In this document: positions 1 through 64,000 of the stretch, one piece after another
Layout: every line of letters begins with the position of its first letter
Numbering within the stretch: the stretch's first letter is position 1
Source of the DNA: Octopus vulgaris
Lineage: Eukaryota
Length of the DNA: 64,000 nucleotides
Assembly (NCBI GenBank): GCA_951406725.2
Contig: OX597818.1
Coordinates: 116,498,001 to 116,562,000 of the forward strand
Direction: 5' to 3'
Notes under the pieces: generated by a model
What the model was told of the DNA's origin: nothing
The model's database searches: none
The model's input: the letters and a program-made list of their open reading frames with translations, nothing else
Program-made: the position numbers and the translations under genes

Positions 1-227
1 TAAGATCTCGTTACATTTAAATTTGAACTCTTTTCAATGCAACTAAAAATTAAAGGTATGATAACACTCAAGATTACCGGTTTAATTATGACCTTGGCCA
101 CCAGACTGATCTCGTTTTAAGTGTCTGATACGTCGGGTTACAGACAATGCTGATTTTCTTTAAAAAAAACCCACTTCTGAGTTCTATATTTGAGAGATGA
201 GGAATTATGTAGATTTTGTTTGTTGTT

Positions 228-273
228 AACACAACATTTTGGCTGATATACTCTCCAGCCTTCATCAGGTGTG
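228..273 (-). ncRNA. Minimal hammerhead ribozyme, decayed
   Basis: CACAC CTGATGA A GGCTG-N10-CAGCC AAAA TG TT GTGTT, with GAAA changed to AAAA. Same family as 37846-37891. Confidence 0.65.
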
Positions 274-297
274 TTGGGGAAATTTCGAACCGGGGTA

Positions 298-430
298 TTA
301 TTATTATTTTTTTTCCTTCTTTCTTCAAATCTTCTTCCATTTCTCGCCGATTGTTTTCCGTACACCTAGGGCAGAGAAGCTCATTGTATGCATTCTCAGA
401 TTACACACGCAAATTCACAGGTACAATATG
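298..430 (-). mobile_element. 3' UTR and (TAA) tail of R4/Dong-like LINE
   Basis: Reverse complement closely matches 58665-58790, the 3' UTR of the LINE at 56830-58855. Confidence 0.8.
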
Positions 431-968
431 TTTTTTTTTTAATTAATAAATAAATATATTCATGAATGGATGTTGTTTTCACAGCGATAATACTTTTCTC
501 AGTACATGAGTCATTCCAGTTACTGCTATTTAAATTAAATTTATTTTATAAATTATTGCTTTGTGGACAATGTGTAATTTCTCACAAAGACATAATTGAC
601 AATTGTTTGTCCCAGCTGAGTAGTGATTACGGAGGGGTCCTGTCAATGATAGACCTTATTCAATTTATCTTATAAATGATTGATTACAAATATTTTCCCA
701 ACTTTTATTGTTTTCTTTGTATGATCTATTATTTAATTAGTTTATCTCCTTAAACGTCATTTAAATATACATTGGTTGCTCCATTTAACCCAGGAATTTC
801 AATCAAGATATCTCGTAGATTCTTGACCTTAATTAAAAAACATTTCCGTAGAACCCACATGTATTATTAACTCTTCAACCCCACCAGAAAGACAAAATGT
901 CAGTTAGACCTGCTTGGGCAATATCGCTTTTAATATCTCACGCAGCAATAGATGGTCACACACATACA

Positions 969-1008
<40 letters not shown>

Positions 1009-1044
1009 CATACATCTACGTAGTTTCTAATGTATAACTCAGCC

Positions 1045-1440
1045 TGTACCAATCGAAATTCTCCCTACTGCTCACCAAGAGGATCCTGTTTCTCAAAAGC
1101 TGTGAAATATAGTGCTAGCTTCACACTTTTACAACGCACTACACAGACATGACAGTCGGTGATTGAAAGGAAGATATTCACAGCACATGCACTCCTTCAG
1201 GTGCAAGGATTGGGTAACCCCCACGCCCTTGTCTTATTTTACCTGGAGACTCTGTGACTTCCCAGCATCGATTGGACCACCATTGATAGGGCCCCTCTAC
1301 ACTCACTACTTAGCTGGAATACGCAATCTTCACGTGAAATTACACATACATCAACCCGCTTTGTCCATTAGCAAGAAGAACGACAAAATCTATTGTTTGC
1401 ACCAGAGATGCCTCTTGACATTTAAGCCACTGGCAGCCAA
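1045..1440 (+). mobile_element. Penelope-like GIY-YIG endonuclease relic
   Basis: Broken translation CTNRNSPYCSPRGSCFSKAVKY...KGRYSQHMHSF...TPLSYFTWRL...CLHQR aligns with the endonuclease region at 19433-19880. Confidence 0.65.
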
Positions 1441-2036
1441 CAATCCATATATACAACCTCAGCCTTGGCTTCTCCAACAACAAGGACACAGTATTTAACT
1501 CCTGCCGCCCATAGAAAGCTTAGCTACGTCCATGCTAACAATCCAACTTAGCACCACCAAATCTTAATCCAGCACCACAAGTTCTAGTTAATCCCTCGGA
1601 AAGGTTGTTGCAGCTACAGTATAAGTTGACCAGTAACTCGCGATAACACCCCATTCTGCCATGTGATGACACTAAATATACAATAGTGCAGACTACAGAC
1701 TTAGCGGCAACAGATACCTACAAGGTATTTGTACCGTGAGTTGATTATTAGAAGTGTCACATTTGGACTGCCATCTTCAATTAGCCTCATGTCCTCTTAG
1801 TCGATGTCCAGAGGCTTGACCAGTTACATTTATTCTACGAGCCTAGGTAACACGTTGCATGGAGCTGAGTCGAACATTCATTAAATAATATATGTGTGTA
1901 TGTATGCATGTTAAATATATGTATACATGTAAATATATGTGTGTGTGTGTGTGCATGTGTGTGTTAAGACTTAAATCTCGATTTCTGAGCCTTTCCCTAA
2001 GTCCGCGACGTAGAAAATCTACGATTTTGTCTTCGT

Positions 2037-2101
2037 ATAGAGTCTGACGAGCTGTCCACAAGACTTTGGCTTTGTGGATACCAAACCTTTGGTAACTCTA
2101 T
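2037..2101 (+). ncRNA. Hammerhead ribozyme with GAAA->CAAA change
   Basis: ATAGAGT CTGACGA GC TGTCCACAA..TTGTGGATA C CAAA CC-TTT-GG TA ACTCTAT; 7-bp perfect stem I. Confidence 0.7.
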
Positions 2102-2234
2102 GTCCAAAATTTAAATTTCTGTTGTAATAATCACTGCTCTGTTCTTTAGAATATGCTTCTTTTCTGATATATATTTTATTGATTATGTCTATATATGCAT
2201 ATATATATATATATATAAACACATATACATACAT

Positions 2235-2330
<96 letters not shown>

Positions 2331-3209
2331 ACATATACATATATATATATAAATGTACTCACAAAAAAACTCCACTAAATAGGAGTTGGAAAACCATTAA
2401 AGTGAATTGATGATTGCGTGCTGAGATTGCGTTAGTCAAAAACTGGAAATGAAAATGATTTTGAAATATAAAATAATTACATAAAAATGTGAGCGCAAAA
2501 ACAGTCATTAACAGACACGCATTCAGACAGATATTTGTCGCATAGTCATAGATTAGACTTAGAAATATACACACGCACACGATCAGGCATCTAAAGCGGA
2601 GACAGACACGTTTATTGATAAAGGTAGAAAGAGAAATTCACAGCCGCATACACACACACACACACACAGAGGAATTCTCACTTGAATATTAATTTAAAAC
2701 AGAGCAAACAATGAAGCTTCCATGTAAGTAATACAGATGCACGTTCCGGTATATAAACACGCGATCTGACACACTTAGATGTATTTGCACACACACAGGA
2801 AACACAGGCGCGCAATCGAACACACACACACACACACACACACATGAAGGTGTTTGAAACTCCTGTACAGGTGCCCGAAATACATATATTCTGACAAGGT
2901 TAGATATAATGCAGACTCAAACACATTCACACACATAGATACACACACATGCAAGCAGCCACGCATGAGAATATTTTTATATGCTCTCATGTGGAAGCGT
3001 AAGAACACAAATAGGCAAGCAGTTTAACCACACATTCAGGTCTACAGAAACACAAGAATACAGAGACAAATAAGTTTATAAAATCCATACGAATGAAATG
3101 AAATTCTTTAGGGTTTTCTGATACGTGTCATTATAGATAATATTGAGTAAGCTAAGATGAAAAGAAGGCAGAGGGGAAAATTATGAAATTTAAGGAATAT
3201 ATAAGTTAT

Positions 3210-3980
3210 AATCTTTTCTACTCTAGGCACAAAGTTCGAAATTTTGGGGAGGGGAGCCAGTCGATTAGATCGACACCAGTGCGCAACTGATACTTATTTT
3301 ATCGACACCGAAAGGATGAAAGGCAAAGTCGACCTCGGCGAAATTTGAACTCAGAACATAAACACGGGTGAAATACCGCTAAGCATTTGTCCAGTGTGCA
3401 AACGATCGCGCCAGCATGCCGCCTTCGCACACCCTCGTATAATAATAGATGTACAATCTTTCTCCTGATGGATCTAAGGAGAGGAGAAAACCATGAATGA
3501 AACGGTTTATGGCATGAAGTTATATATGGTGGAAAGTAGGCCTATAATAAAAATTGCATGATTTTCCAAGAATTTTCAAACGTCTTCTGTGTCTACAACT
3601 TCGTTTTCCAAAACTGTAATCTAGTTGCATCGAATCCATTGCTCAACTGGTACTTGATTTTTCGACGCAGAAGGATAAAAAGCAAAGTCGATCTCGGTGG
3701 AATTTGAACTCAGAACATAAAGACGGACGAAATGCCGCTAAGCATTTTGCTCGGTGTGCTAACAATTCTGCCAGCTCGCAGACTTAAACTACAGTATATT
3801 AATTTGAAATTTTGGCACAAGGCCAGCTATTTTGGAAGTGGGATTTATGTCAACCTCAATCCTCAGCTGGTACTTATTTTATCGACCCCAAAAAGATGAA
3901 AGGTAAAGTCGACCTCGGCGGACAATTAAACTCAGAACGTAAAATCGAACTCGATGTTGCTCAGCATTTTCGTCGGTGAT
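3210..3980 (-). mobile_element. Cluster of three tRNA-derived SINE (family A) copies
   Basis: Repeated core CTGGTACTT..ATCGACCCCGAAAGGATGAAAGGCAAAGTCGACCTCGGCGGAATTTGAACTC, with the B-box GAGTTCAAATTCC on the minus strand, at about 3210-3425, 3630-3790 and 3805-3980. Confidence 0.85.
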
Positions 3981-4694
3981 TTTATGAGAAATATTATCAG
4001 ACGACATTTTTCATATAATTTCTAAAAGATTTTATCATATTTAATACCCTTAATTTTCATATTATTTGCTGATTGCTTCTTGCATATTAATTAGTATTTC
4101 CGAAAACTAAAGTACCGACAGATTAGTAAGTGTATTGTTTATTAAGTCGCGGTCGTTTGCAGCCTGAGTTCAAACCCTCTGGGGTCAAACTTTCCCTTCT
4201 ATCTTCGGGGCTCATTGAATAAACATAAAGTTGATTAAATGGATTGTGTTAATCGCTTTTACCCTTCTTGAAATATGTAACTTTCTTCCAATTTGATAAT
4301 TTAATATGTATTATCATGATTTGTGTATCAAGCAGTTTATTCTGTAAGCGTATACATAATTTGATTTTCAGGAGCAGTTGAAATTAAAGTCACGGAAAAT
4401 GAATTAGTAAACATTTATGACGTAGTTGTGTCATTAGCAGAATATGGCAAACAAATCGTTTAGAGTTTGTGCGCATGGGGTTGGGTGTGTGTAGTACATG
4501 TAATAATTATTCGGAATGCACTACAAACCTACGAAAATTACTAAATCACTAAAAATAATTAGGACGTTGATGGCGGCGGTGAGGAGGAGTTAAGAGAAAT
4601 ATAGGCCAGGATAAATTATTTGGGAAATTCCATTTTGTATTTCCAAGTTCAAGTTATGTAGGGAAACTGATAGTGCTAAGAGTACTTAGTTCAC

Positions 4695-5240
<546 letters not shown>

Positions 5241-6264
5241 AACAAGACATTATATAAAAAAACTTAAAGCAAATTATTTGCAACTCGGTAAGTCTTCCAT
5301 TATTAATGATCGAGAATTTGAATACAGAAAGTGCAGAGGTATTTATCAGAGTGGAAATCAAAGCACTTCGAAACACTAAATGTTCTACCCACCGGCACTC
5401 TGAGCGATTCCCGTGTTTTTAGCGTGCAAGTCTACGTCAGTAGAAGTAGTCCATTTCTACGTTACATACGTTATACATATGCGGGGTGACAGCGCTAAGC
5501 AGTGTTGCGTATAACTTCCAACTTGCTACCAGTTGAAATATCTTTATACTTGAGGATTTATTGAAAAGAAGAAGAAAAAAATCCTTCTGTAATAAGTAGA
5601 TTTACCCTCCTCCTCCTGCTGTGTTTTTATAGTTTTTTCTTCATATCTGCCACCAAGCCTAGTATGAGTACTCATTTTGAAATTGTTATGTTAGCTATCT
5701 CTGTATCATTGTTTTACTCTCTCTCTCTCTCTCTCTCTTTCTATATCTCCAACTCACCGTACATAATTTTAAGCGTGACTAAACAATTTAATCAACGAAC
5801 CTACCAGCCAACCAACCAACATATATATCGGCTATTATTAAATAGTGATTACCATCGATGTTGTTATTGTTCTTATTACATCGACGATTCAAATGTATAG
5901 TGAACAATTCCATGACATTTTAACTTATAATACGACTTCAATTCTTATATAGATATATATATATTCCGAAAGAGTGATTCCCGACTTGAATATATTCCAC
6001 ACATGGGATTTTAAATTCATACCAGACATTGCATAATTCCTTCAAGTTATGAATTATGGAAATTCAATATTTTCATACTCTTTCCGGGTATGGCATAATA
6101 TTCATATCGACAAATGTGAATCTAGACGGTCAAAAGTTAGACCCTAGACAATCTAACGTAGGAACTAATCGACGGAAGCTCATCCTTTTAATTATAGGAT
6201 CCAAGTGGTCTCAAATTATACGCAAGGATCTTAAAAGGGCAAGCATCTTTGGGCCACCCAAATT

Positions 6265-6410
6265 ATTCCACCCAACACACACAGAGCACAATATCCCGTA
6301 CTGTGTAGCCTGAAAAATGTGTATTATAGTAGATGATCCAACTACCAGGAACATACGGCTTATAGAACTCAAAGGCGTTCTAATCATGCAAAATTACACT
6401 CTCCTACTTA
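6265..6410 (+). mobile_element. Penelope-like RT C-terminal relic
   Basis: Translates HPTHTEHNIPYCVA*KMCIIVDDPTTRNIRLIELKGVLIMQNY, resembling the PLE thumb motif HPxHxxxNIP. Confidence 0.55.
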
Positions 6411-6777
6411 GAGATCGATAAATTTAGTACCAGTTGCATACTGGATTCGATCTACTCGACTGGCTCCCCTCCCTCCCCCCAAAGTTTCGGGCCTGCTGCC
6501 TAGAGTAGAAAAGATTAGTTAGTCTATCTTTGTTTTCATCGATTTTCATTTTCGTTCCATCAACATTGCCCATTTAGTTAGATACGTCTACAGTTCTTCA
6601 GACAGAAGACAATTCAAGTAGTTTTGCTGATATACGGCATCAGTAACGGTTTGACGATGATAATGAGTATGTCTGAGACTTTATTATTGGTTGCTGCAAG
6701 AATCGCTTTCGCAATATTGCAGCGCAATTTTCATCGGGACGGATTTATAATAATACATCCTATTATCTGAACGAGAA

Positions 6778-6878
6778 TGCTGCTGCTGCTGCTGCTTCTT
6801 CTTCTTCTTCTTCTTCTTCTTCTTCTTCTTCTTCTTCTTCTTCTTCTTCTTCTTCTTCTTCTTCTTCTTCTTCTTCTT
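6778..6878. repeat. (CTG)n(CTT)n microsatellite
   Basis: Directly visible. Confidence 0.97.
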
Positions 6879-8285
6879 TTCATTTGCCAGAAGAACGAAG
6901 TGTGGGGGCTTACATATAATAATGAAATGATAAATATACATAAAAAAAAAAATATATATAGCTATAAAATAAAAAAAAAGATAAAAAAATGAAAATAAAA
7001 ATAAAATATAGACCGTATAGAGTGGAAAAGATGGAATAATTGTGTTTCTGTGTTTCTCTGCTAATTTTTCTCTTTTCTCTTCTTGTTTCCTGTCTGTTTT
7101 TTTCTCTTTTTATTGCTCTTTGTGCAGTTGATGGTAGGGTTTTATGCAATTGTAGTGGATTTGCTGTTGTTTGGGGTCGATGTGGTGTTCGTGTTGCCCT
7201 GTGCTTCATTTCTTTACATTTTTATTCTTTCGTTTTTCAGATTCTGTTTATTTTATCGGTCGCTCTTCTCATCCTAACTCAGATGGAGCGAACTGCATCA
7301 TTTTTGTACGGACATTTCTGAGATTTTGCACCATCGGCAAAAAAAGCCCGATAGAATAAGTACTAGGCTTACGAAGAATAAGACCTGGGGTCGATTTGTT
7401 CGACTAAAAGGCAGTGCTCCAGCATGGCCACAGTCAAATGACTGAAACAAGTAAAGGAATAAAAGAATAAAAGAAAAGTATCTGCGAGAGATCTAACTTT
7501 GAGTGGGAGACTAGCACTGTTACATCTGTCACACTTTTTTCTTAGATATATGTGGGGTGAACATAATCTTCAGTGCGGCAAGCGACCACTGGATTTTGTA
7601 CAGCTAGCATCGTAGTGATATACAGGAACTCGTTCCCCTCCCCCAAATTGCCTTTCTCTAGATATATATCTCCAATGTTCTGAACCACTTTGAGAATGGT
7701 TCTTTCTACTTATAGAGTCTTTAGGCTCAGAAGTCTTCAGGTATAGAGAGACTGAATAATTTTCATATTAGACTACTCTAGTGAAGAAAACCCTGTTATT
7801 CTTTCTGGTTTTCTTGCTGTTGTTGGTGTTATTGGTTCGTGTTTTGCTGTTATTGTTGCTTTGTTGCTGCTATCGGTGTTATTGTTGTTGTTGTTTTTCC
7901 TGTTCTTGTGACTATTACTGCTATTATTTCTGCCTCTCTTACTGCTTCTGTCTCGATTGCTGCCATTGTCTCTGCCGCTACGAGTGTCTCTGCTGCTACC
8001 ATTATCATTAAACCCAGATGCAGTACCAGGCAGTGGCTCTCATAGCTCTGTTCTTTACTGATTGGAAGTGTTATCATGTACATTGTTTTGTCTTGGTGTA
8101 AAAGATGGGCTACAGCAAATATTCTGTTCATTACCACAGATTTCCTTGTCAGTTGCCTGACCTTAACCATTTGAGCACATTCTTTAGTTACTGACAATAT
8201 ATATATATATACATGTGTGTGTGTATACACATAATTCCATACATTCCTCTTGCGTTTGCTTTTTGAGCCAAAAAATTAACTTAAC

Positions 8286-8332
<47 letters not shown>

Positions 8333-10147
8333 CGTGCGTGAGTGTGAGTATATGTGTCTATTTACACGTAAATGTGTGGGAATGTGTGACTATGTATCGA
8401 ATTCAAGGGAGGTTCTTCTTATGCGTACGGGCTTCAATACCTATTTGATGGTCCGATGGCTTCTTTCATCTAATTAAATCGCTTTAAAGTCTGTGAGCTT
8501 CACGTCAATGATACAATAACGATTGAAAACATATTTTTGTTCACGTAGACAAATGATTTGATGTGTGCACATTCTCATACAGCGATAACCCTCAAAAACC
8601 AGTAAGTAATGAAACAGCATGATGTTTTTTCAGAAAAGTATAAAAATTAAAACAATGTGAAATCCTAATATCTGATGAAGCGGACAAAAAACTATGTCCA
8701 TTATCTGCAAAATTGAACAATCAAATCGTTTTCTATCTTAATGGGGGAATATAAGATTGGCTGCATGATTCAACATTGTTAAATCATTTCGTTCTACTCA
8801 ATAGGGAAATAATAAAGCCGATACAGCGGTTTGTATAATAGTTTAAAATTTGTTCTGCTCTCTAACATAATATGATAGGAAGTATCTATACAATACAAGC
8901 TGACATATGCTTTAGTCTAAGATCTCTTTCCGAACATTATTATTATTTTTTTTTTTTTAAAGATAAAATAAGAAATGTCATCAATGCAATATAATGACGT
9001 CGAAGACCATAAAATTGACAGGCCCATGCACAAAAACAAAAAGTGCTTAAAATATTTGAATTTAACAGAAAAAAATATCTATTATAGAATGTTTTCAAAG
9101 AAAAATTACGATGTCCTGGCGAATTTCAAAAACACTCACTGCACCATCATTGGCATGTGCGTCAAATTCAATCGCAGTTTCAATTCAGTTATTTAAAACC
9201 GATCTTTATTTTACACAACGACAAAACCTAATTATAACAACATATCTATTTTCACTGATTTTTTTCTGCTTTAGTAGAAATCCACAAGGGTAAATGATTC
9301 ATATGTTACATTAAAGAATTAGACTACGTGCAATAGTATATATATGTTTATAGGGAAATATTACTTTTAATCAGCTAACAATTATGTCCCTTATTTTAAA
9401 TCATTATATCCTTTACATTCTAATAAATCCCCTCCATTTAGCTCGTAAATCTGTTATGGCTCATTGATTGAAACCTGCAGCATATCCCTGAAATATTGTG
9501 CTACGTATTTCTCATCATTTGCAGGATACTTTTCAGGCGTTTTCCTTTTATTAGCGCCATTGCATTTCCTGTAATATTATACTGCTATGACACTCAATAA
9601 TTAACATCTGACAATATGGAAATTATAAATTGGTTGAAATCATATCTTAAATTAAATGGAAAGGAAGCACACTATATATATATTTGATAAATGCGCTAAC
9701 AGCCCATCATCTGCTGCCTAATCCAGCTTTATTACACTATATATTATATTGTAATATACTGCAAGCCCTTCCTTCTCCCTTCGTTGTTTATATGTATTGG
9801 TCATCTCAAAATATTTTACCCCCGATGTGACATTGTTGACAGTCTTCAAACTCGATTTGCATGGGTGACAATATTCTCTGGGACAGTTTGGGTCAATAAC
9901 AATTGATGGAGCAGTTAGGTGGATATACAACAGGACGCTCACCTCGCTGCCTAGGAACAAATTTCAGTAATGTCAAAAGCATTACTGATTCGAAATAAAA
10001 TGTAAAAACGGAGATGAAAGCATATCCAAGATTAATATATGCATATGCAGAATAGTCTGTCCATAGCACTTACTCAACACTACCTGACACCTTTGGGTCT
10101 TCTAGACACCATTACCTCTCATAATACGTGGACATCCTTGTTATTTG

Positions 10148-10216
<69 letters not shown>

Positions 10217-10240
10217 ATATATACGCATATATACATATAT

Positions 10241-10941
10241 AGGGGGAGAATTCACAAAGAACAACAAAAGATGAAGACAGGTGGTGTAGGCAACAAACAG
10301 ATGTCTTAGTATAACGCTCGGGAAGTGTAAAAGTCTTTAACGTTTCGAGCCTACGCTCTTCTACAGAGAGGAACACAGAAAGAAACAAGGAAAGATACAA
10401 AGAGAGAAAATAAAGAAATGTGTAGTGGTTAGCAATCTACACATTCCACCCACCTTCCCTATCCTTCTCCATCACACCCAACCCTTGCTTCCCACCCTCT
10501 CGCCTACCCCACCTCTCAACACCATCACACCACATCACACATCACTACACCTTACACCACCATACCACAAAACACATCACAGCACAACATACCACCAAGC
10601 GCACAATAGCATTGACCACTTCCCAGACTCACATTTTCACACCTACACATATACATACACACACGCACGCGCACCTTCGCTTTTGGATCCCCACCACTTT
10701 ATTATCTCCTCTTCTCCGTATCTCTCCTGTGTGACCCTTCTGTCCGCCATTCGCCATGCTAGATCGCTAGCCACTACACATTCTTTATTTTCTCTCTTTG
10801 TTTCTTTCTGTGTTCCTTTCTGTGGAAGAGCGTAGGCTCGAAACGTTAAAGACTTTTTCACTTCCCAACCGTTATACTAATACATCTGTTTGTTGTCTAT
10901 ACCACCTATCTTCGTCATTTGTTGTTTCTGTGAATTATCCC

Positions 10942-10943
<2 letters not shown>
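10241..10943. mobile_element. Fold-back element with ~190-bp inverted arms, each carrying a variant hammerhead
   Basis: 10241-10439 is the reverse complement of 10760-10943. HHR-like motifs at 10334-10371(-) and 10815-10852(+). Flanked by (TA)n and (TATC)n. Confidence 0.8.
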
Positions 10944-11029
<86 letters not shown>

Positions 11030-11810
11030 ATGTATATATATTTATATATCAGATTACATGCATTACTGCACTGACTGTTATACGTATAAAAACATCGTAA
11101 ATATGAGAGATAATGGTGCATCAAAGCTATGAAAAATTTATAAAGAAAGGCCACTGAGTGATATTGGACACATCAAACCGAAAATACTGAAACATCATTA
11201 CTGCCCTCAAATATATAATTCTATCACAAAAATTATTTATGATGTTATCAAAAACATCTGCCAAATCGAATGTATTTGTCAAAGTTACAAGTTGAGTATT
11301 AATTTATAAATGTTCCTATTCTATTTACTGAATTCTCTAATTAAGCTTTTAAGATATGTTTCTATAAACTCATTTAAATATTGTTCGGAAAAATCTCTTG
11401 CTAATATTTGTCGTGTGTCGCTTAGCATTTCGCTTATATAACCTCAGTCCGACCAAAATACTGAGAATGACTTTCAAATGCGGAAACTGAGAGAAGCCCA
11501 TCGTATACATTCATAAATAGACAAACACACGTACACACACACATACACAAACACACGTACACACACACATACACATAGACACGCACATTCAGTCTGCTAT
11601 AAAGAATCCAATTACACATATAGAATATCCAGTGGTGCATCTTTTTCCCTGTGACAATATTATGCTCAGATCATATAAATTTGATATTTACTTAATATTT
11701 ACTGAGTATTAATTGAAATAGCTGTAAGTGATGAGGATCAGTTTGCTGTTAATAATAAACAATAATTAACTACTCAATCTCCACTTTGATTTTCTTCTTT
11801 TATATGAATA

Positions 11811-12200
11811 CTAGCAGTATCGCCCGGCGTTGCACGGGTTTGTAAGGGAAATAACTATAAAGCATTTTTAGAGTTATAGCCAAAAATTAGCAAAAAATGC
11901 ATTAAAAATGGAAAAAAAAATATGGTAAATTTTTTTAAAAATCGTTGACCTATCGTAGATATTTTTAGAGAGTTACTTCCCTTATATTAAAAAAATATGC
12001 ATTAAAATGGAAAAAATGATGGTAAATTATTTTTTAAATCGTAGACTCATCGTAGACGCGCGCTTATACCCAGAAGGGCTCGATATGAATCACGACTATA
12101 AGATACTCGGTTTTGGTTAAACTGCACCGCAAAATGTGAGAGTAGTTAGGAATCTAAATGGGAGTAGACAGACACACAACCTTTCTTTTATATATAAAGA
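11811..12200 (-). mobile_element. Non-autonomous Helitron
   Basis: Minus strand starts A|TCTTTATATAT and ends with hairpin CCCG-TGCAACGC-CGGG, about 9 nt, then CTAG|T. Confidence 0.8.
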
Positions 12201-12533
12201 TAAAGTATATACTTTTATATCTACACCTATCATTTTAAGGAAATTAATTCTCATAAGATTCTAGGTGTTGAACCGGTATGTTTTGGATGAAACCATCTCA
12301 TTATGAAGATAACATAACCTCAAATCGAATATATATATATATATAATTTTAAATTAATAATAAAAGGGTAAAATTTATTAATTAGATTAATTAATTAATT
12401 AATCAATTACTTAACAATTTTACCAAGTAGATCGGTACGTCATAGAGATTATTATAGCTGTAGAAAAATGAATTTTTAACTCTTTTTTCTAATTTTGGTA
12501 TGTGGTGAAGCAGTTAACTGAACTCTAATTATA

Positions 12534-12583
<50 letters not shown>

Positions 12584-13350
12584 TGTTGAGCTTTTTTTGT
12601 CCCTCATAACCATTTGACTACAGTTTTTTTAAAGGTCGCTGTAAGTTAGCGGCAAAACAAAAGGGACCCGATTGGCTAGATACCGGGATTGTTTGAAAAC
12701 GAGTACTCGGGCCTATCTATTCGACGTTACCATTCAAGGCGGTGCTCCAGTATGGCCATAGTTCAATGAGTGAAACAGGTAAAAGATATATATATGTCAG
12801 TACATATGAATATATATGCGTACATCTTTATTTTCTCTCTCTATACACACACACACACACACACACTCACATATATATATATATAATAACTAATTATATA
12901 TTATTTTTTACAATAATTAAAGAGATTAATTCTAAACAAGTGACTGAAATAAGATAGCCCAAACCACCGGGAATTGAACACAGCATTTGCACTTACTTGG
13001 CTCCGTACGCACCCAAATCAACCACATAGCTCACCCATCAATTGCTTTCAAATTCAACGTATAGATATTTTATATGTATATAAATTAACATGTATGGAAA
13101 TTTGAAATGATTTTCTCACCAGCTGGTGTTTTAAATTAGAAATTCAAACAGCTCATTATCTTTACAGATAAAAATTCTGACACATAAATTAATGAACGAA
13201 TTTATTGAGTTAGGTTCAAACATTACAATTTACAAAAATTATGTAATGGATAAATATTCAACAGATTCTAAATATTTGAAAAAGCACTTTCTTTCATGTA
13301 GACTGGCAGAGACAAAAACACCCACAAGTTTTAATTACTTGTCTGTTAGG

Positions 13351-13519
<169 letters not shown>

Positions 13520-13582
13520 ACATATATATATACACATACATACATACATACATATATACTATACATATATATATATAGTTGT

Positions 13583-13742
13583 GGGCGCAGGCGTGGCTGT
13601 GAGGTAAGAAGCCTGCTTCCCGACAACATGGTTCTGGTTTCAGACTGCCTCCGTGGCACATTCGTCACATGTCTTTTAATATACCCTCGGGCCAACCCTA
13701 GCCTTGTGAATGGATTCGGTAGACGGAAACTGAAGGGATCCC

Positions 13743-13795
<53 letters not shown>

Positions 13796-13985
13796 ATGTA
13801 TGTTTGTTATTTGTGTTTGTCTCCAGACCCTCACTTGACAACCGATGATGGTGTGTTTAAGTCTCCGTCACTTAACGGTTCGGCAGGTGCTACCGATAGA
13901 ATAAGTACTAGGCTTACAAAGAATAAGTCCTGGAGTCGATTTGTTCGACTAATGGTTGTGCTTGACAGAAACAAGTAAAAGAATA
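13583..13985 (+). mobile_element. SINE family B, full length
   Basis: GGCGCAGGCGTGGCTGTG head, internal (TA)n, and 3' ACCGATAGAATAAGTACTAGGCTTACAAAGAATAAG. Confidence 0.85.
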
Positions 13986-14054
13986 TATATATAACTTGTT
14001 TCATTCATTTGACTGCGGCCTTGGGTTTCAAGGGCCCACAGCTTTTCAATTTCC

Positions 14055-14620
14055 TTGTAGATCCAGTTTTGTTTTCAAAAAGCCTACATCCACGCCGTGC
14101 AAGTCTCTCAGTTTTTGTGCAGATATATTGAAGAGATCTGGGCCATTGAAACCCAAGCTGTTGCGGTATCTGGTCCTGCATCACAATAACAATGTTGAGA
14201 ACTTTGGTACCATGCAGTAGCACGCTGTCCTGCTGCTTGTGTAAGTGACAATGTCTAAATTTGGAACAAGTTTTTCTAGGATTTTCAAGATGTATATTAA
14301 TGCATATCTTTCCCTCCTTCGCTCAAGAGAGTAGAGTCTTAATTCTTTCAGCCTCTCAGTAGATGATACGTCGCATTGTATCGATCTTCCTTGTGTAGCT
14401 TCGCTGGATCGCCCCGAGGTCCGTCGTTATTTTACACTGGTGAGCACAGTTGGGAGTAATAATCCAGACGGTTGAGAATAACCAAGGGGTTACTTTTTAT
14501 GGTTACTTTTTATCTTGTTTTGAAAGTTCGAAGGATCCACCCGGCCAGACATCTGCATTTTATTGCTGACTTAGTAATGTGCACCTGGAAAGATGCATCA
14601 TTACTTATATCGATGCATAT
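14055..14620 (-). mobile_element. CR1/L2-type LINE RT C-terminal fragment
   Basis: Minus-strand translation GWILRTFKTR...LDYYSQLCSP...IQRSYTRKI...ERLKE..LYSLERRRERY...KILEKLVPN. Confidence 0.75.
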
Positions 14621-14621
14621 A

Positions 14622-15923
14622 TTGGATCATCCCATAAATAATGCGTTTTTTATACTTCTTTTATTTATCAAAATTAAGATAAAAGTCTTTTTAAATCTTA
14701 TATATATTCTCTATCATTTTCTATAATGCTCTTCAATCTAGTTGGTATATCTTTCTTTATGAGTTCAGTAGAGGCTCCTCTTCCAAAATTCAATTGTCCG
14801 TGACAAAAAATACTCCACCAGTACTGTTCTCACCTCGTCTATAGAATTCATATTTTTTCCGTACAAATGATTATGAAGACTGCGGAACAAATGACAAAGG
14901 GATGAGGCAATGTCCGGTGAATATTGTGGCTGGGGCATCGTTTGCCATTGGAAAGCACCAGCCATTGGAATGTCATCCTTGCTGTATGTGGCCAAGCATT
15001 ATCCTGATGGAAGAATACCTTTCGTCTTGAAACCAAAGATGGTCGTTTTTCTTCTAGCTCTGACTTAAGCTGCTCAAACTGCTCGCGTGAGATCTCCTTT
15101 GTTATCGTTTGGTTTAGGTTTTAAAGTTCAAAGTAGACTAAACCTTTCATATCCCACCAAACCGATAATAATAATTTACGTGGGTGAAGACCTTCTTTAG
15201 CCTGGGTTGCCAGTGTTTCTCCTTTACTTACCCGCTTGTTTCAGGGCTTGACATTTTGTATAGAGAACCTATTTCTCGTCACCAGACACTATTCGATCCC
15301 CAAAAAGTTCATTCGTGAGACATAGCAACAAAGAACAGAATTTCACACTCTGTGTGCAATTAGACTGGGAAAGTTTGTGAAGAATCCATTGACGCAATTT
15401 GCTGACTTTTCCGATGGCACCCGGGTGTCGATAAATGGCTGAAAGACCGAATCCAAGCTTCTCTGCTAGTTTCTCAACAGTTACGACGAGATTTTGTCCC
15501 GCCAGGGTTTGCAGGATGTCCTCGTCGAGTTCTATAGATCTTCTAGGACGATGCTCGTCTTTTAGGCTATAGTTTCCGGCTCGGAATTTCTGGAACCACC
15601 GTTAACATTGGCTTACACTTATTGTCATATCCCCATATACTACATTAATATTCCTTGCACTTTCCGTTGCATTATTGCATTTTTATAACTCATAAAGCAA
15701 TATATACCGAATATGCTCCTGAATTACTTCTATTGCAGCTTAGAAAAAATATCTGCTAAAATCGAACTGCACTCTTTAAAACTTGCACTAAGAATAAATA
15801 CAAAGTAAAATTACTACCTGCTTTAATAGCAAATTGATGCAGGTATTTTGTCCCCTCCCGTTCCGACTTTTAGCTTTTAGTTCATACAAATGAAAAAACC
15901 GTATTATTTATGGGATGACCTTA
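14622..15923 (-). mobile_element. Mariner DNA transposon, decayed transposase
   Basis: TIRs TTGGATCATCCCATAAATAATGCG / CCGTATTATTTATGGGATGACCTTA with flanking TA; length 1.3 kb; motifs IVSGDEK, FHQDNAWPH, PQYSPDIAS with stops and frameshifts. Confidence 0.92.
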
Positions 15924-16519
15924 TATATATATATATATATATATACATGTGTGTGTAAGCAAATATGTATATGTATATAAATATATGCATTACCCATTTC
16001 AACGTTTTTGAGTATAGTCCATTACGTATTAATATCTATTTTGATGTGGTGTATTAATTATTTTTCCATTTGTTTTGTTACATATTGAGCGTACGAACAC
16101 TGACAAAGCTTGAGATAAATAAGGAGCTACATGGTAAGCACTCAGGCATCATAAAGAGTTGAACTTCATGTGGCTTTGTTATGAGTCCCCGGTGCAAAAT
16201 ATCTTACAGGGGCTGAAACTGAGTAGGGGAAAAGAATATCTAAGATTATTCTAAGTAAAAGCTGTTAGGTTCAATTAAGTGATTGTATAAATTTGCAGCA
16301 TTTCTTTGGATACTCTTCAGAGTGGCGACAATTGGTCAAGAAATGTGATCTGGCATTTAGTTGTCCATTCATTGTTGTAACATTCTTGAGGACGACAAAA
16401 GATTTAGTTATATACGCTCCCAATTTTCTGCACCACTTCTAAATTTTCTGCTCTATTGAGAATATTTCACTTTCATAGCCAATGTTGTAGTCTGTAATTT
16501 CAATAACAAGACATATTCA

Positions 16520-17090
16520 AACTCTTTATTTTGATGTGGTGTGAAAGAAAGAAAGTTGTAAATATAGTCGAGCTAACGGTTCCTCATGAAGATAATATGG
16601 ACGCCGCTCGGGCTCGAAAATTGAACCATTATGTAAACCTCCTCGAGGAATGTGAAGACGCAGGCTGGAAAGCGGAACATTTTCCTATCGAAGTCGGATG
16701 TAGAGGATTTGTTGGACACAGCGTGAGACGACTGTTGTTATCGCTAGTCCTAACTCATCGTAAAGTCAATACCACCATGACTGATATCCAATCTACAGTG
16801 GAGAAGGCTAGCCACTGGATTTGGTTAAAAAGAGACGATGAGCGATGGCTAGAAGGATATTTAGTTTAACTTTATAACCAGCTGATCTAGCAAGCGGGGC
16901 TTCATATCAGTGAGGGGGGGGGGGGTGCGCATTGATGCTGTCGAGAGGTAGGCCCCAAAACGGCGCGCATTCTCTCCCGATGACCCCATACACTTGCTGG
17001 TTTCCGGTATACGGAGCTTTTGACTGGTAGCACTTGCATGTGCAAGTTGTTTGCAAGACATGTAATGATTTATCTTGAACTTGTAACAAA
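16520..17090 (+). mobile_element. Hero/NeSL-like RLE LINE 3' fragment
   Basis: ORF 16531-16869 IVELTVPHE..K..HY..L..PIEVGCRGF...ASHWIWLKR, followed by a GC-rich 3' UTR. Confidence 0.85.
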
Positions 17091-17327
17091 TATCATGTAG
17101 TTTACCTTTTGAGTTTCACCCTATACAATGATGCCTGGTCAGTTTGTATCGTTGATAAGTGATTGAGCGTTGAATAATGAGAGACGCCTGCATATTTCCG
17201 TTTATGCGGGTAAACGCAGTTACTACAGATGTTTTGCGTCTGTACGAAGTTTCTTTATGTTTTAATAACGGAATAAAGTTGTTTTAAAGTTTACTTGTAT
17301 TAAGTAAATTTCGGTTAATGAAGAATT

Positions 17328-17558
17328 CTTTTATTCTTTTATTTGTTTCAGTCATTTGACTGTGGCTATGCTGGAGCACCGCCTTTAGTCGAGCAAATCG
17401 ACCCCATGACTTATTGTTTGTAAACCTAGTAGTAATTATTCTATCGGTTGCTCTTGCCGAACCGCTAAGTGAAGAGGACATAAACACACTAGCATCGGTT
17501 GTCAAGCGATTTTGGGGGACAAATACAGACACACAAACATATACACACACATATATAT

Positions 17559-17612
<54 letters not shown>

Positions 17613-17775
17613 GACGGGCTTCTTTCAGTTTCCGTCAACCAAATCCACTCACAAGGCTTTTGTCGGCTTGTGGCTATAGAAGAAGACACTTTCCTAAAGT
17701 GCCACGCAGGGGGACTGAACCCGGAACCATGTGGTTGGTAAGCAAGCTACTTACCAAAGAGCCACTCCTACGCCT
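17328..17775 (-). mobile_element. SINE family B, full length
   Basis: Reverse complement of the family B pattern, including the internal (TA)n. Confidence 0.88.
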
Positions 17776-18104
17776 ATGTTTATACTTTCCTTTAATTAAA
17801 TTAGAAAGTTTTTAACAATATTAGACTTAACATTTGCCAAGAAAGTAATTATGAAACAGATAATAATACTGCAGATTTATTTACTGTTAGATAAACGAAG
17901 TGTTATGTAAATGTATATCCTCATTCTTTAATCTGCTATCAGTTAGAGTTTTATTGTGTAATAAAGCAAGCTGCATAGCTTCATACACACACATAAACAG
18001 AAAATGTGATCACAGACACACACGCGCACACACGAATTCACATACATATGCTTGGTGCATAGAGTATACACGTCCATGATAGCTTCATACACCCATGCGC
18101 CTTT

Positions 18105-18137
<33 letters not shown>

Positions 18138-18503
18138 TCTGATAGCTTCATACACGCAAACATCAGATAGGTTCAGATTGATGCACACGGCTCTACATAC
18201 GTATACACAAGCATAAACATGCGACGTATATACATATAAATTGTTTCATACAAACACTCGTACTTGTTCTTACACACATGCACATACACTCGCGCACGCC
18301 CACTCACAAGTAAACACACACAATTGCTCCATACCCACCTACTGGCAAACAAACATGCATATACACACTCACGAACGCCTGTACACACACACATCACCAC
18401 CCACACCTCAAGCCATGTTCCTCTTCCAGTTCTTTCAGTATGTGGTTACCGTCTAAATGAGATAGGTTTTTGTTTTCCATTCCTCTCTTCTTCTCTCATC
18501 TTT

Positions 18504-18541
18504 TCTTTCTGTAGAAGAACATAGGTTCGAAGCGTTAAATA
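18504..18541 (+). ncRNA. Variant hammerhead (CUGUNGA family), decayed
   Basis: TCTTT CTGTAGA A GAAC-ATAG-GTTC GAAG CG TT AAATA. Confidence 0.5.
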
Positions 18542-18637
18542 CCTCTACCAATTTTCCTCAGCGTCAACTTTATACACTATATGTATTCTTTTACCTCATC
18601 TCGAATTTCTTGTCTTTGTACTATGTATATATATATA

Positions 18638-21322
18638 TATCAAACTAAAGTTATAGAACAAACAAATGCAAGATCATCCAATAACATTTCATAACTCGAA
18701 CATTTAATCATAGAATATACATTTAGACATCACGGAAGATGGAATATAATTCATCTGTACAAGCATATAAGAAAGTGCGAGAAAAAATGTTTGAATATAT
18801 GTGAATACAGTTCATCACGGTTAAAAGTTAATACTTTAGCGATTAAGAAAAAAAAAAATTTTTTTAAACCATTACAACACTTAGAAGGTAAAACGTAAAA
18901 ATATAGTATAAAGTAATATATAAATACATAGGTATATACAATATATAAAAATATATAAATATAGGAAGCAAATAAAAATATATAATATATAATGTAAAAT
19001 AAAATAAATGTTCATCGTTTAGAAAATCTTATAAAATTACTTATCGAATAAGAGAGGCCTTATAGTTAAAAAAGAGGAAACCATATTTACTAAATTCCCT
19101 ATGGCCATTTCGGGGGTATATTATTGTGTTTAAAGCACTAGGGTGCATCACGCTAATAACTCCTTCGTCAGGAGAAAAAATAGAGAGACAGACATCATCG
19201 CGTAGCAAGCTTAACACAATATTGTATGTTTTCTTATTGAAGCAGTCATGCTCAGACGAGCCCAGAAGAAAGAATTAAAGCAGTAAAAAAATTTATTTTA
19301 TATAAAGCAGTAGAAAAATAAAGCAGTAAAAAAAAAAAAAAAATAAAATGGGTGTATTAAATTAAATTAAATTAAATTAAATTAAATTAAATTGAACCTC
19401 CGTGGTTTCAAACCCTATAAGATCTAAACTATTTATTTTCTACGACTTATTTTATTTCTATACATTTTCAAAAATGTAGAAGAAAATTTATGGATGCAAA
19501 AGGGAATCACATCAGTAAATTTATTCAAAATGTGCGGTCCATAACACCTAAGGATGGTAAGGGATTCCCTTATGCACAGATTACACCTCTTAATATTTCC
19601 CTTGAAATTTGGGGTTTTAGAGATAATGGACCATTCTAGATAATAATTCTTATTATTTTTCTTTAAATTGTGTATATGGGATGCAAGTGTTGTAGAATTA
19701 CAGTATTTATTGATAGAAAAAGAGCTCATATGTGATCTATATCTAGCCTTAAAATCTACTGTGCTACCTGTATAAAATTTATTTAACCTATCCTCGTCCT
19801 TGACTACACATTTATATATAACGTTAGTAACTAGACAGGAACCATCTAAAGGGCATAATTCGGGGTTTCTACAATTACATTTCTTTCCGGGGCCTTTCCT
19901 AGTTTTATTTCTATTGTTATCTTTACATTTTGTGTCTCCAGTTCTAGGACAAGTTTCCCTCTTTCATTCCATCAAATCTTCCCTTATTACATGGGTTCGA
20001 TAGATCCCGTAAAGGCAGACTGCTTGTAGCATTGGCATTAGGCGTTACAAAATTATTATACGCAGTTCCTTGGTCATCCTCAAAAGAACTTTTCCAGCTA
20101 TTCCGCCCAGAAATAGCTTGCTTCTATTGATTGATGCAATAATCGAAGCAATAATCGAAGCAAAGTTAGGCATTACAGAGTAAGAGAACTTAATCGCTGA
20201 TTTGTTGCAAATGCTATAGTATTTATGATTCTTTGGGAAGTTCTCCTTCAGAATTCTAAAAAACATTTTTGGTAAGTTCTTTACTCTAAGGGAGAAAGGG
20301 GGAGCGAACCAAACAACTTCCCTTATTCTAGATCGTGAATCTCCTGTTTTGTTTAACTCCTTGTCAAAATTATTAATTTTCTTATACCTGTACCTATTGC
20401 GAGTATCCCTAAACACATTACTACCCAAGGGCCTCCTATTATTGCAGTTGGGGGGTACACTGCATGTATTCATAGTATTTGTGACGTGCTTAAATGGCAA
20501 ACCAGCCATTTTGTTTTTGAGTCTAGTATTAAGGATATAAAATATTTTAGATTTGAAACCACTTAATCTTAGGGCATTATTATACACCGGTGCATGCTGT
20601 TCAAAATATTTTCATTCGCAGATAAGTTAGATATTCTAGTTGAAATCGCCGTAACGATGCTGTCTATTGTGAATTTTGGGTGATTGGATGATACATTAAT
20701 ATATGATATTGAATTATTAGGCTTACGAAAGGGATAATAGAGACCGGTATTTAGACACAAGGTAACATCCAAAAAGTTTACCACCCTAGAATTAATGTTG
20801 AAGATAATGTCAAGATTAAAAAAGTCCCTCAAGAAGCTTCTCAGCGATTTCTTTAATATGTTTAATTCCGTCTTCGAGAGGCCCAGCACGGCAAAAAGGG
20901 CATCATCTTATTCGATAAGTAATTTTATAAGATTTTTTGAACGATGAACCTTTATTTTATTTTACATTATATATTATATATTTTTATTTGCTTCCTATAT
21001 TTATATATTTTTATATATTTTTATATACCTATATATTTATATATTACTTTATACTATATTTTTACGTTTTACCTTCTAGGTGTTGTAATGGTTTAAAAAA
21101 AAATATTTTTCTTAATCGCTAAAAGTATTAACTTTTAACCGTGATGAACTGTATTCACATATATTCAACATTTTTTCTTGCACTTTCTTATATGCTTGTA
21201 CAGATGAATTATATTCCATCTTCCGTGATGTCTAAATGTATATTCTATGATTAAATGTTCGAGTTATGAAATGTTATTGGATGACCTTGCATTTGTTTGT
21301 TCTATAACTTTAGTTTGATATA
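18638..21322 (-). mobile_element. Penelope-like retroelement (Neptune-type), 5'-truncated, with inverted pseudo-LTR
   Basis: RT C-terminus VNFLDVTL..FRKPN..YINVSSNHP (20569-20889); WFAPPFS linker; Cys-rich CPLDGSC plus GIY-YIG (VIYKC..FYTGST..FKARYRSH..CNLCIRE) at 19433-19880; 18638-19052 repeated inverted at 20907-21322. Confidence 0.92.
19095..19176 (-). ncRNA. Hammerhead ribozyme in the Penelope pseudo-LTR
   Basis: TTCTC CTGACGA A GGAGTTATT...AATAATATACCCCC GAAA TGGCCA TA GGGAA; palindromic stem III. Confidence 0.8.
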
Positions 21323-21427
21323 TTTGTCTCATTCAATTGAGCACTTTTATAGCAGTCCTATTCAACATTTTGTTCCTAATAAGAAACAATCACTGTATTA
21401 TTGATATATATATATATACATACACAC

Positions 21428-21506
<79 letters not shown>

Positions 21507-21509
21507 TAT

Positions 21510-21646
21510 AGGCGCAGAAGTGGTTGTGTGGTAAGTAGCTTGTTTACCAGCTACATGGTTGTGGGTTCATTCCCACTGCGTGGCATCTTCGGCAAGTGTC
21601 TTCTAGTATAGTTTCGGGCCGAAGTGGATACTGAAAGAAACCCGTC

Positions 21647-21727
<81 letters not shown>

Positions 21728-21905
21728 CGCGTATATGTTTGCGTGTCTGTGTTTGTCTCCCAACATCGCTTGATAACCGATAGCAAAAGAGACCGATAAA
21801 ATAAGTACTAGGCCTCCAAAGAATAAGTCCTGGGATCGATTTGCTCGACTATATGGCGATGCTTCAGCATTGGAAGCAGTCAAATGACTGAAACATGTAA
21901 AAGAG
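21510..21905 (+). mobile_element. SINE family B with internal deletions
   Basis: GGCGCAGAAGTGGTTGTGTGGTAAGTAGC..GGTTCATTCCC head, (TA)n, 3' GCAGTCAAATGACTGAAAC. Confidence 0.85.
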
Positions 21906-21930
21906 TATATATGTACACATACACACACAT

Positions 21931-21969
<39 letters not shown>

Positions 21970-21983
21970 AATACGCACACATG

Positions 21984-22021
<38 letters not shown>

Positions 22022-23215
22022 AATACGCACACACGTTCACACACACAAATACACACAGATGTATCGTATATAATGTATATATATCTAGGTAGACGATGAG
22101 TAGATACTTTAAAAGAGAAGGGTATAATTCTAAAATATCGCATTGTATAAAATTGGATTTATTCATACTCTCCGAGTTATTAAACTAGATAATGATGTTC
22201 CTACTGTTATTCCATTGCTAGAGAATAGTTACTTTCTTAATCTTATCGTCAATATTATTTTCTAATTATATGATTATGAATTTTTTTCAGGATCGCTTTC
22301 TTACATTTAGCATTATCGGGTACTAATCTAGTATTCCAGATATGAAACTTCCAGTTTTGAAATATTGTCTTGTATATCGTATGCATTATATTGTGTATAT
22401 AAAACAAGAATATTTGTTCATGTAAAAATTTATCATATGATTCAATTTCATTGTGATATTTTATATATGCTTACACACATTTAAGTGTGTATGCATGTAT
22501 ATGAATATGCATACATATTCATATATAGTGTCACATACGCGTATGAGTATACAAGCATAGAAGTATACAAGAATATGCATGTTTGTATATTGAGTATAAA
22601 CAGTACGTACACAATCATATTGTGATATAAATTGAATGACAAGAGGAAATATATCAGTATACAAGAATTAAAATAAATACTTCTATTCTATGGGGAATAT
22701 AATAATGTTTGCGATAAGAATTATATTGCGTAAATATAATGGGAACATTTTCTTCAGCAAAAGATTCAAATTTCATGGCGACAACAGATAAATATTAAAA
22801 ATTGAGTAAACGTAATGACACGTGCAAAGTAACTCATATTACGTAAATGATACAAATATAACCTCTATATATTTTTCCATTTTTATGGATCCGTGTATTT
22901 GGAGGAATTGATTTCATGAAAAAGATGTATACGCATCTCGGCTGTTGTTGGTAGCTATCACATGGATTGGCATTTTTGTGGTTGGCGCCACATGTTTTAG
23001 AAGCGCATGGATCTAAGATTGTTACTTGACACCTTGAGGCAACTCAAATACCATTTGGTGAATTTTATTTCAATCGGAACCTTAAAAGCTAAATCTTCAT
23101 GAATCTTCATAAGCGTAGGAGTGGCTGTATGGTAAGTAGCTTGCTTACCAACCACACGGTTCTGGGTTCATTCCCACTGCGTAGCACCTCCGGCAAGTGT
23201 CTTCTATATATATAC

Positions 23216-23591
<376 letters not shown>

Positions 23592-23981
23592 CGCATTTCT
23601 GCCAGCTCACCGCCTTGTATGTAGAGGCATGCATTTATACACCTGATGCACATCCATATATCGTCTTGCATCCACACCAACATAGGTTTGCACACACTCA
23701 TGTACGTGTGTACGCATGCGTGCAGGCCATTTATACTCAATTAGATGTAACTCTATGTAACTATATATTCAAACGCATTCCAGAATAATATTTTATGCTA
23801 AGTGCTGATGAAGCTGACACTCGCCTGCTGTTGCAGAATTTCTCATAATGCCAACAGGCAACATCTGATGAATGCGATTATGAAATTTCTGTTAGTTTGT
23901 CATGCATTCAACAATCAATATCAAGGTCTGTATTGATGCCCCTAGTGTAAATAGGGGTCTGTTAATAATAAATGTAAAATA

Positions 23982-24017
23982 CCCCTTCGCCAAAGCGAAG
24001 GGGCACTGTGCGACTAG
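23982..24017 (+). mobile_element. Helitron-type 3' terminus
   Basis: CCCCTTCGC-CAAA-GCGAAGGGG 9-bp hairpin, 10 nt, then CTAG|T. Confidence 0.6.
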
Positions 24018-24053
24018 TTATATAGTCTGCAATATTTAATCAGAATATATGCG

Positions 24054-24116
<63 letters not shown>

Positions 24117-24216
24117 CATACATACATATATATATGTATAAAAGAATGAATTTTATTTTTATATACGTATGTTCTCATCTTATGTCTCTCGGGTTGTGTT
24201 AAAGAAACTTATTTCC

Positions 24217-24272
<56 letters not shown>

Positions 24273-24872
24273 GTGTAGTAATAATGGTTGAAAATAAGGA
24301 TGTATATATATTACATGGTTTCACTTAGTATCGTTCACCTAATAATCAATACTGCGTTTGTGTTGGCATAATTTCCATTTTGGAATCATATAAGTAGAAA
24401 TAGTAGATAAATAATTATAAGGAATTTCATATTCAATACTTTATACCACTTCATGAATTTCGATCAATAATTACATTAAAAAGTATCAAATGTCATATTA
24501 AAAAAACCAATTAAACTAGGAGAGGAAAAAGCTGCCGATAGCTGCAATGAAATTTAAGGCAAACTTGTATAGCGACAGGCAAAGATTTTTTCAATGAAGT
24601 TATACAAGGAATATAGTAAATGTTACTAATGGAAAGGATTTTTTCAATAAAATAGTATTTAATTTTTATGTATGCTTAATCTATAATTTCATATTTACTT
24701 CTTCATGGCTCTGTTATCCATAGCTACGTCGATTTGTCTGCGTTTCTTTCTCTAACTTTTGTAGACATATTCATTACATGACACAATGATAGACATAATG
24801 TCTACAGTTAGATGTAGGTCACAATATATATATTGCAAAATGTATTTAAATATCTACGTGCGTTTATATATA

Positions 24873-24941
<69 letters not shown>

Positions 24942-25190
24942 ATAGGAGTGGATGTGTGGTAATAAGATTGCTTCCCAATCACATGAGTCCGGGTTCAGTC
25001 CCATTGCGTGACACTTTGGACAGGTGTCTTCTACTATACACTCGGGACGACCAAAGCCTTGTGAGTGGAGTTGGTAGGCGGAAACTGAACGAAGTCCCTT
25101 GTATATATATATATATATGTATGTGTGTGTATGTGTGTGTGTGTATGTATTTCTGTAAGTGTGCCTGTGTGTGTAGAAAGATAAAGAATA

Positions 25191-25234
<44 letters not shown>

Positions 25235-25280
25235 ATATAAATATGTGAGACTATGTAGTGTACGCATACTTATATATATT

Positions 25281-25326
<46 letters not shown>

Positions 25327-25457
25327 TACACACACACATATACATATATATACACGCATACACACACTTACATATCACTGCACATTTGCAATGACATATG
25401 AACAGGGATATATGTACGTACACAGACACATATACATACATACAGATATATATATAT

Positions 25458-25643
25458 ATATAATATGTGACAATTATTCGGTAGCCAAGATAAAACTCTG
25501 AGTTTCGGATGCCGAGGTGGAAATCCACACCATCATCTCTTCAGTTATTCGGCCATAACTGAAGATGGTGGTGTGGATTTCCACCTCGGCATCCGAAACT
25601 CAGGGTTTTGTTTTGGCTACCGAATAATCGTCACATATTATAT
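25458..25643. mobile_element. Fold-back element with back-to-back hammerheads
   Basis: Arms 25458-25548 and 25555-25643 with a 6-nt loop. HHR 25490-25548(-): ATAA CTGAAGA GATG..CATC C GAAA CTC-A-GAG TT TTAT. Second HHR at 25555-25611(+). Confidence 0.85.
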
Positions 25644-25713
25644 TTACAGACAAATTCCACTATTTACATAATATTGAGGTTTCTTTCTTTCTTTTGTTAT
25701 CTTACCGTTTTTG

Positions 25714-25776
<63 letters not shown>

Positions 25777-25852
25777 AAATATTAGGGAATAAATCCAAAT
25801 TTACAGGGAAAAAATCAGATTTAGGATTAAATCCAATTTTATAGTAAAATAT

Positions 25853-26025
25853 TATAAAATATTATTAGAGACAAAACCACTATTTTGCAAAACAAACAAG
25901 GAAAGACTTAATCAATACATAAAATTTTAATAAACCCTGACTATTTATTAAAATTTTATGTATTGATTAAGTCTTTCCTTGTTTGTTTTGCAAAATAGTG
26001 GTTTTGTCTCTAATAATATTTTATA
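25853..26025. repeat. Perfect 82-bp inverted repeat, 9-nt loop
   Basis: 25853-25934 versus 25944-26025; loop CCCTGACTA. Confidence 0.92.
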
Positions 26026-26228
26026 TATATATATATATATATACTTTACAAGATAAGGGCAGAAGAAAAAATTCTGATGCCAGATACGCCGAAACAAAAA
26101 ATTGTCGATAACCATTAAATTTCTGCCCTTATCTTGTAAATTATGTATAAATTTTACCTTTAAAGGCATTTTTTGATATGCTGGCCATTGATAAAATTTT
26201 TTTCCCCAATAAAATTTTATCCTATATC

Positions 26229-26265
<37 letters not shown>

Positions 26266-26893
26266 CATATATATATTTCTGTAATCATACCATTTTCTCT
26301 CTCTGGCGGATTCTCACTATTACTGTCTGTCTTTCTCACTTATATAATGTACATGTGTGTGTGCGAGTGGGCGCATTTATATATATATATATACACACAA
26401 GCACACCCACACACCCACACACACATACACACGCACGCGCACACACACACATATATATATAAGCACGAACCTGACATATTACTCTATGCTCTGTCATACA
26501 TATATATTTTCGTTGTGATATATAAACTTAACACAGCAAGAACTTTAAATTGGTACCATTAAGCAGTAAAATTGTGATTCATCATAATATTCAATAAAAA
26601 CAGAATGATAAGAATTTTTCCTTTTAATAATGGAGTCTCATTAATAATCAGCGCAGATGTCAGAGGTTACAAACAATTCTTTTCAGCTGTTGTGCTGACT
26701 TGTCTTGGCACAAGAACAGTATTTATTACGATTTTCTGACTTAGATTTTCTTATTCCGTCTATGCGTAGACGTCGTCCGATTTAATGTGTTTAATTAACG
26801 GTAGAACAGACATACAAATACATACACACGCAGTAATAAATTTACTTATGTATTATGTATAGATTCATGTATATCTTTAAGCATATATATGCA

Positions 26894-26929
<36 letters not shown>

Positions 26930-27290
26930 AATATATAAATATGTAAATATATATTTATACATATCAATATATATATATACATATACACACACACACATAA
27001 AAGTATAATAGATGTATATATATATATATATATGTATGCATATAGTGTATATATAATATCTCTCTCTCTCTCTCTATATATATATATACATATATGCGAT
27101 GAGTTCCTTCAGTTTTCATCTACCAAATCCACTCACAAGGCTTTGGGAAGATTGTCCAAGTTGCTATGCTGCGGAACTGAGCCTGGAACAATGTGATTGG
27201 GAAGCAAGCTTCTTACCACTCAGCCACAGCCAAACCTGCACCTACAAAATATACATACATACATACATACATATGTATATATATATATAT

Positions 27291-27376
<86 letters not shown>

Positions 27377-27513
27377 ATTACACACATACATACACACATA
27401 CAAACATGTATGCATAGCCATATATTTATGAATGTACTATTTTTGTTAGGTATAGATGTTTAGGAATATAGTTACACGCGCACATATGCGTATATATTTA
27501 TATATCTGTATAT

Positions 27514-27584
<71 letters not shown>

Positions 27585-27589
27585 TACAT

Positions 27590-27621
<32 letters not shown>

Positions 27622-28097
27622 GTAGGCTTGTATGAACTTGCGTGTGTTTGTATATGTATATACACGTCTTTTAGATATATAAAAATAGAAATACAATTAT
27701 TCTCGAATATGAAAATTGCTATGAAAATATTTGTTATACGTTTTACCAATATTTTCAATATAAGTCCCATACGATTGGCAACGATACAAAGAACAATGGA
27801 GAGTGGGAGAAGGCGAGAGGTGAGGGTAGAGGGAGGAAAGGAAAGAGAAGAAGATTGAGGAAGAGAGGGACGACTTAAAGGAAACATATATGTAGATGGA
27901 GACGATGTTTTCATTATTTAGGTGTCATGTGGAAAACAAGTGTTGGCAACGATCTTTTTCTTCAGGACATAACTAAAATGTTTTGTTTCATTTTATATTC
28001 CTGATTTATGCTTTAAACGATACGTACATACAGACATACATAAACATATATTTATAGTTATAGATACATATAAATTTATGTGTCTATACATATGTAT

Positions 28098-28129
<32 letters not shown>

Positions 28130-28417
28130 GCTTAGAGATATATACATCCATATAAATATATATATATATGCATATATATACATGCATACATACATACATA
28201 CATGCATAAATATATATATGGATAGCCAGACAGATGTAGCTCCATATATATGAATATATATACACACTTATATACGTATTTATATACACATATATGTATT
28301 TATATATATGTATGTGTGTATGCGCGCGTGTGCGTGTGCGTGCGTCTGTGCGTGTGTGTATATATTCATATCTATGCATACATATATATATATATATTTA
28401 AATACAGATATATGTAT

Positions 28418-28488
<71 letters not shown>

Positions 28489-28507
28489 CACATATATATA
28501 TATATAC

Positions 28508-28555
<48 letters not shown>

Positions 28556-29099
28556 ATATATATATGTGTTTGTATATATATATGTATATATATATATATA
28601 AACATCGAGAGGGAGGGAATGAGAGAGAAGGGAGGGATAAAGAAGTGTGAACGGATCAGTATAGAATAAAAATAGAATCGTTTATTTTTTGGTAGCTAAA
28701 ACTCTATTTGGATAAAGGAAACGAATAAAACTAGACACAAGAAATGCAATTTTAAAGATTGAGAAGAAACCAAAGCTGTTTAATTTTCCAGATTTCCAAT
28801 GCTGTCAAATTACTTTACAATAAAACGAAACAATATTTTTGAACATTTCGATTTATAAGGTTTTTGTTTTAAAGTAAAACAACGTTACATGCATAGTGTA
28901 CAACGTAGATTGTTTTAGTATGTTTAACAGGTGTTATGAAACCCGAATAATTGATGAGATTTGTACGTGTTGACTTTGTCTGAAATAGTTTGCAATATTC
29001 CTTCATAAACTGACTTGTCGTTTTAAATTGAACACTGCCACGAATGAATTACATAATAGCTTCTAATATTTTGAACCCTTAATCAAGACGGTAATATAT

Positions 29100-29540
29100 T
29101 CTTTCCACAAGGCCCGAAATTTTGGGGAAAGGGGCCAGTCGATTAGATCGACACCAGTACGCAACTGGTACTTAATTTAGCTAATCCGAAACGATGAAAA
29201 GCAAAGTCGACCACGGCGAAATTTGAACGCAGAACGTAAAGACAGACGAAATACCACTAGCATTTCGTCCGGTATGCTAACGTTTCTGTTTGCACGCCAC
29301 CTTAAGGCGATAACATATTCTTTTCTACACTAGGCACACGGCCCGAAACTTTTGGGGAGGGGTCCAGTCGATTAGATTGACCCCTGTACGCAACTGGTTC
29401 TTAATTTATCGCCTCCGAAAGGATGAAAGGCAAAGTCGACCTCGGCGGAATTTGAACTCAGAACATAGCGGCAGACGAAATACCGCTAAACATTTCGCCC
29501 GGCGTGCTAACGTTCTTGCTAGCTCCCCGCCTTAAGGCGG
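29100..29540 (-). mobile_element. Two tandem SINE family A copies
   Basis: Core repeated twice; each head ends in CCTTAAGGCG on the plus strand. Confidence 0.88.
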
Positions 29541-30270
29541 TGACATGTTGAATCTGTTTGATCTTAGCAGAGTTAGGGTTATAAATCCACCATCGCCGCA
29601 GCCGCCACCACCACCGCCGCAGCCGCCGCCACCACCGCCATCACCACCACCCCTCTACCAATTCAGGGACGATAGAACCTGTAGCCGAAGAAATAGAAAA
29701 GAGACTTACTTTATTACAAAATACAGACCCCTTTTTGAAAGCGTCTACAACAAATGACATATCCACCACGGCCTTTGAATAACACAAATACACACGCAAA
29801 AATTACAAATGAAACATTCAAGAGATTCCCAAGAATTCATTAAAAAACAGTCCCAATCACTGCTATAATCCATAACGATCCAATTTTAGGTCACTTGACC
29901 ATTTAACACCTTACTACTATCATACTACCTACATTCCTTCTTCATTCTCCCTTTTCTTTCATCTTCTTCTTCTTCTTCTTCTTCTTCTCCTTCTTCTTCT
30001 TCTTCTTCTTCTTCTTCCCTACAAAGAATTCACAACGACCTCCAACCCACAAGAGTAAACAAGAAAGACAGAGATAGGCAGAAACAAGGAAAATGGCACT
30101 TGTATTTGAACACTATACAAATATTCTTTAAAAATCTTTTTTTAAATTTTTCCAAAATTTAATTGTATTCCATACTTACAGTTGAGAAAGTTTCAATTAC
30201 CGAAACCGGTACTGAAATGATTTTTATAAACTTATTTTAGCATTTACTACCGTGACTTTTTCCATGTATG

Positions 30271-30357
<87 letters not shown>

Positions 30358-30641
30358 GTATATATATAAGAATGTTTTTGCGTAATGTGATACAAAACAG
30401 AGAGTGAGGTGGAGGAAAGAAAATAGATGCAAGATATGTAGGGATAACCAAGGACCCATTTAAAACTCTGTTGGACTTTTGTCATAAGGTATTGGAATCT
30501 TACATATATACCTTTCTGCCCAAAAAAGGTATCTACAACTTCAATATCCCTACATACTTTGCATCCATTTTCTTTCCTCCACTTCACTCTCTATTTTGTA
30601 TCACATCTAAACTAACTATGACTTAACCATTTCCTAACACC

Positions 30642-30693
30642 GTCTCCGATCAAGGGATATAATTAATAAATATCCTGGAAACAGCTGTAAGAC
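30642..30693 (+). ncRNA. Degenerate hammerhead
   Basis: GTCT CCGATCA A GGGATAT-N9-ATATCCT G GAAA CAGCTG TA AGAC. Confidence 0.55.
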
Positions 30694-30888
30694 TTTCTAT
30701 CTATAAATATTCTAATATCTACTCATTACGCAAAAAATTCATATATACACACGCCGACATAGAACCATATTTGAACCCCTTATTCGCAAAATTACCGAAC
30801 CTGGAACTTAACTATGGTCTGTCTATAGCACTTATTCAGCATTACTTGACATCTTTGGGTCTCAATGGTACCATTACCTCTTATAACC

Positions 30889-30938
<50 letters not shown>

Positions 30939-31301
30939 TGCATGTATGATATATATGCATGTATCTTCCTTTCCTTCTTTGTCTTTAACACCACGTTCAG
31001 ATACAAACACACACATACATATGCTCTCTTCCTCACTTTCACCCCATTCCCCACCCTCTTGTACTATCTCATATCTCCCCCACCCTTATACACTCAATAA
31101 TACTATAAAAAGACTCAAACTTCCTGCAAAAGTTAGTTCAATTTGAAATCTCCACTAGAGTGGACGAAAGCGCTATTATATGATATATGATTTATAAAAA
31201 ACATGTAACACACTAATAAATATCTGTAAATATGAAACCATCCAGATTTCTGAGTACCTCATTTTTTCTAATATATAATACCTGTACATCATCTCCAAAC
31301 C

Positions 31302-31366
<65 letters not shown>

Positions 31367-31516
31367 AATGATTGATCCCCTATAGGCCTATTTAGTAATG
31401 ACATTTTACAAATATACTTTCTCAGCGAGATATAATATACCTAATATTATGGGTAATACTACATGTACTTTTCATATTTTTTATATTGTGATGTAACTCT
31501 TTGGAATAACAATGCA

Positions 31517-31609
31517 TGCAGCTGAAGAGAGCTTTAAACCATCTTTTATATCTATTATACACTGATGTAAGAACAGGTCGTTTATAAAGCTTGAAATACG
31601 TGTACCGCG
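31517..31609 (+). ncRNA. Hammerhead with long stem II
   Basis: TGCAG CTGAAGA GAGCTTTA...TAAAGCTT GAAA TACGTG TA CCGCG; stem I has one mismatch. Confidence 0.65.
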
Positions 31610-31640
31610 ACATCATTTTTGTTCTGTTTTCGATTGTATT

Positions 31641-31679
<39 letters not shown>

Positions 31680-31862
31680 TATATGTATGTATGTATGCAT
31701 GTATGTATATATGTCTGTATGTATATATAAATAATTTACAAAATTAGGGCAAAAGAAAAATTCTAATGCCAAATATGCCGAAAAAAAGACGAAAATTGCC
31801 AATAACCATTATAATTTATGCGTCTCGAAACAAACCGATAGAAATTTCTAAAAAATCCGTTA

Positions 31863-31923
31863 TCACCGTATTGGTCCCAATTTCGGGGTTAATTCATAAG
31901 AATTTTCCCTTCTTCAGCGATAA
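31863..31923 (-). ncRNA. Hammerhead ribozyme, intact core
   Basis: TTATCG CTGAAGA A GGG AAAATTC-TTAT-GAATT AA CCCC GAAA TTGG-GA-CCAA TA CGGTGA. Confidence 0.8.
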
Positions 31924-32957
31924 ATACGTGAGATATAAGTGAAATACTTACTCATATGTATGTTTGTAAGTATGTATGTATGTCTGTATGTATGTATGTA
32001 TGTATGCATGTATGTATGTATATATGTATGCATGTATGTATAGGTTAGGTAGAGAGCAATCAGAAAAAAACAGATAAAGGAAGGGGTATGACTTACGCAT
32101 AGTTGCAGCATTTTCAAGGTTAATGTCACACATGTATGAAAACACCAGTGGGAAGCCGTAGAATCGATGAACATACAGAGTAGTAACGCATTCTATGTCG
32201 TATAAACAGCAGTGAACACAGATGGAGCTATGGCTCCTATCATACTAAATGCATCCTTATTGTCCAATTACCTGATAAGTCTGAATTGATTGGAAGATAT
32301 CCAGGAAAAAGGTAAATCAAATATTTTATAAAACAAATGTTTCGGTTTGCAAGGAAAAGCATGTATCGACTATAAGGTTTCTCGCTTCTTTCTAACAATA
32401 GAATCGGTTATTGGTTTTCATGTAGAAAACGTCGGGTGGTCCAGCGACTTGTAAATCATGCTAATAGTTGAATGACTTTCAAGCGGCGGGTGATCATTTC
32501 TTCGCAGGAACAGAATATTACAGATCAATTATATTCTGATCACATTCATATTTTGATCATCGGGTTGGCGTTTTAATATGGTTTGTTTTTCCTCTGCTAG
32601 ACTATGATTACAGTTAGAGTGTATCGCTACAGTCACATTTTTCACCGTTTCCTATTTTACTTACACAAGAACACACACATACACCCCCACATATACATTT
32701 ATATATATATGTGTGTGTATATATATATATATATATACATATACCAACACACGGGCATGCACAAGTGCGTGTTTATGTATATATATATATACGTTTATAC
32801 AGATATATGCATGTATAAATATACATATATGTATATAAATATAAATATATATGTATATGTGTATATATATGTGTGTTTGTGTGTATACATATACATGCAG
32901 TTAATATACACATTTATATATGCACCTATATACACACACATGTATATGCATATATAC

Positions 32958-32999
<42 letters not shown>

Positions 33000-33472
33000 A
33001 CACAGATACACGCACCTAGACACATCGAGACACATAAACACACACGCGTACAGACACGTATACACACACGCACACAGACTCACACACAGATACACACACA
33101 CGTCTGTAGATATCTATATATTTATATGTATATATACTCATTAAGTGTAATTCACTGAAGAACCGAAAATACAGCAACTTTGATATAGATAAATCTATGT
33201 GCTGAAAGAATGCACATCGTATATAAAAGGAAATTATCGTGTTTGTAGCCTAAATACATAAAACTTTTCCACATGTAAGTCAAGAATGATAAATACTTCT
33301 AATCGTATATTAAGACACCGTTTCTTCTCAGTTCTCAAAAGCAACCACAAAACAAAGACAAAAATGTGGGTGACCACAGTTACATTTTGAAAACTTAGAA
33401 CCAGAAATACACAATAGACTGATCATCGGAGAGTTGTTACATTACATGAAATATAGTCACAAGTTATGAATA

Positions 33473-34180
33473 TACTTTTCTACTCTAGGCATAAGGCCCG
33501 AAATTTTGGGGATGGGTTCAGTCGATTAGATCGACTCCAGTACGCAGCTGGTACTTAATTTAATGACCTTGAAAGGATATATACATTTATATTTGTTTCT
33601 ACTCTAGGAACACGGTCCGAAATTTTTTGGGGAGGGAGCCAGTCAATTAGATCGACCCCAGAACGCAAATTTTACTTAATTTATCGACCCCGAAAAAATA
33701 AAACGCAAAGTTTACCGTGACGGAATTCGAAATCAGAACGTTTAGACAAAAGAAATACCAATTTTTTACTACCCACACGGGGCTAAACATAGAAGGGACA
33801 AATAAGGACAGACAAGCGTATTAGGTCGATTACATCGACCCCAGTGCGTAACTGGTACTTAATTTATCGACCCCGAAAGGACGAAAGGCAAAGTCGACCT
33901 TGGCGAAAATTGAAATCAGAAAGTAGCGGCAGACGAAATACCTATTTCTATTTCTTTACTAATCACAAGGGGCTAAACACAGAGAGGACAAACAAGGATA
34001 GACAAACGGATTAAGTCGATTATATCGACCCCAAAGCATAACTGGTACTTATTTAATCGACCCCGAAAGGATGGAAGGCAAAGTCGACCTCGGCGGAATT
34101 TGAACTCAGAACTCAGCGGCGGACAAAATACCACAAAGCATTTCACCCGGCGTGCTAACGTCTCTGCCAGCTCGCCGCCC
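33473..34180 (-). mobile_element. Multimeric SINE family A array
   Basis: Four successive core copies, two with the GGGGCTAAACA..GGACAAA extension. Confidence 0.88.
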
Positions 34181-34644
34181 TATAAACCATTTATATTTTC
34201 ACATCAATAGTAACAAGGCAGAAACGTAATGAATAAGTCCCTTCTTTTATTTCGCAATGGAATGTTGCCATTCCAATGCTGCTCCCTGAAAATGTGCTAT
34301 TTGTAGTATGGAGTTCAGACAGAAGGGGCTGGGATTTAGGTGTGCAGTAATAAAATGAAATATCTATGAATTTCTCCCCGGCGCTCTACCGGTAACACTG
34401 CCATTAATATTTTGACGACAGGATATTAATTTGGTTAACCGGATTCTATTTTACAATAGCAGTCTCCTCAGATACTTTCACTATTGTAGTCATGTATTCA
34501 TGTAATTAAAGAGCGATCTTCAAGACGAGTCAACTATGACTGCCTGACTTACACACACATACACACACACACTGGCATGCGCGCGCGCACACAAAACATA
34601 AGTATATATTCATATATAAAAGTGTGTATGTATATTACATATGC

Positions 34645-34834
34645 AACTATCTATCAATCTATCCATCCATCCATCTCTCTCTCTCTCTCAATCTTTATCT
34701 ATACATCCATCCATCCATCCATCTCTCTCTATCTATCTCTTTCTTTCTATCTATCTCTTTCACTCTCTCTCTGTCTCTCTATCTATCTGTCTATCCATCC
34801 ATCATCTCTGTATGTATGTATGTATGTATGTATG

Positions 34835-34870
<36 letters not shown>

Positions 34871-34972
34871 AATCGATCCTTCCATCTCTCTATCAATCCT
34901 TCCATCTCTCTATCCATCCATCCATCCATCCATCCATCCATCCATCCATCCAACCATCTATCTATCTATCTA

Positions 34973-35065
<93 letters not shown>

Positions 35066-35100
35066 ACAATCTATCTATCTATCTATCTAGCTAGCTATCT
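34645..35100. repeat. (TATC)n/(CCAT)n compound microsatellite
   Basis: Directly visible. Confidence 0.95.
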
Positions 35101-35132
35101 CTTTCCCTCCATATATACACCCAGACGCAAAC

Positions 35133-35193
<61 letters not shown>

Positions 35194-35719
35194 TGTCTAT
35201 ACATGAGTGCATATTTATAATACGGTAATTTATATGGGTAAATGAATATTAAACGTAAAGCAGTTCCCTCTTAGCTCTCACCTAGAACATTACAATAAAT
35301 CATATTGTCATATATATTAAACTGTTTCACAAAGTTCTAAAATAACACCAACATAAATTAATTTATTATTATAATACTCAACAGTACTTAACCTAAGTTA
35401 TATTAGTTATATAGTCACAGAGTTTTAGATAAAATAAATCCAGTGCATCGTTGTAATGTGTTAAATACAAACCAAAGATGCACCTGGCTAAACTGATTAC
35501 ATTATCTGTTTAACTTTATATAAGTAATTTAGGAGAGACCAAATCAATTGTCTTCAAGTAGGTAAGAGATAATTAAAAGCAAATATGCTTTTTGAGAAGA
35601 TATAAATCTTATTAATTTATTAATGCGAAACTATCTTTTCCCAAATTTCATTAACGCACATGCGCACACATGCACACACACTGACAGACAATCAGACAGA
35701 CTCACCAACGAACATGCAT

Positions 35720-35779
<60 letters not shown>

Positions 35780-35783
<4 letters not shown>

Positions 35784-36163
35784 ACATACATACATACATA
35801 CATATACATAAATATATATGCATATCTTATCATGCATACACGCACACATACACAGATAGATATACATACGTATGTAAGCATATTATGCATATCCTAGCAT
35901 GCATATATATATATACATACACATATGTGTGTGTGTGTGTGTAGGTAAGCACGCATGTATCTATCAATCTATCTATCTATATATCTATCTATCTATCTAT
36001 ACATATACATAAATATATATGCATATCTTATCATGCATACACACACACATACACAGATAGATATACATACGTATGTAAGCATATTATGCATATCCTAGCA
36101 TGCATATATATATATATACATACATATATATGTGTGTGTAGGTAAGCATGCATGTATCTATCA

Positions 36164-36175
<12 letters not shown>
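35780..36175. repeat. ~200-bp tandem duplication of microsatellite-rich sequence
   Basis: ATGCATATCTTATCATGCATACAC...GTAAGCATATTATGCATATCCTAGC...GTAGGTAAGCA occurs twice. Confidence 0.88.
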
Positions 36176-36240
<65 letters not shown>

Positions 36241-36754
36241 CCTATATATCTGTATATGTATGTGTGTGTGTGAATGCATATGTTGACACAGATATACAGA
36301 TACATAGATATACTTGCACTTTTTCAACAAATTGTGTTTTTTCGTAACTTCCAATTCACCTTGCGTTATATATCATACACAATTAGAAAATTACGATCGT
36401 AAATGAATTAAATATTTCCTACCATTGATCTATTCTTGATATTCTCAGAAACCGAGAGTGAGTTTAGTGGATTTGGTATATTATTTAGAATTTCAGAGGA
36501 AAAGAATGTGTTTGCAGGTCAGTTGCGATGCTTGCATATCTATATGTTTTCATTGAAATCTTTAAATATAAACGTTTAATATCTCTGGAATCTCATACCT
36601 TACTACTGCCACGTATAGCCACGACAGACAGAAAGAATAAGGTCGAAGCCGAAAATATGAGTTTACGGAACACCGAAACAACATTTATATATCACCTGAT
36701 GAAACACAACAAAACCTCATATTCTGGCAGAATGTCCCCCTGCTGTCTGTTTTA

Positions 36755-36972
36755 GTACGCTTTAGGTGGCATTGGTTTCTCTGATTTCTAGCCCTGTTGT
36801 GACGTGTGCTGCGGCCCTGAGAAGGGCTAAGTACTCGCTTCCAGCTCGGTACATTGGGGAGCGCTCTGACGATCTAGGTGTGAGGGTTCTTTCTTCTCGT
36901 GGTCCCTGTGAGATTCGAACCCGGATTGCCGGCTCCAAAGTCGCAGGCCTAAAGAGTACGCTAATCTAGCAC
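36755..36972 (-). mobile_element. Element with tRNA(Gln)-like head
   Basis: Minus strand GACTTTGGAGCC GGCAATCCGGGTTCGAATCTC ACAGGGACC (anticodon-like TTG and a B-box). Confidence 0.5.
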
Positions 36973-36989
36973 TCACTTGAATTGGGGCA

Positions 36990-37480
36990 AATTACACATT
37001 ATGTAGTTGGCCTTTGTTCCTCCCAGACCAGATCCAACTTGAGGCCTTCTCCGCCGTTTCTCCCATGGCCCTCAAGGTTCTAGTCCTGCTTCTCTCCAGA
37101 GATGGAAAGCTGTTTCATGAAGCTGTAGAAAGATGAACCCACAAATCACCTCGACTGCGTAGACTTTGGTTTTGAAACGCAGCGTCCCTCGGGTCTCTGG
37201 CCAAGTCGGCGTACTTTTCTGTCTTCTGGACATGGGCATCTTCACTCCTGGTTTTTCGTAAGGCACAGTGAGTTCGATCAGAAGGATCTGCTTGGTATTC
37301 TGGGAGTGGAGCACTATGTCGGATCTCGAGCCGGTCTTCTTGATGACCTCTGGATAGTCGTTCCACTCTGGGAGATCTGCAACGCACTCCCAGTCATCTA
37401 CTTCACTCAGCATGCCTTGTCTGCAGGATCTGCGTGGGATGTTTGTAGTTGGCCAAGTTGTCTTGCCTCCTGCCGCATCA
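36990..37480 (-). mobile_element. Hero-like RLE LINE 3' fragment
   Basis: DWECVADL..YPEVIKKTGSRSDIVLHS..ILLIELTVPYE; ends with ASSWIWS. Confidence 0.82.
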
Positions 37481-37619
37481 GTAGTACATAATAACATATA
37501 TATCCTTAACAATCGTTTCAGGTAATTGTATTTGTATTGGGCGAACTAATACATATGGCCTCATCAGAGGTACATTAAGCGATTAAAATAATTTTAGAAT
37601 AGTTTTTAAATATCTTTAT

Positions 37620-37945
37620 AATAGAGTTTTATATTTAAGACTTGAGGAATTATCTACACTATTTACATTATTTACATTTGACGGATGTAAATAATGGGCA
37701 TATGGCGTAGTGGTTAAAAGCGCGGGCTACAAACCCCAAGATTCCGAGTTCGATTCCAAGCGGTGATCTGAACAACAACAACAACGTCAATAATAATATC
37801 GAAAAATACCTTAAGAATGAGAACCCAAGTTCGAAATTTCCCCAAGACACCTGATGAAGGCTGCCGGGCATATCAGCCGAAATGTGGTGTTAACAACAAA
37901 CAAGATGAGGACAAATATCCGTCAAATGTAAATGATGTAAATAAT
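37620..37945 (+). mobile_element. tRNA-head (Pol III) plus hammerhead element with inverted partial terminal copy
   Basis: A-box TGGCGTAGTGG 37703-13; B-box GAGTTCGATTCC 37746-57; HHR 37846-37891; 37662-37687 inverted at 37916-37940. Confidence 0.7.
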
Positions 37946-39521
37946 CTTTAAAATAGTTTTAAAATATTATAACACAGCGCGGCCGTAAAGTGCAGGATGA
38001 AAGTATCTGGTTTGATTTGGTGTGCACATTCTAAAGCCTCATACAAATCATTCGCACCACAAGATATAATCTAAATTTGACCTATTATTAGTACATTGTA
38101 TAATGTAACATCCAGATGGCTACACATGTAGTATACCATATGTGATTTGTTAAGTAAGAACATCAAATATATATTTAAAGATGTGTAAATTAAATAAATG
38201 TTACTTAAATTACTTCAATAATCAAAGTTGAATAAATAAATTTTTGCAGGTTGATAATATAAAAATCTTTTAGCGGAAAATCAAATTTCTGAATACTATG
38301 TATAATATCCAATTTATATTCTATTTAAAATTCGCACTTCCTATACTGTCTGCACAGCATGTGAGGTAATGGCAGTTTAAAAAGAAATAAACAAAAAACA
38401 ATAAACAAGCAAAAATAAACAAAAAGCCAAACGTATACTGATGCACTTTCAAATATATTATTAATACTTTTTCTATATTTCTCAATTTACTTGAATATCG
38501 ATAGTAAATGCATAGTTAATATGTTTTCACGAACTTTAAAAAAAACCCAGTTTTAAGCATATTTAAAGAATCTTAAGCATTTTAATTCAAGTCTCATTTA
38601 AAATCAGTGATTTTAATTTCTCTATTGTTATTATATATAATTGATTACAAACATGTAATGATATACACCGTTCAATATTATTTAGTGTATGTAAATTTCC
38701 TCGATAATATTAAGATAAGAGTATCTTCTTTGACGTTTAATATCCTGACGTATATTCCAAAGCACGTAATGAGAAAGATGCAAACATTTAACAGATTATT
38801 TTGATCCAGCAATTGAGTGGCACTCAGACGGTATACAAGATAAAATATTACTGTATTTTCCGGCATACAATTCAAATGTTTCTGAGCAAAGTTTACAAGA
38901 CGTTTTGGAGGACCAAAAGCTCTGTTTGAAATCCAGGATTTGGAAATATATTGACGAAGTTCGATTATTTACATAACGTGTTTAATGCATATACTACGTC
39001 GGCTTGTAAGCGGGAAACCATGGTATAATGTTATACTGACATTAATCTTAATTACTGATATTAGTTCCTATCAGTTTGCTAAAAGGGAGAGACCCGGATG
39101 TGAATTCAGAACAAATTTACTAAATTTTAAATGTGCTTTAATGGCAGGTACCATTGTAAAGCCAATAACAACAGTATTCTGGTAAGGACCAGTGACCCGA
39201 CATATATCGAATTTGGGGGTGGGTGATTGATTAAGAAGCTTGCTTTGCAGTCACGTGGATTTGGGTTGAGTTCTACTGCGTGGCATCTTATACAAGTGTC
39301 TTTTAGTTTAACTTCGTGCTGACCAGTGCCCTGCGAATAAATTTGGCAGGACCCCGCATGGATTTCTTTTAGATAATAGACAACTACAACCCCTCTTTTT
39401 CTCTCTAACACCTCGAACTCTATACCAAACTATATTTAAAGAACACTTCAATGAAAAACCCCAGACATGTTTGTGACCCCCCTAAACTGTTTTTACTTCA
39501 ATTTTTTAGAACTTTTTACTG

Positions 39522-39562
39522 ATATCTGACAAGATGAGATTAATCATCGAAACCGGTAATGT
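39522..39562 (+). ncRNA. Minimal hammerhead, G8A decayed
   Basis: ATAT CTGACAA GATGA-GATTAA-TCATC GAAA CCGG TA ATGT. Confidence 0.65.
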
Positions 39563-41715
39563 TTTCTTTATATAATTTTAAAATCATTTCATTGAATTCT
39601 TTCTTCGATTGAAATGTCTTAGATTTACTTCTCTGCTATTTCCACCTCCATCTTTTATACATAAAAATTTGATTTGTATAAATCTCTAATAATTTTTCGA
39701 CTATATGTGTGTGTGTGTGTGTGTGTGTGTTTGTACTACAACTACTACTAAAGGATTTTGATAAGAGACCGATACGATAAGTACTAGATTTAAAAAGTAA
39801 GTGTTGCGGTCGATTTGTTCGACTTCAAACGTTACCCTAGTATGACTCCTGTTTAAACACTGAAGCCAATAAAAGATAAACATGGCAAAGTAGGCAGAAA
39901 ATAAATAAAATTAAGCACTCAAAATAACTGACGTTTTTTTTAATTAAATGGGGTACTAATTGGTTACAAAAAACAAAGGACCAATTAACAACACCTGTAT
40001 ATAAATAAACTGAATGTCTTGTTGATAGAAAAAAGATGCAATGTGAATATTTTCGTCCTAAATATTCAATACTATATTTAGATCTTAGTAACAATATTCC
40101 TAATTATAGCAAGGATTACTTCGACAGCATATAAGGCATTCTGAAGCCTAAACCGTTTTTTCTTTTTTTTGTAATTTTACACGTGGTGTTTTTTTTAACG
40201 AATTTCTGTTACTTTTCTCGATGTATGTACATCTATTTCTAATTATGTTAACTGTGTCAATGAGTGGCAATTTTATCAATTCTCCAAGGACAAACAAATA
40301 TGCTTTCTACTCGCTCTTCGACGTTGCTGTTCACATGATAAATGGCAGTGTAGAAAATGCAATGTAATTATTAGAAATTAATTGAGTTATAAAACGATTT
40401 CTATTTATTTAATTCAAAGTATAAGCTTGCTTCAAACAGAATTTATATCAACCAAAAGCAAAAAAATTGTCCCCTTCTGCATAAAAAACTTTATTTACAT
40501 TAAATATATGAAATAATTATATTCAACACACTATCAAATGCTGGTTCATAAAGCAACAGTTTTATACAAAGTTACCGTAAACACATTTCTAAATAATGAG
40601 ATGACTATTGCTATATAAGGTAATAACTATATTTATTTCTCGTGTTTTTCACACTACTTGTTCGTTCCTAACAGAAATCAATATATTCCTGTGAATTCTG
40701 ATATGAAATCACAAAGATGTACCAAATGGAGAAACTCAACGTGAACTTTATTGTATTTTGCTTTTGATTTTGCCTATACCAAATTCAAGAAATAAACATT
40801 AATATTGATACATATTTTATTACGCAAATGATATATTCTCCGTATATTCTCACATACAAAGTTTTCATCATTCATATGTGAATATCTCAAAGGTATATCC
40901 ACACAAATTTAATAGTACGAATAGTTACTACAAACGATAGTTTCTTAAGATTTGCTTCGAGAGGACACGGAGTTCTTTACTGTTCAAATATTATAAGTAT
41001 TTGTAATGCAACAGCTTTGATGTTACAAAGTTAATTTGTTGTTAGATGTTAGGTAATTTATATTTGAGAGGGACAAAGCAGAATTTTAGACAGAAGACAT
41101 CAAACTTCACGAAGAGACACAGCATAGCTAGCTACAAGCTTACAAACACGCACGCACACACATATATAGATGCAGTTGTATGTATTTGTATTTAAATGTA
41201 TGGATATATGTAATTAAATGTAGAAATATATGTAAGGATATATTATGTGTGTATAACTATATGTATATATGTATGTATGGATGGATGGTTATGGATATGT
41301 GCGTGTGCCCCTGTGCTTGTGTATGTTTATCGGATCATGTGGATTTATAGAGCTCTTTATTTGACGATCTGTTTCTGTTTGTCTTTCTTTATAACCTTCT
41401 CTTCATGAACTCTGGAGTGCTTCGAGATTTGGCCGTGTCCCCTTGATATTTTTCGTAAACATCGTCGCCCCTCGTTGCGTCCAAATCACTATAGATGGTA
41501 CCAAGCTTTATTATTGAGTAAATTTTCGTACCAGATTCCCTTTATATACAGTCTACTAACCCGCGTCGAAAATACAGTACGTTTGTCATATTGTTCCCCT
41601 TCAACAGTAGAAATATACTATCAGACTTTAAAACCCAACAAAAATATCCTACAAAACAAAAAACAAAACACAAACAAAAAAATTTATTGCACATATTGAG
41701 ATCTCTCTCTTTCTT

Positions 41716-41778
<63 letters not shown>

Positions 41779-41866
41779 CTGTTTAAATACATATAATTAT
41801 ATATATATATACACATATATGTATATATTCACACACACATACGCACACACATATATATGTATATAC

Positions 41867-41903
<37 letters not shown>

Positions 41904-43074
41904 CAGAGAGATGCATGTATTATATACATACATGCACATATAAATACACACACATGAAAGTGTAATTGTGTGCATTTGTTGTTTATGTATCCGCACTCTT
42001 TTGTTTCTCTCTGGTCCGGTTATGTAACATATTAGGTTTTCTATTTTGAAGTTCTTGTTACCCAGAACGATAATCCTTTTTTGTAATTTTATATTGGAAC
42101 AAATGTCTCAGAGATTCTAACTGTCACACTACGGATTCCACATTTAGTATCTCCCTAAGTTTATAAAAACTTCTAAATTACTTGCTCAAGTGAATTTCGT
42201 CTTTTGAGATGTTTATTTTAGCATTTCCCAGTGATGATTTGGATTTCGTGGTTGAAGTTCTTCATCTCTGTGTTTAAGAAAAAGATCGTATTGGTTGATT
42301 TGATGGAAGTAAATATGCTTGACATACCCGAATCAAAATTATTCAAAACCGATATTATATTCTCTTTAACGTTTTGTCCAGTTGTACTAAGGTAAAATAG
42401 TTAGTCCTTCCATGTTTTAATTACTTTGTCTTTTAGTTTCAATAATATTTCTGTAGATTTAGAGCATCGCCGTAAATCCAGAAAATTTGCGCATACTGGA
42501 GTAACTAATATTGCATATATTTCTTTTGCCTTGCAGCATGAAATAATCCGTTTGATGTATGATGGATGACATTAATAAAGGTTCAAACTCTAGGCGTATA
42601 TTCATCATTTTATACAATATCACCCTTGTAATTCTTGTGACGCATGATTGTACGAGGATGCCTAAATATGAAAGGAGTATTTCACTATTTGTTATTGTGA
42701 ATCTAATAAAAGGGTAGGGAGGTTTTGGATTATATGAAATATATATATGTACATGTATAAAGTGTCTTTTGATCTGTTTGAATAATAGAGCGCGCGCCGA
42801 GAAAACACATTTGTCAATGTTCTATCTATCGATCTATCTATCAAAATAAACGCGCACATATTTTATCTTTTGCTTTTTCTCCAGTCACTGGACTGCAGCT
42901 ATGCTGGGGTTTTAGTCAACTGAAACGACCCCAGGACCTACTTTCTAAAGGCTGCTGCTTACTCTGCTGTTCACATATACCGAGCCGTTTGGTTACGGGA
43001 GCGTAAAAAGTCACAAATGTCGGTTGTCAAAGAAGGCAGGGAACATACACACACACACACACACGCATACGCAC

Positions 43075-43107
<33 letters not shown>

Positions 43108-43139
43108 TGTATGTATGTATGCATGCATGCATGCATGTA

Positions 43140-43172
<33 letters not shown>

Positions 43173-43902
43173 ATGTATGTGTGTGTGTGTATGTATGTAT
43201 GTATATATTTCCGCAATTTTTCTGATCCCAAATGGCTTTTTTTTACATTTAGCACTATGTCTTTCTCCATTTCTAAGTTAAGGTTAAAAATAAAACAACC
43301 TTGCAAAACACAACTGAACTTTACGCAGGATAAAAGCACTCAAATAACGACAGCGAAGTGCACAACAAACTTTAGCAATCTGACTGTCGTCTGTATTCTG
43401 GACAACAGACGTCAGTTAGTCTTTTTCACCTCACAGGCTCCTTCATATTAGCCGGAGTGGCTGGATAATTTTTCCTTCCTTTAAGAACGGAAATTTTTCA
43501 TACATTAGAATTTAAATACTAATCTCTCTAAAGATTTATTGTTTCAAGAAAACATTGAATTTGAATTACTTTTAATTTTTACGATTATACATAACAGCTC
43601 TAGCTGTAACTTCTGAGCCCGTGTCAGACGCGTGTGAACTGTGTCGGGAGAACGTCTACTGCTAAAATTATTTTTTGACAGAGATGACCGCCAGATGACC
43701 GCCAGATGCTAAACGCAAGTAAATGAACTGCGACCACGCTCAATAAAAGGAGCCCGAGATATTGGCTGCAGTTACATACTTGAAGTCAGTGTTGGCTGAA
43801 GTGAAATCAGCTTGCAAATACACGTTCAATTAAAAAATTATACTCGGACTAAACTCGAACAGCCCGAGTGCCGGAGTCGCCACTGATATATACATACATA
43901 CA

Positions 43903-43985
<83 letters not shown>

Positions 43986-44744
43986 GTATATATATATATA
44001 ATATTATAATAGGCAACGTCATACTCAAAATGATGTATATATTTGTAGCAGCCTAGCCTAAAACACTCAGTCGATGTTTCTCTTATAAACCATTAATGCT
44101 ATAATGAAACTACCATTCATAACAAAAGCTGGACACCTTTACTTGTAAAAGTTGAAACTCCTAAAATGTGGCATTATTTAACAATGCAATCTCTAAAGAC
44201 TTACTCTTAAATACATCTTCAAAGAAATAACAGCTTTTTTTATGATAATTTTTTAATGGCTGTTTGTTTTGTGTCAGCTTTCAAATATCTATTCAAACTT
44301 TGGCGTGGGTGACAACTAAAACGTTGGTTTGTGTTCATGTCCTAAGGATATATGTAAATCTATATGCTTCTCCGTATTGCAGAAAAAAAAAGTTCAAAGA
44401 TATAATATCGAAAATTCCTTATTAAATATTCACAAGATCCCGAGATATCAATTAGGTTTTACATCACAAACAATTCGATGTAGCTGCGAGCGATAAGGTA
44501 ATATATAATACTCGCCATCCACGAAACCAATACAAACCAAAGAATAAAGAATTTCGGTAGATAATTTCCCTTCTTCTCCACCAGTCTCCTTCCAGTCTTA
44601 CAAACATGCAAATAAATCGATTCGTCCCCTGGGACATATAACAGCAACCTCCACGAGTCTCCCGTGGTGTCTAGGCGATATTCTATATTTCTTCTTCGCT
44701 GTGAAGCTTGGCGTTGTGCAACTATATAGAATTTACTATGTGAA

Positions 44745-45297
44745 GATGTGTGGTTTAACTGGTTAGGGCATTCGGTTTACGACCATAAGGTCGTCAGCTC
44801 GATTCCTGACTGTGCGTTTTGTCCTTGAGCAAGACACTTTATTTCACGTATGTCCAGTTCACTCAGCTGGCAAAAATGAGAAGTACCTGTAATTCAACGG
44901 GTCGGCCTTGTTACAATCGATGCGTCATGCTGGATCTCGGTATTTCGTCTGCCGCTACATTCTGAGTTCAAATTCCGCCGAGGTCGACTTTGCCTTTCAT
45001 CGTTTAGGGGTCGATTAAATAAGTACCAGTTACGCACTGGGGTCGATATAATCGACTTAATCTGTTTGTCCCCTCTGTGTTTAGCCCCTTGTGGGTAGTA
45101 AAGAAATAGGTATTTCGTCTGCCGTTACGTTCTGAGTTCAAATTCAGCCGAGGTCGACTATGCTTTTCATCGTTTCGAGGTCAATAAATCAAGAACCAGT
45201 TACGCACTGGGGTCGATATAATCGACTTAATCCGTTTGTCTGTCCTTGTTTGTCCCTTCTACGTTTAGTCCCTTGTGAGCAATAAAGAAATAAGAAA
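44745..45297 (+). mobile_element. Third tRNA-SINE type followed by dimeric family A SINE
   Basis: Head GGTTAGGGCATTCGG..GCTCGATTCC, then TGTCCTTGAGCAAGACACTT; two family A cores at 44940-45297. Confidence 0.8.
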
Positions 45298-46069
45298 TAA
45301 TATTTTCCCTTATGTATGTTAAATAAAACAGCGGGTGTTTTACTCTTTGCGATATTTGGTTGTTGCAGATATCTGAAGCATAATAGGTTTTGGGAATTTG
45401 AAAATGTGTAATTGTAATTTTATACAAACCGAACACTGCTTTATTTTAAATGAAATATTAAGTCAGAGCTCCTTATATTAATCTTGCTCTTCTTAGCTAA
45501 CATAAGTTATTTTCTCAATAAAATCGTGAAATATTTATTTAGTTAAATTAATTTCAAATTACATAATTTGGAAAAATTTAATTATGGAAAACAACCTTCA
45601 GCTTATTCTGACTCTTGGCTAAAAATCACATTGGTTAATTGAGACTATAAATCGATTTTACCATTTTAAGAAAACTACATTTACCGAAGAATTATATAAA
45701 TATAGATAAGAGAAAAGACAACCCATAGAAATGTTTCCTTCTTTACACTCCTTCTTCTCCTCCGCTATTTTCTTCCTTCCTTTTATTTGTTTTCATTTGC
45801 AGCTTACAGCATCAAACTATTTAAAGCTTTTCTCCTCTTCTAAGAATGTATATGACATTTCCCCAACTACTTCCATTGTTGTACCCAACTTTCAGAATAA
45901 TTCGTCTTTTCTAATTAAGTCTACATGCTTTATTCCATTATACATCTGTTTAATTATTTACGTGATTAAAGTTTACCTTATAATTTAGATTAAAGTTTAC
46001 CTATTTATATAGACCCCCGATGGACTGCGTTTAGTTTTAGTACGCGTTAACGTAATTGTGGGCTTGGAT

Positions 46070-46262
46070 AGGGTGGCGAGCTGGCAGAATCGTTAGCACG
46101 CCGGGCGAAATGCTTAGAGGTAGTTCAAATCCCGCCGAGGTCGACTTTACCTTTCATCCTTTCGGGGTAGATTAAATTAAGTACCAGTTACGCACTGGGG
46201 TCGATCTAATCGATTTACCCCTCCCCCAAAATTTCAGGCCTTGTGCCTAGAAGAGAAAAGAA
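46070..46262 (+). mobile_element. SINE family A
   Basis: GGCGAGCTGGCAGAATCGTTAGCACGCCGGGCG head, B-box, core, and CCTTGTGCCTAG tail. Confidence 0.88.
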
Positions 46263-46984
46263 TATTAATCACGAAATACTATTTGAATGACCGTTTGCAC
46301 TTCTGGGTTCATCCACCCTTTGACAAGTTTTGTTTTTCCTCTTGCAAGGTGTGTAGAAGAACGCTTTCCTCATAGAGTTGTCAGTCAAGTCATTGAGGGT
46401 TCGACTCTTGTTGGGGATGTTTACTTGACATCAGCAATTTCACTATTGTGGTTTCTTGCCTTTTTTGATGATGGGGATGGAGGAGAGGCAAACATAACAT
46501 GCTGGAAGCAATGAGGCACAGGCTAAAGAGAGACGAAAGAAAGAGATAAAGAAACAAAGTTATAAGAGAAGAACGAATGTGGCACTACAGAGTTCGATCT
46601 GGGTACGTAATCTGCTATAGCAAAATGGAATAGAGGAGGGATAAGCTGCAAGCGACGGGGAGAAGTCAAGGAAGATATTGTTGTTGGTGTAAGAATATAA
46701 AACATGAGGAAAACAGCAAGATTACAGGATATCCACAGCGACGTCTTTATCATCATGATCATCTTCATAATTAGAAGCGATCAAGGAGATGGAATAACAT
46801 GGCCTCTTTTACGGTCGACAGGAAAAACAGAATAACGTAACCTTTAAACACTGTCGGTTGGTAATGTTGGCGAACCGAAGGTCCATCAGAAAATGTTATT
46901 TCAAGAAATTCTAGAGAACAGATCGATTGTTAAAGATAGCAGACGAGGCGAGGAGAGGAAGTGTATAATTATTATTAAGATGGA

Positions 46985-47312
46985 AGTTGGCGAGCTGGCG
47001 GAATTGTTAACATACCGGGAAAATTGCTGAGCGGTATTTCGTCTGCCGTTACGTTCTGAGTTCAAATTCCGCCGAGGTCGACTTTGCCTTTCATCCTTTC
47101 GGAGTCGATTAACTAAGTACCAGTTACGCACTGGGATCGATATAATCGACTTAATCCGTTTGTCTGCCCTTGTTTGCCCTCTATGTGTTTAGCCCCTTAT
47201 GGGTTGTAAAGAAATAGGTATTTCCTCCTATACGTTCTGAGTTCAAATTCCACCGAGGTCGACTTTGCCTTTCATCCTTTCGGGGTCGATAAATCAAATA
47301 CCAGTTGAACAC
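46985..47312 (+). mobile_element. SINE family A, 1.5-mer
   Basis: Head plus core, then a second B-box and core. Confidence 0.88.
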
Positions 47313-48103
47313 TGATAATATATTTCTCTATTTCTTTTATAAAATAAATATATCTATACTGTTGGCGTGATACGAACTCAGAAACTTCGAGAGAACGTGA
47401 AATGACTCCCTGTTTGTATGATGGGTCTCGAAGCAGACGACATACGCATACAGACAACGTTCGATTTTTTCAGGCCAAATGGTTCTTTAAACCCAATACA
47501 TACCAGCTTTTGTTTATGGATTGGGTGGTAGAGAGCTACCGTTTCAAGAGGAAAATAAACGTGCACAAACGAGTCACCAAAATAAAACACCATGAGAGAA
47601 ATAGTAAACGAAGTTAGGAAACAATAAATTTTTAATCTACAGGGAAGTCACGTGGTTTGTGTTTGATGTTGGAGTCTCGCTCAGTGAATTTGCAGGATTA
47701 TTAACTAATATATGTAACCCCAGCCAATACCATACACACGCTCACACATTCATATAAATTCATCGAAATAATACTTAGGGGATTTTCGCTATGAAAATCA
47801 AACTCATACTCACACACGAAAGCTCGCAGGTGGAAACATTCTTCCTTCGCCATATTTATCTTCATTATACAGTTCTTTCATTGTTATCTTATTGTTCTAC
47901 GTATCTTTAATCACACGATTTTACCTGTCTGAATCAAACTATAAATTGTTTATTTGTCTCTTCCTTTCTTCATAAACTTACTCATCTTCAGTGTTTAATT
48001 TATGTATATTTATATGCAATACACCACGCAAACAAATTGCTGCTATTTACGGATTAACCATATGAGCTATACGCACCTCTCTCATATCCTCTGACTCTCT
48101 CTC

Positions 48104-48192
<89 letters not shown>

Positions 48193-48225
48193 TGTATATA
48201 TAAGAATATATTTATATGTTTATGC

Positions 48226-48262
<37 letters not shown>

Positions 48263-48409
48263 CACCGCACTCACATATGTATGTATGTACGTATGTATGG
48301 GTGGAATCATCGATAAATGTATGTGTGAGTGTATATATATATATACACACATAAATGTATCCATGAATCCATCCATACATACATATGTGAGTGCATGATT
48401 GTATATATG

Positions 48410-48480
<71 letters not shown>

Positions 48481-49082
48481 AAGTAGGACGATTTATTGCG
48501 GAAACCTTTTACCGACTTGATTGGTTAAAATATCTTTTTCGGAAACCGATATAAAAATTACGATAATGAAAACGACAGAAATGGGAATATAGAATTAAAA
48601 GAATAAAGCTACATAATAAAGCCTAAATCTACATTAGATCTTGCAATATAACAGCAAAAGACAAACATATTTGTCAATAAATTATATTAATGTAGAAACA
48701 CTTTTTTTCTTAAATTCTGCAAATTTCAGGTTTGTTGACAATCGAGTCAGCTGTCACTAAAATGCATAAATATAAGAGATTTCAACGAATAATATAATTT
48801 AACAGTTAGCCATCTGAATATTTGTGCGTGCGTGTAGGATATGACGGCAAAAATTAGAAAAGGTCGATATTTTCGCTAAATAGGTGTTAGATGATCGATG
48901 ACAATAAACATGCTTGTTGATGAGATGAGACTGAAAAAAAAACAAACACATATATGCCAAAACACAGAAAATGCCTTTGATGGTAGTAGAACCATTTAAT
49001 ATAATGTTCGGACATGATTCGGAACTCTCTTTCTCTCTCTCTCCCCTGTCTCTCTCTCTCTCTCTATATATATATACATATA

Positions 49083-49426
49083 CTAGCAGTATCGCCCGGC
49101 GTTGCTCAGGTTTGTAAGGGAAATAACTATAAAGCATTTTTAGAGAGTTATAGCCAAAAAATAGCCAAAAAATGGAAAAAAAATGATGGTAAATTTTTTT
49201 GAGAGTTAAAAAAGGTGGAGTTGCGTCCCCTAGACAGTTTGTGGTTTGTGTTTCTGATTCTCGACCCCATGTCGAATTTATCGATTTTTTTCAGAACTGG
49301 GGGAACTTTTCAAAATTTTCGCTGCGTTAGTTTTGAATCGGTTCAAAGCCGTGGTCAGGGTGAGGGTACAAGCAAACAGACACACAGAAACACACAGAGA
49401 CAAACTACCGTTTATATAGAGAGAGA
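49083..49426 (-). mobile_element. Non-autonomous Helitron
   Basis: 3' end (hairpin plus CTAG|T) nearly identical to 11811-11935; 5' end A|TCTCTCTCTATAT. Confidence 0.78.
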
Positions 49427-49431
49427 TACGT

Positions 49432-49484
<53 letters not shown>

Positions 49485-49723
49485 ATTTTATGTATATATA
49501 TGTATATATGTATATATATATCTGTATGTATGTACGTATATATATATATGTACCTATATATACATGTATATTTGTATATATATATACATATATATATATA
49601 TCAACAATCAAGGAACGGCCATAATAGGCCATTCACCCACTAGAAATAACAGCCAAAGCTTCAACCGCAAATAAAAATTAATTCCGTAAACCAGGAGAAA
49701 ATTTAAAAAACATTTACCCTGTA

Positions 49724-49830
49724 ATTTCTTATACGATATACCGTTTCATCTGCTGATTAATGGTAAACTAACCTGATTAAATTAAATCAAGCCAATCTTC
49801 CAAAGGCCCTCAGATTCTTCAGTAAGAAAT
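49724..49830 (-). ncRNA. Type I hammerhead ribozyme (left array, copy 1)
   Basis: Reverse complement of the 50973-51079 motif. Confidence 0.9.
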
Positions 49831-50215
49831 AGCCCAAGTCGGAACAGATATTTTCACGAGGCATTTCCGACCTTGCCAAGTTTATATCTGACCTAAAATT
49901 TTCAAATCGTCGCACTCGCGCCAAATTTATCGGCAGCAAATAAATATAAGCCGTCGATTCCATTACGGAATTAACCAGAAAATTCATAATTAATCAATAT
50001 AGGGTGGCAAAAAAAATTTTGTAGAATTCTTTTGCCACCAGCGGCCTAGTGGGAAAAAATTAAATAGTCATAGACCATTTTTAAGTTCAACATCAACAAT
50101 CAAGGAACGGCCATAATAGGCCATTCACCCACTAGAAATAACAGCCAAAGCTTCAACCGCAAATAAAAATTAATTCCGTAAACCAGGAGAAAATTTAAAA
50201 AACATTTACCCTGTA

Positions 50216-50322
50216 ATTTCTTATACGATATACCGTTTCATCTGCTGATTAATGGTAAACTAACCTGATTAAATTAAATCAAGCCAATCTTCCAAAAGCC
50301 CTCAGATTCTTCAGTAAGAAAG
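50216..50322 (-). ncRNA. Type I hammerhead ribozyme (left array, copy 2)
   Basis: Reverse-complement copy with one substitution at the distal end of stem I (50322) and one in the stem II insert. Confidence 0.88.
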
Positions 50323-50972
50323 AGCCCAAGTCGGAACAGATATTTTCACGAGGCATTTCCGACCTTGCCAAGTTCATATCTGACCTAAAATTTTCAAATC
50401 GTCGCACTCGCGCCAAATTTATCGGCAGCAAATAAATATAAGCCGTCGATTCCATTACGGAATTAACCAGAAAATTCATAATTAATCAATATAGGGTGGC
50501 AAAAAAAATTTTGTAGAATTCTTTTGCCACCAGCGGCCTAGTGGGAAAAAATTAAATAGTCATAGACCATTTTTAAGTTCAACATCAACAATCAAGGAAC
50601 GGCCATAATAGGCCATTCACCCACTAGAAATAACAGCCAAAGCTTCAACCGCAAATAAAAATTATTTCTAGTGGGTGAATGGCCTATTATGACCGTTCCT
50701 TGATTGTTGATGTTGAACTTAAAAATGGTCTATGACTATTTAATTTTTTCCCACTAGGCCGCTGGTGGCAAAAGAATTCTACAAAATTTTTTTTGCCACC
50801 CTATATTGATTAATTATGAATTTTCTGGTTAATTCCGTAATGGAATCGACGGCTTATATTTATTTGCTGCCGATAAATTTGGCGCGAGTGCGACGATTTG
50901 AAAATTTTAGGTCAGATATAAACTTGGCAAGGTCGGAAATGCCTCGTGAAAATATCTGTTCCGACTTGGGCT

Positions 50973-51079
50973 ATTTCTTACTGAAGAATCTGAGGGCCTT
51001 TGGAAGATTGGCTTGATTTAATTTAATCAGGTTAGTTTACCATTAATCAGCAGATGAAACGGTATATCGTATAAGAAAT
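50973..51079 (+). ncRNA. Type I hammerhead ribozyme, intact core
   Basis: Stem I ATTTCTTA(50973-80)/TAAGAAAT(51072-79); core CTGAAGA 50981-87; stem II ATCTG..CAGAT with long insert; GAAA 51056-59; stem III CGGT-AT-ATCG; GUA cleavage after 51071. Confidence 0.9.
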
Positions 51080-51464
51080 TACAGGGTAAATGTTTTTAAA
51101 TTTTCTCCTGGTTTACGGAATTAATTTTTATTTGCGGTTGAAGCTTTGGCTGTTATTTCTAGTGGGTGAATGGCCTATTATGGCCGTTCCTTGATTGTTG
51201 ATGTTGAACTTAAAAATGGTCTATGACTATTTAATTTTTTCCCACTAGGCCGCTGGTGGCAAAAGAATTCTACAAAATTTTTTTTTGCCACCCTATATTG
51301 ATTAATTATGAATTTTCTGGTTAATTCCGTAATGGAATCGACGGCTTATATTTATTTGCTGCCGATAAATTTGGCGCGAGTGCGACGATTTGAAAATTTT
51401 AGGTCAGATATAAACTTGGCAAGGTCGGAAATGCCTCGTGAAAATATCTGTTCCGACTTGGGCT

Positions 51465-51571
51465 ATTTCTTACTGAAGAATCTGAGGGCCTTTGGAAGAT
51501 TGGCTTGATTTAATTTAATCAGGTTAGTTTACCATTAATCAGCAGATGAAACGGTATATCGTATAAGAAAT
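51465..51571 (+). ncRNA. Type I hammerhead ribozyme (next tandem copy)
   Basis: Same motif 492 bp downstream; predicted cleavage after 51563. Confidence 0.9.
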
Positions 51572-51795
51572 TACAGGGTAAATGTTTTTTAAATTTTCTC
51601 CTGGTTTACGGAATTAATTTTTATTTGCGGTTGAAGCTTTGGCTGTTATTTCTAGTGGGTGAATGGCCTATTATGGCCGTTCCTTGATTGTTGATGTTGA
51701 ACTTAAAAATGGTCTATGACTATTTAATTTTTTCCCACTAGGCCGCTGGTGGCAAAAGAATTCTACAAAATTTTTTTTGCCACCCTATATTGATT

Positions 51796-51869
<74 letters not shown>

Positions 51870-51909
51870 TGTTTATATATAAATATGTTTATATATATAT
51901 GTGTGTATA

Positions 51910-51952
<43 letters not shown>

Positions 51953-52081
51953 TGGAAGTCACTTGACCCTGTTATCTCCCTACTGTCCCTCTCGCATCTG
52001 ACCAGTGTCGGAAGTCAGTACGCCATGATATATCGTTAGCTCCTACACGCTTTTTTTTCTCTCCTTGTTTTTTTCTGAGTA

Positions 52082-52119
52082 TCTTTCTGTCGAAGAGCGT
52101 AAGCTCGAAACCTAAACGA
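52082..52119 (+). ncRNA. Variant hammerhead (CUGUNGA family)
   Basis: TCTTT CTGTCGA A GAGC-GTAA-GCTC GAAA CC TA AACGA. Confidence 0.5.
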
Positions 52120-52235
52120 CATTTTCTATGTCTGTTCCTGAGCGCTATATTAATACATTTGTTTGTTTGTACTCCACATGCCTTTGTCTTTTGTTTATTT
52201 TCGTAAACTTTGCCGTTATATATATATATATATAT

Positions 52236-52522
52236 ACCAATTAAGGACGGAACACGAAAAGTGGACAGTCAACATGCTAGATATAGACGTCAAATCGCCA
52301 TTCTCCACAAAAGATTATGTTCTCAGATCAAACTCAACACAAAACCATAGCAATAAATTTAGTACATGGGTAAATATTTATTTCGTATATTTTCACTTGT
52401 TTATTGCTTTTTGTTTTGTGTTGAGTTTGATCTGGGAACATAATCTTTTGTGGAGAATGGCGATTTGACGTCTATATCTAGCATGTTGACTGTCCACTTT
52501 TCGTGTTCAGTCCTTAATTGGT
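52236..52522. repeat. ~120-bp inverted repeat (fold-back) next to (TA)n
   Basis: 52236-52357 versus 52400-52522. Confidence 0.92.
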
Positions 52523-52609
52523 ATATATAAATATTTTAATCTTCGGATTCTTTTTTAATATGCTAGACCACTGGTTCTAATTGATAAATATCAATTTCTA
52601 CCCTAAATC

Positions 52610-52677
<68 letters not shown>

Positions 52678-52734
52678 TTATAGCTATATGTATTTATAGC
52701 TATATGTATGTATATACTAAATGAAAGACGGAAG

Positions 52735-53695
52735 ATGAAATATACGAGAGTTTATTATTAATCACGACAATTGTTTCCACACACCTATCATCGACCCCTC
52801 ACGCTTGGGACCCTCTATAATTCGTTCAGGAGCATGCGCCGGTGCAGATGTATCTCATTGCATGATAGACACGACTCGTAAAAATATATATGTAATTTCG
52901 CACAATGCAGCGGGAACGAATTTACTTTAAGGTATGGATGTCTTAAGTTTACTATTAAATCTCCCCGTTCTTAGAAACACCAAGTAGATAGTTAACTCGC
53001 ATTGTAATCTTGAGTGGAGCAAACCTCACGTGTGCGTATGCTCACATTATCGTGGATGCTTGTATCAGCAACTACACTCGCGCCGTGCGGCTTGCTCGAA
53101 GGCGTTTATACATCCATATTTGTTAACAGCTATTTTAACTAATTTTCTCGCTGGATTGCGTGCTCGTTTCTCTTTTCTCTATCTGTGATTTCAATTTTGA
53201 TCTTCTATACAAATGATATTTCCTCTGTCTGACTGCATTTATTTCGATCCAAACTAGAAATTATATTGCGGAACTGTTATTTTAACGAGTGGTATTTATT
53301 TATAAAGGCGGCGAGCTGGCAGAAATGTTAGCACGCGGGGCGAAATGCTTAGCGGTATTTCCGCTGCCGCTACGTTCTCAGTTCAAATTCCGTCGAGGTC
53401 GACTTTACCTTTCATCCTTTCAGGGTCGATTAAATAAGTACCAGTTACGCACTAGGGTCGATATAATCGACATAATCCGTTTGTCTGTCCTTGTTTGTCC
53501 TCTCTGTGTTTAGCCACTTGTGGGTAGTAAAGAAATAGGTATTTATTTATCACTCGACAAGATACATCCGCATCGCCGGATGCTTCTGAACCAGTTTTTG
53601 AGTGTCCCACCAGTGAGAGATCGATGGTAGATGTGTCGCAATAATTGTCGTGATTAAGAATAAATACCCGTATATACTATCTTATGTTTTTCATT
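52735..53695. mobile_element. Old inverted pair of long-stem-II hammerhead repeats with a SINE A (53305-53540) between them
   Basis: 52761-52866(-) and 53549-53654(+) give consensus ATCAC YYGAYGA GATACATC..GATGTGTC GAAA CAATTG TC GTGAT. Partial third copy near 61420-61490(-). Confidence 0.6.
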
Positions 53696-54033
53696 TGCCA
53701 TATACATAAAGATCCATGTGAAAGTGACCGTGCTTTACCAGTAAGCTACCAGACGTAAACCATTCGTTTTATTATCCAATATAAATATATATATATAATA
53801 TCAAATATATACGTTTTATTTAATATTTTGCAATTTACTTAATCATCGATATATTATTGTTATTTTATATTTAATATTTCTATTATATGTAACTTTGCTA
53901 GAGGGTGTAATTTAATTGGTCATTTTGAATTAATAAAAGGTGTTTTTTCTCTAATTATATATATATAATATTTTGTGAAATTTGAATTTTTCCCTGTAAG
54001 TTAGGAATAAATTTTCCTCAAATTATTATCATT

Positions 54034-54065
<32 letters not shown>

Positions 54066-54533
54066 TATATAGATAGATAGACAGATAGATAGATAAATAC
54101 GTATGTGTATGTGTATGTGAGTGTGCTTGTATGCGTATGTATTCTAGTGAAGAGCCAATAGTGTGCGAAGAGTTATCTTATAAGAGAGCTGGCTGGTTGC
54201 CCATTATAATGCATTGTATTCAATAATGCAATCGTGGCTAAAATAAACATAGAAAGACTTAAATCTGAATGAAACGTAATATCACTCACTTTATGAAACT
54301 GACTATGAAAATAGTAAATGAAGACAAGTGATATATCTGACCACTTAAGTATGATAATTTGTTAACATTTAAAATGAAATGTGTCAGTAGGTCAGTTAGA
54401 AGATGAACTGATATCAGTTTACAAATTAATAAGTCAAAGTCGATATGATTTATACGAGTAAAATAATATAACAGTTATCATTTTCTGAAACTTTACCTAC
54501 ATACACGCTAGCATACGTACATAATACATACAT

Positions 54534-54631
<98 letters not shown>

Positions 54632-54879
54632 GGAAGGACCGCCTTCGATCATGAATGACCATGGGATTGCACCGAGAGAGTTTTCCTCCGAAGAGCAAAT
54701 CCGGGCAAGGTTGTTTATGGAAGACCAGCAGTCACCCTTGCACGTCAGCCTCTCCATCTCCACGATGGAAATGTCAAGTAGTGGAGTCGAATATCCTCCT
54801 CTCCACAAATTCCAGGCCTTGTGCCGATAACAGAGAGGATAATAAAAGAATTCTTCTTTTTCTTCTTCTTCTTCTTCTT

Positions 54880-54944
<65 letters not shown>

Positions 54945-54945
<1 letters not shown>

Positions 54946-55545
54946 TTATTTTTGACTTTTACTTTCATACAAGTTGGCTTCAAGTCTCACCCAGAGACCT
55001 CAAGAGACAACAAGTTAGAAGTTCATGTTGGTGTTATGCTTAGGGTGTGAAATATTTGGTTTTGTACAAAGTATTTTTCTAGAGAATGTTTAAGAAATCA
55101 TAAGAAAATAATGAGATTGTTTTAAAATTTGAGATTACATAGTCAGTATTTTACGTAGGATATACCCATGTGCACTATCTTCTGAATTTCTGTCATTTTG
55201 GGGTTTCCTGGTATCTGAGCTAGGTAGCAATCAGCCCCTTTTGCTACCATTCCTCAGGGCACCTATGATAACAGGTATTGTTTTAGTCTTCAGGTTCCAC
55301 ATTTTTCCAATTTCTATTTCAAGATTTTTATATTTGCTCAGTTTTTGGTAGCTCTTGACAGATGCGTTTATATCGATTGGGACAGTCATATCAATGAGGA
55401 GGCATGATTTTTCTCTGAAGTCTTTCAATATGATGTCTTGCCTATTCGCATCTATCATTCTGTCAGTTTGAATGGTGAAGCTCCAGAGGAGTGAGATGTG
55501 ATCAATTTTAAGCACTGGAGGTGGTTTGTGTTCCCATACCATTGG
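54945..55545 (-). mobile_element. R4/Dong-like LINE 3' fragment
   Basis: WEHKPPPVL..LLWSFTIQTDRMIDANRQDII..CLLIDMTVP..KLSKYKNLEIEI..PVIIGAL, then a UTR and (AAT)n tail. Confidence 0.85.
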
Positions 55546-55609
55546 GCAGGTCCACGTTTTTGCAAATTAACCCTTATTAACATTATCATAATTATTATCA
55601 TCATTATTG

Positions 55610-55680
<71 letters not shown>

Positions 55681-55682
<2 letters not shown>

Positions 55683-55895
55683 GGTGGATGAATTAGCAGA
55701 ATCGTTAGCACGCTGGGAGGAATTCGCATTGGTATTTCGCCCATCGCTACGTTCTGAGTTCAAATTCCACCGAGGTCGACTTTACCTTTCATCCTTTTGA
55801 CGTCGATAAAATAAGTACCAGTAATTCACTGGGGTCGATGTAATCGATTTACCCTTTCCTCGAAATTGCTTGCTTTTCGCCAAAAGTTGAAATCC
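55681..55895 (+). mobile_element. SINE family A
   Basis: Head, B-box GAGTTCAAATTCC, core, and ATT tail. Confidence 0.85.
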
Positions 55896-56181
55896 TTATT
55901 ATTATTATGTTTAATGTTGTTTTTGTTGTTTTTCTTTTTTCGTTATATCACATATAATTAAGATTTTTGCTCTTTCCCGAAAATTCTTACGGAAAGTAAC
56001 AGCATCGAAGAATTTTAGTTATTGCAGTTGTCTTTTTAGAATTGGAATTCACTGTTTGTTGGAGGAATTGTCTAAAACTCACATCTAAAACTCAAACACA
56101 CATCGCACATACACATATACATACATCACACATACATATACATATACATCACACAAACGCACAAGCACACATTTGTATGTA

Positions 56182-56224
<43 letters not shown>

Positions 56225-56621
56225 GTGTGTGTGTGTGTATGTGTGTGTGAGCGACACAAAGAAATCTCACATATATAAAGAGACAAATACTACTTTGGTG
56301 CTTCGAGGGAAAAACACAAGAAGATAGCAGAGAAAAATCAAGAAGAACATTTCAAAAGAAAACTTAAAATGTGGAAACGCAAACATATCTCTTTTCTTTG
56401 TATAGACAGCCATAACACAGAAGCTTGCGAAATGACAGAATCTTATATTCGCCATTAGATTTCCATGTCTGCATTTAAAAAGGCATCTTATGACGGAGGT
56501 TGTAAAACGCTTCTAAACACAGCACTAATAATATTGGAGTACTGCCTTTTTTTTTGTCTTTTTAGTAGATAAGAGTATAACATTTCAAGACAAGCTACTG
56601 CTGCTGCTGCTGCTGCTGGTG

Positions 56622-56685
<64 letters not shown>

Positions 56686-56829
56686 CACTACTATTAATAA
56701 TAATAATAATAACAATAATGATGATGATGATGATGATGATAACAACTGCAGCAACAACAACAACAACAAGCACAACAACAAAAAAAAAACAAAAACAACA
56801 GCAACAACAACAACAATAATAATAATAAT

Positions 56830-58882
<2,053 letters not shown>

Positions 58883-58887
58883 AAATA

Positions 58888-59088
58888 TAATCCTTTCTAC
58901 TATAGGCATAAGGCCTGAAATTTTGGGGAAGGGGCTATTCGATTAGATCGACTTCAAACCGGTACTTAATTTATCGATCCCGAAAGGATGAAAGGCAAAT
59001 CGACCTCGGCGGAATTTGGACTGAGGATGAAAAGACAGACGAAATGCCGCTAAGCATTTCACCCGGCGTACTAACGTGTCTCCCAGCC
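58888..59088 (-). mobile_element. SINE family A
   Basis: Reverse-complement core and head. Confidence 0.85.
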
Positions 59089-59169
59089 GTATTTTCGTCG
59101 ATTCGTCGTTTTGCTTGCATCCCAGGGAATGGCGGCTGATAGCATTACAATGAACCTCGTAAAGTACTA

Positions 59170-59420
59170 GACAGTAAGAAATATAAGATGTTGTGGGGTT
59201 TTAAACTTCATACTGACAGAGTAATAGAAGCTAGAAGGCCTGATTTGGTAGTAGTAGATTAAGAGAATAGAAAGCGGCAGATAATTGAATATACAGAACC
59301 AAATGATGAGAAAAATTAATATAAGTATAGAAAAAATAGCAAAGTACCTGGACCTTGCCATTGAATTACAGAGACTATGGAAAGTGCGAGTAAAATGTAT
59401 CCTCGTAGTTATAGGTGTAT
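59170..59420 (+). mobile_element. R4/Dong-like RLE fragment
   Basis: TDRVIEARRPDLVVVD*..KIAKYLDLAIELQRLWKV..VVIG, abutting (AAT)n. Confidence 0.75.
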
Positions 59421-59438
59421 AATAATAATAATAATAAT

Positions 59439-59515
<77 letters not shown>

Positions 59516-59530
59516 AGAAGAGAAGAAGGA

Positions 59531-59561
<31 letters not shown>

Positions 59562-59627
59562 AAGAAGAAGAAGAAGAAAAAGATGATGATGAAGAAGAAG
59601 AAAAAAATGACGATGATGAAGAAGAAG

Positions 59628-59658
<31 letters not shown>

Positions 59659-59712
59659 TGAAGAAGAAGAGAAAGATGATGATGATGATGATGAAGAAGA
59701 AGAAGAAGAAGA
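59420..59712. repeat. (AAT)n(GAA)n(GAT)n compound microsatellite
   Basis: Directly visible. Confidence 0.95.
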
Positions 59713-61101
59713 TTTTTATTTCCAAATATTGCAGTCAAAACGCCATCAAATGTTTATTTGGAAGTATGATAGGTGGATCCAGTTGAATAAATCGTTCTGT
59801 TAAGCAAAGAAATAGAAACAAGCATGTTTGAGACTTCCACGTTTTAAAACCGAAATCGCAGATGCATAAATAAATGTCACAATTCAAATATTCTGACGGT
59901 GTTGACGCTTCTACAGTCCATCGACAGAAAAAGAAGAAAATGAAGATCAACGCAGTAGAAATTTTCTACGTTCATGGCAACAGCAATAATGGTTTCACAT
60001 TTTAGCACAAAGCCAGCAATATTGTGGGAAGGGATGAGCCGATTATATCGACCCCAGTGCACCACTGGTACTTATTTCATCGATCCCGAAAGGATGAAAA
60101 GCAAAGTCAACCGCAGTTGCATTTGGATTCAGAATGTAAGAACAGACAGTATTGGCGTGCCTATACCCCCATAACTTAGCAGTTCGGCAAAAGAGTACAA
60201 TAGAATAGGTGCCAGGCTAAAAGAAAAAATAATTCTTCAAGCCGGTGCTCCAATATGGCTGCAGTGCAATCAGTGAAACAAGTAAAGAATTAAAAAACAA
60301 AGAAGATATAGAAATATTTGTTGCAGAGAAACCTCATGGATATTATGAGTAAATACAGAAAGTCGATTGAGAAGCGACGAAGTTCAAGCATTCGCCATTT
60401 AAACGTAAAATATATATTGTGAAGATGAACAAGATCCCAACAGGAATCGAAACCGTATTTTGATTATGAAATTTATTCCACGTGGTGATAAGGTACCAGT
60501 TCACAATAAATTGTACTTTAGATTTACAAAATATTTAAAAAAATAGGTGAATGCTTCATACGATTCACTTTTGTCTTGCCTTAAATATACGTGTTTGATT
60601 AATTGCTATCTTACGTACGACGCTGGGCAAATACGAGCGGCTCCAATGAACCTATATCTGTAGCCCTATTTATGTCTGCATAATAAAATTGATTTTATGC
60701 ATGTAAGTGGTGGGAAATTGGAGACGGAAGACACCTATTTAAAGATAGTGGAAGTAGGTACAAAGTATTTATACATGGTAAACAAACGAAAAAAATTGAA
60801 ATGGAATTTATAATTGATTTGTATATACACATATACATACACAAATACACGTATGGTATATGTACATACATAGACACACACACACATACACACAATTATA
60901 TATACACACGCACATATTTACTTATACATACATACATACATACATATAATTTTAGAATAGGATAAAATCTTTATAAGAATTTATCAAGTAGCCTGTGTAA
61001 AAAACCTCATAAGAGAAAAATTATTAATTATTCCCTTTAAATATATTTATTTATATTAAGGGCAGAAAAAAAATACATACATACATACATATATATATAT
61101 A

Positions 61102-61162
<61 letters not shown>

Positions 61163-61179
61163 ATATATAAATATATATT

Positions 61180-61525
61180 CTTTTCTTTTACGCTTTTATT
61201 TGTTTCAGTCATTTGACTGCGGCCATGCTGGAGCACCACCTTTTAGTCGAAAAATTCGACCCCAGGACTTATTCTTTGTAAGCCTAGTACTTATTCTATC
61301 ACTCTCTCTTGCCGAACCGCTAAGTGACGGGGACCGTAAACACACCTGCATCGGCTGTCAAGCGATGTTGGAGGGAGAAACACATATACATAATACACAC
61401 ACACGTCTATATATAACAAATGAAAGACAGGAGATGGAATATACGAGAATATATTATCAATCACAATTGTTTCGACACATCTAGCATCGTCTCCTCTTGT
61501 GGGACACACAAAAACTGGCTCACGA

Positions 61526-61576
<51 letters not shown>

Positions 61577-61700
61577 GGCGGGCTGTTTTCAGTTTCCGTC
61601 TACCAAATCGACTCACAAGGCTTTCGAGGATATAGTAGGTCGACCAAGGTGAACTCGGAACCATGTGGTTGGTAAACAAGCTACTTACCACACCTGCGCC
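61180..61700 (-). mobile_element. SINE family B with a hammerhead-family fragment in its internal microsatellite
   Basis: Family B 3' half at 61180-61380 and head at 61575-61700; 61415-61525 matches 52720-52810. Confidence 0.8.
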
Positions 61701-61896
61701 AATATATTGATACACACACACATATGTGTGTGTGTGTGTGTAGATATATAGAAATGGATCGAAGTATGTTCATAATTTAAAGCAAAATATACACGCGGAC
61801 ACTTCTTCATATATAGATACAAACTCATACAGAACCTAAAAAAACACACTTAACACGTAGCTGTCAGTATTACTAAGAGCAGTATAACAGCTTGCT

Positions 61897-62120
61897 AAGG
61901 CGGTGAGCTTGCAAAATCGTTAACACGCCGGGAAAATTGCTTAGCAGCATTTCGTCCGTCTTTACTTTCCGAGTTCAAATTGCGCTAAGATCGACTGTGC
62001 GTTTCATCCTTTCAGGACCGATGAAATAGATATCGGTTGAGCACTGAGACCGACGTAATTGTTGGCTTTGTGTCAGCAATTACATCGAAACTCTTGGCCT
62101 TGTGCCAAGTTTTTGAAATC
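61897..62120 (+). mobile_element. SINE family A, diverged
   Basis: GGCGGTGAGCTTGCAAAATCGTTAACACGCCGGG..GAGTTCAAATT..core. Confidence 0.8.
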
Positions 62121-62330
62121 AATATTATATGTGGACACAAAACATGCTTTGGAAATTCGCCTCTAATTTATCAGGTTTACTTCTTAATTATTTAACGAAT
62201 GTTTTCAATGTAACACATTAGTTAATATTTTTTGTTAATGTCTTTTAAAATATATACAGTTAATATTTTTTTGGAATACTTATTTAATTATTGGGAAATA
62301 AATGTCTAATTTTAATTCTCTATCAATATA

Positions 62331-63888
62331 CAATAGTGGCCAAAATTAGAGAGCGAAAATAAAATTTAAGTATATTTACATTTCTTCTTCATTTTTCCAA
62401 ATGAGATTTTTACTGTACATACTTTAAAGAGTGTTCATTATATACAATAAATTTTGTAGGAAGTGATTAATAACTAAATGATTTATTTGAAAATGTTTAT
62501 TTGGAAAATACAAAATGGAAAAAGCTATAGAACGTATGGTGTAAAATGCTAAAAGTAAAATCAGGCAACACTCCGACCGATGCAAACTAAGTTGACCAAA
62601 GAGTGCGGAGATTCATATTGCACAGTAAAGCCACCGGAAAACCAAGGTGAGTTGATGACAGCCTCGGGAAGTAAGTGGTCATGTAGAAAAAAGGAGTGGC
62701 AATTTTTGCTATCGCCAAAGACTTTAACAGATCAAAAAGTGTTGTTTCAAAGTATTCAAGTTTGATGAAGAAAGCAAAACGAGGGAGACCACGGAAGACA
62801 AGTGTTTAGCAAAACCATGTGATACAGAGGCTGTTGTTAAGACCGTTTCAGTACTGCAGGAATTTCTTGTCAAGTAAATCGTGATTATGGTGTGAATGTG
62901 TGTCTTTAGACTGGCTTGTCGTTTGAAGGAAGTTGGGCTTCATGCCTATTCCCGTGCCCCTAAACATCTCATCAGTGTGAAGGACCGAAAAGTGAGATTA
63001 GACTTTTCCAGTGAGCACATACTTTGGACGGACGACAACTGCTCGCATGTGTTCTTCAGTGAATAAAGCAATTTCAATTTGGTTTGCTCCGATGGTAGAC
63101 AATACGCGAGATGTCTTAAAAGTGAAGGACTGTTCCCTAAATCAGTGACGTATGAAGGTAGGGGTTTAGCGGTGTGGGGAATGATTTCTGCAGCAGTTAT
63201 TGGACCGTTTGTTCCAGATCCACGGTAATGGGAATGCAACCATATACAAATACATCGTTGTGTAACATGTTTTACCAGCTATGAGATCGTCTTCAACTCG
63301 TCAGCGAATCTTTATACAGGATAATACACCATATCATAGTGCTACAATAGTTAAGGAGGTGTTTGATACTGACAATTTTACTGTGATGCGTTGACCAGCT
63401 GAAAACCTTGACCCTAATCCCATTCAGAACTTATGGAAGATACTTGGTGATAAAATCAGCGAGCACCGACCTGTGTATGTTATAATTTTGTGGGAAAAAC
63501 GTCAGGAAGAATGGAATAAGATTACGTCAGAACAATGTGAGTAATTGGTCAAATACTGTGGACGGAGATGCCCTGAAGTCATTAAAAATTAAGGAATGTA
63601 CACATCTTATTAATACATTGATGTGAATTTTGAAAACTTCTGGCAAAATTTTGATTTCTTTAATTTTATGTCATACGTTCTCTAATTTTGTCCATCTTGT
63701 ATTTTTGAAATAAGCGTTTTTTTTGCTATTACGAATTATTTAGTCATTAATCACATCCTATAACATTTATTGTAAATTATGAACATACTTTAAAGTATAT
63801 AAAATAAAAGTCCTACTCGGAAAAATGAAGTAGAAATATAAATATATTTATTTTTTATTTACGATCTCTGATTTTGGCCACTACTCTG
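62331..63888 (+). mobile_element. Tc1-like transposon with ~210-bp IR/DR-type TIRs, decayed
   Basis: TA|CAATAGTGGCCAAAATTAGAGA...TCTCTGATTTTGGCCACTACTCTG|TA; TIR similarity 62331-62540 versus 63672-63888; motifs VWGMIS, QDNTPYH, PAENLDPNPIQNLW. Confidence 0.9.
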
Positions 63889-64000
63889 TATTCATTTATC
63901 ATTAGGACTCATAACCGATTTAAACTTCATTGAGTGACATTAGTGGTCGAAATTGTATATATGTATATCTTCAGTAGTTTAGATGTATTTTAGTTATACA

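Follow-up and report, generated by a model that had tools for sequence, protein, structure and literature searches.

The insertion of 492-bp units and its hammerhead motifs

Repeat and unit mapping of the window (the whole stretch of 64,000 nt that was analysed) placed an insertion at 49600-51797 that consists of two divergent arms, each with its 3' end pointing outward into (TA)n. Tandem Repeats Finder identified 492-bp arrays at 49600-50668 (2.2 copies) and 50662-51797 (2.3 copies) with 99% matches, and the left and right arms are 99% reverse-complementary, which bears out the original prediction of a 492-bp repeat in two inverted tandem arrays within (TA)n. The (TA)n target tracts, delimited with the same program, lie at 49431-49601 on the left and at 51799-51952 on the right. 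The predicted unit length of 492 bp holds for the arrays and for the spacing of the cut sites, but some units measure 493 bp, the difference arising from homopolymer runs. Units are numbered from the first base 3' of the predicted hammerhead cut, which is window position 51072. In this numbering the left arm (49600-50664, minus strand, 2.18 units) has its outer 3' end at unit position 131, referred to as site A, and its inner 5' end at about 47-51. The right arm (50662-51797, plus strand, 2.31 units) has its outer 3' end at position 234, in the zone of site B that usually ends at 238, and its inner 5' end at 82. In the sequence of the arm-arm junction (50662-50668) an exact overlap of 3 nt (TTA) was found, or of 7 nt with one mismatch. 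The predicted monomer between two predicted cuts (51072-51563, plus strand) has a length of 492 nt and a GC content of 36%, and its longest ATG-led frame has 66 codons. Elsewhere in the window, a short interspersed repeat is present at 47001-47314 and 53322-53544 (88-92% alike), and the region 55231-58674 presumably holds fragments of a LINE-like reverse transcriptase and endonuclease.

A structural scan for hammerheads, covering the whole window on both strands with stems summing to at least 12 bp, resulted in five matches, four of them in the insertion and one weak and unrelated at 31623 with a stem I of 4 bp. The plus-strand motifs lie at 50973-51079 and 51465-51571, with predicted cuts after 51071 and 51563, and the minus-strand motifs at 50216-50322 and 49724-49830, with H17 at 50224 and 49732; the spacing is 492 nt on either strand. 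One type I hammerhead per unit, two per strand, with plus-strand sites 492 nt apart had indeed been predicted. The canonical core (CUGAAGA, GAAA and a GUA site) was likewise found in every motif, whereas the 8-bp stem I claimed for all copies is reduced to 7 bp in the copy at 50224. Stem III consists of 4 pairs including A15.1-U16.1, and stem II of a 5-bp base plus an extension of about 58 nt. The combination of a CUGANGA, GAAA and NUH core, three stems and an open stem I is that of the type I definition. The search with the Rfam hammerhead models that had been proposed as a check gave no match, neither at the gathering score nor at E≤10, likely because stem II is long. In constrained folding, the energy of the hammerhead fold exceeds the minimum by 1.8 kcal/mol for the isolated motif and by 2.5 kcal/mol in the circle, so that this fold is predicted to be accessible, yet not to be the ground state.

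The genome contains 628 exact copies of the window's core 18-mer but none of its reversed control, which excludes a chance origin of the motif. The core is intact in 224 of 236 units, and 11 of the 16 changes fall at the free positions N7 and H17. A comparison of 17 hammerhead variants shows a core that is invariant except at N7, where all four bases occur, at H17, which is A or C, and at the pair 10.1-11.1 (G/A or C/U); in stem II one compensatory pair was found and 96.6% of cells are paired. As these variants are closely related, the conservation is only modest evidence of selection. According to the available text of 10.64898/2026.07.22.740005, eight of nine predicted Xenopus retrozymes remained uncleaved in vitro, which, like the single covarying pair and the non-minimal fold, counts against the reading as an active retrozyme.

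Searching the genome (2.8 Gb in 227 contigs) for similar DNA yielded 979 candidates, 40 of which received a score. If N7 is any of the other three letters, the core is found 1,418 times; sampled copies of this kind mostly fall into older subfamilies of about 87-94% identity. Together with the 628 exact cores this amounts to at least 2,046 hammerhead-bearing units. Exact junctions of the B end with (TA)n were counted 769 times, a lower bound on the number of insertions, so that the expectation of further genomic copies is amply confirmed. The youngest subfamily is represented by 33 loci on contigs C1 and C2 (441 Mb), which extrapolates to about 210 genome-wide. Divergence between units of one locus is 0-0.41% in 39 of the 40 loci with enough overlap. 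The unit is non-coding, with no ATG-led frame above 66 codons, its GC content is below the 45-50% used as a retrozyme criterion, and it is dispersed in many copies. An ORF for RT plus GIY-YIG is absent from the insertion, which sets it apart from autonomous Penelope-like elements (PLEs). The earlier description as a young, multi-copy, non-coding hammerhead tandem repeat is thus supported, and by its sequence the element is best classified as a non-LTR retrozyme with predicted self-cutting. A monomer of this length is not exceptional, as had been thought, since vertebrate retrozyme families span 51-972 bp (10.64898/2026.07.22.740005).

Two paired outer ends and a probable single template for both arms

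For mapping on the unit, 72 stretches were used, comprising the window, the 39 best-scoring loci and 32 position-sampled loci. Matches below 88% identity and clusters shorter than 150 nt were dropped, and locus L039 was split in two at (TA)n, which resulted in 73 insertions. Their outer ends are A and B in 52 insertions, B and B in one and A and A in none; in 19 one end, and in one neither end, could be classified. Hence, where both ends were classified, one lies at about 131 and the other at about 238 in 52 of 53 insertions, and the sole exception (L024) has a separate A arm of 105 nt at a distance of 508 nt. The position-sampled set from chromosomes 1 and 2 (n = 33) contains 25 A/B pairs, no same-type pair and 8 one-ended insertions. 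Independent priming would give same-type pairs in about half of the cases, from which the observed pairing departs with p = 6e-15. All 54 inserts with two strands are divergent, and a plus arm followed by a minus arm is seen nowhere but between the two L039 insertions. At three loci that look one-armed (L101, L108 and L111), the B arm is a stub of about 16 nt. For the complete set of 57 exact B junctions on C1, collected without hammerhead selection, the adjacent inverted arm had its end at A in 39 cases, at B in 0 and at another position in 6; in 12 cases no such arm was detected.

Both sites have the sequence TTGATT-N4-AT 3' of a predicted hairpin and are 107 nt apart, a stretch equivalent to the tail of PLEs. 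In a unit of the right arm, site A (51168-51202, plus strand) comprises a predicted 8-bp hairpin and the motif ending at 131, and site B (51255-51309, plus strand) a predicted 13-bp hairpin and the motif ending at 238; they are the putative RT start sites 1 and 2. Inner ends, on the other hand, are scattered: the two arms meet with anything from an overlap of 19 nt to a filler of 105 nt (54 junctions), and arm lengths vary from 0.03 to 9.4 units. The window copy, with A at left, B at right and a 3-nt overlap, is typical of the family. The mirror shape is the normal integration footprint of the whole family, and an inverted 5'-truncated copy with a one-sided tail, a criterion for non-autonomous PLEs, is present in it. 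This footprint supports the original proposal of mobilisation by a Penelope-like RT, and the retrozyme is very probably moved by a PLE. Priming of one RNA at two coupled sites is likely as well, with somewhat less certainty. A collision of the RT at the opposite start site left no arm-specific signal, as ends at 200-260 were found in 14 of 70 A arms and 13 of 76 B arms; the hairpin at 200-260 offers homology for arm ends. Fillers were not significantly enriched at junctions near the cut site (10/23 versus 14/53, p = 0.18).

The two arms of one locus carry the same variants. At 11 polymorphic sites in 54 loci they agree in 450 of 455 comparisons, whereas shuffled arm pairs agree with a mean of 0.60 and a maximum of 0.74 (2000 shuffles); 15 haplotypes were distinguished across 68 loci. 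Rare variants occupy every unit of both arms, for example 7/7 units in L059 and 4/4 in L124. A second, independent set (71 loci) contains 26 rare variants fixed within a locus, and 21 of these are present across both arms. Each arm of L107 and of L128 contains sequence missing from the opposite arm, which indicates that neither arm is a DNA copy of its counterpart.

This bears on two further explanations of the inverted arm, namely snap-back self-priming (on cDNA or on an antisense template), a mechanism put forward for rotifer PLEs (PMC3846280), and a fold-back artefact of long reads. Some junctions do lie in hairpins or palindromes where the two inner ends coincide (L037, L138 and L162). Most junctions are offset, however, the arms end at different fixed sites and may hold sequence absent from the other arm, and the two flanks are distinct. 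Snap-back or artefact is the least probable of the explanations considered, with almost no weight left to it.

Variants found in at least 4 loci fill all units in 134 of 153 locus-cases, and private variants are confined to a single unit in 105 of 125. This pattern is the prediction of a bottleneck at the monomer that is followed by repeated copying. A>G changes are more frequent among locus-fixed rare than among single-unit variants, with 7/16 versus 10/154 in the first set, 5/26 versus 1/82 in the independent set and 12/42 versus 11/236 when pooled. The enrichment may reflect RNA editing or an error bias of the RT. A strand-specific footprint of A-to-I editing was not borne out, as the strand bias of the first set (A>G 7 versus T>C 2) was not replicated in the independent set (5 versus 5). 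A source-daughter pair was not found, the three candidate variants being located on different haplotypes. Haplotype sharing could partly come from one master locus being active at a time, but a single master locus would not give locus-private variants in both arms.

In a different origin, an autonomous PLE would have supplied the units as fragments of its pseudo-LTR, to be multiplied by local unequal exchange as in the satellite model of 10.64898/2026.07.22.740005, and the inversion would be a later rearrangement of the DNA. Homology between pseudo-LTRs and retrozymes in Xenopus, reported in the same source, is in line with it, as are a few loci with mosaic variants or internal rearrangements (L036 and L113). 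On the other hand, unequal exchange explains neither the fixed complementary ends nor the strict divergence nor the mutually exclusive arm sequence. Moreover, no PLE coding sequence continuous with the unit was found: tblastn matches in 6 of 111 loci are separate neighbours, and 28 more loci gave 0. For the 492-bp family the satellite model is largely refuted and is considered highly unlikely. In L113 (4723-5291) a jump from position 139 to 392 occurs twice inside one arm, which suggests a deleted template or template switching.

Template form, predicted fold and the search for a partner

The cut site was crossed with exact length in 314 of 316 cases. Arms that stop within 41 nt downstream of the cut, a stop window picked after the data were seen, are in excess both in the first pass (16/74 versus about 7.5% expected) and in later passes (19/149 versus 6.2% expected, p = 0.002). 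A first-pass stop of the B arm near the cut is always accompanied by one of the A arm (table 4, 3, 0, 20; n = 27; p = 0.002). In the first, hammerhead-selected set, which excludes most short arms, stops near the cut are weakly raised. The first-pass excess suggests that cut linear monomers serve as templates and is thereby indirect evidence for cleavage in vivo. The later-pass excess argues against a purely closed circle, and it could be explained by re-cutting of the circle, by pausing of the RT or by the AT-rich palindromes at 17-35.

These stops are also what two-ended priming by a PLE on linear RNA would leave, with cleaved monomers giving short arms and partly cleaved multimers or template jumps giving long ones. 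Joint first-pass stops of A and B arms are expected from one linear cut molecule, and unprocessed RNA was the main substrate of the anole PLE Poseidon_Ac (PAc) in vitro (PMC11167929, available text). Linear multimers should, however, transmit mosaic units, yet shared variants are fixed in most loci and private ones fill both arms. Likewise, template jumps should leave scars, yet nearly all crossings are exact, and arms could not outgrow their source. Linear RNA as the template throughout is unlikely, although it is more plausible than unequal exchange or snap-back. For the multimeric arms, a covalent circle is modestly favoured as the main template.

In the predicted fold of the entire 2.2-kb locus, 96% of bases are paired, and both plus-strand hammerheads pair solely with the antisense arm and find no partner inside the ribozyme. 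The suggestion that the mirror arrangement releases the same 492-nt RNA upon read-through from either direction is not supported, given this predicted duplex fold and the family-wide footprint. Judged from the fold, read-through RNA would more likely form a long duplex that traps the ribozymes than yield monomers, and productive transcripts would presumably need an internal start or one-armed source loci.

A Penelope-like element in the window had been put forward as candidate partner. It is a fragment at 18635-21404 (minus strand), 5'-truncated and frameshifted, with the end of the RT, a Cys linker and GIY-YIG, a hammerhead-like motif near 19100-19175, and a 421-nt inverted copy in (TA)n with the two ends about 86 nt apart. 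This candidate was rejected: its hammerhead is different and it has no sequence similarity to the 492-bp unit, with which it shares only the shape of an inverted copy plus tail. A full frame of 806 aa of the same family is present in L080, a PLE locus with two hammerhead types (L080:528, 1849 and 4919), one before and one after the ORF.

Two more young autonomous PLE families of the genome were sampled. One of them (L285-L291) has intact frames of 727 aa, fixed ends 70 nt apart in (TA)n and a compact hammerhead-like motif seen by eye. In all three of its two-armed loci with both ends seen (L266, L290 and L291), there is one end per arm. Sequence matches between this family and the unit are weak (E 0.004-0.03) and not in register. 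The integration footprint thus also occurs in coding PLEs of this genome, among the few families sampled.

No autonomous PLE with clear homology to the unit was identified in 121 PLE-bearing stretches, which represent few families among 12,000-20,000 candidates per query, and three PLE protein queries together with the flanks of retrozyme loci gave no partner by sequence. A relaxed hammerhead pattern resulted in 28 matches, all of them older subfamily copies and none a partner. Pfam assigned no family to two long PLE frames, and its sole match for the window fragment, to GIY-YIG, stayed below the threshold. Further observations concern other elements. A very young PLE family X (L214-L243, L274) has many copies that are 99-100% identical in the endonuclease; its repeat of about 3.3 kb is largely microsatellite-like and in L274 appears by eye to embed an old, retrozyme-like two-armed relic, which blastn did not report. 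At L039 (2408-5326), one (TA)n tract next to a PLE holds a pair of adjacent retrozyme insertions that belong to different subfamilies (99% and 91%). At L280 (5778-7465), a two-armed hammerhead repeat that is unrelated, with units of about 536 nt, neighbours a PLE.

Combining the footprint, the variants and the junctions, the insertion is read, with a probability of roughly 70%, as a young hammerhead retrozyme whose arms were written by a borrowed PLE RT-endonuclease on one, probably circular, 492-nt RNA. In this mechanism a multi-unit locus would be transcribed and the monomer would be cut out by its hammerheads, of which the motif and its conservation are observed. The monomer would subsequently be circularised or held end to end, as suggested by the seamless multimers and the variant patterns. 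A PLE protein, probably a dimer, would bind the RNA and cut both strands of (TA)n, the observed target with its fixed ends. From one DNA end copying would start at A (about 131) and from the other at B (about 238), each round the template for the arm lengths recorded in the footprint. The two cDNAs would finally be joined head to head via the microhomology or short filler seen at the junctions. The most specific version, in which two coupled RT subunits, one locked to A and the other to B, copied a single RNA circle and each insertion preserves the outcome, is tentative and given somewhat less than even odds.

Comparison with retrozymes and Penelope-like elements

Non-LTR retrozymes, their circRNAs and the hypothesis of a PLE partner have been published (PMC7229834; 10.64898/2026.07.22.740005; PMC7761336). 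The enzyme that moves retrozymes and its template are open in this literature: PLEs are called a "strong candidate" (PMC7229834) and the mechanism "remains to be elucidated" (10.64898/2026.07.22.740005). Also open is the origin of the inverted repeats and tail of PLEs (10.1101/2021.04.23.441226). The word "inverted" is absent from the available text of PMC7229834; in that of 10.64898/2026.07.22.740005 it stands only in a reference title, and the word "tail" does not occur. In freely accessible main texts, no published report of a two-armed footprint in a retrozyme was found.

Hundreds of young polymorphic copies provide a footprint at nucleotide level, with two start sites, strict pairing and one haplotype per insertion, and make both questions assayable with the 492-nt RNA, a (TA)n target and intact PLE proteins of the same genome. 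If the reading with coupled subunits on a circle is true, it would be genomic proof that retrozyme circles are templates of PLE transposition. It would also explain the inverted repeat and the one-sided tail of PLEs in one step, and RNA-stage changes, possibly A-to-I edits, would be written into every unit.

The class of element is already known, and the 492-bp family is an ordinary member of the non-LTR retrozymes; what is notable is an unusually legible integration footprint. Like the metazoan non-LTR retrozymes, for which a circRNA template and a PLE partner have been proposed (PMC7229834; PMC7761336; 10.64898/2026.07.22.740005), it consists of low-GC non-coding tandem units with one type I hammerhead each, arranged as dimers to multimers at many loci. 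Unlike them, it has a long stem II extension, and its insertions in (TA)n are two-armed and divergent, with a fixed pair of outer ends. Cleavage and circles, which are predictions for the 492-bp family, have been demonstrated for the retrozymes of that literature.

An inverted copy and a one-sided tail are hallmarks of PLEs (10.1101/2021.04.23.441226; PMC3846280). With the endonuclease-bearing PLEs described there, the family shares the head-to-head inverted copy, partial tandems, a tail at one end, the preference for (TA)n and a hammerhead in the repeat. It differs from them in the lack of an ORF, a tail of 107 nt compared to 30-40 nt, multimers in both arms and a full instead of a minimal hammerhead. 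The closest biochemical parallel concerns PAc, which according to the available text of PMC11167929 cuts and extends both strands in vitro, has two internal start sites that bound the tail, is predicted to form a dimer and does not depend on hammerhead cleavage. Two internal RT start sites bounding a tail, here putative, and an AT-rich target are common to both systems. Target and start sites of the 492-bp family have 2-5 nt of AT in common, and short pairing may contribute to the use of these sites. In PAc the start sites are used alike on both strands in vitro, whereas the 492-bp family uses one of each per insertion.
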